From: a virus
Lineage: Duplodnaviria > Heunggongvirae > Uroviricota > Caudoviricetes
DNA: 36,857 nucleotides
Reading direction: 5' to 3' (one strand)
Virus record (IMG/VR): IMGVR_UViG_2690316068_000008
Location: 1-36,857 of that record
In this document: piece by piece, positions 1 to 36,857 of the stretch
How the letters are laid out: each line of letters opens with the position of its first letter
How positions within the stretch are numbered: position 1 is the first letter of the stretch
The notes under the pieces: model-generated
What the model was told of the DNA's origin: nothing
Database searches by the model: none
What the model saw: the letters and a program-made list of their open reading frames with translations, nothing else
Made by a program: the position numbers and the translations under genes

Positions 1-1053
1 TTACGGGGTAATGCCAACCGCTGCCGCCACTTTGTCGCCACTTGGCAGCGTTGCCAGAGGGTTGAAACGGAGCGCCGTTTCCAGATGATCCGGTGCCAGA
101 TGTGCGTAACGCATAGTCATTTTTATATCGTGGTGTCCGAGAATTTTTTGTAAGGCTAGAATGTTTCCACCCGACATCATGAAGTGCGCCGCAAACGTAT
201 GGCGCAGAACGTGTGTGAGTTGACCGCGAGGGAGCACGATAGACGTTTTTTCCATCACGGATAAAAATTGAAAATAGCAGTCTGTAAAGAAATTGAACCC
301 ATCAAGCGCCATGATCTCTTCGTAAAGCTCTTTACTTATAGGGATGCTTCTGTTTTTCTTCCCCTTCGTTCTGACAAAGGTAATTCGGTATTTGGTCACC
401 TGTGAGCGGGTAAGATTTACGGCTTCACGCCAGCGTGCGCCTGTGCTTAAGCATATCTTAACTACCAGTGCCAGAATTGGGTCCTGACGTTTGCAATCAG
501 CCAGCAATTCAACAATCTGCTCATGGGTAAGCCATGCCATCTCTTTTTCTGCGATGGTGAATTTTCGCATGTTCTCCAGTGGGTTCGGATACGACCATTC
601 GCCCAGACGGGATAGTTCGCTAAAAACACTACTTAGATAGCTTTGCTCCAGGTTAATGGTGACCGGGCTTGCTCCTTTCTTCCATTTCTCGCTGAAGTAG
701 ATCTCGCCTGTCAGGCGTTTATCTCGATAGTGGGCAAACATTTTAGAGGTGAGATCGGTTGCAAGAGGATTGCCCAGAGCGTCAACCATCAACAGCAATT
801 TGTCATAGACATGCTGCCCAGCTGTCAGAGATTTACCATGTAGTTTGAACCATAGCTCAACCACGTCTTTCAGTGTTCGACGATCCACTGATTCACCCAG
901 CCAGGGCTTTGCTTCGGTTTCTTCCATCGTGTGGCGCTCAAAAGCCAGAGCTTCGCCTTTGGTGGCGAATTGTTTACGCACCCGACGCCCACTACGTCCG
1001 GCGGGGTAACATTCGCAAAGCCATTTTCCTGTGGTGAGTTTTCGTACTGCCAT
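1..1053 (-). CDS. int: Tyrosine integrase (P2-family site-specific recombinase)
   Basis: 350-aa ORF with ATG at 1053 and stop at the window edge. C-terminal region HVLRHTFAAHFMMSGGNILALQKILGHHDIKMTMRYAHL fits the tyrosine-recombinase R..H..R..Y catalytic pattern. Position at the prophage end. Confidence 0.9.
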   Translation of the reverse strand: MAVRKLTTGKWLCECYPAGRSGRRVRKQFATKGEALAFERHTMEETEAKPWLGESVDRRTLKDVVELWFKLHGKSLTAGQHVYDKLLLMVDALGNPLATDLTSKMFAHYRDKRLTGEIYFSEKWKKGASPVTINLEQSYLSSVFSELSRLGEWSYPNPLENMRKFTIAEKEMAWLTHEQIVELLADCKRQDPILALVVKICLSTGARWREAVNLTRSQVTKYRITFVRTKGKKNRSIPISKELYEEIMALDGFNFFTDCYFQFLSVMEKTSIVLPRGQLTHVLRHTFAAHFMMSGGNILALQKILGHHDIKMTMRYAHLAPDHLETALRFNPLATLPSGDKVAAAVGITP

Positions 1054-1058
1054 AATAA

Positions 1059-1078
1059 AGCCCTCATATCAGAGGGCT
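1059..1078 (-). terminator. Stem-loop (AGCCCTC-atatca-GAGGGCT) between KAP NTPase gene and int start; possible terminator or translational control element
   Basis: Perfect 7-bp inverted repeat with a 6-nt loop, seen directly in sequence, a few nt upstream of the int start codon on the minus strand. Confidence 0.3.
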
Positions 1079-1139
1079 AAATTTAACTGTATGTTTGACC
1101 AGTGGTCAATGTATGGTTTAGTTTATTCAAACAATGCTT

Positions 1140-2657
1140 TTAATCAAATGATGTGGCCAGTTCAATTAATTCAATGTAATTATGTAAGGCATAAAAAGAT
1201 GTATTCAGTCCATTCTCTATAAGGGCTCCTTGCAAATACTTTATAGCTGTATCACCATCAATAGGGCCTTGTTGAGATTTAATCATTAGTGAATTTTGCC
1301 CATTGTTTTTTATACTTGATTTAAGTATGTTTATATTATTGATAAAATACAATGCAACATCTAAGTAATTTATTAATGTTAAATTTATTTTGGGCTCGAT
1401 CTGTGAGATGAATAATCTACTGCTCGCCGTTGTATAGATATAATTGACACCTATTCTTTGCTGATTTGTATCAAGATTTAATTCAAGGATGGCTTGAGAA
1501 ACACCTTTTAAATTGGAGCTTTGCTTTATCGAATCAGTGAAACGTTGTGCTGCATTTCTTCGACCAATTAGTCCATCTATAATTTGACGATCCTTATCAT
1601 ATATAATCATTAGCGAAATTATAAAAATATAATCTACTTTCTTTTTGACTAAATCAGATTTAAGAATGTCTATTAACCTTTCAGTATTTCGGATTGAGTC
1701 TCTTAGATTTAACCCAAATGCTTCAAATACGTTGGAAATATTTATTGAAAAGTCTTCTAATGTTGCGGTTAGTGGGTATGTTTTTGATGTGATATTTTCA
1801 AACTCGGTACCAATATAATCACCAACAACACCATTAATTAAATCTTTAAGTTCAGGTTGTTTTAAAGTAAATCTTCTATGAAAAAAACGGCCTAAATAGT
1901 CATTTGCGGAAAAATCATTACCGTAAACATTCTTGATTGAATGTTGTAATTGATCTGTGTCAGTAGCAATAATAAAGACAAAATTTTTAATGTCGAATAT
2001 ATGTTTAACAATCTCTAAAAGAGAAATTGCATAATCTGGCCTGCATCTGTCTAATTCATCTATAAAGATAAATATAGGACATGAAAAACTATTTTCATAT
2101 GCCAACCTAGACCATAACGTAAGTTCTTTTTTTAATACCTTAATGCTCTTCAGTTTTTCCTGGTGTTCCTTCAGCATTATTAATGAGGCTTCTTTGGCTA
2201 TATCACCTACGTTATCTACTCCTGCATAAGTCTTGATTAGGCCAGATATGATTTCAGGTAGAACACCTTTTGTAAAGCGTCCGATAGCATGGCCGCTTTG
2301 TATCAATCGAGCATCAAGTTTTCCTGCATATGTTTGCAATTGTTGTGACAAAGAAGAAAAAAGGGTTAAAAATGCATCATCAGAAAAGTCTTGCTTCCAG
2401 GCATCAATGTAAACGCATGGGTGTGCATCTTTTATTGAGTTATAAAATCTCTTTATGAAAAAACTTTTACCAGCTCCCCATTCTGCATTAAGGTTGATTA
2501 CCGTGTTGTTCTTTTGCCCCTTTTCCTTAAGATAAAAATATAGATATTCTGCATAGTGTCTCCGATTAAGTTTGTCTTTGGAAAGAATTTCCTCTTCGTC
2601 GTCTAATATAAAGGTAGTTTCTTCATCCCAGTTCCAATTACAATCACCACATTTCAC
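1140..2657 (-). CDS. KAP-family P-loop NTPase (cargo/moron, putative defence-associated)
   Basis: 505-aa ORF with Walker A-like AEWGAGKS and Walker B-like IFIFIDELDRCRPDY, typical of KAP NTPases. Apparent GTG start at 2657 with GGAGA upstream. AT-rich compared with the phage backbone. Confidence 0.65.
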   Translation of the reverse strand: MKCGDCNWNWDEETTFILDDEEEILSKDKLNRRHYAEYLYFYLKEKGQKNNTVINLNAEWGAGKSFFIKRFYNSIKDAHPCVYIDAWKQDFSDDAFLTLFSSLSQQLQTYAGKLDARLIQSGHAIGRFTKGVLPEIISGLIKTYAGVDNVGDIAKEASLIMLKEHQEKLKSIKVLKKELTLWSRLAYENSFSCPIFIFIDELDRCRPDYAISLLEIVKHIFDIKNFVFIIATDTDQLQHSIKNVYGNDFSANDYLGRFFHRRFTLKQPELKDLINGVVGDYIGTEFENITSKTYPLTATLEDFSINISNVFEAFGLNLRDSIRNTERLIDILKSDLVKKKVDYIFIISLMIIYDKDRQIIDGLIGRRNAAQRFTDSIKQSSNLKGVSQAILELNLDTNQQRIGVNYIYTTASSRLFISQIEPKINLTLINYLDVALYFINNINILKSSIKNNGQNSLMIKSQQGPIDGDTAIKYLQGALIENGLNTSFYALHNYIELIELATSFD

Positions 2658-2682
2658 TATGAAGTCTCCATGAAAAATTTAC

Positions 2683-3606
2683 TTAATGTAAACAACTTAT
2701 AATAACTTTTGCAATAAACTCAATGTCTGTAAGCGAACATTCAAAAGAGTGATTTTTGGATGAAATATAAACTCGTCCTTTAGGTAGTCGAGTTATCATT
2801 CTAAATGAATTCTCTCCATCAATATTTACTAGCCACTTACCATCATGTACATCTTTAAAACCCATTTCACATATTAATTCAGAGTCTTCGGTAGATACTA
2901 CGAATGCATTTTTTAAATTGGAAGGTAGAAAACATGGGTCAAATAAATATGAGCCATCATTTATTAACTTGCCATTGATTAATACTTTTTTCACTAATGT
3001 TAAAGTATCTTTATTTTTTGCGTTTTTCATTTCTCCTGTACCAAATGAAATCCATTCAATAGAATGGCCCGTTTCTATTGCACACTGCAAAACCCAGTCT
3101 GCAGGAAAAATGTCACGCATGTATCGTGTGGCTAATGTGCTTTTTGAAATACCTAGGTGATCAGCTAATGCTTGGCGCGTTTTGTAACCGTAAGCCTCGA
3201 CAATTCGTTCTATTGTTGCCTTACCCCCTCGGTTAAAATTCATGAGTTTTTCATTATCGAACTTTATAGTGGGAATGTATACTTCATTGCAAAGGCCATT
3301 AACGGCATGTTTTTCAGAATATTGCTCTGATGAAGGAGCAGTATCTGAACCAAGAACTAACCATTCAATTGATGCTCCTGTTTCTATGGAACATATAACA
3401 ACCCAATCTGCAGGAAAGGTATTACGTGCATATCTGTTGGCCATAGTACTTTGGGAAATACCTAGATGATTACATAATGCCTGTCGTGACTTGAAGCCAT
3501 AGGCTAGGAGTATACGCTCAATAACTTTTTGCCCTCCACGATTCTGCATAACTATTGCTTTCAGATCGTTTTTGATATGGCTAAATTTTAATTTTTGAGT
3601 TGACAT
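2683..3606 (-). CDS. CI-repressor paralog with two tandem N-terminal HTH domains and a CI-like C-terminal domain
   Basis: 307-aa ORF. Residues about 25-85 and 128-188 are near-duplicates (ERILLAYGFKSRQALCNHLGISQSTMANRY...ETGASIEWL versus ERIVEAYGYKTRQALADHLGISKSTLATRY...ETGHSIEWI). The C-terminal domain is paralogous to the C-terminus of the adjacent 191-aa repressor. Confidence 0.6.
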   Translation of the reverse strand: MSTQKLKFSHIKNDLKAIVMQNRGGQKVIERILLAYGFKSRQALCNHLGISQSTMANRYARNTFPADWVVICSIETGASIEWLVLGSDTAPSSEQYSEKHAVNGLCNEVYIPTIKFDNEKLMNFNRGGKATIERIVEAYGYKTRQALADHLGISKSTLATRYMRDIFPADWVLQCAIETGHSIEWISFGTGEMKNAKNKDTLTLVKKVLINGKLINDGSYLFDPCFLPSNLKNAFVVSTEDSELICEMGFKDVHDGKWLVNIDGENSFRMITRLPKGRVYISSKNHSFECSLTDIEFIAKVIISCLH

Positions 3607-3656
3607 ATTTTTTACACCACAACAAATGCTTTACCAAGCATAAAAACATTCCTATG

Positions 3657-4232
3657 TTACTCAAAGTACTTAACTGTTATGGTTATAATTTTTCCAATAA
3701 TTTCGATTTCTTCTTTTTTACATTCGAAAGCCCTATTTCCACCTTCAACTAAGATTCTTCCACCAGGTAAACGAGTGATATCGCGGATTGTTACTTCGGC
3801 ATCAATACTTATTACCCATTTACCGTCACGAATATCGTTAAACTCTTTATCGCAAATAAAAACGGAATTGTTATCGGTGATTACAAACGGATTTTTGAGC
3901 GTAGATGGTAGAAATTCTTTATCGAAAATATAAAAACCATCTTCCTGCAAGGTTCCATCAGATAATACATATTTAACGACTTCCATAGTATTTGTATTAC
4001 CTGAAGTTTGCTTTGAACCATGTCCGGTCGTGAGCCAGTTAAGCGAGGCGCCCGTTTCAAGTGCGCACTGGATTACCCATTCAGCAGGGAATGAGTCACG
4101 CATATAGCGTGTGGCGAGAGTACTTTTAGAGATTCCTAAGTGATCGCACAACGCCTGTCGAGTCTTGAAGCCATATGCTTCTACCATGCGCTCTATAGCG
4201 CCTCGTCCGCCTTTCTCCAAATTCATGGTCAC
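3657..4232 (-). CDS. cI: Immunity repressor, 186 CI-type (HTH N-domain plus oligomerisation C-domain)
   Basis: 191-aa ORF adjacent to the divergent early operon. N-terminal ERMVEAYGFKTRQALCDHLGISKSTLATRYMRD HTH-like segment. Length close to the 186 CI as I recall it. Start may be GTG at 4232 or ATG at 4226. Confidence 0.6.
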   Translation of the reverse strand: MTMNLEKGGRGAIERMVEAYGFKTRQALCDHLGISKSTLATRYMRDSFPAEWVIQCALETGASLNWLTTGHGSKQTSGNTNTMEVVKYVLSDGTLQEDGFYIFDKEFLPSTLKNPFVITDNNSVFICDKEFNDIRDGKWVISIDAEVTIRDITRLPGGRILVEGGNRAFECKKEEIEIIGKIITITVKYFE

Positions 4233-4250
4233 TCCAAGTGAACTTTTGTC

Positions 4251-4279
4251 TTGACGATTTCATTATGCGATCGTATGTT
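4251..4279 (+). promoter_or_regulatory. Candidate early lytic promoter (pR/Pe-like): TTGACG, 17-nt spacer, TATGTT
   Basis: Sequence reading only: -35-like TTGACG at 4251-4256 and -10-like TATGTT at 4274-4279 in the cI/apl divergent intergenic region. Confidence 0.35.
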
Positions 4280-4351
4280 TATGATGTTCACAAAATACAA
4301 ACGATCCGTATTCGTCCTGATTAATCAACATTAAACGAGGAATGTTGCATC

Positions 4352-4573
4352 ATGAAACATAACATTTCAATCACTCTTACCACGCCTCATGTGACTATTG
4401 AACGTTATAGCGAGCTGACAGGGCTATCCATCGATACTATCAATGACATGTTGGCTGACGGACGCCTTATCCGTCACCGTTTGCGCAAAGATAAAAAACG
4501 CGAAAAAGTGATGATCAACATAGCAGCCATGACCGTTGATGCGCTTTCAGAATGCAATCTAAACCTTAATTAG
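4352..4573 (+). CDS. Apl/Cox-like excisionase and transcriptional regulator (small HTH protein)
   Basis: 73-aa ORF, first gene of the rightward early operon opposite cI. HTH-like segment [24 protein letters not shown]. Confidence 0.45.
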
Positions 4574-4605
4574 TTCGATTCTGAAATACATCAGAGGCAT
4601 TGACC

Positions 4606-5115
4606 ATGTTTGATTACCAAGTTTCCAAACATCCACATTTTGATGAAGCCTGTCGTGCATTTGCACTGCGCCACAATCTGGTGCAACTGGCAGAACGTGC
4701 AGGCATGAATGTGCAGATTCTGCGGAACAAGCTGAACCCAGCTCAGCCTCATCTATTAACCGCACCAGAAATCTGGCTGCTTACCGATCTGACTGAAGAT
4801 TCAACGCTGGTAGATGGTTTTCTGGCACAGATTCATTGTCTGCCATGTGTACCGATTAATGAGGTGGCAAAAGAGAAACTGCCACATTACGTCATGAGTG
4901 CAACCGCAGAGATCGGGCGTGTTGCTGCAGGTGCGGTATCTGGCGATGTAAAAACCAGTGCAGGTCGTCGTGATGCTATCAGCAGCATTAACTCTGTAAC
5001 ACGACTGATGGCGTTGGCTGCTGTTTCATTGCAGGCCCGTTTACAGGCTAACCCTGCGATGGCGAGTGCAGTTGATACCGTGACCGGCCTCGGTGCTTCA
5101 TTCGGTTTGCTGTGA
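4606..5115 (+). CDS. cII: Phage regulatory protein CII-like (186 CII family)
   Basis: ATG at 4606 preceded by a GAGG-containing RBS. Position immediately after the Apl-like gene and a length similar to 186 CII as I recall it. The family call is from memory of the sequence pattern. Confidence 0.5.
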
Positions 5116-5122
5116 GGTGCTT

Positions 5123-5419
5123 ATGCTGACGAAAGAACCATCATTTGCATCGCTGCTGGTAAAGCAAAGCCCGGCAATGCACTACGGTCACGGCTGGATC
5201 ATGGGTGAGGATGGAAAACGCTGGCATCCATGTCATTCACAAGATGAATTGCTGTCTGAATTGACCACGAGGAAACGGAGAAAGTCAAAATGTATGCAGC
5301 GGAAAGTGAAGTGGTTTATCAGTTTTGTTACAGAGGGGAGAGTTATTCAGTACCTGAAGATGATTTGCTCTGTTGTTATCCGTCGTTGTCGGGCGATGGC
5401 AGTTACTTTTTCACGCTAA
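5123..5419 (+). CDS. Hypothetical early protein (N-terminal part plausible; 3' portion overlaps the next ORF in another frame)
   Basis: ORF beginning MLTKEPSFASLLVKQSPAMHYGHGW. The C-terminal part overlaps 5290..5514 and looks low-complexity, so the gene model is uncertain. Confidence 0.3.
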   Translation: MLTKEPSFASLLVKQSPAMHYGHGWIMGEDGKRWHPCHSQDELLSELTTRKRRKSKCMQRKVKWFISFVTEGRVIQYLKMICSVVIRRCRAMAVTFSR

Positions 5420-5514
5420 AGGATGGGACGTTTTTACGGGGAGAGCAGGTTAAAGAGACGGTACGAAAAAATGTATCTCCCCTTGAGCGTTACCGTAAGA
5501 ACAAAGAACGATAG
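5290..5514 (+). CDS. Hypothetical early protein
   Basis: 74-aa ORF with protein-like composition (MYAAESEVVYQFCYRGESYSVPEDD...), in the early operon. Confidence 0.35.
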   Translation: MYAAESEVVYQFCYRGESYSVPEDDLLCCYPSLSGDGSYFFTLKDGTFLRGEQVKETVRKNVSPLERYRKNKER

Positions 5515-5536
5515 GTGTGTTTGGGGGATATGAAGT

Positions 5537-5878
5537 ATGGCAATTAATGGCGCTGCGGCGACTGTTCCATTAAGCCCCGGAGAACGCCTGAATGGACTTA
5601 ATCACATTGCGGAATTAAGGGCGAAAGTATTTGGCCTGAATATTGAGTCAGAGCTTGAGCGGTTTATTAAAGATATGCGTGATCCACGGGATATCAATAA
5701 TGAACAAAATAAACGGGCACTAGCTGCCATATTCTTTATGGCAAAAATTCCAGCTGAACGTCATAGCATCAGCATTAATGAGCTGACCACTGACGAAAAG
5801 CGGGAGCTGATTAAAGCAATGAATCATTTTCGTGCAGTGGTGAGCTTATTTCCCAGACGGCTAACCATGCCGAATTAA
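5537..5878 (+). CDS. Hypothetical early-operon protein
   Basis: 113-aa ORF with a purine-rich stretch just upstream of the ATG, co-oriented in the early operon. Confidence 0.5.
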   Translation: MAINGAAATVPLSPGERLNGLNHIAELRAKVFGLNIESELERFIKDMRDPRDINNEQNKRALAAIFFMAKIPAERHSISINELTTDEKRELIKAMNHFRAVVSLFPRRLTMPN

Positions 5879-5945
5879 CCAACTAATGAAATTAATGGCG
5901 TAAACCCGCCGGGCATCCCTTTATCTAAATTCAGGAGAATTGATT

Positions 5946-6179
5946 ATGCGTAATATTGAAAACCTCACGACTAAAACCGGACCGGATGACGCAGGGCTTA
6001 ATATTTTACTGACAGAGGCTCGTCTGGAAGAACGCAGGGCAAGGGCTGAAGCAATGGCAGCTCGCCTTGATCGCCTGGCGTGTCATATCACATCCCGCCA
6101 GTTAAACCACGTCGAAGCGGCAGAACTGCTGCGTGTGACTGCTGAAGCAATCCAGAACGAAGCGCAGGAGATCCACTGA
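5946..6179 (+). CDS. Hypothetical early-operon protein
   Basis: ATG at 5946 preceded by CAGGAGAA. 77 aa, coiled-coil-like (EARLEERRARAEAMAARLDRL). Confidence 0.45.
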   Translation: MRNIENLTTKTGPDDAGLNILLTEARLEERRARAEAMAARLDRLACHITSRQLNHVEAAELLRVTAEAIQNEAQEIH

Positions 6180-6406
6180 TGGCTGATGCAATGGATCTCG
6201 TACAGCAGCGAGTTGAAGAAGAACGCCAACGTCATATCCGTGCTGCCCGTGCCAAAACGCCGGGCGTGTCCCGCGTGCTTTGCGTTGAGTGTGAAGCGCC
6301 AATTCCGCCAGCACGCCGTCGTGCCATTCCGGGTGTGCAGCTTTGCATTACCTGTCAGGAAATCGCAGAGCTGAAAGGCAAACATTACAACGGAGGTGCT
6401 GTATGA
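6179..6406 (+). CDS. TraR/DksA-family C4 zinc-finger protein
   Basis: 75 aa with CVEC...(N17)...CITC four-cysteine arrangement. ATG overlaps the upstream stop. Confidence 0.55.
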   Translation: MADAMDLVQQRVEEERQRHIRAARAKTPGVSRVLCVECEAPIPPARRRAIPGVQLCITCQEIAELKGKHYNGGAV

Positions 6407-7260
6407 GCACCATCCTGAAATGGGCGGGAAATAAAACCGCCATTATGTCCGAACTGAAAAAACACCTTCCTGCTGGCCCGCGACTGGTTGAACCTTTCGC
6501 GGGTTCCTGTGCTGTGATGATGGCGACGGATTACCCCAGCTATCTGGTTGCTGATATTAATCCTGATTTAATCAACCTCTATAAAAAGATTGCCGCTGAT
6601 TGCGAAGTGTTTATATCTCGTGCCAGAGCTTTATTTGAGGAAGCAAACAGGGAGGTGGCTTATTACAACATAAGGCAGGAGTTTAACTGCTCAACTGAAA
6701 TTACTGACTTCATGAAAGCAGTATATTTCCTGTATCTCAATCGTCACGGTTACCGTGGGTTATGTCGCTATAACAAGAGCGGGCATTTCAACATTCCCTA
6801 CGGTAATTATAAAAATCCGTATTTCCCTGAAAAAGAAATTCGCGCATTTGCAGAGAAAGCCCAGCGAGCAACGTTTATCTGCGCCAGCTTTGATGAAACG
6901 CTGGCGATGCTGCAGGTGGGGGATGTGGTGTATTGCGATCCGCCTTATGACGGTACGTTTTCCGGTTATCACACTGACGGCTTCACTGAAGATGACCAGT
7001 ATCACCTGGCATCCGTTCTTGAACATCGGTCATCAGAAGGACATCCCGTCATTGTTTCTAACAGTGACACATCCCTGATCCGTTCGCTGTATCGCAAATT
7101 TACTCACCACTACATCAAGGCAAAACGCAGCATCGGTGTGGCAGCTGGTGATAGTAAATCTGCAACAGAAATCATTGCTGTTTCCGGGGCGCGCTGCTGG
7201 GTGGGATTTGATCCTTCGCGTGGCGTAGATAGTTCTGCTGTGTACGAGGTGCGTGTATGA
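6403..7260 (+). CDS. dam: DNA adenine methyltransferase (Dam-like, N6-adenine MTase)
   Basis: [12 protein letters not shown]-terminus, SAM-binding EPFAGS and catalytic DPPY ([10 protein letters not shown]) motifs. Start overlaps the upstream stop. Confidence 0.8.
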
Positions 7261-9671
7261 GTCATGACGATATGAGCAACTCTAGCGGCTTTAACGAGGC
7301 CGCTGCATCATTTTCATGGAACGGCCCGAAAAAGGCCATTAACCCTTATCTGGACCCGGCGGAATTTGCGCCGGAGTCTGCACTTTCAAACCTGATCACT
7401 CTGTATGCTGCCGATAACGAGCAGGAACAACTGCGCCGCGAGGCACTGAGTGAGCAGGTCTGGGAGCGTTATTTCTTTAATGAATCCCGTGATCCTGTCC
7501 AGCGCGAAATGGAGCAGGATAAGCTCATTAGCCGCGCAAAGCTTGCGCATGAGCAGCAGCTTTTTAACCCGGACATGGTCATTCTGGCAGATGTCAGCGC
7601 CCAGCCTACCCACATCAGCAAACCGCTGATGCAACGTATCGAATACTTCAGCAGCCTGGGCAGGCCAAAGGCTTATTCCCGCTATTTGCGTGAGACGATT
7701 AAGCCATGTCTGGAGCGACTGGATTGTGTACGCGACAGTCAGCTATCCGCTTCTTTCCGTTTTATGGCAAGCCATCAAGGGCTTGAGGGCCTGCTGATCC
7801 TGCCTGAAATGAGTCAGGATCAGGTAAAACGCCTGTCCACCCTGGTAGCTGCGCATATGAGCATGTGCCTTGATGCCGCTTGTGGCGATTTATATGCCAC
7901 CGATGACGTTAAGCCAGAAGAAATCCGCAAGACATGGGAAAAGGTGGCAGCGGAAACCCTGCGACTGGATGTTATCCCGCCTGCGTTTGAGCAACTCCGC
8001 CGGAAAAGAAACCGCCGCAAACCCGTGCCCTATGAACTCATACCGGGTTCGCTGGCACGTATGCTTTGCGCCGACTGGTGGTATCGAAAATTGTGGAAGA
8101 TGCGTTGCGAATGGCGGGAAGAGCAGTTGCGTGCTGTCTGCCTGGTCAGCAAAAAAGCATCTCCCTATGTCAGCTATGAAGCCGTGACGCATAAACGTGA
8201 GCAGCGCCGTAAGTCGCTGGAGTTTTTCCGTTCTCATGAACTGGTGAACGAAGACGGCGACACGCTGGATATGGAAGATGTGGTAAACGCCAGCAGCAGC
8301 AACCCGGCACATCGCCGCAATGAGATGATGGCCTGTGTTAAAGGTCTGGAGCTTATCGCAGAAATGCGTGGTGACTGCGCCGTTTTCTACACTATCACCT
8401 GTCCGTCACGTTTCCATTCCACGCTCAACAACGGCAGACCCAACCCGACCTGGACAAATGCGACGGTAAGACAAAGCAGCGATTATCTGGTCGGCATGTT
8501 TGCTGCATTTCGTAAGGCTATGCACAAAGCCGGGTTGCGCTGGTATGGCGTGCGGGTGGCTGAGCCGCACCATGACGGTACTGTGCACTGGCATCTCATG
8601 TGTTTCATGCGCAAAAAAGACCGCCGCGCCATTACTGCATTGTTGCGTAAGTTTGCCATCCGTGAAGACCGCGAGGAACTGGGTAATAACACTGGTCCAC
8701 GCTTTAAATCTGAGCTGATAAACCCACGCAAAGGAACACCGACAAGCTACATCGCGAAATACATCAGTAAGAACATTGACGGGCGTGGTCTGGCTGGCGA
8801 GATCAGCAAGGAAACGGGTAAATCCCTGCGTGATAATGCTGAATACGTTAATGCCTGGGCGTCTCTGCATCGTGTTCAGCAATTCCGCTTCTTTGGCATT
8901 CCGGGGCGTCAGGCTTACCGTGAACTGCGATTGCTGGCTGGTCAGGCGGCAAGGCAACAGGGGGACAAAAAAGCAGGTGCGCCGGTACTGGATAACCCGC
9001 GCCTTGATGCCATCCTGGCTGCTGCTGATGCAGGTTGTTTTGCCACCTACATCATGAAGCAGGGCGGCGTACTGGTTCCCCGCAAATATCACCTTATCAG
9101 AACAGCTTATGAAATTAACGAAGAGCCGACTGCTTATGGCGATCACGGTATTCGTATTTATGGCATCTGGTCACCCATTGTACAGGGCAAGATTTGCACT
9201 CATGCAGTGAAGTGGAAAATGGTTCGTAAGGCCGTTGACGTTCAGGAGGCGGCAGCCGACCAGGGCGCTTGCGCCCCTTGGACTCGTGGCAATAACTGTC
9301 CCCTTGCTGAAAATTTGTACCAACAAGGGAAAGACAAATCAGCTGATGGGGGCTCCAGAACGGACATTACCCGCATGGATGACAAGGAATTGCACGATTA
9401 CCTGCACAGTATGAGCAAAAAAGATCGCCGGGAGCTGGCAGCAAGGTTGCGCCTGGTGAAACCGAAACGGCGTAAAGACTACAAACAGCGAATTACAGAT
9501 CATCAGCATCAGCAGCTCGTCTATGAACTGAAGTCCAGAGGATTTGATGGCAGCGAGAAAGAAGTCGATTTGCTCCTTCGCGGTGGCAGTATTCCGTCAG
9601 GAGCAGGCTTGCGTATCTTCTATCGGAACCAGCGTTTGCGGGAAGATGATAAGTGGCGGAACCTGTATTAA
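7257..9671 (+). CDS. A: Replication initiation endonuclease gpA (rolling-circle initiator)
   Basis: 804-aa ORF, ATGA overlap with dam. Size and position match P2 gene A. Contains a histidine-rich [12 protein letters not shown] segment consistent with a rolling-circle initiator metal-binding motif. Confidence 0.8.
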
Positions 9672-9766
9672 TTACGCGGGTTAACAATTCGTGCTCTTAA
9701 TAATACCAGGCATATCAGGCTGATGAACGTAAAAAAAACGTTTTACATCAGTAAGATTATTATATA

Positions 9767-9782
9767 CTGTAAATATAAACAG
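9767..9782 (+). promoter_or_regulatory. LexA box (CTGTAAATATAAACAG; CTGT-N8-ACAG)
   Basis: Exact match to the CTGT-N8-ACAG SOS-box pattern with an AT-rich core, about 45 bp upstream of the 9826 ORF and overlapping a TATACT -10-like hexamer. Confidence 0.5.
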
Positions 9783-9825
9783 TGGTTGTGTATACAGTAT
9801 TTCTTGTGGTGTCATAGGAGGAAAG

Positions 9826-10014
9826 ATGCAGGACTATTTTTTGGAGTCTTTGAAGCTCCAGCGCATTGATTTTTTTCTTAAGCTTGTAGCGGCTAGTGAG
9901 TGTAGTGATGAAGAGAAGGGGCTAGCTTTGCAGTGGGTTTCTGAACTAACAGATGAACTCATGGCAAAAATCAGAACCCACGAATACAACCGCTCAATGG
10001 ATGTCATCAGTTGA
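9826..10014 (+). CDS. Small hypothetical protein downstream of LexA box (possible Tum-like antirepressor component)
   Basis: 62-aa ORF with AGGAGG RBS 5 nt upstream of the ATG. Function inferred only from context. Confidence 0.35.
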   Translation: MQDYFLESLKLQRIDFFLKLVAASECSDEEKGLALQWVSELTDELMAKIRTHEYNRSMDVIS

Positions 10015-10024
10015 GGTGACTTTT

Positions 10025-10258
10025 ATGCGCATTGAAATAATGATCGATAAAGAGCAGAAGATTAGCCAGTCTATCCTGGACGCCCTTGAATCCGAGCTTT
10101 ACCGCAATCTGCGCCCCCTGTATCCCAAAACGGTAATTCGTATCCGCAAAGGTAGCTCTAACGGTGTGGAACTGACCGGACTGCAACTGGACGAAGAAAG
10201 AAAACAAGTGATGAAAATTATGCAGAAAGTGTGGGAAGACGACAGCTGGCTGCATTAA
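10025..10258 (+). CDS. DinI-like protein
   Basis: 78 aa from ATG 10025 (RBS GAGGTG): MRIEIMIDKEQKISQSILDALESELYRNLRPLYP...VWEDDSWL. Resembles E. coli DinI in length, MRIE start and acidic/Trp C-terminus. Confidence 0.65.
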   Translation: MRIEIMIDKEQKISQSILDALESELYRNLRPLYPKTVIRIRKGSSNGVELTGLQLDEERKQVMKIMQKVWEDDSWLH

Positions 10259-10632
10259 GAAACGTTGCTGGCGTCTGAACTTGCTTCTGGCGCCAGCAAG
10301 GTTGAACAACGAGCCGTGCGAGGCGTTAGCTCTGTGGTGCATGTCTATGCCGCATGAGATCGCATGATCGTTTGAGGATCGTTTTTGCTAAGGCCCGCCA
10401 GAACTGTCGGGCTTTTGCGTAGATCATGCAGGTGCATGAAAACCACTACATAAAGCGGGCAGGCGTGGCGGGGATACGAGCGCGCGCTAAGTCATATAAG
10501 AGTTATATATTGATTTGATTGCTGGACATGCATACAGTATCGCTCTATCATCTAATAAATCTTAGAGTATTTGACAATGTTTGGATAAAATAGAACCTAA
10601 CTTATTCATAATCCGCTAAACAGGGATGTCAG

Positions 10633-11547
10633 ATGCCATACCAATTGGTAGAGCTTAGCCCCGTAGCTAACGATCTTGAACAGTTAGGAACCAAAGAGAA
10701 GTTTTGGTTCTATTTCTCCGATGACACTGTAAATTTGCAGTTGTTTAAGTACTCTAGGCCAGGTACTGGCGAGCATTGGTCTGAAAAGTGTGCTGCTGAG
10801 TTATGTCATTTGCTTAACATTCCACATGCTAGCTATGATTTGGCGCGATACAATGGTCGATTCGGTGTGGTGACTCAGAATATCATTCCATCTGGTTTCC
10901 GGATGGTAATGGGAAATGAAGTGCTTCACAGTTCGACATTCGATTATCCTGGGCCTTTACAAGCCGGGGAAAAGCCGGTAAGGGTCAGAGAACACACTGT
11001 CACAAGGGTATTGGGTTGTTTAGATAGGGAATCTATCAAGCCTCCTCCGAGTGTATATGATCTAACCGGGCTAAATGCAGCAGATGTATTTTGTGGATAT
11101 TTGATGCTCGATGCACTTGTGAGTAATCAAGATCGCCATCATGAAAATTGGGCGATCATGCTTAACAATGAAACTGGTGAGCAGTTTTTGTGTCCAACAT
11201 ACGATCATGCCGCTAGTTTAGGAAGGGAGATGTTAGATGATGAGCGTAACGAACGGCTTAATACTAAAGATAAAAATCGACAAATCCCATGTTTTGTAAG
11301 AAAAGCTCGCTCTGAGCTATTCAAAGCAAAAACTGATAAAAAGCCCTTGCTGACCGTTGAAGCATTTCAACATGCAGTTGAAGGGAGAGTTGCCGCTCGC
11401 GACCATTGGTTAGGTAAGTTGAGCGTTTTAACAGAAGATTCCATTACAGATGTGTTTAACCAAGTGCCTTCATCGTGTATATCCGACAGTGCACGTAGAT
11501 TTGCAACGTTAATGGTAATGGAAAATCGCAGAAGGTTACTAGAATGA
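10633..11547 (+). CDS. HipA-like Ser/Thr kinase (short, kinase domain only; cargo gene 1)
   Basis: 304 aa. Motifs LGTKEKF, SNQDRHHENW and LCPTYDHA line up with HipA ATP-binding, catalytic-loop and Mg-binding motifs as I recall them. AT-rich; RBS AGGGA upstream. Confidence 0.6.
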   Translation: MPYQLVELSPVANDLEQLGTKEKFWFYFSDDTVNLQLFKYSRPGTGEHWSEKCAAELCHLLNIPHASYDLARYNGRFGVVTQNIIPSGFRMVMGNEVLHSSTFDYPGPLQAGEKPVRVREHTVTRVLGCLDRESIKPPPSVYDLTGLNAADVFCGYLMLDALVSNQDRHHENWAIMLNNETGEQFLCPTYDHAASLGREMLDDERNERLNTKDKNRQIPCFVRKARSELFKAKTDKKPLLTVEAFQHAVEGRVAARDHWLGKLSVLTEDSITDVFNQVPSSCISDSARRFATLMVMENRRRLLE

Positions 11548-12284
11548 CTAATACAAACTCCGTTTACGTCGCATGGCAGGCACCAGATACCAGAGACTGG
11601 CATGTTGTTGGTAACTTGCAAGAGCGCAAATCGGGGTATGTTTTCAGGTATACCAAAGGTGCTCTTAAATCTACTAAATTTACAAAGTTTAGCGGCATGA
11701 GTGATGTTCGTGAAACTTATGTTTCGGAAGAATTGTTTCCTCTTTTTAAAAATCGCCTTTTATCACCGAGACGTCCAGAGTATCCGAGTTTCATTAAATG
11801 GCTTGGATTTGAAGAAGATAAGGTAAATCCTATCGATATTCTTGCTCGCTCGGGAGGCTTACGAAGCACTGATCAGCTGCAGATTTTCAAAAAAATTGAT
11901 GTTGATTCTGATGGTAACTTTGAGCATTTTTTCTTCTTACATGGACTTGGTTACTTAAATAGCTTAGCTAATGCTCGTGTATCTGAATTGAAACCGGGGC
12001 AAATTTTGCGTCTTTGCTTGGATCTTCAAAATGAATACGATGGGGATGCTGTTGTCGTTCGTGCAGATAAACCAGCTGAAATCGTTGGTTACTGCCCTAG
12101 GTATTTAAGTAATGATATCAAGAAGATGTTATTGGATGATCCAAAATCAATCACTTTAACGGTCGAAAAGATTAGCGATGATGCTCCTCATAACTATCGG
12201 TTATTATGTAAATTATCAGGAGTACTAAGCCAAGCCTGTCAATCGACGCTGATTCCTCAGGATGAGTTTGAACCTATTGAGTAA
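11544..12284 (+). CDS. HipA N-terminal-subdomain-like (HipS-like) protein fused to a HIRAN-like C-terminal domain (cargo gene 2)
   Basis: 246 aa, ATGA overlap with gene 1. N-terminal segments VVGNLQERKSGYVFRY, LFPLFKNRLLSP and NPIDILARSGGLRS resemble the HipA N-subdomain. C-terminal NEYDGDAVVVRADKPAEIVGYCPRYLS resembles the HIRAN core. Confidence 0.5.
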   Translation: MTNTNSVYVAWQAPDTRDWHVVGNLQERKSGYVFRYTKGALKSTKFTKFSGMSDVRETYVSEELFPLFKNRLLSPRRPEYPSFIKWLGFEEDKVNPIDILARSGGLRSTDQLQIFKKIDVDSDGNFEHFFFLHGLGYLNSLANARVSELKPGQILRLCLDLQNEYDGDAVVVRADKPAEIVGYCPRYLSNDIKKMLLDDPKSITLTVEKISDDAPHNYRLLCKLSGVLSQACQSTLIPQDEFEPIE

Positions 12285-12288
12285 ATGA

Positions 12289-12316
12289 AGAAAAGCCACC
12301 AAACGGTGGCTTTTCT
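12289..12316. terminator. Bidirectional rho-independent terminator between convergent cargo operon and Q
   Basis: AAAAGCCACC-aaac-GGTGGCTTTT: 8-bp GC-rich stem, 4-nt loop, A-run upstream and T-run downstream. Confidence 0.55.
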
Positions 12317-12318
12317 TA

Positions 12319-13359
12319 TTATGGGACTATATCTAGCGAGTAGGTATTAAACTGTATCGCCTCCTTGCCAAGCCAATCATTCATCTCCTGTAATCGCTTT
12401 TGTAGTGGCATTAGCTCATTTCGGACGAATACACGGCTTGCCTTCTCCACATCCCCAAACCCCCCAACATTATTCGGCATAATCCCCATCATTTGCGGCG
12501 GCACACGATGCGCCGCCATCATGTCGTCCCGGCTTACGTTCTTGATGTTCAGAAACTCATCCTTTGCCGCCACTTCTGACAGCGGGATGATCTGAAGCCC
12601 GTCTTTTTTGCCGTTAGGCGAGTACATAAACAGGTTGCGGAAGTTGCCCGGACCTTTGGCGCTTTTCATCGCGTTGCGGAGGTTGTTCACATCCTCCTGG
12701 TTCTGAGCGGCATCGGTCATGTACATTATGAATCCTGCATGGCTGCCATTAATATAATATTTGCGTCGGAACAGCGTGGCGGACTCGTTGAGCAGGGCTG
12801 ACGGAATGGCAGAAAGATAGCCGGGCAGGCCGTAGATCTCCTGGTTGATATCGGGTTCCATCAGATGAAAGATGCTGCCTTTCGTGAACTGATACGGCTG
12901 GGTTGTCATACCGTATTGCACAAACCAGTAGGTATCCAGGTCTAACCCGCGTCGGGTGTATTTTGCCAGAGCAGGCTCAAGGGCGATAATTTCACCGAAC
13001 CGGTTCGTGCGTTTCTCCAGGTAGGCGTTACCAAATACCAGATAGTCCTGCACAAAACGTGAAAAAGCCTGCTGGCTGAGCAGCGGGTGAGGGATGTAGG
13101 TGCTGGTCAGAATGTTGCATTTCACCGCAATCGGTGAGCTATGATGCACGGCGGCGCGGAAGGTTCGCGCCAGTCCGTCGAAACTCACTGGTGGCTCATA
13201 CCAGCGGTCCATCTGTACGCATTCCACATAGTCCAGTAATTCGCGGCGGTCCAGAACAGGAACGGGATCGCCGAAGCTGAATGCTTCGGCTGAAGTCTGG
13301 CTTTTATGCTGGATCTGATTCATCGCCGCTGCGCGGTTTTTCTTACGCTTTCCCATCAA
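12319..13359 (-). CDS. Q: Portal protein gpQ
   Basis: 346-aa ORF, size and position as for P2 Q, convergent with the cargo operon and overlapping the P stop. Confidence 0.85.
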   Translation of the reverse strand: MMGKRKKNRAAAMNQIQHKSQTSAEAFSFGDPVPVLDRRELLDYVECVQMDRWYEPPVSFDGLARTFRAAVHHSSPIAVKCNILTSTYIPHPLLSQQAFSRFVQDYLVFGNAYLEKRTNRFGEIIALEPALAKYTRRGLDLDTYWFVQYGMTTQPYQFTKGSIFHLMEPDINQEIYGLPGYLSAIPSALLNESATLFRRKYYINGSHAGFIMYMTDAAQNQEDVNNLRNAMKSAKGPGNFRNLFMYSPNGKKDGLQIIPLSEVAAKDEFLNIKNVSRDDMMAAHRVPPQMMGIMPNNVGGFGDVEKASRVFVRNELMPLQKRLQEMNDWLGKEAIQFNTYSLDIVP

Positions 13360-15122
13360 AAAATCTCCACAATATTACTGGTATTGGCGGACTCGCCTTG
13401 CAGTGGTTCGTTAAACAGTGCGTGCATTGTTGCCCAGGCCAGATCGGCGTGGCTGGCTTCTTCGCTGCGGCTGGCTTCATAGGTCGGGCGGTTGCCACTG
13501 GCGGTGGTGGCGCGACGGATTGCCATAAATGACTGCGCTATGTCGGTGTGTCCGGCGTCAAACTCCAGACGGCGGTGGCTGATAATGTCGTAGGCCTTGA
13601 GTACCAGAGCGTTTTTAACGTTGGGGTTGTAGACAAACTCCCGGACGGCAGGAAAGAACGCTTTCACGTTCTCATAAACCCCGTGACCGACGCCTGTCGA
13701 GTCAATGCCGATATAGGTCACGTTGTACTGCTCGGTCAGTTTTTTGATTGCATCAGCCTGGGCGCGGAAGTCCATCCCGCGCCACTGGTGACGCTCAAGA
13801 ATGCGAAACTTACCGCCTGGCACGGCTGGCGGTGCCACCACCACGCATCCGGCGCTGTCGCCGTTCTGCGTACCTTTTGCCGGGTCATAACCGATCCACA
13901 CCTCGCGCCAGCCAAACGGGCGCAGGGCCAGTGCATGAAAGTCGGTCCAGACTTCCCAACTGTCCACCATGCACGCCTGCAGTTCGCTGAGCGGGAACAC
14001 GGACGCGAGATCGTCCACGAACTCGCACATCAGCAGGTTCTGGTATTCGTCCGGGCTGTACTCCATGCGTAGCTGGTCGAGGTCGAACAGGTTACAGCCG
14101 CCGCGCACCGCATCTTCCACGGTGACTATCTGGCGGTATTGCCCGTCTGCGCACAGCAAGCCGGGGGCCAGATTGTTGTGGGACAGGTCGATGTCCACCT
14201 TATCGGCTTTGTTGCGCCCACGGTTAAACAGCGCACCGGACCAGAACGGATAAGCACTGTGTGTCAGGCTGGATGGCGTGGAAAAATAGGTTTGTCGCCA
14301 TTTTTTGTGAATAGCCATACCGGAAGCCACTTTGCGCAGCTCCTGGAATTTCGGTATCCAGAAATATTCATCCAGATACAGGTTGCCGTGGTAACTCTGG
14401 GCCGTGCGGGCATTGGTACCGAGGAAGTAAAGCGTGGCCCCGTTGGGAAGCACCATCGGATCGCCTTTCAGCTCCACCTCCACTTCTTTGGCGAAGTCGA
14501 TGATGTACTGTTTAAAGACGTGGGCCTGTGCCTTACTGGCGGAAAGGAAAATCTGGTTACGTCCGGTAAGCAGGGCGTCAATCAGGGCTTCACGGGCAAA
14601 GTAAAAGGTCGCGCCGATCTGGCGTGACTTCAGCAGGTTGCGGATGCGGTTGGTTTTTCCGGCTTCCCACCAGTGGCGCTGGTAGTTGAACATGGAGGAA
14701 TGGAAAATTTCTTCCAGCTTCTCAATCTGTTCATCGGTGAAAACGTTCTTTTCCGGCTGACGGCGTGGGCCTTTGTTGCGGTTGGCGACGTTAGGGTTTA
14801 AGTCGGCTTCGTTGCCGCCATTGTTAAACTTGCCGATCCGCGCGTGGCGTTCCGACTGGCGCGCCAGCAGGTCAATCTCTTTGAAATCTTTCCCTTCTTT
14901 GTGCTCCTTCATAATGAGCTGGCAGTAGCGTGCGGCGGTGGTGAGCTGCATCTGATCCAGCGGCCCATAGTCACCCCACTTGTCGCGTTTTTTCCAGCTG
15001 TGAACGGTTGCAACTTTCTCGCCCAGCATTTCAGCAATGCGGGCTACGCGGTATCCCTGAAAGTACAGCAGCATGGCCTGCCGACGGGGATCGAGATCTG
15101 CGGGTGTCAGTGTGGTGTTCAT
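13356..15122 (-). CDS. P: Terminase large (ATPase) subunit gpP
   Basis: 588-aa ORF upstream of Q on the same strand, divergent from O. Size matches P2 P. Confidence 0.85.
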   Translation of the reverse strand: MNTTLTPADLDPRRQAMLLYFQGYRVARIAEMLGEKVATVHSWKKRDKWGDYGPLDQMQLTTAARYCQLIMKEHKEGKDFKEIDLLARQSERHARIGKFNNGGNEADLNPNVANRNKGPRRQPEKNVFTDEQIEKLEEIFHSSMFNYQRHWWEAGKTNRIRNLLKSRQIGATFYFAREALIDALLTGRNQIFLSASKAQAHVFKQYIIDFAKEVEVELKGDPMVLPNGATLYFLGTNARTAQSYHGNLYLDEYFWIPKFQELRKVASGMAIHKKWRQTYFSTPSSLTHSAYPFWSGALFNRGRNKADKVDIDLSHNNLAPGLLCADGQYRQIVTVEDAVRGGCNLFDLDQLRMEYSPDEYQNLLMCEFVDDLASVFPLSELQACMVDSWEVWTDFHALALRPFGWREVWIGYDPAKGTQNGDSAGCVVVAPPAVPGGKFRILERHQWRGMDFRAQADAIKKLTEQYNVTYIGIDSTGVGHGVYENVKAFFPAVREFVYNPNVKNALVLKAYDIISHRRLEFDAGHTDIAQSFMAIRRATTASGNRPTYEASRSEEASHADLAWATMHALFNEPLQGESANTSNIVEIF

Positions 15123-15168
15123 GGCACAAACCTACAGCCTTGAATGAAGGCTTTCCCCGCCTGCGGTT

Positions 15169-15186
15169 TGTGTGGTTGTCGGTACA
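15169..15186. promoter_or_regulatory. Ogr/Delta-type late-promoter activator site (TGT-N12-ACA) in divergent P/O promoter region
   Basis: TGTgtggttgtcggtACA in the P-O intergenic region. Confidence 0.4.
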
Positions 15187-15264
15187 AATACCGCGCATTG
15201 TTTCACTGCCCCCATCACCGCAACCATAAGGCTCCAGTAAGTTTTTTCTAACGGAGCACGGCTC

Positions 15265-16098
15265 ATGACAGTGAAAGCAAAGCGTTTTCGCATCGGGGTG
15301 GAAGGTGCCACCACCGACGGACGCGAAATCCAGCGTGAATGGCTGGAACAGATGGCAGCCAGCTACAACCCGGCGGTGTACACCGCGCTGATTAACCTTG
15401 AGCACATCAAGTCTTATCTGCCGGAAAGCACCTTTAACCGCTACGGCAAGGTGACGGCGCTGTTTGCTGAAGAAATCACGGAAGGTCCGCTGGCAGGCAA
15501 GATGGCGCTGTATGCCGACGTTGAGCCAACGGAGTCCCTGGTGGAACTGGTGAAAAAAGGCCAAAAATTATTCACCTCTATGGAAGTCAGCCCGAAGTTC
15601 GCTGATACGGGCAAAGCCTACCTGGTTGGCCTGGCCGCCACTGATGATCCAGCCAGTCTGGGTACGGAAATGCTGACATTCAGCGCCAGTGCAGCCCATA
15701 ACCCGCTGGCAAACCGCAAGCAGAATCCCGCCAATCTTTTTACCGCTGCAGAGGAAACGGTGATCGAACTGGAAGAAATCCAGGATGACAAACCGTCCCT
15801 GTTTGCCCGTGTCACGGCGCTGTTCACCAAAAAAGAGCAGTCCGACGATGCCCGGTTCTCTGATGTGCATAAGGCCGTGGAGCTGGTCGTCACTGAGCAG
15901 CAGAACCTGAGCGCACGCACCGAAAAATCCCTGTCTGAGCAGGAAGAACGCCTGTCTGAGATGGAGACTACCTTGCAGGCACAACAAGCCGCCTTTAACG
16001 AACTGGTGGATAAGCTGAGTCATGAAGACAGCCGCCAGGACTACCGCCAGCGTGCAACAGGCGGTAACGCCCCCGCTGACACTCTGACCAATTGCTGA
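15265..16098 (+). CDS. O: Capsid scaffolding protein gpO
   Basis: 277 aa, first gene of the rightward head operon. Size and position as for P2 O. Confidence 0.8.
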   Translation: MTVKAKRFRIGVEGATTDGREIQREWLEQMAASYNPAVYTALINLEHIKSYLPESTFNRYGKVTALFAEEITEGPLAGKMALYADVEPTESLVELVKKGQKLFTSMEVSPKFADTGKAYLVGLAATDDPASLGTEMLTFSASAAHNPLANRKQNPANLFTAAEETVIELEEIQDDKPSLFARVTALFTKKEQSDDARFSDVHKAVELVVTEQQNLSARTEKSLSEQEERLSEMETTLQAQQAAFNELVDKLSHEDSRQDYRQRATGGNAPADTLTNC

Positions 16099-16114
16099 TG
16101 GAGCACAAAACCTG

Positions 16115-17173
16115 ATGAAGAAGAATACCCGCTTTGCTTTTAACGCTTACCTGCAGCAGCTGGCGCGTCTGAACGGTGTGGCAGTTGAAGAACTGTCCAG
16201 CAAGTTCACCGTGGAGCCGTCTGTACAGCAGACGCTGGAAGACCAGATCCAGCAGTCCGCCGCTTTCCTGACGCTGATTAACGTCACGCCAGTGACTGAG
16301 CAGTCCGGTCAGCTGCTGGGGTTGGGTGTTGGTAGCACCATTGCCGGAACCACTGACACCACCGCGAAAGAGCGTGAACCTGTCGATCCTACGCTGATGG
16401 TCGATGTGGAATACAAATGCGAGCAGACCAACTTTGACACGGTACTGACCTACGCGAAGCTGGACCTGTGGGCGAAGTTTCAGGATTTCCAGGTGCGTAT
16501 CCGTGACGCCATCGTGAAACGTCAGGCACTGGACCGCATCATGATCGGCTTTAACGGCGTAAAGCGTGCGAAAACCTCCAACCGTAGCGAAAACCCGCTG
16601 CTGCAGGATGTGAATAAAGGCTGGCTGCAGAAAATCCGTGAGGATGCACCGGATCACGTCATGGGCAGCACCACCACGGGCGGTGAAACCACACCGGGTG
16701 CGGTGAAAGTCGGGAAAGGTGGCGAATATGCCAACCTGGACGCCGTGGTGATGGATGCCGTCAATGAGCTTATCGACGTGGTCTACCAGGACGATGACGA
16801 TCTGGTGGTGATTTGCGGGCGTGAACTGCTGTCTGACAAGTATTTCCCGCTGGTCAACAAAGAGCAGGAAAACAGTGAAAAACTGGCTGCCGATATGATC
16901 ATCAGTCAGAAGCGCATGGGGGGCCTGCAGGCCGTGCGTGCGCCGTTCTTCCCGCCGAATGCACTGCTGATCACCCGTCTGGATAACCTGTCCATCTACT
17001 GGCAGGAAGACACCCGCCGCCGTTCAGTTATCGACAACCCGAAACGTGACCGGATTGAAAACTTTGAATCTGTTAACGAAGCCTATGTGGTTGAGGACTA
17101 CCGCTGCGCTGCACTGGTGGAAAACATCCAGATTGGCGATTTCAGCGCCGCCGTAGCAGAAGCCGGAGCGTAA
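16115..17173 (+). CDS. N: Major capsid protein gpN
   Basis: 352 aa. N-terminus MKKNTRFAFNAYLQQLARLNG...KFTVEPSVQQTL closely resembles P2 gpN as recalled. Confidence 0.85.
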   Translation: MKKNTRFAFNAYLQQLARLNGVAVEELSSKFTVEPSVQQTLEDQIQQSAAFLTLINVTPVTEQSGQLLGLGVGSTIAGTTDTTAKEREPVDPTLMVDVEYKCEQTNFDTVLTYAKLDLWAKFQDFQVRIRDAIVKRQALDRIMIGFNGVKRAKTSNRSENPLLQDVNKGWLQKIREDAPDHVMGSTTTGGETTPGAVKVGKGGEYANLDAVVMDAVNELIDVVYQDDDDLVVICGRELLSDKYFPLVNKEQENSEKLAADMIISQKRMGGLQAVRAPFFPPNALLITRLDNLSIYWQEDTRRRSVIDNPKRDRIENFESVNEAYVVEDYRCAALVENIQIGDFSAAVAEAGA

Positions 17174-17176
17174 CCC

Positions 17177-17827
17177 ATGAGCCTGAGTCCCGCACGGCAG
17201 CATCGCCTGCGCGTTCAGGCTGAACAGGCCGCCCGTGAGGGCGGCAGCGTTCGCCACGCGTCGGGCTATGACCTGATGCTGCTGCAACTGGCGGAAGACC
17301 GCCGCCGTCTCAAGGGCGTTCAGTCCACGGTCAAAAAAGCGGAAATCAAGGTGGAACTGCTGCCGAAATACGCCGCCTGGGCAGAGGGTGTCCTGGCTGG
17401 CGGAGGCGCGCAACAGGATGACGTGCTGATGTACGTGATGCTGTGGCGCATTGATGCCGGAGATTATGCCGGGGCGCTAGAGATCGGGCGTCACGCCCTG
17501 CGTCATGGCTGGGTGATGCCGTTGGGTAACCGCAACGTGCAGACCGTGCTGGCAGAGGAAATGGCAGACGCGGCGCAGAGCGCAATGCTTGCCGCCACCG
17601 GCTTTGATGCTGATCTGTTGCTGCAGACGCTGGAGCTGACAGACGGTCTGGATATGCCGGACCAGTCACGGGCGCGTCTGCATAAAGCGATTGGCGCGGT
17701 CCTGAGTGAAAGCAATCCGGCGTCTGCCCTTAATCATCTCAACCATGCGTTACAGCTCGATCCCCGCTGTGGCGTGAAAAAAGACAAACAGCAGCTGGAG
17801 CGCAGACTGCGCAATGACAGCCGCTGA
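17177..17827 (+). CDS. M: Terminase small (endonuclease) subunit gpM
   Basis: 216 aa; AQQDDVLMYVMLWRIDAGDYAGALEI resembles P2 gpM as recalled. Confidence 0.8.
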   Translation: MSLSPARQHRLRVQAEQAAREGGSVRHASGYDLMLLQLAEDRRRLKGVQSTVKKAEIKVELLPKYAAWAEGVLAGGGAQQDDVLMYVMLWRIDAGDYAGALEIGRHALRHGWVMPLGNRNVQTVLAEEMADAAQSAMLAATGFDADLLLQTLELTDGLDMPDQSRARLHKAIGAVLSESNPASALNHLNHALQLDPRCGVKKDKQQLERRLRNDSR

Positions 17828-17922
17828 CAGAACGTGCCCCCGCGCACGGGCGGCACGGGGTGGCGAAAGGCACAGCCACATCAAAACTCCGTCCACCGCC
17901 CTCTATTTCAGGAGAAAGCAGC

Positions 17923-18387
17923 ATGAAGTTTGTTGCGCCAGAACAGGCACCGGAACAGGCGGAAATCATCAGAAATACGCCGTTCTGGCCTGATGTGGAC
18001 CTGTCGGAGTTTCGCAGCGTGATGCGCACTGACGGCACGGTGACGCAGCCGCGTTTAAAGCAGGTTGCGCTGTCGGCAATTTCGGAGGTCAACGCAGAGC
18101 TGTATGAGTTTCGCAGACGTCAGCAGATGCTGGGATATGCCTCGCTGGCAGAGGTTCCGGCTGAACAGCTGGACGGCAAAAGTGAGCGCATTCATCACTA
18201 TTTCAACGCGGTTTACTGCTGGGCACGCGCCATGCTCAACGAGCGTTATCAGGACTATGACACCACGGCATCCGGTGTGAAGCGGGGCGAGGAACTGGCG
18301 GAAGCAAGCGGTGATTTGTGGCGTGACGCCCGCTGGGCCATCAGCCGGGTGCAGGATGCGCCGCACTGCACAGTGGAGCTTATCTGA
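17923..18387 (+). CDS. L: Head completion/stabilisation protein gpL
   Basis: ATG at 17923 with GGAGA RBS. Position between M and X. Confidence 0.7.
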   Translation: MKFVAPEQAPEQAEIIRNTPFWPDVDLSEFRSVMRTDGTVTQPRLKQVALSAISEVNAELYEFRRRQQMLGYASLAEVPAEQLDGKSERIHHYFNAVYCWARAMLNERYQDYDTTASGVKRGEELAEASGDLWRDARWAISRVQDAPHCTVELI

Positions 18388-18590
18388 TGAAAGTGCGTGC
18401 GTATCAGTATGACACGGTGGACGCGCTTTGCTGGCGTCATTACGGGCGCACGCAGGGTGTCACGGAGCAGGTACTGAAGGCAAATCCGGGGCTTGCCGAA
18501 TACGGCCCCTTTTTACCTCACGGGCTGCAGGTGGAGCTGCCGGACATACCGACAACCACCACCGTGCAGACCGTCCAGCTATGGGACTGA
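18387..18590 (+). CDS. X: Tail protein gpX
   Basis: 67 aa, overlapping the L stop. Size and position as for P2 X. Confidence 0.65.
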   Translation: MKVRAYQYDTVDALCWRHYGRTQGVTEQVLKANPGLAEYGPFLPHGLQVELPDIPTTTTVQTVQLWD

Positions 18591-18593
18591 ATT

Positions 18594-18809
18594 ATGACGC
18601 TTGAGCGAATCAGCGCCTTTATCACGTATTGCATCGCCGTCGTGCTGGCCTGGCTGGGCGATTTGTCCATCAAGGATGCCTCAACGCTGGGCGGCCTGAT
18701 GATTGGTGTGCTGATGCTGGCTATCAACTGGTACTACAAACACAAAGCCTACCAGCTTCTGCGCGACGGGCAGATCTCGCGGGAGGACTATGAATCCATC
18801 AATCGTTAA
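18594..18809 (+). CDS. Holin (two-TM, pinholin-like)
   Basis: 71 aa with two hydrophobic segments (ISAFITYCIAVVLAWLG and LGGLMIGVLMLAINWYY), immediately upstream of the endolysin. Confidence 0.55.
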   Translation: MTLERISAFITYCIAVVLAWLGDLSIKDASTLGGLMIGVLMLAINWYYKHKAYQLLRDGQISREDYESINR

Positions 18810-19305
18810 ACGCTGCCTTGTCGGGACCGTGCTGGCTATTGCTGCCACGCTGCCGGGTTTTCAGCAGCTTCACACCTCCGTGGAGGGGCTGAAACTGATT
18901 GCTGATTACGAAGGCTGTCGTCTGCAGCCGTATCAGTGCAGCGCGGGTGTCTGGACCGACGGCATTGGTAATACACTGGGCGTCATCCCGGGCAAAAACA
19001 TTACGGAACGACAGGCAGCGGAAGGGCTGATCTCCAACGTGCTGCGTGTGGAGCGAGCGCTGGAAAGGTGTGTCAAGCAACAGCCGCCGCAGAAGGTGTA
19101 TGACGCTGCAGTGTCGTTTGCCTTCAACGTGGGAACGGGCAATGCCTGCAGTTCCACACTGGTGAAATTACTCAATCAGCGGCGCTGGGCGGATGCGTGC
19201 CGACAGTTGCCGCGCTGGGTGTATGTAAAAGGTGTGTTTAATCAGGGGCTGGATAACCGCCGAGCGCGGGAGATGGCCTGGTGCCTTAAAGGAGCTGGAC
19301 TATGA
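18790..19305 (+). CDS. Endolysin, T4-lysozyme-like with N-terminal signal-anchor-release (SAR)-like segment
   Basis: 171 aa. Hydrophobic N-terminus LVGTVLAIAATLPG followed by GVWTDGIGNT and FAFNVGTGN motifs resembling the phage 21 SAR endolysin as recalled. Confidence 0.75.
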   Translation: MNPSIVKRCLVGTVLAIAATLPGFQQLHTSVEGLKLIADYEGCRLQPYQCSAGVWTDGIGNTLGVIPGKNITERQAAEGLISNVLRVERALERCVKQQPPQKVYDAAVSFAFNVGTGNACSSTLVKLLNQRRWADACRQLPRWVYVKGVFNQGLDNRRAREMAWCLKGAGL

Positions 19306-19730
19306 CACGTGCGCTGGCGGTAGTGGCGGCGCTGGCACTCGTTGCGCTGGGCTGGCAGTCGTGGCGGCTTAACAGCGCCAGCCATACCATCGAAACGCAG
19401 CGCGCGGCGCTGAAAAGTAAAGCGCACGAACTAACGAAGAAAAATAGCCAGCTGATCAGTCTGTCCATTCTGGCTGAAACCAACAACCGGGAGCAGGCGC
19501 GGCTCTACGCCGAAGCAGAACAGACCAGTGCACTGCTGAGACAACGACAACATCGGATTGAGGAACTGAAACGTGAGAACGAGGATTTACGCCGCTGGGC
19601 TGATACTCCTTTGCCTGCTGACATTATCCGGCTGCGGGAACGTCCGGCACTCACCGGAGGTGCAGCTTACCGTCAGTGGGTGTCCGCGAGTGACGCCGTG
19701 TCGGCTGGATCAGGCAGCGCCGCGCACTAA
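19302..19730 (+). CDS. lysB: Inner-membrane spanin (LysB/Rz-like)
   Basis: 142 aa with N-terminal TM segment (ALAVVAALALVALGW) and coiled-coil-rich periplasmic part. Confidence 0.6.
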   Translation: MTRALAVVAALALVALGWQSWRLNSASHTIETQRAALKSKAHELTKKNSQLISLSILAETNNREQARLYAEAEQTSALLRQRQHRIEELKRENEDLRRWADTPLPADIIRLRERPALTGGAAYRQWVSASDAVSAGSGSAAH

Positions 19731-19863
19731 CGGTGATCTGAACGCATTGCTGGATGAAACGGAGGTCGCCTGGGCGGTCTGTGCAGACAAAGTGGACATG
19801 ATTATTGCGTGTCAGGAGCGAAACAGTGAACAAACCACAATCCCTGCGCCACGCCCTCAATAA
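19573..19863 (+). CDS. lysC: Outer-membrane lipoprotein spanin (LysC/Rz1-like), overlapping lysB in another frame
   Basis: 96 aa with lipobox LTLSGC, proline-rich; starts inside lysB and extends beyond it. Confidence 0.55.
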   Translation: MRTRIYAAGLILLCLLTLSGCGNVRHSPEVQLTVSGCPRVTPCRLDQAAPRTNGDLNALLDETEVAWAVCADKVDMIIACQERNSEQTTIPAPRPQ

Positions 19864-20257
19864 AGCAGTGCCTTATGTCCGCAATAACCCGGACAAACTG
19901 CATCTGTTTGTGGATAACGGTTCGCTGGTTGCCACGGGGGCCAGCTCCATGTCATGGGAGTACCGCTATACCCTGAACGTGGTGATAGAGGATTTCAGCG
20001 GCGACCAGAATCTGCTGATGGCCCCGGTTTTATTGTGGCTGCGGGATAACCAGCCCGATGCCATCAATAACCCGGCGTTACGGGAAAAGCTATTCACCTT
20101 TGAGGTGGATATTCTGCGCAACGATGTCTGTGATATCAGCCTTAACCTGCAACTGACGGAGCGTGTGCTGGTCAGCACTGACGGCAGTGTGTCGAGCGTT
20201 GAAGCTGTAGCAGAACCCGATGAACCTGAAGAAATGTGGACGGTGAAACGTGGCTGA
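19826..20257 (+). CDS. R: Tail completion protein gpR
   Basis: Probable GTG start at 19826 (AGGAG RBS). VNKPQSLRHALNKAVPYVRNNPDKLHLFVDNGSLVA resembles P2 gpR as recalled. Confidence 0.7.
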   Translation: MNKPQSLRHALNKAVPYVRNNPDKLHLFVDNGSLVATGASSMSWEYRYTLNVVIEDFSGDQNLLMAPVLLWLRDNQPDAINNPALREKLFTFEVDILRNDVCDISLNLQLTERVLVSTDGSVSSVEAVAEPDEPEEMWTVKRG

Positions 20258-20702
20258 ACTGCAGAAGGTGGACGACTGGCTGAGTGTCTTGCTGACGAAT
20301 CTGGAGCCAGCCGCAAGAAGCCGCATGATGCGTCAGCTGGCGCAGGAACTGCGCCGGACACAGCAGCAGAATATCAGGATGCAGCACAACCCTGACGGTA
20401 GCAGCTATGAACCGAGACGGGTAACAGCACGCAGCAAAAAGGGTCGCATCAAACGTCAGATGTTTACAAAGCTGCGCACCACCAAATACCTGAAAACTGC
20501 CGCCAGCGCCGATTCTGCCAGCGTGCAGTTTGAAGGTAAGGTGCAGCGCATTGCCCGCGTTCACCATTACGGCCTGCGTGATCGTGTAAGCCGTAATGGT
20601 CCGGAAGTGCGGTATGCAGAGCGGCGATTATTAGGTTTCAATAACGATATAATGTTGAAGTTAATTGATCTGTTAACTCGGCATTTAATTAATCCAAACT
20701 AA
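20250..20702 (+). CDS. S: Tail completion protein gpS
   Basis: 150 aa, apparent GTG start overlapping the R stop. Size matches P2 S. Confidence 0.7.
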   Translation: MAELQKVDDWLSVLLTNLEPAARSRMMRQLAQELRRTQQQNIRMQHNPDGSSYEPRRVTARSKKGRIKRQMFTKLRTTKYLKTAASADSASVQFEGKVQRIARVHHYGLRDRVSRNGPEVRYAERRLLGFNNDIMLKLIDLLTRHLINPN

Positions 20703-21894
20703 GTTTATATTTCTCAATGTGATTATTGATGTGATTAAAGAACATTCTTGGATTCCAACCTTTTGTGAGTTCAGAAATTAAATACTCATCAACCATGTCG
20801 AGTGCATAGTCTAAGGTCGGCTGTAAAAGTAGCCCCCCAATTGATCCAACTACTGGAGCTAAAGGAGATGTAATATTCGATGCCGCTAAGGCTCCAGTTA
20901 ACATCATGGCAATGCTCTTAGTCGAACGGCCTAAAAAGGAATCAAAAAATCCTTTTGAGTTTGATATGCTATCAATGTAATATTTTGAGATGTCACTCGC
21001 TGAACTGCTTTGTTCTGCTTCTTTTAACCATTTTCTGAATTTTTTAGCATGACGATCATTTCTGAGCCTCATGATGTCATTCATTGGTAATCCCATTTCA
21101 ATAAATGATTTACGTAAGTCAGGGAAGTTTTCAATGAGTGAAATTTGTTTGAATATCTCATTCTTATCAATTGTAATTAATGCTTGGCTGATAATTGCAC
21201 TCACATTGTCTGTTATGTGGGGGCGAGCTTTTTTATTAACGAGATATTTAAAGTTGAACAGTTCTTCTGCAACTTTTCCTAACTTTTTTTTATCGGTAAG
21301 ACTCAAATCTGTTAATTTCTCTTTAGTTAAATCGATTCCCAACTGGTTAAGTTTACCACTATTCAAAGCTGATATTGTCATGTCAACACAGTCTTTTTCT
21401 AAACCTTTGGGAATGTCTAAGTAGTTATCTCTCAGTTTTTTAATAAGATTTCTTTTTTCACCAGGTTTAAGACCTTTTCTTAATACGCTGAGCCCAGTTG
21501 AGATCGACTCCTCAGGGTCCGTATGTACGGTACTATTAAATCTCATGCTAACTAATGGAAGAGTTCCAGGTATCGGAGATGAAATGTATCCAACATTGGC
21601 AGTCCATAATGAAAAACTAAGAGCCTCTTGGTCAATTAATCTCTCAACATCATATAGGCCTATCTCATTAACCAGAAAAGCAAGTGGAACGTTTTCTCCA
21701 TATACTTTGAAGTTTAATTTTTCATTTAAAATAAAACCCTCAAATAGCTTTGATCTAATATTTTGAAGTTTTTTAGGTTGATCTATTATGTCTTGCTTCG
21801 TGAGCTGTGTTTCGCCAATCATAATATATTTTCGGCAGTAATCGTTTAGTTCTGTATCAAATAAAGCATTCGATATATCTATTTTTTTTGACAT
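20689..21894 (-). CDS. Hypothetical 401-aa cargo (moron) protein with C-terminal hydrophobic segment
   Basis: Long AT-rich ORF on the opposite strand between S and V, ATG at 21894. C-terminal stretch SIAMMLTGALAASNITSPLAPVVGSIGGLLLQ is hydrophobic. No recognisable catalytic motif. Confidence 0.5.
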   Translation of the reverse strand: MSKKIDISNALFDTELNDYCRKYIMIGETQLTKQDIIDQPKKLQNIRSKLFEGFILNEKLNFKVYGENVPLAFLVNEIGLYDVERLIDQEALSFSLWTANVGYISSPIPGTLPLVSMRFNSTVHTDPEESISTGLSVLRKGLKPGEKRNLIKKLRDNYLDIPKGLEKDCVDMTISALNSGKLNQLGIDLTKEKLTDLSLTDKKKLGKVAEELFNFKYLVNKKARPHITDNVSAIISQALITIDKNEIFKQISLIENFPDLRKSFIEMGLPMNDIMRLRNDRHAKKFRKWLKEAEQSSSASDISKYYIDSISNSKGFFDSFLGRSTKSIAMMLTGALAASNITSPLAPVVGSIGGLLLQPTLDYALDMVDEYLISELTKGWNPRMFFNHINNHIEKYKLSLD

Positions 21895-22069
21895 CTTATG
21901 ATCCTGTTATCCTTGTGAGGACACCCTAGAGTAATAGTGAATTTATAAATACACAGCGGCATAAATTAGATCTTTTAAGATTTTTTTTCAATCTATAAAT
22001 ATATATAAGTGAAAAGTGATTTTTTGACTGTGAGGGCGGCAAAAGGTGTGGGACGACTTTAAAAGTCAT

Positions 22070-22087
22070 TGTGCTATTGATTACACA
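22070..22087. promoter_or_regulatory. Ogr/Delta-type late-promoter activator site (TGT-N12-ACA) upstream of V
   Basis: TGTgctattgattacACA about 50 bp upstream of the V start. Confidence 0.4.
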
Positions 22088-22133
22088 AGCTTGCGACCTA
22101 TCCAGGTGACTCCTGGAAAGACATTCTATAGGC

Positions 22134-22712
22134 ATGAACGCACAACTAACAGAAATCATGCGCCTTATCACCAACCTAATCCGCACTGGTGTAGTCACCG
22201 ACGTGGACCGGGAGAACTGGCTTTGTCGGGTGAAAACGGGCGAGCTTGAAACTAACTGGATCAGCTGGCTGACGCTGCGTGCAGGGAATGCCAGGACATG
22301 GTGGCGACCATCGGAAGGTGAGCAGGTGGTGGTGCTGAGCATGGGCGGCAATCTGGAAACCGCGTTTGCGCTGCCCGCCATCTATTCGAATCAGTTCGCG
22401 CCACCGTCGACGTCGGCGGACGCCTGCGTGACAGAACATCCTGACGGTGGCTGGTTTGAATACGAACCCGCCACCGGGCGCTGGTATGTCAGAGGCATCA
22501 AATCAATGGTCATTGAGGCCGCTGACAACATCACCATGAAAACCAGTGAGTTTGTACTGGAGGCTGACCGCACGCGCATTAACAGCGAAGTGGTGATCAA
22601 TGGTGGCATTACCCAGGGCGGCGGAGCGATGAGTTCTAACGGGATCGTGGTTGATGCGCATCAGCATACTGGCGTCCTGAAAGGCGGCGATACCACCGGA
22701 GGCCCGGTATGA
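22134..22712 (+). CDS. V: Baseplate spike/assembly protein gpV
   Basis: 192 aa, first gene of the V-W-J-I-H-G operon. Size and position as for P2 V. Confidence 0.8.
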   Translation: MNAQLTEIMRLITNLIRTGVVTDVDRENWLCRVKTGELETNWISWLTLRAGNARTWWRPSEGEQVVVLSMGGNLETAFALPAIYSNQFAPPSTSADACVTEHPDGGWFEYEPATGRWYVRGIKSMVIEAADNITMKTSEFVLEADRTRINSEVVINGGITQGGGAMSSNGIVVDAHQHTGVLKGGDTTGGPV

Positions 22713-23068
22713 CGCTTTATAGCGGGATGAACAATACCAGCGGCAAAGCCATTACTGATATTGACCATCTGCGCCAGTCGGTGCGGGACATTCTGCTGAC
22801 CCCACAGGGTAGCCGCATTGCCCGTCGTGAATATGGTTCCCTGCTGTTGGCGCTAATAGACCAGCCACAAAATCCGGCGTTACGCCTGCAGGTCATGTCG
22901 GCAGTGTATGTGGCGCTGAGTCGCTGGGAGCCACGGCTGACGCTGGATTCCATCACCATCAACAGCAACTTTGACGGTTCTATGGTGGTGGAGCTGACCG
23001 GGCGGCGGAATAACGGTGTGCCTGTGTCCCTTTCCGTATCAACAGGAGCAGAGAATGGCAGTGATTGA
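22709..23068 (+). CDS. W: Baseplate wedge protein gpW (gp25-like)
   Basis: 119 aa, overlapping the V stop. Size as for P2 W. Confidence 0.8.
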   Translation: MTLYSGMNNTSGKAITDIDHLRQSVRDILLTPQGSRIARREYGSLLLALIDQPQNPALRLQVMSAVYVALSRWEPRLTLDSITINSNFDGSMVVELTGRRNNGVPVSLSVSTGAENGSD

Positions 23069-23963
23069 CCTTTCGCAGTTGCCTGCGCCGCAGATTGTGG
23101 ATGTGCCGGACTTTGAGACGCTGCTTACCGAACGCAAGGCAGAATTTGTGGCGCTTCATCCGAAAGATGAGCAGGAAGCAGTGATCCGCACGCTGGAACT
23201 GGAATCTGAACCCGTCACCAAATTGTTGCAGGAGAATGCTTACCGTGAGTTGCTTCTGCGCCAGCGCATTAACGAAGCCGCGCATGCTGTGATGGTGGCT
23301 TACGCGATGGGCGGCGATCTTGACCAGCTCGCTGCCAACTACAACGTGAAACGCCTGACGGTGACGCCTGCTGATAATGACGCTGTGCCACCCGTTGCGG
23401 CTGTGATGGAAAGCGATGAAGCGTTACGCCTGCGTGTGCCTGCGGCTTTTGAAGGGCTTTCGGTTGCGGGGCCAACCGCAGCTTATGAATTTCATGCCCG
23501 AAGCGCCGACGGTCGGGTGGCGGATGCCAGTGCAACCAGCCCGGCACCTGCAGAGGTGGTACTGACTGTCCTTAGCCGCGAAGGCGACGGAACAGCAGAA
23601 AAAGACCTGCTGGATGTGGTGGAGAACGCCCTGAACAGTGAGAACGTCCGCCCGGTGGCTGACCGTCTGACGGTTCGCAGCGCAGAAATCATACCGTACC
23701 GCGTGGAAGCCACCATTTTTCTCTATCCGGGGCCGGAAGCAGAGCCGGTAATGGCAGCGGCAAAAGCCAGCCTGCAGAAGTACATCGCCAGTCAGACGCG
23801 GCTTGGTCGGGATATTCGCCGTAGCGCCATCTTTGCCGCCCTGCATGTTGAGGGTGTGCAGCGTGTGGAGCTGGCTTCGCCGCTGGCGGATGTGGTTTTG
23901 AACAAAACGCAGGCGGCATCATGTACGGAGTGGAGCGTGACCAACGGGGGAACGGATGAATAG
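23055..23963 (+). CDS. J: Baseplate protein gpJ
   Basis: ATG at 23055 gives MAVIDLSQLPAPQIVDVPDFETLL, resembling the P2 gpJ N-terminus as recalled. Confidence 0.8.
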   Translation: MAVIDLSQLPAPQIVDVPDFETLLTERKAEFVALHPKDEQEAVIRTLELESEPVTKLLQENAYRELLLRQRINEAAHAVMVAYAMGGDLDQLAANYNVKRLTVTPADNDAVPPVAAVMESDEALRLRVPAAFEGLSVAGPTAAYEFHARSADGRVADASATSPAPAEVVLTVLSREGDGTAEKDLLDVVENALNSENVRPVADRLTVRSAEIIPYRVEATIFLYPGPEAEPVMAAAKASLQKYIASQTRLGRDIRRSAIFAALHVEGVQRVELASPLADVVLNKTQAASCTEWSVTNGGTDE

Positions 23964-24561
23964 TCTGCTGCCATCGGGGTCAACTTCACTGGAGCGCCGA
24001 CTGGCGCAGACCTGTAGCGGGATTTCTGATCTGCAGGTGCCGCTGCGTGACTTGTGGAATCCGGCTACCTGCCCGGTCAGCTTCCTGCCTTATCTCGCCT
24101 GGGCGTTCTCTGTGGATCGCTGGGACGAAGGCTGGACAGAAAGCGTCAAGCGCCAGGTGGTGAAGGATGCTTTTTATATTCATCAGCATAAAGGGACCAC
24201 CAGTGCCGTGCGGCGGGTGGTGGAGCCGTTCGGCTTTCTGATCCGCATTATTGAGTGGTGGCAGACCGGAGAGGCACCGGGCACGTTTCGTCTGGATATC
24301 GGCGTGCAGGACCAGGGCATCACTGAAGATACCTATCTGGAACTTGAGCGGCTGATAAGCGATGCCAAACCATGTAGCCGTCACATGATCGGCATGTCCA
24401 TCAATCTGCAGACCAGCGGTCCGCATTGGGTGGGGGCCGCCAGCTATCTTGGCGAAGAAATCACGATCTATCCGTATATCAACGAAACAATTATTTCCGG
24501 CGGCACCGCGCATGAAGGTGGGGCGGTCCATGTTATTGACACAATGAGAGTGAATCCATGA
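23956..24561 (+). CDS. I: Baseplate protein gpI
   Basis: 201 aa, overlapping J stop and H start. Confidence 0.75.
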   Translation: MNSLLPSGSTSLERRLAQTCSGISDLQVPLRDLWNPATCPVSFLPYLAWAFSVDRWDEGWTESVKRQVVKDAFYIHQHKGTTSAVRRVVEPFGFLIRIIEWWQTGEAPGTFRLDIGVQDQGITEDTYLELERLISDAKPCSRHMIGMSINLQTSGPHWVGAASYLGEEITIYPYINETIISGGTAHEGGAVHVIDTMRVNP

Positions 24562-26288
24562 GCACAAAATTTTATACCCTGCTGACGGATATTGGCGCGG
24601 CGAAACTTGCCAGCGCCGCCGCGCTCGGTGTGCCTTTAAAAATTACCCATATGGCGGTCGGCGATGGCGGCGGAACATTGCCAACGCCGGACGCAAAGCA
24701 GACAGCATTGGTAAATGAGAAACGCCGGGCTGCGCTGAATATGCTCTATATCGACCCGCAGAACAGCAGCCAGATTATTGCCGAACAGGTGATCCCAGAA
24801 AACGAGGGCGGTTGGTGGATACGTGAAGTGGGCCTGTTTGATGAGTCCGGGGCATTGATTGCCGTGGGCAACTGCCCGGAAAGCTATAAGCCACAACTGG
24901 CTGAAGGCAGCGGGCGCACCCAGACCGTGCGCATGGTGCTGATTACCAGCAGTACGGACAATATCACCCTGAAAATCGACCCTGCTGTCGTGCTGGCAAC
25001 CCGTCATTATGTAGATCAACAAATAGAAATTCATGAGCAATCGCGCCGCCATCCTTCTGCGTCTTTGACAGAAAAGGGATTTGTACGTCTGTATAGCGGT
25101 GTGGAAAGCAATGATGAAACAGTCGCTGCAACGCCAAAAGCAGTGAAAATAGCGATGGATAATGCCAGCGCCAGACTGGCAAAAGACCGCAATGGTTCTG
25201 ATATTCCCAATCCGGCACTGTTTGTTCAGAATCTGGGATTGAAAACGACTGTTGATAAAGCTGCATCAGCGATTCAGCCAGGAGATTATGGAATTGGCCT
25301 GGCTTATCTGAAAACCATGGGAACCAAATCGCAATTTTTTGCTTATGGTACAGCTGTCGGCTATCCAGAAGTGCCAACACATGGTGCTGGTTTCCAGGCC
25401 TGTTACAACGACAATCGACGTGCACAGATTTATGTCGCTAATGATGGCAAGATGTACTGTCGATTCAGCATGTTATCGAAAATTGCCGATGATGAAACAC
25501 CGTGGAATCAGGTGTTCACCAGTGCACATTATCCAGAAGCATCAGTGAGTGTTAAAGGAATGGTGCAACTGGGGAGCGATGTAAACAGCGTGTCAGAAAA
25601 TGTTGCGGCGACATTGAAAGCGGTAAAAATTGCGATGGACAACGCCAGCGCGAGACTGGCAAAGGACCGCAATGGTGCTGATATTCCTGACCCGACTTTG
25701 TTTATTCAGAATCTGGGACTTAAACCGACGGTTGATAAGGCTGAAAGTGCTCTGCAACAGGGAGCATACGGAATCGGTAGCAATAATAACTACGAAATGG
25801 GTGAGGTTTCACAGTTTCTTGCATATTCAGGTAATGCAGATGAAGTGCCATCGAATGGTGCAGGTTTTCAGGCTGCGTATAACAAGAACAGACGCGCGCA
25901 GATTTTCATCACCGGAGCAGGGGAAATGTATCACCGTTTCAGCGGCTCTGATACGGTTAAAGACAATACAACACTATGGCGTCGGGGTGTTTGTGAAGAT
26001 GAATTTTCATTTGGCAGCAATTATCACCGAATAACTGGCGGTGTGCTGAAGCAGTTTTTTAACAGTTATTTTTCCGGGGCAACTGGTGTGGTGAATAAAG
26101 AGTATCAGGTGAATTTTCCGACACCATTTGCCCGTCAGTGCTGGTACGTGATCCCCGTTTTCCGTTCGTCACACGGTGGGAGTGTTGAGGGTGTCGCCAT
26201 TACAGCTATTACTGCAACTGGCTTTACTCTGAGCATCACCGGAGATAACGGTGGATGGAATATTGGGTTTATTGCGGAGGGGGTCTGA
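24558..26288 (+). CDS. H: Tail fibre protein gpH
   Basis: 576 aa. Conserved P2-H-like N-terminus (MSTKFYTLLTDIGAAKLASAAALGVPLKITHMAVGDGGG) with a divergent, internally duplicated C-terminal region. Confidence 0.8.
   Translation: MSTKFYTLLTDIGAAKLASAAALGVPLKITHMAVGDGGGTLPTPDAKQTALVNEKRRAALNMLYIDPQNSSQIIAEQVIPENEGGWWIREVGLFDESGALIAVGNCPESYKPQLAEGSGRTQTVRMVLITSSTDNITLKIDPAVVLATRHYVDQQIEIHEQSRRHPSASLTEKGFVRLYSGVESNDETVAATPKAVKIAMDNASARLAKDRNGSDIPNPALFVQNLGLKTTVDKAASAIQPGDYGIGLAYLKTMGTKSQFFAYGTAVGYPEVPTHGAGFQACYNDNRRAQIYVANDGKMYCRFSMLSKIADDETPWNQVFTSAHYPEASVSVKGMVQLGSDVNSVSENVAATLKAVKIAMDNASARLAKDRNGADIPDPTLFIQNLGLKPTVDKAESALQQGAYGIGSNNNYEMGEVSQFLAYSGNADEVPSNGAGFQAAYNKNRRAQIFITGAGEMYHRFSGSDTVKDNTTLWRRGVCEDEFSFGSNYHRITGGVLKQFFNSYFSGATGVVNKEYQVNFPTPFARQCWYVIPVFRSSHGGSVEGVAITAITATGFTLSITGDNGGWNIGFIAEGV
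25071..26030 (+). repeat. Tandem direct duplication (about 480 bp x 2) inside tail fibre gene H
   Basis: Two adjacent protein segments of about 160 aa are clearly homologous (AATPKAVKIAMDNASARLAKDRNGSDIPNPALFVQNLGLK... versus AATLKAVKIAMDNASARLAKDRNGADIPDPTLFIQNLGLK...), with matching DNA. Confidence 0.6.
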
Positions 26289-26722
26289 TGAGTTATTTTT
26301 ACAGTCCATCAAGAAATGCATTTTATAACAGTGAACTGAAATCTGATTATTACGATGCTCTCGATGCGTGGCCGGATGACTGTATTGAGGTAAGTGATGC
26401 AGTCTATCAGGAGTTTTATCTTGGTTATCGGGAAGGGTACAAAATGGTTGCAGGCACTGATAACCAGCCATCATGGGAAGAACGTCCACCATTGACCCAT
26501 GAGGAACAGGTGGAACAGGCAGAAATGATGAAACAGATGCGCATTAATGAGGCTAACAACCTGATTAATGAAAAACAATGGCCATCAAAATTACAGCTTG
26601 GCAGGCTGAACGAAATGGAGACAACCAGATTTAATGCGATGCTGGATTATCTTGAGTTACTTGAAAATATTAATGTAAGTGATGCCCCGGATATAGTCTG
26701 GCCTTTATCACCAGAAGTCTGA
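26288..26722 (+). CDS. G: Tail fibre assembly chaperone gpG-like
   Basis: ATG at 26288 overlapping the H stop; 144 aa, immediately downstream of H. Confidence 0.6.
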   Translation: MSYFYSPSRNAFYNSELKSDYYDALDAWPDDCIEVSDAVYQEFYLGYREGYKMVAGTDNQPSWEERPPLTHEEQVEQAEMMKQMRINEANNLINEKQWPSKLQLGRLNEMETTRFNAMLDYLELLENINVSDAPDIVWPLSPEV

Positions 26723-26726
26723 ATAC

Positions 26727-26746
26727 ATCCCCGCGTCTTCGGGGAT
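26727..26746 (+). terminator. Stem-loop after G (ATCCCCG-cgtctt-CGGGGAT), candidate terminator
   Basis: 7-bp GC-rich inverted repeat just after the G stop, followed by a moderately T-rich stretch. Confidence 0.3.
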
Positions 26747-26761
26747 TCCTGTATCCGCCGT

Positions 26762-26779
26762 TGTGCCATTTTTCATACA
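26762..26779. promoter_or_regulatory. Ogr/Delta-type late-promoter activator site (TGT-N12-ACA) upstream of FI
   Basis: TGTgccatttttcatACA about 75 bp upstream of the FI start. Confidence 0.4.
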
Positions 26780-26854
26780 AACCACATAACGTGCATCCTG
26801 CTCGTATCAACCAGAACATAGGCAGACCCCCTCTACTACCGGAGAGACTGCCTT

Positions 26855-28027
26855 ATGGCTCAGGATTACCACCACGGGGTGCGCGTTGTTGAAGTCAACG
26901 AAGGCACCCGATCCATTACCACGGTGAGCACCGCCATCGTGGGTATGGTCTGCACGGGCGATGATGCCGATGCAAAAATGTTTCCTCTTAATAAACCCGT
27001 GCTGATCACTGATGTGCTGACTGCCAGCGGTAAAGCGGGTGAGTCCGGCACGCTGGCCCGTTCGCTGGATGCCATCGCTGACCAGGCAAAACCCGTGACC
27101 GTTGTTGTGCGTGTGCCGCAGGGGGAAACGGAAGAAGAAACCACGACCAATATCATCGGCGCAGTGACTGCTGAAGGTAAAAAAACTGGCATGAAAGCCC
27201 TGTTATCTGCCCAGTCACAGCTCGGGGTTAAACCGCGCATTCTCGGCGTGCCAGGTCATGATAACAAAGCCGTTGCTACTGAGTTGCTGAGCGTGGCGCA
27301 AAGCCTGCGTGGGTTTGCTTACCTGTCAGCGTATGGCTGCAAGACGGTGCAGGAGGCGCTCACTTACCGTGAAAACTTCAGCCAGCGCGAAGGAATGCTG
27401 ATCTGGCCTGACTTTACTGGCTGGGACACGGTGCTGAATGCCGAAGCAACGGCATATGCCACCGCTCGTGCGCTTGGTCTGCGCGCCAAAATTGACGAGC
27501 AGACCGGATGGCACAAAAGCCTGTCCAACGTGGGCGTGAACGGTGTCACCGGAATTTCTGCTGATGTGTTCTGGGATCTGCAGGACCCGGCAACAGATGC
27601 AGGTCTGCTTAACCAGAACGACGTCACCACGCTTATCCGCAAAGACGGTTTCCGCTTCTGGGGTTCCCGCTGTCTGAGCGATGATCCGCTCTTTGCCTTC
27701 GAAAACTACACCCGCACGGCGCAGGTGCTGACGGACACAATGGCAGAAGCGCATATGTGGGCGGTGGACAAACCGCTGAACCCGTCGCTGGCCCGCGACA
27801 TTATCGAAGGTATCCGCGCCAAAATGCGCAGCCTGGTCAGTCAGGGCTATCTCATTGGTGGTGATTGCTGGCTGGACGAGTCGGTGAATGACAAAGACAC
27901 ACTGAAAGCCGGAAAACTCACCATCGATTACGACTACACGCCAGTACCGCCACTTGAAAACCTGATGCTGCGTCAGCGCATCACCGATCAGTACCTGGTG
28001 AATTTCTCCAGCCAGGTAAGCGCGTAA
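26855..28027 (+). CDS. FI: Tail sheath protein gpFI
   Basis: 390 aa, first gene of the F operon. Size matches P2 FI. Confidence 0.85.
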
Positions 28028-28036
28028 GGGGGCAAC

Positions 28037-28552
28037 ATGGCTTTACCACGTAAATTAAAACACCTGAACCTGTTTAATGACGGGAACAACTGGCAGGGGA
28101 TCGTTGAGTCGCTGACGCTGCCGAAATTCACCCGCAAATATGAGAAGTATCGCGGCGGCGGAATGCCTGGTGCAGTTGATGTGGATCTGGGGCTTGATGA
28201 CAGTGCGCTGGACACAGAATTTTCCATTGGTGGTACTGAACTGCTGCTGTTTAAGCAGATGGGCAAAGCTACGGTGGATGGCATCCAGTTGCGCTTTACC
28301 GGCTCTATCCAGCGTGACGATACCGGGGAAGTGCAGGCCGTGGAGCTTGTGGTGCGTGGACGTCACAAAGAAGTGGATTCCGGCGAGTGGAAGACGGGCG
28401 AAAGCAACACCACCAAAGTGACCAGTACCAACAGCTACGCGAAGCTGACCATCAATGGTGAGGTGCTCTATGAAGTGGACCTTATCAACATGGTGGAAAT
28501 TGTGAACGGTGTGGACCTGATGGAAGCGCACCGCAACGCCCTCGGCCTCTGA
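28037..28552 (+). CDS. FII: Tail tube protein gpFII
   Basis: 171 aa immediately after FI. Size matches P2 FII. Confidence 0.85.
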   Translation: MALPRKLKHLNLFNDGNNWQGIVESLTLPKFTRKYEKYRGGGMPGAVDVDLGLDDSALDTEFSIGGTELLLFKQMGKATVDGIQLRFTGSIQRDDTGEVQAVELVVRGRHKEVDSGEWKTGESNTTKVTSTNSYAKLTINGEVLYEVDLINMVEIVNGVDLMEAHRNALGL

Positions 28553-28606
28553 TGTATCTGAACGGCGCGGGATTCCGCGCCAGAACCCAATTTACAGGAC
28601 AGCAAA

Positions 28607-28909
28607 ATGAGCGATAAGCAGACTGAAAAGACCATTCAACTGGATACCCCCATTATGCGCGGTAAAACAGAAATTACCGAAATTGTGTTGCGTAAACCGC
28701 AGTCCGGTGCGCTGCGCGGCACACGCCTGCAGGCCATTATGGATATGGATGTGAATGCGATGATGACCGTGATCCCCCGCATCTCCAGTCCGGCACTGAC
28801 TGCACAGGAAATTGCAGAGATGGACCCGGCAGATCTCACTGCCATGTCGGTTGAGGTTGTCACTTTTTTGTTGAAGAAGTCGGTGCTTGCCGGTTTACCG
28901 ACAGCCTGA
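28607..28909 (+). CDS. E: Tail assembly chaperone gpE
   Basis: 100 aa upstream of the tape-measure gene. Contains slippery heptamer TTTTTTG near its 3' end. Confidence 0.8.
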   Translation: MSDKQTEKTIQLDTPIMRGKTEITEIVLRKPQSGALRGTRLQAIMDMDVNAMMTVIPRISSPALTAQEIAEMDPADLTAMSVEVVTFLLKKSVLAGLPTA

Positions 28910-29043
28910 CGGTTGACGATCTGGTGGCAGATATCGCCACCATCTTTCACTGGCCGCCATCCGTTACTGACGTTATGCCGCTGACCGAAGTGCTGGAATG
29001 GCGGTATAAAGCGATTCAGAGAAGCGGGGCCAACGATGAGTGA
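28607..29043 (+). CDS. E': gpE+E' frameshift product (-1 programmed frameshift at T TTT TTG, about 28864-28870)
   Basis: Slippery TTTTTTG in the E frame. The -1 frame stays open from 28870 to a TGA at 29041-29043, overlapping the T start. Confidence 0.55.
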
Positions 29044-32000
29044 TAATAACCTGCGCCTGCAGGTCATTCTTAATGCGGTTGACAAACTCACCCGCCCATT
29101 CCGTGCTGCACAGGCCAGTTCGAAAGAGCTGGCTGGCGCAATCAGAAACTCCCGTAACGCATTAAAGCAACTCAATCAGGCGGGTAACAGCCTGGAAAAA
29201 TTTCGCAAGCTGCAGGCAGATAACAAAAAGTTAGGCGACAGGCTGAACTATGCCAGACAGAAGGCAAATTTGCTTAGTTCTGAGCTGGAAGCGATGGAAC
29301 AACCATCACAACGGCACCTTGTGGCTTTAGGTCGGCAAACGCTGGCAGTCCAACGCCTGGAAGAACAACAAAAATATTTGCAGAAGCAAACGGCGCTTGT
29401 GCGTGCAGAACTGTACCGGGCGGGAATTTCTGCGAAAGATGATGCGGGAGCAACTGCCCGTTTAGCCCGTGAAACATCACGTTATAACCAGGAACTTTCG
29501 AAACAGGAGGCACGGCTGAAGCGACTGGGGGAAGCTCAGCGCAGGATGAATGCGGCGCGTGCCAGTTATGCCCGTTCACTGGAGGTGCGTGATCGTATTG
29601 CAGGTGCCGGAGCCACCACCACGGCTGCAGGGCTGGCAATGGGTGCGCCAGTGATGGCAGCAGTAAAAAGCTATACCAGCATGGAAGATGCCATGAAAGG
29701 TGTGGCAAAGCAGGTCAATGGTCTGCGTGACGATAATGGCAACCGCACTGCACGTTTTTATGAAATGCAGGATGCCATCAAGGCTGCCAGCGAACAGCTG
29801 CCGATGGAAAACGGTGCGGTGGACTTCGCTGCACTGGTTGAAGGTGGGGCGCGCATGAACGTCGCAAACCCTGACGACAGCTGGGAAGACCAGAAACGTG
29901 ATCTGCTGGCCTTCGCCAGCACGGCAGCAAAGGCGGCAACAGCCTTTGAGCTGCCAGCGGATGAACTGTCAGAAAGTCTGGGGAAAATCGCCCAGCTCTA
30001 CAAAATCCCTACCCGCAATATTGAACAGCTCGGTGATGCGCTGAACTATCTGGATGATAACGCCATGTCGAAAGGGGCAGACATCATTGATGTCATGCAA
30101 CGCCTGGGCGGTGTGGCTGATCGTCTGGATTATCGTAAAGCGGCGGCACTGGGTTCCACCTTTCTGACACTGGGCGCTGCGCCGGAGGTTGCAGCCAGTG
30201 CAGCAAACGCGATGGTGCGTGAATTGTCCATTGCCACCATGCAAAGCAAGAGTTTCTTTGAAGGGATGAATCTGCTGAAACTCAATCCTGAAGTGATTGA
30301 AAAGCAGATGACGAAGGATGCGATGGGAACTATCCAGCGTGTGCTGGAGAAGGTGAACGCACTGCCGCAGGACAAGCGTCTGTCTGCCATGACCATGTTG
30401 TTTGGTAAAGAGTTTGGCGATGACGCGGCGAAACTGGCAAACAACCTGCCGGAACTACAGCGCCAGCTAAAACTGACTGCGGGCAATGATGCGCTCGGTT
30501 CCATGCAGAAAGAATCCGACATCAACAAAGACTCACTTTCTGCTCAGTGGTTGCTGGTCAAAACCGGAGCGCAGAACACCTTCAGCAGCCTGGGCGAAAC
30601 GCTGCGCCAGCCGCTGATGGATATTCTGTACACGGTGAAAAGCGTCACGGGGGCGTTGCGCCGCTGGGTGGAAGCTAACCCGGAACTGACGGGCACACTG
30701 ATGAAAGTAGCAGCGGTTGTGGCTGCGGTGACAGTGGGCCTCGGCACCTTAGCGGTGGCGCTGGCTGCAGTGCTGGGGCCGCTGGCAGTCATCCGTCTGG
30801 GATTCTCTGTGCTGGGTATCAAAACGTTACCTTCCGTTACGGCAGCAGTAACTCGAACCAGCAAAGCGTTGTCCTGGCTGGCTGGCGCACCACTGGCACT
30901 GCTGCGACGCGGGCTTGCTTCATCGGGCAACGCCGCAGGTTTACTTACTGCGCCGTTGTCGTCTTTGCGCCGCACGGCATCACTGACGGGAAATGTCCTG
31001 AAAACTGTAGCAGGTGCGCCAGTTGCACTTTTGCGGTCTGGATTATCCGGTTTACGTGCTGTTGCTGTGATGTTTATGAATCCTCTGGCGGTACTGCGCG
31101 GTGGACTGACCGCCGCAGGTACGGTGCTGCGAGTACTGGCATCTGGTCCACTGGCGATGCTGCGCGTTGCCCTGTATGCCATATCTGGTCTGTTAGGTGC
31201 TCTGCTCAGTCCGATAGGTCTTGTGGTTACTGCACTGGCAGGCGTGGCGCTGGTTGTCTGGAAATACTGGCAACCCATCATCGCATTTCTCGGTGGCGTG
31301 GTGGAAGGATTCAAAGCGGCGGCAGGTCCCGTCAGTGCAGCATTCGAACCACTTAAGCCTGTGTTTCAGTGGATTGGCGACAAAGTGCAGGCGCTGTGGG
31401 GCTGGTTTACTGATCTGCTGACACCCGTTAAGTCGACCTCTGCCGAACTGCAGAGCGCAGCGGCAATGGGGCGGAGATTCGGGGAGGCACTGGCGGAAGG
31501 GCTGAATATGGTCATGCATCCGCTGGACTCCCTGAAATCCGGTGTTTCCTGGTTGCTGGATAAACTCGGCATTGTCAGTAAAGAGGCTGCAAAGGCGAAA
31601 CTGCCGGAAAGCGTGACGCGTCAGCAACCTGCGACGGTGAATGCAGACGGTAAAGTGATGATGCCATCGGGTGGTTTTCCGTCATGGGGATATGGCTTTG
31701 CGGGGATGTATGACAGCGGCGGGTATATCCCGCGCGGGCAGTTTGGCATTGTCGGTGAAAACGGGCCTGAAATTGTCAACGGCCCGGCAAACGTGACCAG
31801 CCGGAGAAATACCGCTGCACTGGCTGCGGTTGTCGCCGGAATGATGGGCGTTGCTGCCGCGCCAGCAGAGCTTCCACCGTTGCATCCTTTGGCGCTTCCC
31901 GCGAAAGGCGGTGAAGCGATGGTGAGTCGCGCAGTCACTGTGCCGCCCGTTTACCAGATTGAGGCACCAACGCAGATCATCATCCAGACGCAGCCAGGAC

Positions 32001-32113
32001 AAAGTGCGCAGGATATTGCACGGGAGGTGGCCCGCCAGCTTGATGAACGTGAACGCAGGCTGAAGGCAAAAGCCAGGAGTAACTACAGCGATCAGGGGGG
32101 ATACGACGCATGA
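29036..32113 (+). CDS. T: Tail tape measure protein gpT
   Basis: 1025 aa, coiled-coil-rich N-terminal half, repeated A/L/G-rich segments in the middle. Position after E/E'. Confidence 0.85.
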   Translation: MSDNNLRLQVILNAVDKLTRPFRAAQASSKELAGAIRNSRNALKQLNQAGNSLEKFRKLQADNKKLGDRLNYARQKANLLSSELEAMEQPSQRHLVALGRQTLAVQRLEEQQKYLQKQTALVRAELYRAGISAKDDAGATARLARETSRYNQELSKQEARLKRLGEAQRRMNAARASYARSLEVRDRIAGAGATTTAAGLAMGAPVMAAVKSYTSMEDAMKGVAKQVNGLRDDNGNRTARFYEMQDAIKAASEQLPMENGAVDFAALVEGGARMNVANPDDSWEDQKRDLLAFASTAAKAATAFELPADELSESLGKIAQLYKIPTRNIEQLGDALNYLDDNAMSKGADIIDVMQRLGGVADRLDYRKAAALGSTFLTLGAAPEVAASAANAMVRELSIATMQSKSFFEGMNLLKLNPEVIEKQMTKDAMGTIQRVLEKVNALPQDKRLSAMTMLFGKEFGDDAAKLANNLPELQRQLKLTAGNDALGSMQKESDINKDSLSAQWLLVKTGAQNTFSSLGETLRQPLMDILYTVKSVTGALRRWVEANPELTGTLMKVAAVVAAVTVGLGTLAVALAAVLGPLAVIRLGFSVLGIKTLPSVTAAVTRTSKALSWLAGAPLALLRRGLASSGNAAGLLTAPLSSLRRTASLTGNVLKTVAGAPVALLRSGLSGLRAVAVMFMNPLAVLRGGLTAAGTVLRVLASGPLAMLRVALYAISGLLGALLSPIGLVVTALAGVALVVWKYWQPIIAFLGGVVEGFKAAAGPVSAAFEPLKPVFQWIGDKVQALWGWFTDLLTPVKSTSAELQSAAAMGRRFGEALAEGLNMVMHPLDSLKSGVSWLLDKLGIVSKEAAKAKLPESVTRQQPATVNADGKVMMPSGGFPSWGYGFAGMYDSGGYIPRGQFGIVGENGPEIVNGPANVTSRRNTAALAAVVAGMMGVAAAPAELPPLHPLALPAKGGEAMVSRAVTVPPVYQIEAPTQIIIQTQPGQSAQDIAREVARQLDERERRLKAKARSNYSDQGGYDA

Positions 32114-32595
32114 TGATGGTGCTGGGATTGTACGTGTTTATGCTGCGCACCGTACCGTATCAGGAGCTGCAGTATCAACGCAGCTGGCGACATGCGGCAA
32201 ACAGTCGGGTAAATCGTCGTCCGTCCACGCAGTTTCTGGGACCGGACAACGACATGCTGACGCTTTCTGGTGTTCTTATGCCGGAGATAACAGGCGGCAG
32301 GCTGTCGTTGCTGGCACTGGAGCAGATGGCAGAACAGGGGAAAGCATGGCCCCTGATTGAAGGCAGCGGCACGATTTATGGCATGTATGTGATTGAGGGA
32401 CTGAATCAGACTAAAACGGAGTTTTTTCGCGATGGTATGCCGCGCCGGATTGAGTTCACCCTGTTGCTCAAACGGGTGGATGAATCCCTGTCCGATATGT
32501 TCGGTGATCTCAGTGCGCAGCTGAATAATCTGCAGGATACGGCAACGTCTGCATTAAGCGATATCAGTAAAACTGTGGGAGGGCTGCTGTCGTGA
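32110..32595 (+). CDS. U: Tail protein gpU
   Basis: 161 aa, overlapping the T stop. Size matches P2 U. Confidence 0.8.
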   Translation: MMMVLGLYVFMLRTVPYQELQYQRSWRHAANSRVNRRPSTQFLGPDNDMLTLSGVLMPEITGGRLSLLALEQMAEQGKAWPLIEGSGTIYGMYVIEGLNQTKTEFFRDGMPRRIEFTLLLKRVDESLSDMFGDLSAQLNNLQDTATSALSDISKTVGGLLS

Positions 32596-33692
32596 ATTTC
32601 AGTTCTGAACTGCTTAACAAAGGCAACAAAACTCCGGCATTCAGCATCAGTATTGAAGGGAGGGATATCACCACTGTGCTGGACAACCGCCTGATGGGGC
32701 TGACGCTGACGGATAACCGGAGCTTTGAAGCAGACCAGCTTGATCTGGAGCTGGACGACGCCGACGGAAAAATCGTGCTGCCGCGCCGTGGTGCGGTCAT
32801 TACGCTGGCGCTGGGCTGGAAGGGGCAGCCGCTTTTCCCGAAAGGGGCATTCACGGTGGACGAGATTGAACACACTGGCGCACCGGACCGCCTGACCATC
32901 CGGGCGCGAAGTGCTGATTTTCGGGAAACGCTGAATACCCGCCGTGAAAAATCGTGGCACAAGACCACGGTCGGGGAAGTGGTGAAGGAAATAGCTGCGC
33001 GTCACAAACTGAAGATGGCACTGGGTAAAGACCTGTCGGATAAACCCGTGGATCATATAGACCAGACTAATGAGAGTGACAGCAGTTTTCTGATGCGGCT
33101 GGCGCGCCAGTACGGTGCTATTGCGTCGGTGAAAAATGGCAATCTGTTATTCATCCGGCAGGGACAGGGTAAAAGTGCCAGCGGTAAACCACTGCCGGTG
33201 ATCACTATCACACGCAAGGACGGCGACAGTCACCGATTTACCCTGGCAGATCGCGGAGCCTATACGGGCGTAATTGCCAGTTGGTTGCATACCCGCGAAC
33301 CTGCGAAGAAAGAAAGCACCACGGTGAAGCGTAAGCGCAGGACCGCAAAGCAGAAGAAAGAGCCGGAAGCGAAGCAGGGCGATTACCTGGTGGGTACGGA
33401 TGAAAACGTGCTGGTACTTAATCGCACTTATGCCAACCGAAGCAACGCTGAACGGGCAGCGAAAATGCAGTGGGAACGCCTGCAACGCGGCGTTGCGTCA
33501 TTCTCGCTACAACTGGCGGAAGGTCGGGCAGATCTCTACACGGAAATGCCAGTGAAAGTCAGTGGCTTTAAACAGCCGATAGATGATGCGGAATGGACCA
33601 TTACGACTCTGACGCATACCGTCAGCCCGGATAACGGTTTTACGACCAGTCTGGAGCTTGAAGTGAGGATTGATGATTTCGAAATGGAATGA
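32592..33692 (+). CDS. D: Tail protein gpD (late control gene D family)
   Basis: 366 aa, overlapping the U stop. Position as for P2 D. Confidence 0.8.
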   Translation: MNFSSELLNKGNKTPAFSISIEGRDITTVLDNRLMGLTLTDNRSFEADQLDLELDDADGKIVLPRRGAVITLALGWKGQPLFPKGAFTVDEIEHTGAPDRLTIRARSADFRETLNTRREKSWHKTTVGEVVKEIAARHKLKMALGKDLSDKPVDHIDQTNESDSSFLMRLARQYGAIASVKNGNLLFIRQGQGKSASGKPLPVITITRKDGDSHRFTLADRGAYTGVIASWLHTREPAKKESTTVKRKRRTAKQKKEPEAKQGDYLVGTDENVLVLNRTYANRSNAERAAKMQWERLQRGVASFSLQLAEGRADLYTEMPVKVSGFKQPIDDAEWTITTLTHTVSPDNGFTTSLELEVRIDDFEME

Positions 33693-33782
33693 TTCTTCGC
33701 AATGGAGAACTTTTAAGTTTGCAAAATGGAATAATGCGGTATCATTATTGTGAATTTAGCAAAAATGGGGAGAACTCGAAAA

Positions 33783-34001
33783 ATGATGATTTGCCCACTG
33801 TGTGGAAGTGCCGCCCATACTCGCAGCAGTTTTCAGGTATCTTCATTGACCAAAGAGCGTTACAACCAGTGCCAGAACATTAACTGCAGCCATACTTTTG
33901 TTACCCATGAAACTTTTGTTCGTTCGATTGCAACGCCAAAAGAGTCAAATCCGGTTCAGCCGCATCCAATGAAATCAGGACAGGTGGCGCTCTCTCTTTG
34001 A
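33783..34001 (+). CDS. ogr: Late gene activator Ogr/Delta zinc-finger protein
   Basis: ATG at 33783 gives MMICPLCGSAAHTRSS...YNQCQNINCSHTF, with the CxxC...CxxxxC arrangement. Length 72 aa. Confidence 0.8.
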   Translation: MMICPLCGSAAHTRSSFQVSSLTKERYNQCQNINCSHTFVTHETFVRSIATPKESNPVQPHPMKSGQVALSL

Positions 34002-34080
34002 CGCTGCCGCCATTTTGCCGCCATCGTTAAAAAACAGTGCTTCTAACATCATGATTTTAAACAGCATAAATTTAAGGCAA

Positions 34081-34124
34081 CAAAAAACCCATCAACCTTG
34101 AACCGAAATGGCGGGGTTGATGGG
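34081..34124 (-). terminator. Inverted repeat (CCCATCAACC...GGTTGATGGG) with T-run on the minus strand; candidate terminator downstream of ybjL and/or part of the attR region
   Basis: 10-bp perfect inverted repeat separated by 17 nt, adjacent to an A7 run on the plus strand (T7 on minus). Confidence 0.3.
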
Positions 34125-34237
34125 CTCCACAAAATGGGGACATCAAAGAAAAGCAGTGGCACTAATTAAGACTGATGCCCTGCGGAAAAGTTCTGCGGTT
34201 GTGCAAAAAAAATTTCATTTTCAGGGCAACTTCAGTT

Positions 34238-35923
34238 TTATCCTAATCCTGGCCATACCATGACGATGATTGTCCCTGCCAGCGTCAGCAGGACGTTGGC
34301 GATTGCATAGGTGCCCGCATAGCCCAGCGCCGGGATGTTACTGCGAGCTGTATCACTGATGATCTCCATTGCCGGCGCGCAGGTGCGTGCGCCCATCATT
34401 GCGCCGAACAACAGTGCGCGGTTCATTCGCAATACATAAGCACCGAACAAGAAACAGATAACCACTGGCACAAGACTGACAATCAATCCGGCAATCAACA
34501 TCTGACCGCCAATCGCGCCCAGGCCGTTATTAATACCGCTACCGGCGCTCAGACCAACGCCTGCCATAAACACCATTAAGCCGAACTCTTTCACCATGCT
34601 TAATGCACCCTGCGGAATGTAACCGAAGGTCGGGTGGTTAGCGCGCATAAAGCCCAGCATAATTCCGGCGAATAACAACCCGGCAGCGTTCCCCATGCCG
34701 AAACTGAATGTGCTGAACTGGAAGGTGATCATCCCGATCATCAGCCCAATAACAAAGAAGGCGCAGAATGCCAGCAAGTCAGTGACCTGGCTGTGAATCG
34801 AGATAAAGCCGATGCGATCGGCGATGGTTTTTACGCGACGGGCATCGCCGCTGACTTGTAAAACGTCACCTTTGTTAAGCACGACGTTGTCATCTATCGG
34901 CATCTCAATCTGGCTACGAATGACGCGGTTAAGGAAGCAACCGTGATCGGTCAACTTCAGTTGTGCGAGACGTTTGCCCACGGCGTTATGGTTTTTAACG
35001 ACCACTTCTTCAGTGACGATACGCATGTCGAGAAGGTCACGATCGAAAACTTCTTTGCCGTTACGGAAGCTGGGATCGAGTCGTGCGTGGGCGTCGGGAT
35101 AGCCTACCAACGCTATTTCATCTCCCATTTGTAGCACAGCATCACCGTCTGGATTCGCCAGAATCCCGTTACGTCGAATACGTTCAATGTAGCAGCCAGT
35201 TTGTCGATAAATACCCAGTTCACGCAGATTTTTGCCGTCGGTCCAGGCCACCAGCTCCGGGCCGACGCGGTAGGCGCGGATCACCGGTAAATAAACCTTA
35301 CGGTTGGCATCAGTGTCCAGGCCACGTTCGCGGGCGATTTGCTGGGCGCTGGTCTGTAAGTCCTGATGCTGCAATTTCGGCAAGTAACGCGCACCAACAA
35401 TCAAACTCACCAGACCGATTAAATAGGTTAAGGCATACCCGAGGCTCAGATTATCCAGTGCCAGTGAGAGCTGCCTGCTTTCCATGCCGGAATGACGCAG
35501 TGTATCGCCAGCACCGACCAGAACCGGTGTCGACGTCATAGAGCCAGCTAACATACCGGCCGTCAGGCCAATATCCCAGCCAAACAGCTTACCTAACCCT
35601 AAGGCGATCACCAGCGCACTGCCAACCATCACCAGTGCTAACATTAGGTAATTTTTCCCATCGCGAAAAAAAATGGAAAAAAAGTTCGGTCCGGCTTCGA
35701 CCCCGACGCAGAAAATAAACAGCATAAAGCCAAGATTAAGCGCGTCGGTGTTAATGCTGAAATGTTGTTGGCCTAATAACAGCGATACGACTAAAACGCC
35801 AATGGAATTACCCAGTTGGATCGAACCAAGTCGTAATTTCCCGAGACATAGCCCAAGCGCGAGGACCACAAATAATAACAGAATGTAATTCCCATTTAAC
35901 AATTCGGCGACGTTTATATTCAC
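34238..35923 (-). CDS. ybjL: Putative transport protein YbjL (AAE-family membrane transporter with central TrkA-C/RCK-like region)
   Basis: 561-aa polytopic membrane protein whose N-terminus [39 protein letters not shown] matches E. coli YbjL as recalled. Confidence 0.8.
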
Positions 35924-36192
35924 GGAGGCTAACTTCTTGTTTACTAGTAAGCTGTTGAAAGAAATGGTAATTTACGATAATGTTTTTTACCAGAATTCAG
36001 GGCGCAGATTCATTCAGCGCACCTAAACGATAGTAAAGTAACAATATATTTTACTAGTGTAATCACATTAGGTATCAACGGCTATATGAATTGCGTTGGC
36101 CTATATTAGCATGGAATGCGAAGCGGCTTTATCTTACTGAACGCCACACTGGCGAAAAATGTGTTCGATAGACGCAGTGTCAGGAGGAACGA

Positions 36193-36570
36193 GTGAAACA
36201 TAAACAACGTTGGGCGGGGGCAATCTGCTGTTTTGTCCTCTTCATTGTGGTGTGTCTTTTTCTGGCGACGCACATGAAAGGCGCTTTTCGGGCTGCCGGG
36301 CATCCTGAAATCGGTTTGCTATTTTTCATTCTTCCTGGTGCAGTTGCCAGCTTCTTTTCACATCGTAGAGAAGTCCTGAAACCTCTGTTTGGCGCAATGC
36401 TGGCGGCACCCTGTTCGATGCTCATTATGCGGCTGTTTTTTTCACCGACGCGCTCATTCTGGCAAGAGCTGGCATGGTTATTAAGTGCGGTGTTCTGGTG
36501 TGCGCTGGGGGCATTGTGTTTCTTATTTATCAGTAGTTTGTTTAAACCACAGCACAGAAAAAATCAATAA
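36193..36570 (+). CDS. ybjM: Inner membrane protein YbjM
   Basis: 125-aa hydrophobic protein between ybjL and grxA, the conserved E. coli neighbourhood. Confidence 0.7.
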   Translation: MKHKQRWAGAICCFVLFIVVCLFLATHMKGAFRAAGHPEIGLLFFILPGAVASFFSHRREVLKPLFGAMLAAPCSMLIMRLFFSPTRSFWQELAWLLSAVFWCALGALCFLFISSLFKPQHRKNQ

Positions 36571-36592
36571 AGCCCTCAACGCGAGGGCTTGT
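36570..36592. terminator. Bidirectional terminator between convergent ybjM and grxA
   Basis: AGCCCTC-aacgc-GAGGGCT hairpin between the two stop codons. Confidence 0.5.
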
Positions 36593-36599
36593 CAGACGA

Positions 36600-36857
36600 T
36601 CAGGCGTCCAGATTCTCTTTCGCCCATGCAGCAAAATCGGTATAGCCGCCGATATGTTGCTGATCGACAAAAATCTGCGGCACGGTTTCTACGGGTTTAC
36701 CTGCCTTTTGTTGTAGATCTTCTTTAGTGATCCCTTCCGCACGAATATCTACATACTGATACTGGAAATCATCGCGTTCATTGCTCAATTTCTCAGCCAG
36801 ATCTTTTGCACGCACACAGTAAGGGCAACCCGGACGACCAAAAATAACGGTTTGCAT
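36600..36857 (-). CDS. grxA: Glutaredoxin 1
   Basis: 85 aa, MQTVIFGRPGCPYCVRAKDLAEKL with CPYC active site. ATG is the last codon position of the window. Confidence 0.9.
   Translation of the reverse strand: MQTVIFGRPGCPYCVRAKDLAEKLSNERDDFQYQYVDIRAEGITKEDLQQKAGKPVETVPQIFVDQQHIGGYTDFAAWAKENLDA

What the first reader, a model, noticed from the sequence alone, without database searches (positions are those of the whole stretch)
1140..3656. Cargo inside the lysogeny operon: KAP-family NTPase plus a CI paralog, inserted between cI and int
Seen in sequence: between the immunity repressor (3657..4232) and int (1..1053), all on the minus strand with short intergenic gaps (about 50 and 25 bp), lie a 307-aa CI paralog and a 505-aa ORF with AEWGAGKS and IDELDRC motifs typical of KAP-family P-loop NTPases. 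The block is markedly AT-rich compared with int and the structural genes. Established knowledge: P2 itself has C directly next to int, and genes expressed from the lysogenic promoter are a classic location for prophage-encoded superinfection-exclusion or defence morons. Inference: these two genes are co-transcribed with cI in the lysogen and may form a regulator/sensor plus NTPase effector pair. The CI-like partner could recognise operator DNA or a protein of incoming related phages. I cannot assign it to a named defence system from memory.
Basis: partly seen in the sequence, partly recalled or inferred. Interest (0 to 1): 0.75.

Follow-up and report, generated by a model that had tools for sequence, protein, structure and literature searches.

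The report
Prophage cargo: KAP NTPase, spare repressor
A 186-like E. coli prophage carries, between its repressor and integrase genes, a candidate anti-phage ATPase plus a complete second repressor left over from recombination with a related phage; the two genes sit together because of shared ancestry, and nothing found here shows them working as a sensor-effector pair.

Summary
A 2.6-kb AT-rich block lies between cI and int. It encodes a 505-aa KAP-family NTPase and a 307-aa 186-type CI with two HTH domains.

The cI-int interval is a variable cargo slot in this phage lineage. Sibling phages carry PD-Lambda-1, PDC-M11, other KAP NTPases, unknown genes or a 63-aa ORF there; phage 186 has nothing.

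The KAP protein belongs to PADLOC candidate family PDC-S20. In 11 loci of six other prophage lineages a KAP gene directly follows a single CI. More distant homologues (about 40-48% identity) stand alone on chromosomes. It therefore does not need the second CI.

The "paralog" is a chimera:
- Its double-HTH half matches repressors that are the only CI in the three prophages/phages inspected.
- Its C-terminal domain comes from the CI lineage that precedes KAP in Klebsiella, Enterobacter and Cronobacter prophages.
- Its own promoter-operator switch is missing. A 9-codon remnant of the displaced 63-aa ORF marks the joint.

Most likely this is a single-gene defence candidate expressed from pL, plus a displaced but intact repressor that may add immunity to a second immunity group. 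No function was tested. The block occurs in 17 of 5,426 complete E. coli genomes. Interest is moderate.

The parts
1..1053 (-). Integrase (350 aa). This is the left conserved flank of the cargo slot.
   Evidence: Pfam Int_N and Phage_integrase. It is 91-98% identical in DNA across sibling prophages that carry different cargo.
1059..1109 (-). Conserved promoter-like site (TTGACC-18-TAAATT) followed by a hairpin (AGCCCTC/GAGGGCT) and a T-rich run ending at the int ATG. The 3' arm of the hairpin contains the GAGG Shine-Dalgarno-like sequence. It is the likely end of the cI-cargo transcript and may insulate int from it.
   Evidence: Flagged by the promoter/terminator scan. Hairpin energy is -14.7 kcal/mol, z = -3.5; in L002 it is -16.2 kcal/mol, z = -4.7, with a different stem sequence. 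Present in all lineage members examined and absent from phage 186. The function is inferred.
1115..1139 (.). Left edge of the variable region, between the KAP stop codon and the conserved backbone.
   Evidence: Homology to L002-L006 ends at window 1114-1172.
1140..2657 (-). KAP-family P-loop NTPase, 505 aa. The NTPase domain covers about aa 30-300. The C-terminal region (about aa 300-505) has no recognisable family and evolves faster. No transmembrane segment was found.
2683..3606 (-). Long 186-type CI, 307 aa. The AlphaFold2 model shows HTH1 at about aa 13-86, a disordered linker at about aa 87-127, HTH2 at about aa 128-188 and a beta-rich CTD at about aa 200-307. It is a chimera. Residues 1-170 belong to the double-HTH CI family. 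Residues 171-307 come from the CI lineage that precedes KAP in other prophages. The crossover lies near window 3097.
   Evidence: Pfam: two PF07022 domains plus PF16452. Matches solved phage 186 CI, 2FJR, at 1e-22. Domain-wise identities: 87-96% to long CIs in the HTH cores and 62-76% to KAP-linked CI-186 in the C-terminal part. AlphaFold2 gives three folded domains. No sign of decay.
3612..3641 (-). Nine-codon remnant (MLGKAFVVV, then stop) of the 63-aa small ORF (some copies annotated as YdcA family) that follows cI in the common E. coli B-type prophages. The recombination joint lies at about 3615.
   Evidence: Direct sequence comparison with L014 and L002. Homology to CI-189 prophages begins at 3616. 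Homology to long-CI phages ends at 3614.
3657..4232 (-). Primary immunity repressor CI (189 aa from the ATG at 4226, or 191 aa from the GTG at 4232). It has a single HTH plus a CTD and lies next to the switch.
   Evidence: Pfam PF07022 3e-33 and PF16452 7e-27. The same type is the annotated CI in about 530 E. coli genomes at about 88% DNA identity, and it is the only CI in the two loci opened.
4233..4351 (.). Switch region with face-to-face promoter-like sites. pR is TTGACG-17-TATGTT (4251-4279, + strand). pL is TGAACA-17-CATAAT (4290-4262, - strand).
   Evidence: Promoter scan. The layout resembles the annotated phage 186 pR/pL. The region is nearly identical in CI-189 prophages and different in long-CI phages.
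4352..4573 (+). Apl/Cox-like gene (73 aa). The right conserved flank begins at 4338.
   Evidence: Backbone homology resumes at 4338. The position is divergent from cI, as in phage 186.

Best explanation
The block is a recombinational mosaic sitting in the variable cI-int cargo slot of a 186-like prophage.

**How it arose (shown by sequence comparison).** One parent had the layout switch, long (double-HTH) CI with a KAP-lineage C-terminal domain, KAP, int. The other parent was the common E. coli type: switch, CI-189, 63-aa ORF, int. An illegitimate joint formed inside codon 9-10 of the 63-aa ORF and about 8 bp upstream of the long-CI start codon. The product has the CI-189-type switch and repressor first, then the complete long CI without its own promoter-operator region, then KAP.

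**How it is expressed (inferred).** In the lysogen pL transcribes CI-189, long CI and KAP as one unit. The transcript probably ends at the conserved hairpin in front of int.

**What KAP does (inferred).** KAP is an autonomous single-gene defence candidate of PADLOC family PDC-S20. Its fold is closest to switch and oligomerising ATPases such as RdrA, ORC/Cdc6 and NLRs. Its faster-evolving C-terminal region is the likely sensing or effector part. My best guess is that a phage cue triggers nucleotide-dependent assembly that blocks phage growth or kills the infected cell.

**What the long CI does (inferred).** It is not KAP's partner. It is the displaced repressor of the other parent. It is intact, and its two HTH domains are 87-96% identical to repressors that are the only CI in the long-CI phages examined. 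I therefore favour, at about 40%, that it still binds that group's operators. That would give the lysogen immunity to a second immunity group that uses a near-identical integrase next to rcdA, the site in both E. coli long-CI prophages opened.
For: **Mosaic structure**
- Backbone homology breaks at window 1114 and 4338.
- The joint lies at about 3615, marked by the 9-codon ORF remnant.
- The long CI is chimeric: aa 1-170 are of the long-CI type, aa 171-307 of the KAP-linked type.
- Natural phages shuffle the double-HTH/switch module against CTD-plus-cargo modules (L102).
- A second, independent stacking event exists in L111: CI, KAP, an int fragment, a decayed CI pseudogene, PDC-M11, int.

**The slot is a hotspot**
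- At least eight different contents were found across the loci fetched.
- These include PD-Lambda-1 (3e-120), PDC-M11 and three KAP clades that all match PDC-S20.
- The slot is empty in phage 186.
- A cI-int hotspot was reported for K139-like Vibrio phages (PMC9122126).
- An integrase-primase defence region was reported in P2-like phages (bioRxiv 10.64898/2026.02.27.708500).

**KAP works alone**
- It follows a single CI, with no second CI, in 11 loci of six other prophage lineages.
- It stands alone on chromosomes in three genera.
- It is under purifying selection.
- The CI-KAP module stays intact in degraded prophage remnants.
- KAP NTPase proteins have been shown experimentally to defend against phage, depending on the Walker B motif (PMC12632615).

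**Long CI is a genuine repressor type and is intact**
- It is the sole CI in Klebsiella phage 4LV2017 and in E. coli prophages L004 and L005.
- Seven of 83 near-invariant positions differ. All changes are conservative, and five fall in the segment inherited from the other parent.
- dN/dS is 0.15-0.24, against 0.11 between the sole-CI repressors.

**Transcription**
- No structured terminator lies between the two CI genes.
- Promoter-like sites in the block are no more frequent than in shuffled sequence: 13 found, 14.8 expected.
Against: - No experiment or expression data bear on this locus. I found no paper testing PDC-S20.
- KAP has no recognisable enzymatic effector domain and no match to solved structures by sequence, so the mechanism is a guess.
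- Whether the long CI is still under selection since its capture cannot be told. Within the lineage there are only 7 polymorphic sites, 3 synonymous and 4 non-synonymous.
- In the comparable stacked locus L111 the displaced CI has decayed. This favours a passenger reading.
- I could not define operators for either CI type.
- HTH2 has the same recognition-helix sequence as the resident CI. The pB region is identical in a long-CI-only phage. The two repressor types may therefore overlap in specificity and may not be fully heteroimmune.
- No parent phage carrying exactly this long CI next to its own switch was found. The nearest is 62% identical.
Confidence: 0.6

Rival explanations
1. The long CI is a functionless passenger. 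It is a displaced repressor that has lost its switch, was captured recently, and is on its way to decay. KAP is the only working cargo.
For: - In L111 the displaced CI in an analogous stacked locus is a frameshifted pseudogene.
- The donor pR/pL region is lost.
- The cassette is young: 0.2-1.5% polymorphism across five haplotypes.
- It is rare: 17 of 5,426 genomes.
- Within-lineage pN/pS of 0.37 does not differ significantly from neutral.
Against: - The ORF is intact in all five haplotypes.
- No non-conservative change occurs at any family-conserved position.
- The mini-ORF stop lies 5 nt before the long-CI start codon, which leaves room for translation.
- The whole CI-189, long CI, KAP block is under 1% divergent between two backbones whose cII genes differ by 8%. 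This suggests the block spreads as a unit.
Confidence: 0.3
2. One reading: the long CI and KAP form a dedicated regulator/sensor plus NTPase effector pair.
For: - Within the close KAP clade (62-80% identity) the gene always follows a CI whose C-terminal domain is of the same lineage, and the two diverge in step: KAP 80/76/62% against CTD 70/64/58%.
- When a new switch was acquired, the whole old CI was kept together with KAP.
- CI plus KAP persist together in degraded prophages.
Against: - In those relatives the CI is simply the phage's only immunity repressor, and adjacency explains the co-inheritance. Every CTD type examined travels with its own cargo.
- KAP-bearing Serratia and E. coli W phages have CTDs no closer (38-41%) than those of phages without KAP (37-52%).
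- Stand-alone chromosomal homologues exist.
- A third KAP clade sits after the 63-aa ORF rather than after a CI (L104).
- PADLOC models this family as a single-gene candidate.
Confidence: 0.08
3. The long CI acts on the resident phage itself as an auxiliary repressor. It could bind pB or other resident sites, or form mixed oligomers with CI-189, and so tighten lysogeny or alter induction.
For: - HTH2 and the resident CI share an identical recognition-helix sequence, SKSTLATRYMRD.
- The pB region is identical between this phage and a long-CI-only phage.
- In phage 186, CI represses pB.
Against: - The two CTDs are only 46-49% identical, so mixed wheels are doubtful.
- The switch regions of the two immunity types share no detectable similarity before window 4338.
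- No operator could be defined.
Confidence: 0.1
4. KAP is not a defence gene. It serves the phage's own life cycle or another host function.
For: - No member of PDC-S20 has a published test that I could find.
- PHROG 8614 has no assigned function.
- The protein has no recognisable effector domain.
Against: - The gene occupies a slot that holds PD-Lambda-1 and other PADLOC candidates in siblings.
- It is absent from most relatives, so it is not a core gene.
- The nearest structural relatives are defence ATPases: RdrA and BrxC.
- It is retained next to a GmrSD-domain gene in prophage remnants.
Confidence: 0.1

Closest known systems
PADLOC candidate system PDC-S20 (single-gene KAP-family NTPase)
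   Same: Strong HMM match: 6.7e-78, protein residues 20-388 against profile positions 11-381 of 464. Like the model, it is a single gene. Two other KAP clades in the same prophage slot also match PDC-S20: E. coli W at 4e-82 and L104 at 2.6e-171.
   Different: The last 117 residues or so fall outside the profile match. The family is only a candidate, and I found no published test.
PifA of the F plasmid (T7 exclusion) and QatA of QatABCD
   Same: They share the KAP NTPase domain: PifA model 1e-16, QatA 7e-14.
   Different: Only the NTPase domain aligns (PifA profile positions 15-262 of 720). No QatB, QatC or QatD genes are nearby. The NCBIfam QatA score is 43 bits against a cut-off of 600.
RdrA, the ATPase of the RADAR defence system (8FNT, 8FNU)
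   Different: Sequence identity is 11-14%. No RdrB-like gene lies in the cI-int block, whose only ORFs are long CI and KAP. RdrA is about 790 residues; this protein has 505.
Experimentally tested KAP NTPase defence proteins: EF_KAP and relatives (PMC12632615), and 'Reve' from P4-like satellites (bioRxiv 10.64898/2026.02.27.708500)
   Same: Single proteins with a KAP NTPase domain followed by an uncharacterised C-terminal region, carried on mobile elements. For EF_KAP, defence depends on the Walker B motif.
   Different: EF_KAP is modelled with N-terminal transmembrane helices; this protein has none. I could not compare sequences directly. Reve is reported as not recognised by current annotation pipelines, whereas this protein matches PDC-S20.
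Phage 186 CI and its lysogenic operon (cI-int, pR/pL switch)
   Same: Both CI genes have the 186 CI fold families, and 2FJR matches at 1e-22. The layout of convergent pR/pL promoters with apl and cII to the right is the same.
   Different: In phage 186, cI abuts int with no cargo. Here there are two CI genes, one of which has a duplicated HTH. A promoter-like site and hairpin precede int that phage 186 lacks.
Double-HTH ('long') CI of Klebsiella phage 4LV2017 and of E. coli prophages next to rcdA
   Same: The architecture is the same: N-terminal extension, HTH1, linker, HTH2, CTD. Identity is 87-96% in the HTH cores.
   Different: In those phages it is the only repressor and sits next to its own switch. 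Here it has lost the switch, lies second in the operon, and carries a different CTD.
Prophage defence hotspots (Rousset et al. 2022, PMC9122126; the 2026 preprint on P2/P4 hotspots)
   Same: A variable, low-GC interval lies between conserved phage genes and holds known and candidate defence genes. A cI-integrase hotspot is explicitly described for K139-like Vibrio phages.
   Different: Neither paper's searched text describes this enterobacterial 186-like cI-int slot as a hotspot. The 2026 preprint mentions only a broader integrase-primase region. The presence of a whole second repressor as part of the cargo is not described.

Membership tests
KAP family P-loop NTPase (Pfam PF07693) | Profile match above the curated threshold | tested here: met
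   156.2 bits against a cut-off of 20; E = 1.5e-45; residues 32-303.
KAP family P-loop NTPase (Pfam PF07693) | Intact Walker A (GxxGxGKS/T) and Walker B (hhhDELDR) motifs | tested here: met
   EWGAGKS at aa 59-65 and IDELDRC at aa 199-205. G61, G63, K64, D200, E201, D203 and R204 are invariant in 44 homologues.
KAP family P-loop NTPase (Pfam PF07693) | Transmembrane helices inserted in the NTPase domain. This is typical of many members (Aravind et al. 2004, from my own knowledge) and is not universal. | tested here: not met
   The maximum Kyte-Doolittle mean over 19 residues is 1.43, and it falls in a core strand. The insert between Walker A and B (about aa 95-190) is modelled as amphipathic helices.
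PADLOC PDC-S20 (candidate single-gene defence) | Match to the family HMMs | tested here: met
   PDLC04959 at 6.7e-78, plus three further PDC-S20 models at 1e-25 to 1e-46.
PADLOC PDC-S20 (candidate single-gene defence) | Acts as a single gene, with no conserved partner | tested here: met
   Homologues stand alone on chromosomes. In prophages the neighbour is always the phage's own CI, and this is the only lineage found with an intact second CI.
PADLOC PDC-S20 (candidate single-gene defence) | Anti-phage activity | not testable with these tools
PifA (F-plasmid phage exclusion) | Full-length similarity to PifA | tested here: not met
   Only profile positions 15-262 of 720 align; E = 1e-16.
QatABCD | QatA above the NCBIfam cut-off, with QatB, QatC and QatD neighbours | tested here: not met
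   43 bits against a cut-off of 600. The neighbours are CI and int.
RADAR (RdrA/RdrB) | RdrA-like ATPase together with an RdrB adenosine deaminase | tested here: not met
186-type CI immunity repressor | Phage_CI_repr HTH domain plus Phage_CI_C domain | tested here: met
   Both CI genes have them. 2FJR matches at 1e-22.
186-type CI immunity repressor | [quoted passage not shown] | tested here: not met
   This holds for CI-189 (3657-4226) but not for the long CI. Homology to long-CI phages ends 8 bp upstream of its start codon, and the donor switch is gone.
Double-HTH ('long') CI repressors of Peduoviridae | Two HTH domains, a linker and a CTD, with high identity in both HTH domains to repressors that are the only CI in their phage | tested here: met
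   87% identity in HTH1 and 87-96% in HTH2 to P0122-P0124. These are the sole CI in L002, L004 and L005.
Double-HTH ('long') CI repressors of Peduoviridae | Binds the operators of that immunity group and confers immunity | not testable with these tools
   Operators could not be defined from sequence.
Prophage defence hotspot | Variable content between conserved flanks, with known defence systems in the same slot of relatives | tested here: met
   At least eight different contents across the loci fetched. They include PD-Lambda-1, PDC-M11 and three PDC-S20 clades.

The most novel reading that the evidence does not exclude
A guard or decoy arrangement. The switch-less CI is kept because KAP monitors it. 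An incoming phage's antirepressor or other CI-targeting factor would bind the orphan repressor, probably through its KAP-lineage C-terminal domain. KAP, whose fold resembles NLR and other switch ATPases, would detect the change and trigger abortive infection. This would explain three observations:
- The close KAP clade always travels with one CI C-terminal-domain lineage.
- The whole old CI, not just KAP, survived the immunity swap.
- CI plus KAP persist together in decayed prophages.

My evidence makes this unlikely but does not exclude it for the close clade.
Probability: 0.07. Interest if true: 0.85.

Novelty: new variant of a known kind. Interest (0 to 1): 0.4.

Why it matters
If KAP defends, this is one more prophage-borne single-gene system, and a handle on the untested PDC-S20 family. 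It sits in a natural, well-understood expression context: the 186-type pL operon.

The less ordinary part is the repressor.
- The locus shows that immunity modules of 186-like phages are shuffled at the HTH/CTD boundary, so that each CTD travels with its cargo.
- Such shuffling can leave a lysogen with two complete repressors of different architecture.
- If the spare one is active, a prophage can widen its superinfection immunity to a competing immunity group simply by keeping a displaced repressor.

In addition, I found no published description of the double-HTH 186-type CI. It is the sole repressor in each of the three long-CI phages/prophages I opened, and about 350 further E. coli genome records match its double-HTH coding region. 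It would interest people who study the phage 186 CI wheel and its operators.

Tried and rejected
1. **Operator inference.** I compared the switch regions of twelve phages, the annotated phage 186 CI sites (ATTCAC-N5-GTGAAT at FL, FR and pB) and the pB regions. GTGAA/TTCAC half-sites occur in both switch types and at pB, but no consistent operator architecture emerged. I make no claim about cross-recognition.
2. **Selection on the long CI since capture.** Five haplotypes give only 3 synonymous and 4 non-synonymous polymorphisms. My first idea was to compare its total divergence with the synonymous divergence of KAP. I dropped it because the polymorphism density of the long CI (0.76%) equals that of the resident CI (0.70%).
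3. **A separate promoter for the long CI or KAP.** TTGGTA-17-TAAAAA upstream of the long CI is 4/6 + 4/6 and lacks the conserved T at -10 position 6. The relic of the donor pR -35 (TTGACA, overlapping the long-CI ATG) has no usable -10 (my reading). Promoter-like hits in the block are at shuffle level.
4. **A terminator between the two CI genes.** The small hairpin in the 50-bp spacer is not significant (z = -0.23).
5. **Sequence search of KAP against solved structures.** No hit.
6. **Literature.** Searches for PDC-S20, for the E2348/69 P2-like prophage and for double-HTH 186-type CI found nothing relevant. One search call failed on syntax.
7. **CTD-KAP co-evolution as evidence for a pair.** Rejected, because the correlation vanishes outside the close clade.
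8. **Transmembrane KAP.** Rejected.


Full report
**1. What is there**

The window is a 186-like (Peduoviridae) prophage integrated next to rcdA/ybjJ in E. coli. The same element is present in EPEC strain E2348/69.

| Feature | Coordinates (minus strand) |
|---|---|
| int | 1-1053 |
| 505-aa ORF (KAP) | 1140-2657 |
| 307-aa ORF (long CI) | 2683-3606 |
| cI | 3657-4232, more likely starting at the ATG at 4226 |

- The gaps are 86, 25 and 50 bp.
- GC falls to 0.28-0.38 across the block, against about 0.5 in the backbone.
- The 505-aa protein is a KAP-family NTPase (Pfam 1.5e-45) with intact Walker A and B motifs.
- The 307-aa protein has two copies of the 186-CI HTH domain plus the CI C-terminal domain. 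It matches the solved phage 186 CI structure (2FJR, 1e-22).
- In phage 186 itself, cI and int abut with nothing between them.

**2. The cI-int interval is a cargo slot**

DNA comparison with sibling prophages and phages shows conserved backbone up to window 1114 and again from 4338. Everything in between is replaceable.

Across the related loci fetched, the slot held the following:

| Slot content | Where seen |
|---|---|
| 63-aa small ORF (some copies annotated YdcA family) | the commonest state, including E. coli B |
| KAP NTPases of three distinct clades (about 505, 483 and 443 aa), all matching PADLOC PDC-S20 | Klebsiella, Enterobacter, Cronobacter and Serratia relatives; E. coli W; L104 |
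| PD-Lambda-1 (3e-120) | phage vB_EcoM-813R9 (L003) |
| PDC-M11A/B | L111 |
| 349 + 201 aa pair, no family match | L002, L005 |
| 324-aa protein, no family match | L004 |
| Disrupted, split copy of the 63-aa ORF | L038 |
| Nothing | phage 186 |

A cI-integrase hotspot has been described for K139-like Vibrio phages (PMC9122126). An integrase-primase defence region has been described in P2-like phages (bioRxiv 10.64898/2026.02.27.708500). The general phenomenon is therefore known.

**3. The KAP gene**

*Family matches.* It matches PDC-S20 at 6.7e-78. It matches PifA and QatA only through the NTPase domain. PHROG 8614 has no assigned function.

*Context.*
- A KAP gene (36-80% identical to this one) directly follows a single CI, at a spacing of about 0-60 bp (20-25 bp in the close clade), in the prophage loci opened from Klebsiella, Enterobacter, Cronobacter, Serratia and E. 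coli W.
- More distant homologues (about 40-48%) are stand-alone chromosomal genes in Pectobacterium, Pseudoalteromonas and Aeromonas.

*Selection.* The gene is under purifying selection (dN/dS 0.05-0.14). Its C-terminal 200 residues change two to three times faster than the NTPase domain.

*Structure.*
- No transmembrane segment.
- The AlphaFold2 model is confident (mean pLDDT 84).
- No sequence match to any solved structure, and no recognisable effector domain.

*Retention.* In K. aerogenes and Cronobacter the apl-CI-KAP module is intact in prophage remnants whose replication genes and int are gone or broken. In K. aerogenes it lies close to a GmrSD-domain gene. This points to benefit for the host.

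*Published tests of other KAP proteins.* KAP NTPases with uncharacterised C-terminal regions defend Enterococcus in a Walker-B-dependent way (PMC12632615). A single-gene KAP system, "Reve", from P4-like satellites defends E. coli. I found no test of PDC-S20 itself.

**4. The "CI paralog"**

*It is a chimera.*
- Residues 1-170 are an N-terminal extension, HTH1, a roughly 40-residue disordered linker and most of HTH2. In the HTH cores they are 87-96% identical to a family of 310-aa or so "long" CIs.
- Residues 171-307 are the end of HTH2 and the whole C-terminal domain. They are 58-76% identical to the 186-aa CI that precedes KAP in the Klebsiella, Enterobacter and Cronobacter prophages.

*Long CIs are genuine repressors.*
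- They are the only CI, divergent from apl, in Klebsiella phage 4LV2017 and in E. coli prophages at the same attachment site.
- Those phages carry unrelated cargo.
- About 350 further E. coli genome records match the double-HTH coding part. I opened only two of them.

*The modules recombine freely.*
- L102 has the long-CI switch and double HTH joined to the CI-189-type C-terminal domain and the 63-aa ORF.
- P0210 has the CI-189-type HTH joined to a KAP-lineage-like C-terminal domain. Its longest contig has the same length as that of a 71%-identical KAP (P0004); I did not open that contig.
- So the C-terminal domain travels with the cargo. The likely reason is that the nearest conserved sequence available for crossover lies in the HTH-coding region on one side and in int on the other.

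**5. The joint**

- Homology to the common CI-189 prophages (about 530 E. coli genomes) runs from the switch through cI. It continues 41 bp past the cI stop codon, to window 3616.
- Homology to long-CI phages starts at 3614, 8 bp upstream of the long-CI ATG.
- Between the two lies a 9-codon relic, MLGKAFVVV followed by a stop. It comes from the 63-aa ORF that normally follows CI-189.
- The donor's pR/pL region is absent.
- The window therefore carries the CI-189 switch and repressor, then a complete but switch-less long CI, then KAP.

**6. A natural comparator**

L111 shows an independent stacking event in the same slot: CI-188, KAP, the int leader and the first 88 or so int codons, then a frameshifted CI pseudogene, then PDC-M11, then the real int. 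There the displaced CI has decayed.

In the window lineage the displaced CI is intact.
- All five haplotypes have the full ORF.
- Deviations from family-conserved positions are few and conservative. Most are explained by the chimera.
- Pairwise dN/dS against sole-CI repressors is 0.15-0.24, against 0.11 among those repressors themselves.
- Within-lineage polymorphism (3 synonymous, 4 non-synonymous) is too sparse to show selection since capture.

**7. Expression**

- Face-to-face promoter-like sites matching the 186 pR/pL layout lie at 4251-4290.
- No significant structure separates the two CI genes (z = -0.23).
- Promoter-like hits inside the block are at chance level.
- Immediately before int there is a conserved element absent from phage 186. 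It is a good sigma-70-like site (TTGACA/C, 16-18 nt, TAAAAT/TAAATT) followed by a GC-rich hairpin and a T-run that ends at the ATG. The hairpin is kept with different stem sequences in different phages, and its 3' arm contains the GAGG Shine-Dalgarno-like sequence.
- I infer that pL transcripts end there. I also infer that transcripts from the int-proximal site start inside the 5' arm and so escape the hairpin. Both points are untested.

**8. Verdict**

- **Observation:** confirmed.
- **Cargo in the lysogenic operon, likely defence:** supported for KAP by family membership and context, not by any test.
- **Sensor-effector pair:** not supported. The two genes are neighbours by descent.
- **Most likely picture:**
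  - KAP is an autonomous single-gene defence candidate.
  - The long CI is a displaced repressor.
  - About 40% chance that it still works as a second immunity.
  - About 30% that it is a passenger.
  - About 10% that it acts on the resident phage.
- **Least ordinary reading not excluded:** KAP guards the orphan CI (about 7%).
- **Frequency:** the block is rare, in 17 of 5,426 complete E. coli genomes. It is nearly identical between backbones whose cII genes differ by 8%.

Noticed in passing
L002 2903-3844; L004 3610-4554; L005 3587-4528; window 2683-3606: A class of 186-type CI repressors has two HTH domains in one chain: an N-terminal extension, HTH1, a disordered linker of about 40 aa, HTH2 and a CTD. 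It is the only repressor in Klebsiella phage 4LV2017 and in the two E. coli prophages opened, and about 350 further E. coli records match its double-HTH coding region (only two opened). HTH1 and HTH2 are highly conserved while the CTDs differ widely. I found no paper describing this class.
   Followed up: partly
window 1059-1109 (minus strand); same position in L002-L007, L011, L016: A conserved sigma-70-like site is followed by a hairpin and T-run that ends at the int ATG. The hairpin is kept with different stem sequences, and its 3' arm contains the GAGG Shine-Dalgarno-like sequence. Phage 186 lacks it. It looks like a terminator for the cI-cargo transcript combined with control of int translation.
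   Followed up: partly
window 10633-12284 (+): Two low-GC genes (304 and 246 aa) lie between the replication endonuclease gene and the portal gene, which is the classical P2 old/tin hotspot. They match PADLOC candidates PDC-M03A (2e-122) and PDC-M03B (3e-93). Pfam gives a weak HipA_C-like match and a HIRAN domain.
   Followed up: partly
window 20689-22381 (-): A 401-aa ORF (GC about 0.33) and a 151-aa ORF lie on the opposite strand inside the late-gene region. Neither has a Pfam or PADLOC match. They are probably further cargo of unknown function.
   Followed up: no
L111 2414-7515: An independent stacked mosaic occupies the same slot: CI-188, KAP, the int leader plus about 88 int codons, a frameshifted CI pseudogene, an 8xMP-domain protein, PDC-M11A/B, then the real int. 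It shows that module stacking recurs and that a displaced CI can decay.
   Followed up: partly
L106-L110 (K. aerogenes, Cronobacter): Prophage remnants have lost replication and most structural genes, and some have a broken int. They still keep apl, CI-186 and KAP intact. In K. aerogenes the module lies close to a GmrSD-domain gene.
   Followed up: no
window 3612-3641 (-): A nine-codon relic of the 63-aa small secreted-looking ORF (some copies annotated YdcA family) that follows cI in most E. coli relatives. Its stop codon lies 5 nt before the long-CI start codon, which could allow translational coupling.
   Followed up: partly
window 4600-5115 versus L001: cII differs by 8% between this window and E2348/69, with the seven amino-acid changes confined to residues 27-54. 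The CI-189, long CI, KAP block differs by less than 1%. This indicates recent recombination around the block.
   Followed up: no
window 33693-33790; L025 3757-3880: The region upstream of the ogr/B-like late activator gene is identical between this phage and a long-CI-only phage. In phage 186 this promoter carries two CI sites. If CI control of pB is conserved, both repressor types would have to recognise the same DNA.
   Followed up: partly

Follow-up and report, generated by a model that had tools for sequence, protein, structure and literature searches.

Introduction

The CI switch of coliphage 186 is the textbook model for cooperative repression, and its operators are inverted repeats. Repressors of the 186 and P2 types are countered by anti-repressors, namely Tum of 186 and epsilon of P4. 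Asymmetric or direct-repeat operators are read by the P2 C repressor (PMC2995052) and by a two-domain mycobacteriophage immunity repressor (PMC9283540), which belong to families and domain types unrelated to the protein described here and are comparable with it by functional analogy only, as models for reading non-palindromic operators and for placing two DNA-binding modules on a single polypeptide. In P2-related phages, the region between the repressor gene and int is described by Rousset et al. 2022 (PMC9122126) and in PMC13586616 as a defence hotspot, where variable anti-phage cargo is expressed from the lysogenic operon; the account in PMC9122126 concerns K139-like phages. A word search for 'repressor' in these two papers turned up no repressor gene among the cargo, and our literature search on such repressors and on P2-like hotspots returned no description of a two-headed 186-type CI, or of a repressor as hotspot cargo.

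Here we analysed a 36,857-nucleotide stretch of viral DNA (IMG/VR record IMGVR_UViG_2690316068_000008, positions 1 to 36,857; hereafter the window) from an E. coli P2/186-like prophage with apl, cII, fil and int. The window shares the cI-int hotspot layout, and its cargo comprises a KAP-family NTPase (PDC-S20) together with a second CI gene, designated tCI, whose product has two DNA-binding heads. An earlier note on this DNA had described tCI as a CI paralogue with an internally duplicated DNA-binding domain.

Results

tCI is a 186-type repressor with two DNA-binding heads

The tCI gene is an intact ORF that begins with ATG and encodes 307 aa. Pfam identifies two PF07022 (Phage_CI_repr) stretches (E=3.8e-56) and PF16452 (Phage_CI_C, E=1.7e-25), the C-terminal domain of 186-type CIs, bearing out the earlier description of two HTH heads followed by a CI C-terminal domain; the positions proposed for the heads (about 3350..3535 and 3040..3225) were right to within a few bases. 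Pairwise alignment of residues 22-87 with residues 125-190 supports the repeat, with 43/66 positions identical (65%, E=5e-33). An alignment with 30 relatives, a tree of N-terminal domains (NTDs) and the pairwise identities give the following layout, in which types A and B are the two head lineages described in the next section.

2683..3606 including the stop codon, minus strand: tCI gene (PGAP 'phage repressor protein CI', WP_060588798.1; Pfam 2x PF07022 + PF16452)
3544..3606, minus strand: N-terminal extension, aa 1-21, MSTQKLKFSHIKNDLKAIVMQ, specific to type-A CIs (alignments A1/A2), with a helix at 13-21 in the model
3343..3543, minus strand: NTD1, aa 22-88, type-A HTH head with QSTMANRYAR (Pfam, alignment, tree, model)
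3235..3342, minus strand: inter-head linker, aa 89-124, predicted disordered (pLDDT, alignment)
3034..3234, minus strand: NTD2, aa 125-191, type-B HTH head with KSTLATRYMR (alignments, NTD tree, identities)
2686..3003, minus strand: C-terminal (oligomerisation) domain, aa 202-307, 186-type (PF16452; TM 0.92 to PDB 2FKD)

Structure prediction agrees with this domain reading. The AlphaFold2 model of tCI (mean pLDDT 81.5) contains three well-folded domains, and residues 92-121 form a predicted disordered linker with pLDDT below 50. The modelled C-terminal domain superposes on that of 186 CI (PDB 2FKD) with a TM score of 0.92 and an rmsd of 1.2 A, and full-length 186 CI (PDB 2FJR) is matched by the tCI sequence at E=1e-22. 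Both proteins contain PF07022 and PF16452 and are about 28% identical, but 186 CI has one head, whereas tCI has two and is not switch-proximal here. Pfam finds no Peptidase_S24 match in tCI, giving no sign of the self-cleaving LexA/lambda CI type; the neighbouring CI scores below threshold for S24 (17.1 bits against a cut-off of 23.3), and structure comparison of the model places tCI at a distant similarity to LexA C-terminal domains. Neither PADLOC nor NCBIfam matched tCI itself.

The neighbouring 191-aa CI matches tCI over residues 122-290 of the latter (residues 3-171 of the CI; 57% identity, E=2e-74), in line with the C-terminal paralogy proposed earlier, and the DGSYLFDPCFLPSNLKNAFVV / DGFYIFDKEFLPSTLKNPFVI stretch falls within this alignment. 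Judged by this similarity, tCI and the adjacent CI (3657..4232) are paralogues. Met122 of tCI lines up with the residue at which ordinary CIs start; other tandem CIs do not conserve Met there. The opposite-strand ORFs at 2918..3160 and 3242..3469, in which parallel translations had been noticed, do encode parallel peptide ends (...HSIEWPVSIAHCKTQSAGKMSRMYRVANVLFEIPR and ...HSIDAPVSMEHITTQSAGKVLRAYLLAIVLWEIPR), a by-product of the repeat.

The two heads derive from different repressor lineages

The term 'internally duplicated' is misleading, as the heads do not stem from a local duplication. By sequence, NTD1 and NTD2 belong to two old NTD lineages, each of which is also found alone in single-headed CIs; the lineages were assigned by an NJ tree, with heads located using an HMM built from the window's three heads. 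The type-A head occurs alone in CIs of about 207 aa. NTD1 is 78-80% identical to such single type-A heads and 65% to its own NTD2, and group mean identities follow the same order (NTD1 vs single type-A heads, 74%; NTD1 vs NTD2, 59%; NTD2 vs single type-B heads, 72%). The recognition helix of NTD1 (QSTMANRYAR) differs from that of NTD2 (KSTLATRYMR), which is identical in the resident CI. With different recognition helices and a disordered linker of ~30 residues between the heads, tCI is a fusion of two repressor lineages rather than the covalently dimerised module envisaged in the earlier note: a type-A head with its N-terminal extension is connected by a flexible linker to an entire type-B CI.

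Positions 1..3201 of the window match, colinearly and at 78% DNA identity, a Klebsiella prophage with int, KAP and an ordinary CI gene, the last covering NTD2 and the C-terminal domain. In Klebsiella peduovirus prophages with this order of genes (L149, L150), identity to tCI residues 121-307 is 72% for the CI, and the KAP proteins are 80% identical; that CI, unlike tCI, is a single-headed, switch-proximal repressor. We also asked whether the linker could be former switch or 5' UTR sequence of the downstream CI that came to be translated. The matches span 9-11 nt only (for example AAAGTTCAC), with E of at least 0.02 in a tiny search space, and since they are not significant the idea is unsupported.

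Two-headed CIs form a family with chimeric switches

The earlier note had treated tCI as unique to the window, yet it belongs to a broad family whose members are normally the sole immunity repressor. Two-headed CIs are diverse, widespread and apparently unstudied. As the sole CI, facing apl, they occur in E. coli ECE218, Klebsiella phage 4LV2017, Kapieceevirus phages and a Salmonella prophage; about 50 IMG/VR loci from E. coli, Salmonella and Klebsiella relatives have the same arrangement, with the two-headed CI 88 bp from apl, and three further tandem lineages likewise have it as their lone CI. An IMG/VR scan with an NTD1-only alignment was far more productive than a scan of genome contigs with the full tandem alignment, which gave 2/59 tandem loci and otherwise almost exclusively ordinary single-headed CIs. 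Two adjacent CI ORFs were seen in the window type only, among 155 loci compared.

The two-headed CIs of 4LV2017 (YP_009789826.1), Kapieceevirus and ECE218 (WP_024195659.1) share tCI's architecture, backbone and integrase, and are 51-62% identical to it overall. No resident repressor more than 90% identical to tCI was found in any phage, the nearest relatives being 60-62% identical; the cognate target of tCI is therefore assumed from the conserved NTD1, which is 82-91% identical in these CIs and has the same recognition helix. The type-A switch together with NTD1 is present in 224/5426 complete E. coli genomes (about 4%).

The switch of the tandem loci is chimeric, with a type-A-like CI-proximal half (the pR core and TCACAWWWCG direct repeats) and a type-B-like apl-proximal half. 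In type-A relatives, the TCACAWWWCG repeats lie in fixed register at -33, -13 and +16 relative to the CI ATG. The -33 repeat is kept in 31/31 tandem loci, and the exact +16 motif in 19/31 tandem and 13/21 single type-A loci. The CIs of 4LV2017, Kapieceevirus and ECE218 overlap their own pR, the -35 hexamer lying in codons 1-3 with the repeats at these same three positions, and ATGTCAA/TTGACAT at the CI start is conserved in 52 non-redundant type-A loci. The operator motif was derived from conservation alone, and some repeats in type-A switches could be Apl sites instead, 186 Apl being known to bind direct repeats (PMC7498355). The putative operators of tCI's relatives are direct repeats around pR, unlike those of 186.

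tCI is hotspot cargo separated from its native switch

The features of the surrounding region are as follows.

1..1053, minus strand: integrase, 99-100% identical to the integrase of tandem-CI phages
1116..3615, minus strand: cassette of tCI and KAP NTPase, 2.5 kb, in the cI-int cargo hotspot (BL21-type comparison)
1140..2657, minus strand: KAP-family P-loop NTPase, 505 aa (PF07693 1.5e-45; PADLOC PDC-S20 6.7e-78)
3581..3590, minus strand: decayed '+16' operator repeat, reading TAAAATTTAG, with 3 mismatches to the TCACAWWWCG of relatives
3612..3641, minus strand: remnant ORF MLGKAFVVV*, nine codons, the truncated 5' end of the BL21-type 63-aa cargo ORF (alignment A3)
3657..4232, minus strand: resident canonical CI, 191 aa from GTG at 4232 (PGAP: 189 aa from ATG at 4226; Pfam)
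4233..4351, no strand assigned: resident lysis-lysogeny switch, by consensus promoter matches only
4251..4279, plus strand: pR-like TTGACG-17-TATGTT, consensus match only
4290..4262, minus strand: pL-like TGAACA-17-CATAAT, consensus match only

BL21-type prophages are homologous to the window only at 47..1115 and 3616..4942, and the cassette stands where a small cargo ORF lies between cI and int in those prophages. The homology breakpoint falls at 3615/3616, and only 8 nt of native upstream DNA remain at tCI. The tCI gene is second in order, 50 bp after the resident CI, whereas its homologues elsewhere are switch-proximal, and the KAP gene starts 25 bp after the tCI stop codon. No promoter-like sites were found between the cI, tCI and KAP genes, and on the minus strand neither the cI-tCI nor the tCI-KAP gap contains a terminator-like site. 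The stop of the nine-codon remnant ORF lies 5 nt before the tCI ATG, so that translational coupling is possible. In relatives, the cI-int cargo includes Old, GmrSD+HEPN, PDC-M11A and AAA_15+DUF4276.

From the aligned loci, all three native operator positions are missing beside tCI: BL21-type sequence occupies the -33 and -13 regions, and the decayed +16 site encodes the peptide LKFSH in place of the ITFRH of relatives, T7K and R9S being deviations at positions at least 90% conserved. In this respect, and in lying downstream of another CI, tCI differs from the CIs of 4LV2017, Kapieceevirus and ECE218. Its first codons, ATGTCAA, are retained at 3600..3606 as the reverse complement of the ancestral pR -35 hexamer TTGACA (plus strand, 3600..3605), and no matching -10 element remains beside the tCI start. 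The exact type-A motif occurs nowhere in the window. Matches with one mismatch are at chance level (13 found vs 17 expected), and none falls in the intergenic regions where the earlier note had suggested that operators be sought; for the native motif of tCI's type that search was negative. GTTCAC hexamers number just two in the first 8 kb (4238..4243 and 4286..4291), flanking pR.

The cassette is young and intact

All 7 sequenced variants have an intact tCI gene, and so does every copy examined, among them a cluster with 98 members. The tCI-KAP block is also present in the EPEC prototype strain E2348/69, at 99.1-99.8% identity to the window, and it sits on backbones that differ by 8% in cII. 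Variable tCI codons among six variants comprise 3 synonymous and 4 non-synonymous changes (1:1 vs E2348/69), too few for dN/dS on the cassette to be informative; with a block this young and such a ratio, intactness of tCI does not prove selection. The window tCI has 9 deviations at conserved residues, 6 of which are conservative changes in NTD2. Among the NTD2 changes, I172V, I173L and L177I are also present in the Klebsiella CI lineage, and N62 also occurs in natural type-A CIs. A relaxed-constraint test at conserved tCI residues gave no evidence of protein decay, and the HTH residues are kept.

Discussion

Among the roles proposed in the earlier note, that of a second immunity determinant best fits the sequence evidence, and we tentatively favour the reading that tCI is transcribed together with cI from pL and, as a cargo gene, provides a second, heterotypic immunity determinant that works in trans against type-A peduoviruses. 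In the proposed pathway, tCI became separated from its native switch and, together with KAP, took the place of the small cargo ORF that lay between the resident cI and int. Lacking both a promoter-like site and an operator motif of its own, tCI would be transcribed in the lysogen by read-through from pL, in the order cI - tCI - KAP - (int), and its translation may be coupled to the nine-codon remnant ORF. Within its own prophage the protein would meet no native operator motif, and would instead bind operators conserved in incoming peduoviruses of the type-A or two-headed-CI kind, repressing their pR. The potential target phages, those of the 224 genomes above, carry an integrase 99-100% identical to that of the window, which implies the same attachment site, next to rcdA. 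One operator specificity across the type-A phages would make all of them homoimmune, a situation hard to square with the great diversity of their C-terminal domains.

The main rival is that tCI is a recent relic of recombination with no selected role, dragged in with KAP when the CI-plus-cargo block of a two-headed-CI phage replaced the cargo of a phage with the 191-aa CI (CI191), and intact through recency. We consider this unlikely but a serious contender. The precise illegitimate junctions with their 8 nt of native upstream DNA would be expected of such an event, as would the decay of the intragenic operator copy, a block diversity of at most 1% with too few codon changes to show purifying selection, and the rarity of an arrangement confined to 17/5426 genomes and unique among the 155 loci. 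Against it, tCI is intact in every copy examined, the 98-member cluster included, the block has spread onto the divergent backbones noted above, and neither the HTH nor the C-terminal residues show an excess of damaging changes; moreover, a folded, expressed repressor would act on cognate operators, selected or not. It is less probable still that tCI modulates the resident switch, binding the prophage's own operators or mixing with CI oligomers so as to tighten or retune repression or stabilise lysogeny. Both proteins have 186-type C-terminal domains and would come from the same transcript, and the HTH segment of NTD2, TRQALADHLGISKSTLATRYMRD, is one residue off that of CI191. However, nearly all type-B CIs have the NTD2 recognition helix, those of phages with quite different switches among them, so that this helix alone does not define immunity specificity. 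Mixed CI/tCI wheels are doubtful because identity between the proteins is only 57% over NTD2 and the C-terminal domain, the latter being the more divergent part, and about 500 genomes have the same CI and switch without tCI, which the resident switch therefore does not need.

Two further proposals appear very improbable. In one, tCI controls or triggers the KAP NTPase in a two-gene defence, for example by sensing an invader's anti-repressor. The genes are 25 bp apart within a defence hotspot and always occur together in the 17 E. coli genomes with the cassette, and KAP matches PADLOC PDC-S20. PDC-S20 is, however, a candidate single-gene defence; genes for close homologues of KAP (80% and 69% aa identity) lie downstream of the phage's own single-headed CI, the former in a Klebsiella prophage, and the KAP gene is absent from all of the about 50 other two-headed-CI loci, which carry other cargo. 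Consistent co-occurrence of tCI and KAP across relatives is thus not seen. The suggestion that tCI regulates the adjacent NTPase gene likewise finds no support, as neither 2658..2682, the 25-bp gap, nor 1054..1139 contains an operator-like motif or promoter-like site. In the other proposal, equally remote, tCI is a decoy that soaks up the anti-repressors of satellites or rival phages and spares the resident CI. There are three CI-type heads per operon, one with an HTH almost the same as that of the resident CI, and anti-repressors of the Tum and epsilon kind are known for such repressors; yet no Tum-like ORF was seen in the short stretch after ogr at the prophage end, nothing in the data points to an anti-repressor, and the idea is entirely speculative.

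Returning to heterotypic immunity as the favoured reading, a broader scheme for the evolution of P2/186-like immunity regions can be outlined, although we regard it as doubtful in its entirety. Such regions may evolve by stacking, in which a new pR core and head recombine before an existing CI to give two CI genes in a row, the state of the window. In-frame fusion would then produce two-headed, dual-specificity repressors with chimeric switches, and a displaced tCI would serve as an anti-competitor gene against type-A peduoviruses that share its integrase and attachment site.

The two-headed CIs appear to represent a natural class of 186-type repressors with two different heads, each paired with a chimeric switch, and suggest a testable route to new immunity specificities by module fusion. 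Part of the promoter/operator set is written into the first codons of the two-headed repressor itself. The window represents a rarer state, a defence hotspot whose cargo includes a complete repressor next to a KAP NTPase. If tCI is a mere relic, this state is an ordinary by-product of phage mosaicism. If tCI gives heterotypic immunity, repressor genes would count among the anti-phage cargo of prophages, and would be missed by defence-island surveys that ignore 'regulators'.

Prophage layout and domain architecture of tCI

The window contains an entire P2/186-like E. coli prophage, whose integration site adjoins rcdA and in which positions 1000..4700 are 100% identical to E. coli strain Sx181-0-1. 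Its immunity end is arranged as follows.

1..1053, minus strand, integrase gene (int)
1140..2657, minus strand, KAP-family NTPase gene (KAP)
2683..3606, minus strand, two-headed CI (tCI)
3657..4232, minus strand, canonical 186-type CI (CI191)
4233..4351, switch
4352..4573, plus strand, apl-like gene
4600..5115, plus strand, cII

A GC-rich stem-loop (AGCCCTC-TGATAT-GAGGGCT, 1059..1078, minus strand), its sequence common to related prophages, lies directly 5' of the int start codon and could either serve as a terminator or control int translation. The prophage ends with an Ogr/Delta-type zinc-finger ORF (33750..34001, plus strand), downstream of which no Tum-like antirepressor ORF was seen; flanking host genes (34238..36570) encode a permease with Asp-Al_Ex/TrkA_C domains (34238..35923) and ybjM. 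The P2 gpA-Q hotspot (10633..12284, plus strand) carries a two-gene candidate defence system, of which gene 1 matches PADLOC PDC-M03A (2e-122) and, weakly, a HipA_C kinase, while gene 2 matches PDC-M03B (3e-93) and contains a HIRAN domain.

An earlier note described tCI as a repressor paralog with an internally duplicated DNA-binding domain. The two heads and the CI C-terminal domain in the 307-aa ORF were confirmed: Pfam assigned PF07022 (Phage_CI_repr HTH) in two stretches (E=3.8e-56) and PF16452 (CI C-terminal domain, E=1.7e-25), and the first and second heads, NTD1 and NTD2, align with each other at 43/66 identical residues (65%, E=5e-33). Paralogy with the neighbouring CI also held, with 57% identity over tCI residues 122-290 (E=2e-74) and Met122 aligned with the ordinary-CI start codon. 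The antisense ORFs do encode parallel peptides, a trivial consequence of the repeat. In an AlphaFold2 model built with 31 homologues (mean pLDDT 81.5), three domains are confidently folded and residues 92-121 form a disordered linker; free arrangement of the domains accounts for a pTM as low as 0.40. The C-terminal domain superposes on that of 186 CI (2FKD) at TM 0.92, and 186 CI (2FJR) was also matched in sequence search (E=1e-22). The recognition helices of the heads are unlike (NTD1 QSTMANRYAR, NTD2 KSTLATRYMR), and that of the resident CI is identical to the NTD2 helix.

The linker-coding region contains a promoter-like TATACA-17-GATAAT (3253..3281, minus strand), whose end lies 9 nt upstream of the Met122 codon (3241..3243), in surroundings where such matches occur at chance frequency. 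If active, it could yield a short, ordinary-CI-like isoform of NTD2 plus the C-terminal domain.

Origin of the two heads

A tree of 116 heads split cleanly into clade A, comprising the first heads of tandem proteins and the single heads of ~207-aa CIs with the same N-terminal extension (MST..IT.RH...), and clade B, comprising second heads and ordinary CIs, including the window's. Group mean identities were 74% for NTD1 versus single type-A heads, 72% for NTD2 versus single type-B heads and 59% for NTD1 versus NTD2; the window NTD1 is 78-80% identical to single type-A heads and 65% to its own NTD2. The remainder of the gene has its own history: window 1..3201 (int, KAP, C-terminal domain and NTD2) is colinear with a Klebsiella prophage at 78% DNA identity, where an ordinary 186-aa CI stands at the switch with a KAP NTPase downstream of it (72% and 80% aa identity, respectively). 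The tree, the group identities and this colinearity indicate that tCI is a fusion of two lineages; the two heads stand, and the local duplication does not.

The two-headed CI family and its native switch

Protein search recovered ~45 clusters of two-headed CIs (290-330 aa) from E. coli, Salmonella, Klebsiella, Enterobacter, Citrobacter, Kosakonia and Edwardsiella. Window-type tCI makes up a cluster of its own, with 98 member sequences at 99% identity; the nearest others are 60-62% identical. Klebsiella phage 4LV2017, Kapieceevirus phages, E. coli ECE218 and a Salmonella prophage have no CI other than the two-headed one, which adjoins apl and cII; variable cargo and then int come after it. An NTD1 alignment run against IMG/VR matched 80 loci, of which four are window type; in about 50, a two-headed CI is the single CI and lies exactly 88 bp from apl, and the integrase shares 99-100% identity with that of the window. 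Three more tandem lineages, in which the first head differs, likewise have the two-headed protein as sole CI next to the switch, and at least 10 further clusters (50% clustering), at 26-36% identity, have two PF07022 domains. The two-headed architecture is thus a family that normally serves as the phage's repressor; among 155 fetched loci, two adjacent CI genes occur in the window type only.

Some distant relatives have two PF07022 heads and unusual tails: P0254 joins its heads to a Peptidase_S24 (LexA-like) domain, and P0196 (327 aa) and P0257 (358 aa) each gave three matched stretches by phmmer. The sole two-headed repressor of IMG/VR locus L077 (UViG_3300029656_000144, 5001..5948) is 85% identical to CI191 over NTD2 and the C-terminal domain, implying that the same type-A head was joined to different type-B CIs or that C-terminal parts recombine freely. 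Cargo between two-headed CI and int (L073-L126, L067 and L151) is highly variable, including a P2 Old homologue (8.7e-234), PDC-M11A, GmrSD_N + HEPN, AAA_15 + DUF4276, an OLD/AriA-like ATPase and several ORFs without matches.

Comparison of 31 non-redundant tandem and 21 single type-A loci revealed strong DNA conservation around the CI start, where ATGTCAA is the reverse complement of the pR -35 hexamer TTGACAT and the pR -10 element (TATTCT) lies in GGAGAATAGG. A direct repeat, TCACAWWWCG, keeps a fixed register: it is found at -33 in 31/31 tandem loci, at -13 in 20/21 single and 7/31 tandem loci, and at +16, within codons 6-9, in 19/31 tandem and 13/21 single loci; some of these repeats may be Apl sites. 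Conservation of the N-terminal extension thus probably stems in part from promoter and operator DNA. The tandem-phage switch aligns with single type-A phages in its CI-proximal part (95% over 21 nt, E=9e-7) and with type-B phages in its apl-proximal part (86% over 29 nt, E=3e-4). The switch is thus chimeric, suggesting, since the repressor paired with it is chimeric too, that each head recognises its own half.

A tCI-KAP cassette without the native operators

BL21-type prophages (~500 genomes) carry CI, a 63-aa cargo ORF and int, and their homology is confined to window 47..1115 and 3616..4942. By this comparison, tCI and KAP make up a 2.5-kb cassette at 1116..3615. Its right junction falls within the 63-aa ORF, leaving a 9-codon remnant (MLGKAFVVV*, 3612..3641, minus strand) whose stop codon lies 5 nt ahead of the tCI ATG; preceded by an AGGAA Shine-Dalgarno-like sequence, the remnant is a possible translational coupling device for tCI. 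The minus strand has no promoter-like site in either the cI-tCI or the tCI-KAP gap, and neither gap holds a terminator-like site.

Homology to sole-repressor tandem CIs stops at 3614, 8 nt upstream of the tCI ATG, so the window gene has lost the pR -10 element along with the repeats at -33 and -13. The +16 repeat reads TAAAATTTAG, with 3 mismatches to TCACAWWWCG, and its changes alter the peptide ITFRH to LKFSH at otherwise conserved positions. Exact TCACAWWWCG is absent from the whole window, and one-mismatch matches are at chance level, with none in the intergenic and switch regions that the earlier note proposed to search for operator half-sites.

The EPEC prototype E. coli E2348/69 (L156, NZ_CP059840.2 3306045..3310270) also carries the block CI - two-headed CI - KAP - int; identity to the window is 99.1-99.8% for CI, tCI and KAP, compared with 97.8% for int and 91.8% for cII. 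The CI-tCI-KAP block is young on this evidence, and the difference implies that an immunity-plus-cargo module moves between prophage backbones.

Proposed role of tCI

We tentatively propose that tCI is a second, heterotypic immunity determinant at a cargo locus, one of the roles raised in the earlier note. The cI-int locus, a defence hotspot previously described for K139-like phages (PMC9122126), otherwise holds Old, GmrSD+HEPN, PDC-M11A, AAA_15+DUF4276 or KAP. In this model, the most economical one, tCI would be transcribed by pL read-through in the lysogenic operon, as with other cargo there, and its translation assisted by the remnant ORF. A functional two-headed repressor would be made in a prophage without any native operator motif for it and, on entry of a type-A peduovirus, would bind that phage's conserved operators. 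Type-A peduoviruses occur in 224/5426 complete E. coli genomes and have their integrase and attachment site in common with the window prophage.

The main rival, that tCI is a recent neutral relic, we consider less probable. The ORF is intact in the window, in five other fetched variants and in E2348/69, and its HTH residues are kept; deviations in NTD2 are conservative, 3/6 of them shared with the Klebsiella CI lineage, and N62 is present in natural type-A CIs. The block is young, however, and dN/dS is uninformative. Modulation of the resident switch by tCI would fit the CI-like recognition helix of NTD2, and we regard it as possible but unlikely. Functional pairing with KAP is very unlikely, since close KAP homologues come after ordinary CIs and other tandem CIs have other cargo; an anti-repressor decoy is without support and equally hard to credit.

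Databases annotate two-headed proteins merely as 'phage repressor protein CI', and in the literature searched we found neither two-headed 186-type CIs nor their chimeric switches described, nor any repressor reported as hotspot cargo. The two-headed CIs are of interest for research on the 186/P2 switch and on competition between prophages.

Follow-up and report, generated by a model that had tools for sequence, protein, structure and literature searches.

How does a prophage respond to DNA damage when RecA is not expected to cleave its CI-type repressor? This question is raised by a short region to the right of replication gene A in the stretch of DNA analyzed here (the window, 36,857 nt), which carries a prophage encoding a 186-type CI, CII and gene A. 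The first-pass annotation had read this region (9740–10258) as an SOS-inducible induction module of the 186 Tum type, in which the two ORFs could be either a Tum that is split or frameshifted, or an antirepressor accompanied by a separate DinI-like protein. Our analysis bears out the SOS-inducible Tum-type reading, as both ORFs are related to Tum, a 186-type CI is present, and the genetics of the E. coli HS prophage DuoHS point the same way. We thus consider the region, with a probability of roughly 0.9, to be an SOS operon belonging to a prophage of the 186/Fels-2-like kind (Peduoviridae), comprising a LexA-repressed tumA-type antirepressor gene and a DinI-like tumB-type gene, with the module accounting for the DNA-damage response of the prophage. 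The support assembled here comes from the anatomy of the region, the homologies of its products, the conservation of its LexA box and layout, and its near-identity to the experimentally tested DuoHS module; LexA dependence and the need for the ORF1 orthologue in induction are taken from the literature on DuoHS, and CI sequestration from that on 186 Tum.

Promoter and transcript end

The features of the module are collected in Table 1. The perfect CTGT-N8-ACAG motif, the TATACT hexamer that overlaps it, the 62-aa ORF with its AGGAGG ribosome-binding site, and the DinI-like ORF that follows 10 nt later in another frame with its own Shine-Dalgarno sequence were all found where the first-pass annotation had placed them.

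Table 1. Coordinates of the module and of the two CI-type repressor genes in the window.
Feature	Position	Strand	Remarks
Putative -35 hexamer TTTACA, p95 analogue	9742..9747	+	Predicted; read from the sequence
-10 region	9763..9770	+	TATACT (9763-9768) overlaps TACTGT (9765-9770); overlaps LexA box
LexA (SOS) box TACTGTAAATATAAACAGTG	9765..9784	+	20-mer; core CTGT-N8-ACAG at 9767-9782
Shine-Dalgarno AGGAGG for ORF1	9816..9821	+	Ends 4 nt before ATG at 9826
ORF1, tumA-type gene, putative 62-aa antirepressor	9826..10014	+	Homologous to N-terminal half of 186 Tum
Shine-Dalgarno GAGGT for ORF2	10013..10017	+	Overlaps ORF1 stop codon
ORF2, tumB-type gene, 77-aa DinI-like protein	10025..10258	+	Pfam DinI PF06183
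Strong GC-rich hairpin after tumB	10265..10299	+	Without U-run
Terminator-like hairpin GGCCCG...CGGGC, then UUUUG	10390..10419	+	Predicted by analogy with t95a
Second CI-type protein, 307 aa	2683..3606	-	Duplicated N-terminal HTH domain
186-type CI immunity repressor, 191 aa, expected TumA target	3657..4232	-	Pfam Phage_CI_repr and Phage_CI_C

The core of the palindrome, CTGTAAATATAAACAG, is the sole CTGT-N8-ACAG in the 36.9-kb window, and the 20-mer around it, TACTGTAAATATAAACAGTG, agrees at 17 of 20 positions with the E. coli LexA consensus, TACTGTATATATATACAGTA. The TACTGT hexamer within the -10 region is also the annotated -10 of promoter p95 in the 186 record, where it stands 18 nt from a -35 hexamer TTCACA, compared to 17 nt between TTTACA and TACTGT in the window. 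Based on this likeness to the annotated p95, we infer a putative SOS promoter at 9742–9770, with 9765–9784 as its predicted LexA site.

At the other end of the operon, the RNA fold of 10250–10430 has an energy of -71.3 kcal/mol (z -2.78), and the second of the two hairpins downstream of ORF2 is the probable end of the SOS transcript, by analogy with the t95a terminator that stands after 186 tum (186 record). We note that a terminator-like hairpin across the ORF1/ORF2 junction (10003–10020) is no stabler than shuffled sequences (z -1.34), and we claim neither attenuation nor coupling from it.

The two small proteins and the CI repressor

ORF1 lies immediately to the right of gene A (gpA, 7257–9671; Pfam Phage_GPA) and is transcribed rightward, in the same gene A-tum order as in 186, PSP3, Fels-2 and DuoHS. 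It matches phrog_698 (E 3.6e-38), which PHROGs labels as of unknown function, and searches of Pfam and NCBIfam with this protein returned no family match. The first-pass annotation had proposed aligning both ORFs with 186 Tum and E. coli DinI. In the case of ORF1, BLASTP matched it to neither 186 Tum nor PSP3 TumA, and the relationship to Tum becomes visible at the level of profile–profile comparison alone: hhalign aligns the ORF1 family with the family of the 186 Tum N-terminal half at a probability of 96.6% (E 6.5e-10), ungapped and in register over residues 3–44 of both, with reversed-column controls at ≤0.6%. The corresponding comparison with the PSP3 TumA family is weak (12%, E 2.4e-3), and ORF1 shares 35% identity over 34 aa with a 60-aa "tum protein" of a Yersinia phage. 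Among close relatives, it is 98% identical to Fels-2 STM2728 and matches DuoHS ECHS_RS04495, published as "tum", at 61 of 62 positions. In-frame deletion of ECHS_RS04495, or a lexA(Ind-) allele, abolishes mitomycin C induction and lysis in DuoHS (PMC12055606). Taken together, homology, location and the presence of a 186-type CI place ORF1, at the level of sequence, in the family of Tum/TumA N-terminal halves, and the name TumA is justified by the profile link to the N-terminal half of 186 Tum and by the DuoHS locus tag. An AF2 model of ORF1 is a two-helix hairpin (pLDDT 88); neither a Foldseek comparison of this model with PDB structures nor a profile search of PDB sequences returned a significant match (best E 0.76), and a likeness to small phage inhibitors such as Aqs1 was not significant, the two-helix hairpin being too generic a fold.

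The alignments are more direct for ORF2, which matches the Pfam DinI family (PF06183) over profile positions 1–63 of 63 (E 1.3e-22; 80.4 bits, cutoff 24.2) and phrog_189 at positions 71–148 of 151, and which is 41% identical to residues 71–145 of 186 Tum, its C-terminal half, 77% identical to PSP3 TumB and 29% identical to E. coli DinI (match to DinI, PDB 1ghh, E 3.6e-6). Against the NCBIfam DinI equivalog NF007893, however, it scores 42 bits, under the cutoff of 111, compared to 178 bits for authentic DinI. Passing the Pfam cutoff assigns ORF2 to the DinI-like/TumB family, and judged by these scores it is a phage DinI-like paralogue and not DinI itself. By analogy with this family, and in line with the note in the 186 record that the corresponding 186 product modulates SOS induction, ORF2 is most likely a RecA-filament-binding modulator of the SOS response.

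The expected target of TumA, the 191-aa CI, shares 31% identity with 186 CI along its entire length and 91% with DuoHS CI, with Peptidase_S24 below the Pfam cutoff, and by its sequence belongs to the 186 type, for which cleavage by RecA is not expected. The 307-aa CI-type protein is a possible additional target; in other prophages with an identical TumA, a protein of 308–318 aa of this long-CI kind is the sole CI homologue. When loci are compared, all 72 that carry both a window-type TumA and a CI share a single type of CI N-terminal domain, with a minimum identity of 0.58 compared to a between-type maximum of 0.57, while the CI C-terminal domains at these loci form 14 clusters, the lowest identity being 0.23. 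TumA type follows CI N-terminal domain type in 72/72, 72/73 and 61/69 loci, which were sampled by TumA similarity, such that slower HTH evolution and shared ancestry may contribute to the coupling. The Spearman correlations of TumA identity with CI domain identity are similar for the N-terminal (0.53) and C-terminal (0.55) domains, and it is therefore the comparison of clusters and ranges, not correlation, that favors the N-terminal domain. Since one N-terminal type occurs with divergent C-terminal domains beside an identical TumA, this comparison suggests that the target of TumA may be the N-terminal DNA-binding domain of CI, which, so far as the literature is accessible, is not established as a docking site for Tum. 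We regard the pairing of TumA with N-terminal type as a modest contribution, a small, new and testable comparative point.

A broader version of this idea, which we put forward tentatively and at somewhat under even odds, is that a given TumA allele may serve as a "master key" for the N-terminal DNA-binding domain of many divergent 186-type CIs, including the long forms with duplicated HTH domains. If this were the case, a single TumA made during the SOS response could cross-induce co-resident P2-like prophages with different CI variants, and the window TumA could also neutralize both CI-type proteins of its own prophage. Even without this extension, the occurrence of an identical TumA with one CI N-terminal type and many C-terminal types bears on cross-induction in polylysogens.

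Alternative explanations and proposed mechanism

Two rival readings put the module itself in doubt. In one, the palindrome resembles a LexA box by coincidence and SOS regulation of the operon is absent. A consensus sigma-70 promoter scan gives no match at 9742–9770, 0.44 CTGT-N8-ACAG motifs are expected by chance per window, and at least one occurs in 38 of 100 shuffles, such that the motif by itself is not beyond chance. Its position, however, is far beyond chance, because the motif lies ≤250 nt upstream of a TumA-type ORF in 249 of 256 related loci, across all Tum types and despite differing flanks, compared to a background frequency of one in 14.9 kb. In an alignment of the window, Fels-2, 813R9, PSP3, 186 and the Yersinia phage, the TACTGTA...ACAGT columns are invariant while the flanks diverge; the box is homologous to the LexA site annotated at 186 p95; and a box identical to that of the window precedes the DuoHS tum, whose induction is lost with lexA(Ind-). 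A chance palindrome is already contradicted by this evidence, and we give it almost no credence. The other reading takes the two ORFs as a 186-type tum broken by a frameshift or nonsense mutation, or by an assembly error, leaving a pseudogene module and a non-inducible prophage. The ORFs do lie in different frames only 10 nt apart, their combined length (62 and 77 aa) approaches that of the 146-aa Tum, and 59 of the 80 loci found with the 186-type N-terminal half have a fused gene; the relatives listed for that half are mostly short and do not include full-length 186 Tum, so we make no claim that the split form predominates. The first-pass annotation had suggested checking for a frameshift near 10000–10030, and this part of its proposal does not hold, because population data contradict it: the same layout, with the ORF1 stop codon (10012–10014), a 10-nt gap and a change of frame, recurs at 83 IMG/VR loci and, among 5426 complete E. 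coli genomes, in 857. Furthermore, each ORF has its own Shine-Dalgarno sequence and start codon, ORF1 shows 100% conservation at 80 loci whose other parts differ, and its family (phrog_698) consists of stand-alone proteins of about 62 aa; a phmmer search of 1.84 billion representatives returned 66 relatives, nearly all of 50–100 aa, with no fused Tum among these 66. DuoHS, with the same layout, is inducible, and tum is naturally split by a stop codon in Fels-2 and PSP3, with the upstream gene as the antirepressor, according to PMC3121763. A broken gene is thus barely conceivable, and the module is the split TumA/TumB form rather than the fused single-ORF form of 186. What survives of the "split or frameshifted Tum" proposal is a natural split, which is the same as the annotation's second option of an antirepressor plus a separate DinI-like protein, and this is in keeping with the homologies of both ORFs.

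If the operon is real and intact, the division of labor between its products can still be read differently. ORF2 could be the induction effector, with ORF1 an accessory or leader peptide and the DuoHS deletion phenotype polar. ORF2 is the sole product with a curated family, its translation may be coupled to that of ORF1 through its Shine-Dalgarno sequence, and the DuoHS deletion, which joined the ORF1 start and stop codons, could in principle lower expression of the downstream DinI-like gene. Against this, the 186 record annotates the truncated, TumB-equivalent product made from an internal GTG start, which holds the DinI part alone, as one that "modulates SOS induction", and full-length Tum as a protein that "inhibits CI DNA binding"; antirepressor activity in PSP3 lies in the upstream gene, on the strength of a personal communication quoted in PMC3121763; and deletions of the Gifsy dinI homologues are without effect on induction (PMC3121763). 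In addition, 51 of 160 loci have a TumA-type gene without an adjacent DinI-like gene (30 from the PSP3-type query, 21 from the 186-type query), and it is the N-terminal half, not the DinI half, that follows CI type, with TumB so similar between the window and PSP3 despite their differing CI and TumA types. We consider ORF2 as effector very improbable on these grounds. TumA could also induce by a route other than CI sequestration, acting on Apl, CII, LexA, RecA or the second CI-type protein only. The biochemical proof of CI binding is confined to the fused 186 Tum, and identical TumA proteins occur beside CIs that are 37–55% identical overall. However, 186 Tum is a CI antirepressor (186 record; PMC7708051), ORF1 is homologous to precisely the part of it that is missing from the truncated, non-antirepressor product, and TumA type follows CI N-terminal type, with the gene at the Apl position far more variable within a TumA type than this domain. 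A different route is, in our assessment, unlikely.

In our preferred reading of a LexA-repressed operon for a CI antirepressor and a DinI-like partner, host LexA would occupy the box overlapping the -10 region in the lysogen and keep the operon off. Upon DNA damage, activated RecA would promote LexA self-cleavage, the promoter would fire, and one transcript would give two small proteins, corresponding to the two halves of the fused 186 Tum. The ORF1 product, a predicted helical hairpin, would then bind the non-cleavable 186-type CI and prevent its contact with the operator, a step for which the coupling of TumA type to CI N-terminal type argues here, such that removal of CI would derepress the lytic promoter and induce the prophage. 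The ORF2 product most likely binds RecA filaments and tunes how strong or how lasting the SOS signal is, and would be dispensable for the switch itself. Mitomycin C, fluoroquinolones and similar agents are thus predicted to induce the prophage. In practical terms, these assignments are of use for annotation: ORF1 is a "hypothetical protein" in RefSeq, in Fels-2 and in most phage records, while about one complete E. coli genome in six carries a tumA-type ORF1, the putative genetic trigger of induction.

Comparison with known systems

E. coli DinI (PDB 1ghh) aligns end to end with ORF2, including the C-terminal W-E-x-D-D-W helix, and differs in that ORF2 falls short of the equivalog cutoff. The Gifsy-1, -2 and -3 operons (GfoA, GftA and GfhA; PMC3121763) similarly place a DinI homologue under a LexA box together with a small antirepressor that acts on a non-cleavable repressor, although in these lambdoid phages dinI comes first, and both antirepressor and repressor belong to other families. 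Closer to the window is 186 itself, with a LexA-repressed promoter (p95) to the right of gene A, a Tum whose N- and C-terminal halves resemble ORF1 and ORF2, respectively, and a non-cleavable CI as target. In 186, however, the two halves form one ORF with nested in-frame starts, followed by orf97, whereas in the window they occupy two frames and are followed by unrelated cargo.

PSP3 has two adjacent genes after gene A with a LexA box ahead of them, and its record describes tumA as "similar to 5' end 186 tum; UV induction" and lists tumB as well, but its TumA is of another sequence type, its genes are separated by 3 nt rather than 10, and its CI has another type of N-terminal domain. Fels-2 of Salmonella shares both layout and LexA box with the window, its STM2726.1 being 99% identical to ORF2, and differs in its downstream cargo and in the annotation of STM2728 as a hypothetical protein; Fels-2 is given as the cause of lexA-null lethality by Bunny et al. 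(2002), as cited in PMC3121763. The experimentally tested module of DuoHS also follows the replication endonuclease gene, with the same LexA box, genes of 189 and 234 nt and a 10-nt gap, and its DNA is 98% identical to that of the window. Its tum and DinI-like (ECHS_RS04500) products differ from those of the window by one substitution each (T51S in ORF1; 76 of 77 residues identical in ORF2), while the cargo downstream of the DinI-like gene is different, and two genes of the window, for the KAP NTPase and for the second CI-type protein, are missing from DuoHS. Fels-2, PSP3 and DuoHS already provide known examples of the split TumA-type/TumB-type arrangement, and the module of the window, correctly read by the first-pass annotation, is a real and ordinary member of this group.

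Two Tum halves downstream of gene A

A P2/186-like (Peduoviridae) prophage makes up the window, and the perfect palindrome, the 62-aa ORF with its AGGAGG and the 77-aa DinI-like ORF 10 nt further on were all found where the first-pass annotation had placed them.

Features of the induction module, the immunity region and their surroundings
Feature	Position	Strand	Remark
KAP-family P-loop NTPase, 505 aa	1140-2657	-	between integrase and repressor genes
Second CI-type gene, 307 aa	2683-3606	-	two tandem Phage_CI_repr HTH plus CI C-terminal domain; directly downstream of 191-aa CI
CI, 191 aa	3657-4232	-	left end, with integrase
Gene A	7257-9671		Pfam Phage_GPA, E 3e-128; ends 155 nt before ORF1
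TTTACA	9742-9747		counterpart of p95 -35
TATACT	9763-9768		overlapped by LexA box
TACTGT	9765-9770		overlapped by LexA box; counterpart of p95 -10
20-mer TACTGTAAATATAAACAGTG	9765-9784		compared with LexA consensus
LexA box core CTGTAAATATAAACAG	9767-9782	+	perfect CTGT-N8-ACAG palindrome; from sequence
LexA right-half-site-like GTATACAGTA	9790-9799	+	6 nt downstream of main box
AGGAGG, Shine-Dalgarno position	9816-9821	+	ends 4 nt before ORF1 ATG
ORF1 (TumA type), 62 aa	9826-10014	+	ORF with ATG start
Hairpin GTCATCAGTTGAGGTGAC	10003-10020	+	then TTTTAT; covers ORF1 stop codon and ORF2 Shine-Dalgarno
ORF2 (TumB type), 77 aa	10025-10258	+	starts 10 nt past ORF1 stop codon, different frame
Strong hairpin after ORF2	10265-10299	+	RNA fold
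Terminator-like hairpin with U-run, after ORF2	about 10390-10419	+	RNA fold
Two overlapping cargo genes	10633-12284	+	between tumB and portal gene

ORF2, whose GAGGT ribosome-binding site overlaps the stop codon of ORF1, belongs to the DinI family (Pfam PF06183, 80.4 bits with the cutoff at 24.2) and matches the DinI structure PDB 1ghh (E 3.6e-6). It is related both to Tum, the fused 146-aa antirepressor of phage 186 (41% identity to residues 71-145), and to E. coli DinI (29%, for a DinI sequence that reaches 178 bits with the NCBIfam DinI equivalog model); its identity to PSP3 TumB is 77%. With that model ORF2 reaches only 42 bits, the cutoff being 111, which makes it a DinI-like paralogue and not DinI. 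The hairpin at the ORF1-ORF2 junction, flagged as terminator-like by a scan, was rejected, its stability being no greater than that of shuffles (z -1.34).

ORF1 has no family in Pfam or NCBIfam and falls in phrog_698 ("unknown function", E 3.6e-38). Its suggested alignment with 186 Tum fails in BLASTP, which gave no match to PSP3 TumA either, and succeeds between profiles: 34 ORF1 relatives against 46 relatives of the 186 Tum N-half align residues 3-44 on 3-44, ungapped (probability 96.6%, E 6.5e-10; reversed-column controls at most 0.6%). A 60-aa "tum protein" of a Yersinia phage is 35% identical to ORF1 over 34 residues, and the Tum N-terminal motif is visible in divergent ORF1 relatives found with phmmer. 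The 186 N-half family in turn matches the PSP3 TumA family (86.5%, E 4.6e-6), the direct profile comparison of ORF1 with PSP3 TumA being weak (12%, E 2.4e-3). An AlphaFold model of ORF1 (30-sequence alignment, pLDDT 88) is a confident two-helix hairpin (helices 5-22 and 28-61) with the nearly invariant Cys26 in its turn; none of its structural neighbours was informative.

With ORF1 resembling the N-half and ORF2 the C-half, the two halves of Tum are present as separate genes. Of the earlier proposal of a "split or frameshifted Tum", the split stands, and a frameshift or artefact is contradicted by the same layout (replication endonuclease, hypothetical protein, DinI-like family protein, at ≥95% identity) in 857 of 5426 complete E. 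coli genomes and by a gap of exactly 10 nt in 83 of 260 related loci. These 260 also include 48 loci with a PSP3-like 3-nt gap, 60 with the 186-like fused form and 60 with a TumA-type gene and no DinI-like gene nearby. The last arrangement accounts for 30/80 loci of a PSP3-type scan and 21/80 of a 186-type scan; the available downstream sequence spans several kb to 10 kb in most of them.

The LexA box and its promoter

The palindrome without its context is not significant: its chance expectation is 0.44 per window, and at least one was present in 38 of 100 shuffles. It is position and conservation that make the box, the single CTGT-N8-ACAG in the whole window, significant. Across all TumA types, 249 of 256 loci carry this motif in the 250 nt preceding the TumA-type ORF, against a background rate of one per 14.9 kb, and an alignment of six phages shows TACTGTA...ACAGT as invariant columns between flanks that cannot be aligned. 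The 20-mer agrees at 17/20 positions with the E. coli LexA consensus.

In the 186 record, the homologous site is annotated as the LexA site of p95, the LexA-repressed promoter of tum, with -35 TTCACA, an 18-nt spacer and -10 TACTGT; its window counterpart has TTTACA, 17 nt and TACTGT. Because a generic promoter scan called no promoter at the LexA-box site, we infer the SOS promoter of the window, as the p95 counterpart, from this homology. We note also that the half-site-like sequence downstream of the box, in which GTGG takes the place of a matching CTGT left half, retains its (T)ACAGTA in Fels-2, 813R9 and DuoHS (the E. coli HS prophage); it could represent a second, degenerate box or belong to the region where the transcript starts.

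Immunity genes and the TumA-CI relationship

The window CI is 31% identical to 186 CI over its full length, carries Pfam Phage_CI_repr and Phage_CI_C (with Peptidase_S24 below threshold only), and is followed by an Apl-position gene and then CII (69% identical to 186 CII). The immunity is thus of the 186 type, the kind induced via an antirepressor and not by repressor cleavage. The window and one other locus (L074) have a tandem pair of immunity-type repressors; a 308-318-aa protein like the 307-aa one here is the sole CI homologue in ten other prophages that share this TumA, and PSP3 CI has 286 aa.

ORF1 is 100% identical across 80 otherwise divergent IMG/VR loci, in which int, cI and apl together behave like a swapped cassette (Int 53-100% identical, Apl from no match to 99%), with 93-100% conservation along the backbone between cII and tumA/tumB, gene A included. 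Their CI proteins, 308-318-aa duplicated-HTH forms included, are 37-99% identical to the window CI, or 62-99% in the N-terminal and 23-83% in the C-terminal domain. Over 224 loci, phylogenetically related and sampled by TumA similarity, TumA type predicts CI N-terminal domain type (matching in 72/72 loci of the window type, 72/73 of the PSP3 type and 61/69 of the 186 type). One locus with PSP3-type TumA and 186-type CI is an apparent non-cognate recombinant. Within the window type, the N-terminal domain forms 1 cluster (minimum identity 0.58, against a maximum of 0.57 between types) and the C-terminal domain 14 (0.23, against 0.39-0.46), a contrast to be read with the generally slower evolution of HTH domains in mind; simple rank correlations fail to separate the domains (0.53 vs 0.55). 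Greater variability is likewise seen in the Apl-position gene, the neighbour of the N-terminal coding region on its other side.

This pattern suggests that TumA may dock on the CI DNA-binding domain, which would explain a block of operator binding and, if true, predicts cross-induction among prophages with a common CI N-terminal domain type. The point goes beyond the accessible literature, and we suggest it as a testable hypothesis. Some complete E. coli genomes hold up to four module copies (median one), so polylysogeny of P2-like prophages with shared TumA occurs, which bears on possible cross-induction.

The KAP NTPase, shared among the 80 loci with L074 only, hits PADLOC candidate PDC-S20 at E 7e-78 and shows weaker similarity to PifA and QatA. 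The cargo pair after tumB encodes a HipA_C-like kinase (304 aa) and a HIRAN-domain protein (246 aa). It matches the PADLOC candidate defence system PDC-M03 (E 2e-122 for A, 3e-93 for B) and fills a variable slot that holds other cargo in relatives; it recurs in L008, L016, L021 and L077.

Proposed induction pathway and known counterparts

In the lysogen, LexA would sit on the box over the -10 region; upon DNA damage, RecA-stimulated LexA self-cleavage would open the promoter, TumA and TumB would be made from one transcript, and TumA would sequester CI, allowing the lytic promoter to fire. TumB probably adjusts the activity of RecA filaments, as DinI does. An internal-start product equivalent to TumB is described in the 186 record as a modulator of SOS induction, and deletion of dinI homologues in Gifsy phages was without effect on induction (PMC3121763). 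The same paper describes a stop codon dividing tum in Fels-2 and PSP3, with the upstream gene as antirepressor.

The earlier reading of the region as an SOS induction module of 186 Tum type is supported by these homologies, by the conservation of the box and by the genetics of the P2-like prophage DuoHS, in which tum (ECHS_RS04495) deletion or lexA(Ind-) abolishes mitomycin C induction (PMC12055606). In E. coli HS, this 189-nt "hypothetical protein" gene lies immediately after the replication endonuclease, and a DinI-like gene begins 10 nt past it. The two products are 61/62 and 76/77 identical to those of ORF1 and ORF2, and the two CI proteins share 91% identity; at the DNA level the module as a whole is 98% identical, with an identical LexA box, the similarity stopping at the ORF2 stop codon. 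As this near-identical module has been tested genetically, the proposed function is shown for an essentially identical copy. The remaining value is one of annotation, ORF1 being still "hypothetical" or of "unknown function" in public resources though it is the induction trigger. The system itself is already known: from 186 p95-tum, whose product resembles a fusion of antirepressor and DinI (PMC3121763), from PSP3, whose record names tumA and tumB, from Fels-2 (STM2728 98% identical to ORF1, STM2726.1 99% to ORF2), and from DuoHS.

Follow-up and report, generated by a model that had tools for sequence, protein, structure and literature searches.

The window analysed here is a stretch of viral DNA of 36,857 nucleotides (IMGVR_UViG_2690316068_000008:1-36857). 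Two short genes, together with their leader and a shared terminator-like hairpin, form a cassette between the replication genes and the portal gene. The features of the locus are as follows:

10633..11547, + strand: ORF1, a hipI-type gene for a predicted short HipA-family Ser/Thr kinase of 304 aa, without the HipA N-subdomain-1
11544..12284, + strand: ORF2, a gene for a HipS-like + HIRAN protein of 246 aa, with a start that overlaps the ORF1 stop (ATGA)
10496..10632, + strand: cassette leader and putative promoter region, GC 0.31, with a sigma-70-like site and a Shine-Dalgarno-like AGGGA
12289..12316, both strands: bidirectional hairpin resembling an intrinsic terminator, common to the cassette and the convergent portal gene
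10380..10495, + strand: conserved phage backbone, context and not cargo, in which a hairpin (about 10392-10416) is followed by a cos-like string (10462-10474)

Layout and composition of the cassette

The initial annotation had described two co-directional, overlapping ORFs, flanked by an A-like replication endonuclease on one side and a portal gene on the other. Both descriptions were correct. The stop codon of ORF1 and the start codon of ORF2 share the ATGA at 11544-11547. Upstream lie the gene for the 804-aa A-like replication endonuclease and a DinI-like gene, and downstream, on the opposite strand, the genes for the portal and the terminase ATPase. The genes upstream of the cassette encode a small protein of phrog_698 and DinI, and neither contains an HTH. 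The cassette was also found to be AT-rich in comparison with the phage backbone. Its GC content is 0.405 over 10496-12316 (ORF1 0.427, ORF2 0.393), whereas the flanking phage genes are richer in GC (gene A 0.528, portal 0.522). The difference is also seen in GC3, which is 0.37 for ORF1 and 0.32 for ORF2, but 0.56 for gene A and 0.63 for the portal gene.

A long AT-rich intergenic region had been proposed for 10260..10632. This holds for 10496-10632, with a GC content of 0.31, but not for 10260-10495, which has a GC content of 0.55 and belongs to the conserved backbone. Homology to other P2-like phage backbones ends at about 10487-10498, and the backbone stretch 10380-10495 is found with 93-99% identity in phages and prophages that do not have the cassette. 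The DinI-like gene is followed by a hairpin, which folding placed at about 10392-10416. Further downstream, at 10462-10474, the string GGCGTGGCGGGGA resembles cos and is a putative match to the phage 186 cos sequence. Of the 186-type string, the first 13 nt alone are present, and the P2 and 186 cos 19-mers were absent with up to 3 mismatches allowed.

A promoter scan identified a single sigma-70-like site, TGGACA-17-TATCAT, at 10523-10551, and a Shine-Dalgarno-like AGGGA precedes the ATG of ORF1. These elements suggest that the leader 10496-10632 may serve as the promoter region of the cassette. A search for an operator-like inverted repeat within the leader found nothing convincing. At the other end of the cassette, the strong bidirectional hairpin at 12289..12316 was recovered by folding, and not by a simple terminator scan. 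It has a 13-bp stem and folding energies of -21.6 and -20.4 kcal/mol on the two strands (z -7.1 and -7.6), and none of 200 shuffled sequences folded as well. The native E. coli cassette is compact (1.8 kb) and carries its own promoter-like site and terminator hairpin.

The kinase and its partner

ORF1 is 100% identical to WP_001146828.1 and belongs to phrog_8728. On its own, it matched the Pfam model HipA_C (PF07804) with 20.7 bits (E 3.6e-4), against a cut-off of 30.5. In the aligned ORF1 family, HipA_C matched all members (35/35) at E <= 0.1, with a best value of 3.9e-9. Structure prediction was needed because searches of the PDB sequences reached only CtkA, which was the sole match of the ORF1-family profile below E 0.01 (E 0.0014), and returned nothing significant for ORF2 with either profile or single-sequence queries. 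The AF2 model of ORF1 (pLDDT 84, pTM 0.86) was compared with the PDB by Foldseek and matched CtkA (6.7e-10, TM 0.66-0.73), HipA (1.7e-5) and HipT (2.8e-5), with a probability of 1.00 in each case.

The three motifs that had been quoted from ORF1, LGTKEKF (18-24), SNQDRHHENW (164-173) and LCPTYDHA (186-193), are all present, and they are invariant in 35 homologues. They contain most of the key residues, namely the Gly-rich loop (L18-F24), the D-x-H-x-x-N catalytic loop (D167-R-H-H-E-N172) and the Mg-binding Asp (D191, in Y190-D191), all of which are intact; the remaining key residue is K39. In a profile alignment to CtkA, D167 and D191 fall on the aspartates of the DRH and xFD motifs. We take the catalytic residues to be the counterparts of D309, N314 and D332 of HipA. 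The fold matches to CtkA, HipA and HipT and the HipA_C matches throughout the family support the earlier assignment of ORF1 to the HipA-type kinases. As modelled, ORF1 is a short Ser/Thr kinase of the HipA/CtkA fold with intact predicted catalytic residues.

ORF2 is 100% identical to WP_000185757.1. It has Pfam matches to HIRAN (PF08797), above the cut-off, and to Couple_hipA, and no others. Couple_hipA was found in 22 of the 33 members of the ORF2 family. The C-terminal domain has the HIRAN fold, and all family members share D166 (within QNEYD) and Y218, which presumably correspond to D94 and F142 of HLTF. ORF2 combines a HipS-like domain with a HIRAN domain in one chain, as had been proposed on the basis of its motifs. 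The family is large: a search with the HipN profile at E <= 1e-30 yielded at least 310 clusters at 50% identity.

Identity of the pair and its genomic setting

The pair is a hipIN-type module. It is the same as PDC-M03 and as the "HIRAN-kinase" of Rousset et al., and it is carried as cargo at the cos-proximal A-to-portal hotspot of a P2-like prophage (Peduoviridae). The hipIN modules were defined by Gerdes, Baerentsen and Brodersen (2021, mBio, PMC8262856), with kinases of 279-321 aa. ORF1, with 304 aa, a Gly-rich loop at 18-24 and no N-subdomain-1, agrees with this definition, and so does the downstream gene with its HipS-like N-domain and C-terminal HIRAN domain. We found no architectural difference between the present pair and hipIN, which has the same short core-only kinase, the same kind of downstream gene, no HipB and the same proposed mechanism. 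That HIRAN might recognise the ends of phage DNA and so bring about abortive infection had already been put forward for hipIN (PMC8262856). The set of Gerdes et al. comprised 14 hipIN modules; P2-like prophage hotspots were not discussed, and HipI was placed in main clade XI, for which Table 1 gives "None" as analysed (PMC8262856).

In PADLOC, residues 2-304 of ORF1 aligned with positions 4-300 of the 305 positions of PDC-M03A (PDLC04344, 2.1e-122), and residues 1-244 of ORF2 with positions 1-241 of the 245 positions of PDC-M03B (PDLC04347, 3.4e-93). Both proteins match the models over their full length, and their genes are adjacent, as in PDC-M03. PDC-M03 is one of "145 untested phage defence candidates" (Payne et al., 2024 preprint, 10.1101/2024.01.29.577857), which were nominated because their genes lie within BREX, DISARM or type I RM systems, whereas the present pair is carried at a prophage hotspot. 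Rousset et al. (2022, PMC9122126) list both accessions, WP_001146828 and WP_000185757, in their table of the P2 A-Q hotspot, and name "HIRAN-kinase" (HipA_C + Couple_hipA/HIRAN) among the unknown systems of Vibrio prophage hotspots. The kinase-HIRAN pair is likewise mentioned in PMC11706625. In our literature searches, we found no report of a hipIN or PDC-M03 pair having been tested experimentally.

The initial annotation had regarded the pair as a candidate novel system of undescribed architecture. It is true that neither protein has an NCBIfam model, that PGAP calls ORF1 a "hypothetical protein" in most genomes, and that both PHROG families are labelled as of unknown function. However, the 2021 description of hipIN (PMC8262856), PDC-M03, the table of Rousset et al. 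with the exact accessions, and PMC11706625 refute this view, to which we give practically no credence. The literature and PADLOC already contain the architecture, the hypothesis and these very proteins at this very hotspot.

Several related systems differ from the pair. Rousset et al. only catalogued the pair; the system that they cloned, pFR108 ("Exonuclease + HipA"), differs from it and is HipL-like. It occupies the same P2 hotspot, but adds a DEDD exonuclease that is absent from the window. In its protein, a kinase core precedes a segment that can be aligned with the N-terminus of ORF2; similarity is seen only in the catalytic loop (37% over 51 aa) and over a short part of the N-domain. The HipL-like kinase + DEDD exonuclease was not among the three systems that were active in their panel of eight phages (PMC9122126), which speaks against a defence role of the present pair. 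HipL itself is a single-chain fusion of kinase, HipS-like and HIRAN domains (PMC8262856), the same three modules as in the present pair. The pair is nevertheless not a HipL, since the stop codon at 11545-11547 splits the ORFs and the two-gene form is found in all informative viral loci (55/55). HipBST (E. coli O127, Legionella) was rejected as well: the cassette has no HipB HTH gene, and its two genes start with the kinase, in contrast to the order hipB-hipS-hipT. Unlike HipS, the HipS-like domain is here fused to HIRAN, and the HipS-like sequences of HipN and HipL branch apart from HipS in the tree of Gerdes et al. (PMC8262856).

DS-6 of DefensePredictor, a HipA-like kinase + DUF3037 that corresponds to PADLOC PDC-M66, defends against phage; its kinase is required, and its partner neutralises the toxicity of the kinase (PMC12548924). 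Like the present pair, it is a two-gene module of a HipA-family kinase without HipB, but the partner is unrelated (DUF3037/DUF1829 instead of HipS-like/HIRAN). The Pfam matches of ORF2 to HIRAN and Couple_hipA, and PADLOC matches to the PDC-M03 models alone, led us to reject membership in DS-6/PDC-M66. HipBA of E. coli K-12 shares with ORF1 the kinase fold and the catalytic and Mg-binding motifs. However, HipA carries N-subdomain-1 in cis, the HTH antitoxin/repressor HipB is encoded upstream, and the sequence similarity between ORF1 and HipA is below the Pfam cut-off and gave no PDB profile match. CtkA (H. pylori JHP940) is the best structural match to ORF1 and has the DRHxxNW and xFD motifs in common with it, but it is described as a stand-alone proinflammatory kinase for which no HipS/HIRAN partner is known.

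Our own observations concern the gene order, the position next to the portal gene and the other cargo of the slot. The order kinase-then-HipN is kept in all 55 informative IMG/VR viral loci, usually with an overlap of 4-20 nt. The two genes are a conserved operon in which the stop of ORF1 overlaps the start of ORF2. A convergent portal ORF adjoins the pair in 35 of 56 viral loci, 29-127 nt (mostly 29-39) past the stop codon of the hipN-type gene. The P2 A-Q slot had been named as a cargo hotspot in the initial annotation; it is documented as an anti-phage hotspot by Rousset et al. (2022, PMC9122126), and in our survey of related phages the slot between A and portal also holds SIR2-HerA, DarTG and PD-T4-10, which together with PD-Lambda-5-like genes are among the co-resident cargo. 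In sibling phages, the same slot contains a TIR-domain protein, a Hypoth_Ymh-domain protein, or a SIR2 + ATPase pair alongside hipIN.

Outside this slot, the pair persists in unrelated contexts at 57-71% kinase identity. It was found in an island of E. coli that also has Phage_AlpA, DUF3987 and primase genes, in an islet of V. cholerae, on an integrase element of a pseudomonad, in a PM2-like prophage of Vibrio and in a phage of C. difficile. When 50,697 phage records were searched with the cassette by megablast, the 116-nt backbone stub alone was matched; tblastn revealed distant copies in phages of Vibrio and C. difficile.

Possible function of the kinase-HIRAN module

A toxin/antitoxin or abortive-infection function of the pair is plausible. 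Overall, the best explanation, which we consider probable, is a hipIN-type kinase-HIRAN module that is carried as prophage cargo and acts by abortive infection. The ORF1 and ORF2 proteins would form a complex in the lysogen, and the HIRAN domain would detect free DNA 3' ends from infecting or replicating phage. Detection would alter or release the complex, and the kinase might then phosphorylate a host factor that is essential, so that growth arrest would abort the infection. An aminoacyl-tRNA synthetase is suggested by analogy with HipA, which acts on GltX, and HipT, which acts on TrpS. We infer the toxicity of ORF1, its neutralisation by ORF2, the binding of DNA ends by HIRAN and the substrate of the kinase.

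Since the kinase gene comes first and its partner overlaps the stop codon, a stable sensor-effector complex with conformational gating fits better than an excess of labile antitoxin, and the existence of single-chain HipL fusions (PMC8262856) argues in the same direction. We tentatively raise the possibility that HipI-HipN is a stable sensor-kinase complex, in which the binding of a phage-derived DNA 3' end by HIRAN switches the kinase on conformationally. The prophage would carry this complex at that edge of its cos-side hotspot which lies next to the portal gene. In that case, the substrate could be different from an aminoacyl-tRNA synthetase. P2-type replication itself makes 3'-OH ends, and avoidance of the own prophage is therefore a difficulty for the proposed sensing of DNA ends.

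Alternatively, the kinase as toxin and HipN as antitoxin might form an addiction module that stabilises the prophage or island by post-segregational killing, with defence absent or incidental; HIRAN might then merely tether the complex to DNA or contribute to autoregulation. Although the two-gene layout is toxin-antitoxin-like and the founders of the family are TA toxins (PMC8262856), the pair has no HTH or HipB-like autoregulator, and the toxin-first order with an overlapping partner suits excess antitoxin poorly. The pair is always on mobile elements, often beside integrases, and a plasmid hipBA is reported to act as a stabilisation system; single-chain HipL fusions, however, cannot act by differential antitoxin decay. 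Maintenance functions, such as partition systems, are present in about a quarter of P2-like hotspots (PMC9122126), but the co-resident cargo is mostly anti-phage, and DS-6, the sister system that has been validated, acts in defence. On this evidence, we consider an addiction module unlikely.

A direct mode of interference appears quite unlikely to us. HipN would then be a targeting or activating subunit: its HipS-like part would take the place that N-subdomain-1 has in HipA and so complete the kinase, and HIRAN would recruit the holoenzyme to DNA 3' ends, where DNA-bound phage or host replication or repair proteins would be phosphorylated and host growth arrest would not be required. Completion instead of inhibition is conceivable because in HipA the homologous N-subdomain belongs to the structure of the kinase and does not inhibit it. 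We regard it as very improbable that the kinase is secreted and modulates the host, like CtkA of H. pylori, and is carried as virulence cargo and not as an intracellular toxin. CtkA is indeed the best structural and sequence-profile match, and some P2-like hotspots carry virulence genes, e.g., cytolethal distending toxin (PMC9122126). Yet the obligate HipS-like/HIRAN partner suggests that regulation takes place inside the cell and on DNA, and homologues are widespread in environmental Vibrio, Shewanella, Microbulbifer and pseudomonads, as well as in C. difficile phages.

The hipIN-type kinase-HIRAN module is not a new kind of system, and its remaining value is practical, as a candidate with a clear and falsifiable HIRAN-kinase mechanism. 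The native E. coli copy should be easy to clone and to challenge with phage, because promoter-like site, genes and terminator hairpin are all contained in the 1.8-kb cassette. The sister system DS-6 has recently been validated. A positive result would apply widely, because the family is large and is found repeatedly in temperate phages that infect Enterobacteria, Vibrio and Clostridioides. If a defence function is borne out, it would show bacterial immune use of a eukaryote-type fork-sensing domain. If, in addition, HipI-HipN proves to be a sensor-kinase complex, it would be the first bacterial immune kinase that is gated directly by a DNA-end sensor.

Layout and setting of the cassette

A sequence check bore out the initial annotation in describing two co-directional open reading frames joined by an ATGA overlap, in which the start ATG of ORF2 overlaps the TGA stop of ORF1. 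The adjoining "long AT-rich intergenic region" (10260..10632) stood for 10496-10632 only and not for 10260-10495, which is phage backbone.

Features of the hipIN cassette and its left border
10260-10495: conserved phage backbone, GC 0.55, 93-99% identity in P2-like phages without the cassette
10496-10632: cassette leader, GC 0.31
10633..11547, plus strand: ORF1 (hipI-type kinase gene), 304 aa
11544..12284, plus strand: ORF2 (hipN-type gene), 246 aa
12289-12316, both strands: hairpin, 13-bp stem, about -21 kcal/mol, z about -7

The cassette is foreign by composition. Its GC content (0.405 for 10496-12316) compares with 0.528 for gene A and 0.522 for the portal gene, and GC3 is 0.37 in ORF1 and 0.32 in ORF2 versus 0.56 in gene A and 0.63 in the portal gene, in agreement with the claim that the two genes are AT-rich against their phage neighbours. 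The strong bidirectional hairpin proposed to follow ORF2 was likewise recovered by folding of each strand with shuffled controls (0 of 200 shuffles folded equally well).

Annotation also placed the neighbours as expected, with replication gene A upstream and the portal gene facing the cassette. The upstream genes encode an A-type replication endonuclease (804 aa), a small phrog_698 protein and a DinI-like protein; the portal and terminase ATPase genes lie downstream on the opposite strand. A mechanically called ORF (9953..10258, plus strand, 101 aa) overextends the DinI-like gene. RefSeq assigns this gene 234 nt (window approximately 10025..10258), after a 189-nt hypothetical gene (9826..10014), and in the record of a related phage it is called "SOS induction modulator". 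In the backbone just left of the cassette, at 10462..10474, we found the cos-like string GGCGTGGCGGGGA, which corresponds to the first 13 nt of phage 186 cos. If this is a cos site, hipIN lies between cos and the portal gene. Strain GmM062 carries an additional SIR2 and ATPase gene pair between DinI and the cos-like segment (10380..10495), on the other side from hipIN, which would make two insertion points, one on either side of the segment.

Domain assignment of ORF1 and ORF2

ORF1 is a short HipA/CtkA-fold kinase, an identification that rests on the fold of its model, family-wide HipA_C matches, invariant motifs and the alignment with CtkA. As a single sequence it scored 20.7 bits against Pfam HipA_C, below the cut-off of 30.5, and a search of NCBIfam returned no match. 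All 35 aligned homologues matched HipA_C individually (best E 3.9e-9). A profile built from 35 sequences reached only CtkA among PDB sequences (E 0.0014). The AlphaFold2 model of ORF1 (pLDDT 84, pTM 0.86) matched CtkA in Foldseek (6.7e-10, TM 0.66-0.73), many HipA structures (about 2e-5) and HipT (8ezr_B, 7wcf), with a probability of 1.00 throughout; the fold is clear.

In homologues down to 57% identity, the glycine-rich loop L18-G-T-K-E-K-F24, K39, the catalytic loop N165-Q-D-R-H-H-E-N-W173 and the Mg-binding Y190-D191 are invariant. D167 and D191 align on the DRH and xFD aspartates of CtkA. The enzyme looks catalytically competent.

In ORF2, residues 127-228 exceeded the Pfam HIRAN threshold (51.3 bits, 1.1e-13). 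The HipA N-terminal domain expected at the other end was sub-threshold in the window protein (Couple_hipA, 16 bits), but the match recurred in 22 of 33 homologues (best 7.3e-4). Foldseek agreed with the two-domain assignment. The HipS-like domain takes up about residues 1-120, and W11, W19 and W86 of HipN are invariant. The original domain reading of a HipA-type kinase with a HipS-like and HIRAN partner is confirmed.

Spread of the pair and occupancy of the hotspot

A broad search yielded 955 clusters for ORF1 and 535 for ORF2. In a library clustered at 50% identity, the ORF2 profile found at least 310 representatives at E <= 1e-30, and nearly all of its best 150 matches were 240-270 aa long and aligned over their full length. 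Gene order was informative in 55 of the 56 IMG/VR loci encoding an ORF1 relative, and in all 55 a hipN-type gene directly followed the kinase gene on the same strand, mostly with an overlap of 4-20 nt. Kinase and HipN form a conserved mobile two-gene module. At one viral locus (L069, 5941-6928) the kinase is broken across two ORFs, covering profile positions 2-78 and 78-305, beside an intact hipN-type gene; the toxin gene may have decayed or shifted frame there, or the sequence may contain an error.

The kinase-HIRAN module recurs in temperate phages across phyla. It adjoins the integrase gene in a 14.6-kb PM2-like (Vinavirales) Vibrio prophage (PQ189286, 6935-8649) and in the lysogeny module of C. 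difficile phage phiCDKH02 (3947-5536). Other settings, likewise unrelated to the P2 slot, are an E. coli island that encodes a kinase of 71% identity along with Phage_AlpA, DUF3987 and primase genes, a V. cholerae chromosomal islet, and a pseudomonad element in which the pair lies near the integrase gene. In phiCDKH02, which has a Firmicute host and a siphophage-sized genome, the pair lies downstream of XRE/ImmA-type regulator genes.

Of 5,426 complete E. coli genomes, 21 contain the full cassette, and the portal gene usually lies beneath the match end. A convergent portal gene follows the hipN-type stop at a distance of 29-127 nt (mostly 29-39 nt) in 35 of the 56 viral loci. Among P2-like phages this spacing is kept even where the portal is about 62% identical and the A protein 31-36% identical, and the sharing of the cassette at such divergence implies lateral exchange. 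Among the cargo of loci L016-L052 and L068, hipIN is always nearest the portal gene. Towards A or DinI the gap differs by kilobases from locus to locus, as it is filled by other cargo, including SIR2-HerA (L027), DarTG (L029), PD-T4-10 (L068) and PD-Lambda-5-like genes (L050). Sibling phages with the same backbone have a TIR-domain or a Hypoth_Ymh-domain protein in the slot instead. The slot is identical to the cos-proximal gpA-gpQ hotspot documented by Rousset et al. (PMC9122126); both this source and our survey of other P2-like phages support the view that it is a known site of anti-phage cargo.

Other parts of the prophage also drew our attention. A KAP-family P-loop NTPase (1140..2657, minus strand, 505 aa; Pfam 1.5e-45) matches PADLOC PDC-S20 (6.7e-78), and PifA and QatA more weakly. 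Its position between the integrase gene (1..1053) and the CI-type repressor genes suggests that the prophage carries a second cargo slot with another defence candidate. The adjacent repressor genes (2683..3606 and 3657..4232, both minus strand) encode 307 aa, with two Phage_CI_repr HTH stretches and a C-terminal domain, and 191 aa, the standard form; the immunity region here looks duplicated or mosaic. An opposite-strand pair (20689..21894, 401 aa, and 21926..22381, 151 aa, both minus strand) interrupts a long plus-strand run taken to be virion structural genes. Neither ORF matched Pfam or PADLOC, and the pair is probably another cargo islet. At the right end (34238..36570), genes for a permease (Asp-Al_Ex and TrkA_C domains) and a YbjM-family protein belong to host chromosome, which places the end of the prophage before about 34.2 kb.

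Earlier descriptions, related systems and a possible mechanism

The pair is already known as a candidate system, which refutes the proposal of a novel architecture. Gerdes, Baerentsen and Brodersen (2021; PMC8262856) defined hipIN as a short kinase without N-subdomain-1 (HipI) and a downstream HipN with a HipS-like domain and HIRAN; it made up 14 of their 1,239 modules, none analysed experimentally. In their proposal, DNA ends of a phage that is invading or replicating are recognised by HIRAN, which activates the kinase and causes abortive infection, so that the sensing hypothesis of the initial annotation was not new either. PADLOC identified ORF1 as PDC-M03A (2.1e-122) and ORF2 as PDC-M03B (3.4e-93), from a set of 145 untested candidates nominated by their embedding in BREX, DISARM or type I RM loci. 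The accessions WP_001146828.1 and WP_000185757.1 have the same sequences (100% identity) as the two proteins, and Rousset et al. (PMC9122126) tabulate both among the P2-hotspot arrangements; their unknown systems include a Vibrio "HIRAN-kinase" (HipA_C plus Couple_hipA/HIRAN). A search of largely open-access literature turned up no experiment that tests hipIN or PDC-M03.

A different HIRAN-kinase relative from the same hotspot in E. coli TA255 was cloned by Rousset et al. as pFR108 ("Exonuclease + HipA"). In the second protein of this system, a segment that aligns with the ORF2 N-terminus comes after the kinase core, which makes the protein HipL-like. The pFR108 system was not among the three additional active systems reported (PMC9122126). 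Small DEDD exonucleases recur beside such modules: a DUF5051-type enzyme with the HipL-like kinase in E. coli P2 hotspots (pFR108), and, in Gram-positive bacteria, diDNase next to HipA/HIRAN pairs, described in a paper that cites the HipI assignment (NAR, 2025; PMC11706625). Unlike these, the window cassette has no exonuclease. DS-6, a HipA-like kinase with a DUF3037 partner equated with PADLOC PDC-M66, does defend against phage; kinase activity is needed and deletion of the partner is toxic (PMC12548924). HipA-family kinases can thus serve as defence effectors, which says nothing direct about a HipS-like/HIRAN partner.

The data establish that an intact kinase of the HipA fold and a HipS-like/HIRAN partner are encoded in one conserved operon with overlapping genes, and that this operon resides in a defence hotspot of temperate phages. 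HipN would keep HipI inactive through its HipS-like domain, and HIRAN would sense free 3' DNA ends; the complex might then switch and the kinase arrest the cell. A stable complex with conformational gating is favoured over decay of a labile antitoxin, because the kinase gene comes first and the partner gene overlaps its stop, and because natural single-chain HipL fusions exist. We regard a plain addiction module as unlikely. The other main rival casts HipN as a subunit that completes the kinase or targets it to DNA ends. It is credible because HipA itself contains the HipS-like fold as an integral part that does not inhibit it, but we give this reading slightly less credence still. What interest remains lies in hipIN as a candidate system, of which the window copy is a convenient native E. 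coli example.

Follow-up and report, generated by a model that had tools for sequence, protein, structure and literature searches.

A question raised by this locus is why a P2/186-like prophage of Escherichia coli should carry a long, AT-rich gene on the opposite strand between its tail genes S and V, and what that gene does for phage or host. The window, that is, the whole stretch of 36,857 nt analysed here (IMG/VR record IMGVR_UViG_2690316068_000008), contains one such ORF. Judged from its sequence and its genomic settings, we read it as prophage cargo (a 'moron') in a swappable S-V cassette and as a candidate for a new stand-alone, probably abortive-infection, defence gene, a reading to which we assign a probability of roughly 0.45.

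The cargo ORF

A single long minus-strand ORF (20689..21894; ATG start, 1,206 nt, 401 aa, stop codon at 20689-20691) lies between gpS and gpV, as described in an earlier note made from the sequence, and the flanking genes were verified by their matches to PF05069 and PF04717. The product of this cargo ORF belongs to an uncharacterised family and is named in RefSeq as hypothetical protein WP_060588806.1. A Shine-Dalgarno sequence, AGGA, can be read on the minus strand at 21902..21905, 7 nt from the ATG. The ORF is AT-rich, as had been said, with a GC content of 0.341 versus 0.57 in the gpS body (20250-20623) and 0.572 in gpV; at this base composition the chance of 401 stop-free codons is about 1e-14. 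The stop region of the ORF overlaps that of gpS (stop at 20702) convergently by 14 nt, in agreement with the overlap first noticed. The DNA between the ORF and gpV had been described as about 240 bp of AT-rich non-coding sequence; the length is accurate (21895-22133, 239 nt), but strong AT-richness is confined to 21895-22030 (GC 0.28) and does not extend to 22031-22133 (GC 0.47).

The S-V cassette and the V promoter

The replaceable unit is larger than the ORF. When the locus was compared with an empty-site prophage, nucleotide identity was 94% in S up to position 20623 and 96% from 22134, the exact ATG of V, onward. The cassette thus bounded runs from 20624 to 22133 (1,510 nt) and comprises the last 26 codons of S, the cargo ORF and the whole late-promoter region of V. 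The foreign segment therefore begins at 20624 and takes in the end of S, rather than beginning at 20640 as first proposed. On the left, the recombination flank is the conserved backbone portion of gpS (20250..20623, plus strand; PF05069 Phage_tail_S, E 5e-40); on the right, it is the baseplate spike gene gpV (22134..22712, plus strand; PF04717 and PF18946, Apex). The cassette-borne 3' end of S (20624..20702, plus strand, GC 0.28) differs in sequence in every cassette type, and homology of S to the empty, AIPR and TIR versions of the site stops at 20617-20650. The S C-termini supplied by different cassettes diverge, yet retain the pattern LLG-x-N-(D/E).

The placement of the V late promoter in the intergenic DNA is supported. 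A TGT-N12-ACA dyad at 22070..22087 (plus strand), inside the cassette and 46 nt before the V ATG, is the predicted Ogr/B-type activator site of the V-operon promoter. The same spacing of 46 nt is found in the empty site, and it is 46-48 nt in the cassettes of Pantoea, Raoultella and Erwinia; the geometry agrees with that annotated in P2 for the pV activator site (10239-10266) and the V-operon start (10308). Further such dyads precede the O/P and FI late operons. A promoter of the cargo ORF itself, which had been expected for expression in the lysogen, was less evident. The AT-rich cassette DNA at 21895..22030 is its presumed site, but only weak σ70-like matches (8 of 12) were detected there on the minus strand at about 21998-22028, and a scan of the region upstream of the ORF at a stricter threshold returned no match, so that no convincing σ70 promoter emerged.

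That the S-V junction carries variable cargo in P2-family phages, with orf30 in P2, is borne out by the P2 record, in which a non-essential, antisense orf30 occupies this place. The arrangement in P2 is the same, with S followed by an antisense single cargo gene, the pV activator site and V, and orf30 (AAD03281.1) is likewise AT-rich and regarded as horizontally acquired. The differences are that Orf30 has 261 aa versus 401 aa in the cargo protein, and that in P2 a rho-independent terminator separates S from orf30; S and the cargo ORF overlap in the present prophage, where a search for terminator-like sites gave none. Homology of the two proteins was rejected (hhalign probability 1.4%, E 0.036, 35 columns); by sequence comparison, P2 Orf30 is a positional analogue of the cargo protein and not a homolog. 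The S-V (orf30) junction acts as a genuine site of cassette exchange, its breakpoints being fixed, at which S tail, cargo and V promoter move together.

Distribution of the family

Database searches yielded 69 homolog clusters at 25-70% identity. A threshold of E<=1e-3 gave 1,117 representative clusters, almost all of them 380-430 aa long and matching over their full length, with one architecture of about 400 aa. Clustered at 50% identity, the family comprises at least 1,100 clusters with a patchy taxonomic distribution that reaches from Enterobacterales to Moorella and Campylobacterota. A 'Leifsonia' locus with a GC content of 0.375 is probably a contaminant contig and was left out as an actinobacterial occurrence; for the Moorella locus the neighbourhood annotation was used, the identity value being unreliable because translation at the coordinates taken did not reproduce the query exactly.

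Within E. coli the gene is rare. It was present in 10 of 5,426 genomes, while the S..V backbone was present in 1,051; the junctions of P2-like prophages compared in this way are mostly empty or hold other cargo, and about 99% of the E. coli prophages with this backbone lack the gene. At all 24 loci examined, the GC content of the gene is below that of its flanks. An all-against-all comparison of neighbours within 6 kb at 20 loci recovered no conserved partner, only phage structural genes or local synteny. Lacking a conserved neighbour, the gene stands alone, unaccompanied by an immunity or antitoxin gene; a toxin-immunity or toxin-antitoxin module was accordingly rejected. That the gene is horizontally acquired single-gene cargo, as had been proposed, is upheld by these observations, namely the GC contrast (0.34 versus 0.57), the absence from nearly all backbone-sharing prophages and the lack of a partner. 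Disruption in related strains, which the earlier note had listed as speaking against its reading, is seen to a limited extent: a split copy (204 + 171 aa) occurs in at least one E. coli lineage, and intact copies, on 163 + 21 contigs, dominate. The cargo gene is genuine, of foreign origin, conserved and mobile, and it occurs singly.

Genomic contexts

In sister E. coli prophages that are not empty at the S-V slot, the sites hold genes for AbiU/AIPR, ApeA, TIR or FRG (PDC-S15) proteins, and 4 of 7 sampled alternates match defence models (AbiU/AIPR, 1.7e-24; ApeA, 1.8e-12; TIR, PDC-S66/spbK; FRG/PDC-S15, 8.5e-32). These alternates, together with a DUF6216 gene, resemble the cargo gene in being single genes in the same slot with the same breakpoints; all except the TIR gene are antisense, and the S tail and the DNA upstream of V are particular to each cassette. 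Unlike the cargo protein, they have recognised nuclease, NADase or Abi domains, and none of them is related in sequence to the cargo family. The DUF6216 protein and two unknown S-V cargo proteins were also compared with the cargo family and showed no sequence relation to it. The other two cargo sites of the host prophage hold PADLOC defence candidates, PDC-S20 (a KAP NTPase) and PDC-M03A/B.

Homologs of the cargo gene were found antisense at the S-V junction of P2-like prophages of Pantoea, Raoultella, Erwinia and Citrobacter, and at the CI-end cargo site of a 186-like prophage of Rahnella. Outside such prophages, a homolog directly adjoins Septu PtuA/PtuB in a Klebsiella integrase/AlpA/DUF927 island, others lie in an Aeromonas integrase/VapE island and in a cassette-like array of Vibrio, and the Moorella homolog adjoins a type III R-M system and a Phd/PIN pair. 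Several homologs have unremarkable chromosomal settings; in Albidiferax the neighbours are an ABC transporter and EPSP synthase, and in Pseudomonas they are acyl-CoA genes and an AraC regulator. Moura de Sousa et al. (2026, PMC13586616) report that a defence hotspot of P2 within the tail genes, downstream of GpL, contains 16% of the P2 defence systems. Since the cargo gene occupies slots otherwise used by defence genes, it is a defence candidate. It should be noted that guilt by location is only probabilistic.

Sequence and structure searches

The earlier note recognised no motif in the protein, and the searches were equally blank. In Pfam, NCBIfam, PHROGs and PADLOC no match went below E 0.037; among PHROGs the best match had E 0.17, and among 5,027 PADLOC models (PADLOC-DB v2.0.0, including PDC candidates) no family was found at E<=1. 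When 53 aligned members were run against PADLOC, no family was common to more than one member, and Pfam gave scattered single-member noise with faint C19orf12 and DUF6861 echoes. PDB sequences, searched by phmmer and by profile, gave no match, nor did a fold search of the AlphaFold model against PDB and BFVD. No copy of the gene was found by tblastn in 50,697 deposited phage genomes. Its accession and conserved peptide motifs are absent from the text and the available supplements of Rousset 2022, Vassallo 2022 and DefensePredictor. A search with the C-terminal module for domain shuffling recovered nothing but fragments or split copies, without any new fusion architecture.

The few hints concern glycine zippers. 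NCBI names one family member 'glycine zipper family protein', three members have C19orf12-like sub-threshold matches, and one sub-threshold Gly-zipper_Omp match was found among 10 longer or divergent relatives. The resemblance to these domains (Gly-zipper_Omp, PF13488; C19orf12-like, PF20721) is a small-residue zipper of the GxxxG type about 35 residues long. In contrast to those families, however, the matches are sub-threshold and restricted to 1-3 divergent members, the zipper makes up less than 10% of the cargo protein, and the other ~360 residues match nothing. Membership in a Pfam glycine-zipper family was rejected, as the cargo protein itself has no match and the best member falls below the gathering threshold (17.9 versus 25 bits).

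Predicted organisation of the protein

The AlphaFold model is confident overall (pLDDT 82.6), and the family alignment contains 14 invariant positions. Residues 1-195 (21310..21894, minus strand) form the best-conserved core, a predicted N-terminal alpha/beta and helical domain of strands and helices with pLDDT mostly 86-96. Conserved residues in it are E52, K63, G66-E67-N68, F94, W97, D126-P127-E128-x-S130, K153, Y158 and S175, and we propose that it may be a sensor or enzymatic domain. According to alignment and model, residues 196-320 (20935..21309, minus strand) are a helical region with an invariant basic motif, R278..R287-x-W289 (KFRKWL), and Y306.

Residues 321-358 (20821..20934, minus strand) are a hydrophobic, Gly/Ala/Ser-rich, glycine-zipper-like segment, recognised by its Kyte-Doolittle profile and zipper pattern, and may constitute a membrane-inserting hairpin. 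The hydrophobic Gly/Ala-rich C-terminal stretch noticed at the outset is therefore real (residues ~325-358); the zipper pattern [GAS]xxx[GAS]xxx[GAS] is present in 52 of 53 family members and a GxxxG-type pattern in 46 of 53. Its use as a sign of membrane association stands in part: the zipper is conserved, but the segment is less hydrophobic than a canonical transmembrane helix, the maximum 19-residue Kyte-Doolittle mean being 1.30 (family mean 1.43, range 1.01-1.79) where an integral membrane protein would be expected to have a stretch of about 19 residues at >=1.6. No signal peptide was found in the cargo protein. In the model, pLDDT is below 50 at residues 338-369. Residues 359-386 (20737..20820, minus strand), the top-conserved C-terminal block, comprise a predicted acidic amphipathic helix (D366, D369, E370) followed by a K-G-W-x-P-R/K-x-F motif; their mean column identity of 0.68 is the highest of all segments, and D369, G379, W380 and P382 are invariant. 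The conserved C-terminal glycine-zipper segment suggests, from sequence pattern, a membrane-acting effector. Glycine-rich segments are found in soluble proteins too.

Alternative functions

Of the functions first listed for this gene (abortive infection, superinfection exclusion or virulence), anti-phage defence is the best fit, although unproven, and no evidence for a virulence role was found. Defence is favoured by the same-site alternates AbiU, ApeA, TIR and PDC-S15 and by the homologs beside Septu, beside type III R-M with a toxin-antitoxin pair and in satellite-type islands; we consider a defence function of the cargo gene to be somewhat more probable than not. Superinfection exclusion, in which association with the inner membrane via the glycine zipper would block genome entry or an early envelope step and the cell would survive, could draw on the same mobile-element contexts, on the conserved membrane-type segment and on the position antisense to late genes, as expected of a function expressed in the lysogen. 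Known exclusion proteins, however, are for the most part small integral membrane proteins or lipoproteins, whereas this protein has 401 aa with a large, well-folded and highly conserved cytoplasmic-type N-terminal domain and neither a signal peptide nor a strong transmembrane helix. The occurrence of homologs in Gram-positive Moorella and other bacteria with very different envelopes also argues against an envelope-specific block, and we regard exclusion as improbable. Little probability is likewise given to a membrane-active toxin or host-fitness factor (interbacterial competition, lysogenic conversion, virulence) riding phage cargo sites. Glycine zippers are typical of pore-forming toxins, and PAAR and amidase genes lie near one Pseudomonas homolog and an RHS protein near one metagenomic copy, but these are only 2 of ~27 loci; a T6SS effector, suggested by the PAAR-adjacent locus, was rejected because that neighbourhood is not conserved. 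The protein also has no signal peptide, secretion-associated domain or conserved immunity neighbour, none of the ~150 relatives listed (all ~400 aa) is fused to PAAR, VgrG or Rhs, and the family has no link to a pathogen-specific distribution. Roughly a quarter of the cargo in P2 hotspots has been assigned functions other than defence (Rousset 2022).

The gene might instead serve the phage, in counter-defence or as an accessory to lysis or to the morphogenesis of tail or virion. It lies within the cluster of tail and lysis genes, its cassette also brings the S C-terminus and the V promoter, and anti-defence genes are carried by some P2-like phages (PMC13586616). Against such a role, its absence from about 99% of same-backbone prophages, most with an empty junction, implies that it is not needed for morphogenesis; the equivalent orf30 of P2 is annotated as non-essential, the gene is antisense to the late operons, and homologs exist outside phages, in chromosomal islands, beside R-M genes and in the Septu-bearing island. 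The earlier note had also considered a conserved structural component, and here a structural or morphogenetic protein was rejected on the PHROG result (best E 0.17), the 0 tblastn matches in 50,697 phage records and the absence from most sister prophages. A phage-serving function is thus very unlikely. A decaying or functionless hitch-hiker, kept because it moves with the S tail and V promoter, would account for the occasional split or truncated copies and for the failure to identify a promoter, but is hardly credible given that 1,117 clusters keep the full-length architecture and invariant residues at identities as low as ~25%, that the ORF is kept open in 34% GC DNA (chance ~1e-14) and that intact copies predominate.

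A possible mechanism of defence

If the cargo gene is a defence gene, we give an abortive mechanism with a membrane effector an even chance or slightly better. The lysogen would make the protein, which would be soluble or peripheral in the cytoplasm, and an infecting phage would be sensed by the conserved N-terminal alpha/beta-helical domain. Activation might then free the C-terminal module, in which the glycine-zipper hairpin lies between the basic KFRKWL helix and the acidic helix with its KGWxPR motif, and the module would insert or oligomerise in the inner membrane. The membrane potential would collapse and infection would be aborted before progeny release. In weighing stand-alone defence, the conserved glycine-zipper segment, with its low model confidence and highly conserved flanking amphipathic helices, was counted in favour; the lack of a PADLOC match, the neutral chromosomal loci, the marginal hydrophobicity, the missing promoter and the split copy were counted against.

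The proposed sequence of signal, membrane insertion or pore, and loss of potential would be analogous to that of lambda RexB, the CBASS/Pycsar transmembrane effectors, the 2TM effector of retron Ec48 and the Hailong channel. Those effectors contain evident transmembrane helices and rely on a separate protein for sensing or for generating the signal, whereas the cargo protein is one polypeptide with marginal hydrophobicity, no partner and no detected homology to them. The classic defence genes old, tin and fun(Z) of P2 are similar in being AT-rich prophage cargo in fixed variable sites, and they shield the lysogen from infection by other phages (Rousset 2022; iLund4u preprint). They differ in lying at the gpA-gpQ and Z-region sites, in encoding unrelated proteins and in having experimentally proven phenotypes.

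A bolder version of the defence reading, which we think rather unlikely, is that the cargo ORF founds an undescribed, widespread single-protein immune family with a fold that has no solved or viral-predicted relative, in which a masked glycine-zipper hairpin would become a conditional pore once phage is sensed. Expression may also be tied to the late switch of the phage. In the cassettes of Pantoea, Raoultella and Erwinia, the start of the gene lies just ~15-20 nt past the V-promoter dyad for the Ogr/B activator, and late O-operon transcription in the present prophage would run antisense into the cargo gene with no terminator-like site before it. Given this proximity and the unterminated antisense transcription, a prophage could silence its own suicide gene on going lytic.

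Implications

Few sources of new bacterial immune systems are as rich as P2-like prophages and their satellites. Attention has so far been directed to the gpA-gpQ and Z/fun sites; the S-V junction holds known defence genes in sister phages and, here, a member of a sizeable family without annotation, detectable domain or structural relative. The joint movement of S tail, cargo gene and V promoter offers a simple rule for mining this hotspot, and the clear layout of the protein, a conserved N-terminal domain with a glycine-zipper tail, should make it easy to dissect. If the family is defensive, it would be a new system of one gene, probably with a new fold, and about a thousand 'hypothetical' clusters across bacteria would be flagged as immune genes.

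A single foreign gene between S and V

The tail genes S (20250-20702, plus strand; PF05069, E 5e-40) and V (22134-22712, plus strand; PF04717 and Apex) are separated by one long ORF on the minus strand at 20689..21894, which encodes 401 aa from an ATG with an AGGA ribosome-binding site 7 nt upstream. Its GC content is 0.341, against 0.57 for both S and V, and the chance that 401 codons of this composition would stay free of stops is ~1e-14. The ORF overlaps the end of S convergently by 14 nt and lies 239 nt from V. An earlier note, made by a model from the sequence alone, had described just such an arrangement, with a single AT-rich minus-strand ORF overlapping S and about 240 bp before V, and had taken it for a horizontally acquired single gene. 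In 24/24 loci examined the flanks are less AT-rich than the gene, by up to 0.23. No partner gene common to the loci was found among the neighbours within 6 kb at 20 loci, so the gene stands alone. It is a real, single gene, both conserved and mobile, and of foreign origin.

An undescribed protein family

No family was detected for the 401-aa protein in Pfam, NCBIfam, PHROGs or PADLOC, in keeping with the first reading, which had recognized no motif. Searches of PDB sequences, also by profile, gave no relatives, and 50,697 deposited phage genomes contained no copy of the gene; the protein is not mentioned in the literature text and supplements searched, a search outside which several relevant supplements fall. 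Homologs nevertheless form 69 clusters at 25-70% identity, and in an exhaustive profile search the count of representative clusters was 1,117 at E<=1e-3 and 181 at E<=1e-30. Almost every one is 380-430 aa long and aligns over its whole length. By this sequence evidence the protein belongs to a genuine family, one whose fold is, like the family itself, so far undescribed.

The AlphaFold2 model, made from 53 sequences, is confident (mean pLDDT 82.6, pTM 0.78). It starts with an N-terminal alpha/beta and helical domain (pLDDT about 86-96) and continues through a middle part made of helices to a C-terminal part where pLDDT drops below 50 at residues 338-369. Mean column identity peaks at residues 359-386 (0.68) and 61-135 (0.64). 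Invariant or near-invariant positions are E52, K63, G66-E67-N68, F94, W97, the D126-P-E-x-S130 motif, K153 and Y158 in the N-terminal part, and R278, R287, W289, Y306, G322, D369 and K-G-W-x-P (378-382) further on. The hydrophobic Gly/Ala-rich stretch from which membrane association had been suggested is present as a Gly/Ala/Ser-rich segment (residues ~325-358), and a small-xxx-small-xxx-small zipper is found in 52/53 members, but it is not a canonical transmembrane helix: the 19-residue Kyte-Doolittle maximum is 1.30, with a family mean of 1.43 and a family maximum of 1.79. One member is named 'glycine zipper family protein' by NCBI, and a few have Gly-zipper_Omp or C19orf12-like matches, all sub-threshold. 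With the C-terminal module as the only query, nothing but split copies and fragments came up, and no fusion of a new kind.

An exchangeable cassette at a variable site

In an alignment with a sister prophage that has no cargo between S and V, homology of 94-96% ends at 20623 and restarts at 22134, exactly at the V ATG. The replaceable segment is 1,510 nt long (GC 0.342) and comprises the last 26 codons of S (20624-20702), the cargo gene and the entire V upstream region. The AT-rich S codons differ in sequence between cassette types, giving each a different S C-terminus; a swap of cargo thus carries along the S 3' end and the V promoter region (22031-22133). The cargo gene moves as part of this defined cassette and sits in slots that defence genes use.

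Among complete E. coli genomes, 10 of 5,426 have the exact cargo DNA, in copies at least 99.9% identical and all annotated 'hypothetical protein'; 1,051 E. coli genomes share the S..V backbone. In an evenly spaced 40-row sample from 1,057 backbone records, somewhat more than half of the junctions were empty and the others held one gene, nearly always antisense. Seven alternative cargo genes were examined: those for an AIPR protein (PADLOC AbiU, 1.7e-24), a 583-aa protein (ApeA, 1.8e-12), a TIR protein (PDC-S66/spbK), an FRG protein (PDC-S15, 8.5e-32), a DUF6216 protein and two proteins of no recognized family. Four of the seven are thus of known or candidate defence families, in agreement with Moura de Sousa et al. 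(2026, PMC13586616), who report 16% of P2 defence systems in a tail-gene hotspot downstream of GpL. The earlier note had described the junction as a site of variable cargo that holds orf30 in P2; the P2 record and our sample agree, and orf30 has been described as one of three regions of P2-like phages that commonly hold foreign genes (PMC3091744; PMC6823313).

Intact copies prevail (163 + 21 contigs); truncated or split ones occur on a few E. coli contigs. A 966,718-bp E. coli contig has a split copy, with N-terminal and C-terminal ORFs of 204 and 171 aa (proteins P0219 and P0244), and another contig encodes a shortened protein of 236 aa; these look like sporadic pseudogenization or sequencing errors.

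Homologs in other genomes

In Pantoea (56% identity), Raoultella, Erwinia and Citrobacter pasteurii, the gene is again antisense at the S-V junction of P2-like prophages. In Klebsiella (loci L003-L006; gene at 10001-11197 in L003) it lies in an integrase/AlpA/DUF927 island at smpB and adjoins Septu PtuA/PtuB. With 59-69% identity to the copy in the Klebsiella island, the S-V copies of Raoultella, Erwinia and Citrobacter are closer to it than to the pair of copies from E. coli and Pantoea. This points to exchange of the gene between P2-like phages and a candidate satellite-type island; such exchange is very rare for P2 and P4 according to a 2026 NAR study.

Elsewhere the gene is found in an integrase/VapE island (Aeromonas), in a cassette-like array of small co-oriented genes (Vibrio vulnificus), upstream of a type III R-M system and a Phd/PIN pair (Moorella, where the coordinates are not an exact translation of the query), beside an IS and an RHS protein (a metagenomic contig) and in ordinary chromosomal settings (Albidiferax, Pseudomonas). 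In Rahnella sp. PD12R (gene at 8001-9185 of locus L043) the site differs from the S-V junction: the gene is at the end of a 186-like prophage, beyond CI and a 208-aa gene without known function, and no integrase was called near it. A contig labelled 'Leifsonia sp.' (L023) has a GC content of 0.375, which is not plausible for that genus. Contamination or a wrong label is the probable cause, and an actinobacterial occurrence of the family is not to be trusted.

The V late promoter

A TGT-N12-ACA dyad lies inside the cassette at 22070-22087, 46 nt before the V ATG. The empty site has another dyad sequence at the same distance from V, and the Pantoea, Raoultella and Erwinia cassettes have TGT-N12-ACA-type dyads 46-48 nt before V. 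In the P2 GenBank record the order is S, O-operon terminator, orf30 (complement, 'nonessential'), pV activator site (10239-10266, 'activator binding site; activation of pV promoter') and V. In both P2 and the window (1740-1809 of the P2 locus L040; 22070-22134), the V ATG follows the centre of the dyad at a distance of 55.5 nt. This conserved spacing and the same annotated layout in P2 lend good support to the proposal, made in the earlier note, that the intergenic DNA carries the V late promoter. The P2 record puts the V-operon transcription start at the first base of V (10308); by this the V mRNA would be leaderless or nearly so, unless the start codon of V is mis-set.

No terminator-like hairpin was found between S and the cargo ORF (20700-20760), where P2 has its O-operon terminator, so late O-operon transcription may run antisense through the cargo gene. 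Only ~15-20 nt separate the pV activator dyad from the cargo start codon in the cassettes of Pantoea, Raoultella and Erwinia (intervals ~9921-10001 of L002, ~7914-8001 of L008 and ~7968-8001 of L012, respectively), so that the cargo promoter must overlap the late promoter; this overlap could couple cargo expression to the phage late switch. In the window, dyad and cargo start are 175 nt apart, and the intervening stretch (GC 0.28) has only weak sigma-70-like matches. Speculatively, antisense read-through and promoter overlap would let the prophage silence the cargo gene during its own lytic cycle.

Other cargo of the prophage

The window holds a P2/186-like prophage with, from left to right, integrase, CI-type repressors, CII/Fil, gpA, portal and terminase, capsid, lysis and tail, ogr; in sister strains it is inserted between rcdA and ybjL. 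Both of its remaining cargo sites hold PADLOC candidates. The second site is the region of a KAP-family P-loop NTPase (1140-2657, minus strand, 505 aa; PDC-S20, 6.7e-78, with PifA and QatA weaker), flanked by the integrase gene (1-1053) and the CI repressor genes at a local GC of about 0.28-0.37. The gpA-portal hotspot holds a two-gene plus-strand operon of PDC-M03A (10633-11547; 2.1e-122, weakly HipA_C-like kinase) and PDC-M03B (11544-12284; 3.4e-93, HIRAN domain), near an unassigned 111-aa ORF (10007-10342, minus strand). In the AR_452 sister prophage a TIGR02391-family protein replaces PDC-M03A/B. The tandem CI-type repressor genes, both on the minus strand, look like a duplication or fusion within the immunity region: the longer product (2683-3606, 307 aa) combines two Phage_CI_repr helix-turn-helix stretches with one C-terminal domain, and the shorter (3657-4232, 191 aa) is a standard CI.

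Candidate function

Anti-phage defence is the function we favour for the cargo gene, at a probability of roughly 0.6. The estimate draws on the allelic replacement seen at S-V, on homologs with independent defence-type neighbourhoods and on what else the prophage carries as cargo. Non-abortive superinfection exclusion fits less well with the size of the protein, its cytoplasmic-type domain and the occurrence of the family across different envelope types. A membrane-active toxin or fitness factor would sit better with immunity or secretion partners, which are absent. A service to the phage itself is weakened by the many sister phages, the majority, without the gene, and a functionless hitch-hiker by the strong conservation of the family.

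The layout of the protein is a well-conserved N-terminal domain, then a basic helix, the glycine-zipper segment and a highly conserved acidic helix with KGWxPR. The missing partner fits a self-contained protein, both sensor and effector. Upon activation, we hypothesize, the C-terminus would insert or oligomerize in the inner membrane and infection would be aborted; the zipper segment is only marginally hydrophobic and of low confidence in the model. The nearest entities by this mechanism are membrane-disrupting abortive-infection effectors, and by presumed role the AbiU, ApeA, TIR and PDC-S15 alternates at S-V and the P2 morons old, tin and fun(Z). By position the nearest is P2 orf30, which is not homologous (hhalign probability 1.4%). 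The protein falls in no catalogued defence family, Pfam glycine-zipper family, Orf30 group or toxin-partner module, and the one class that holds the gene is the S-V junction cargo of P2-like phages. We class it as cargo of a prophage hotspot that may serve in defence, a candidate that is well delimited and testable.
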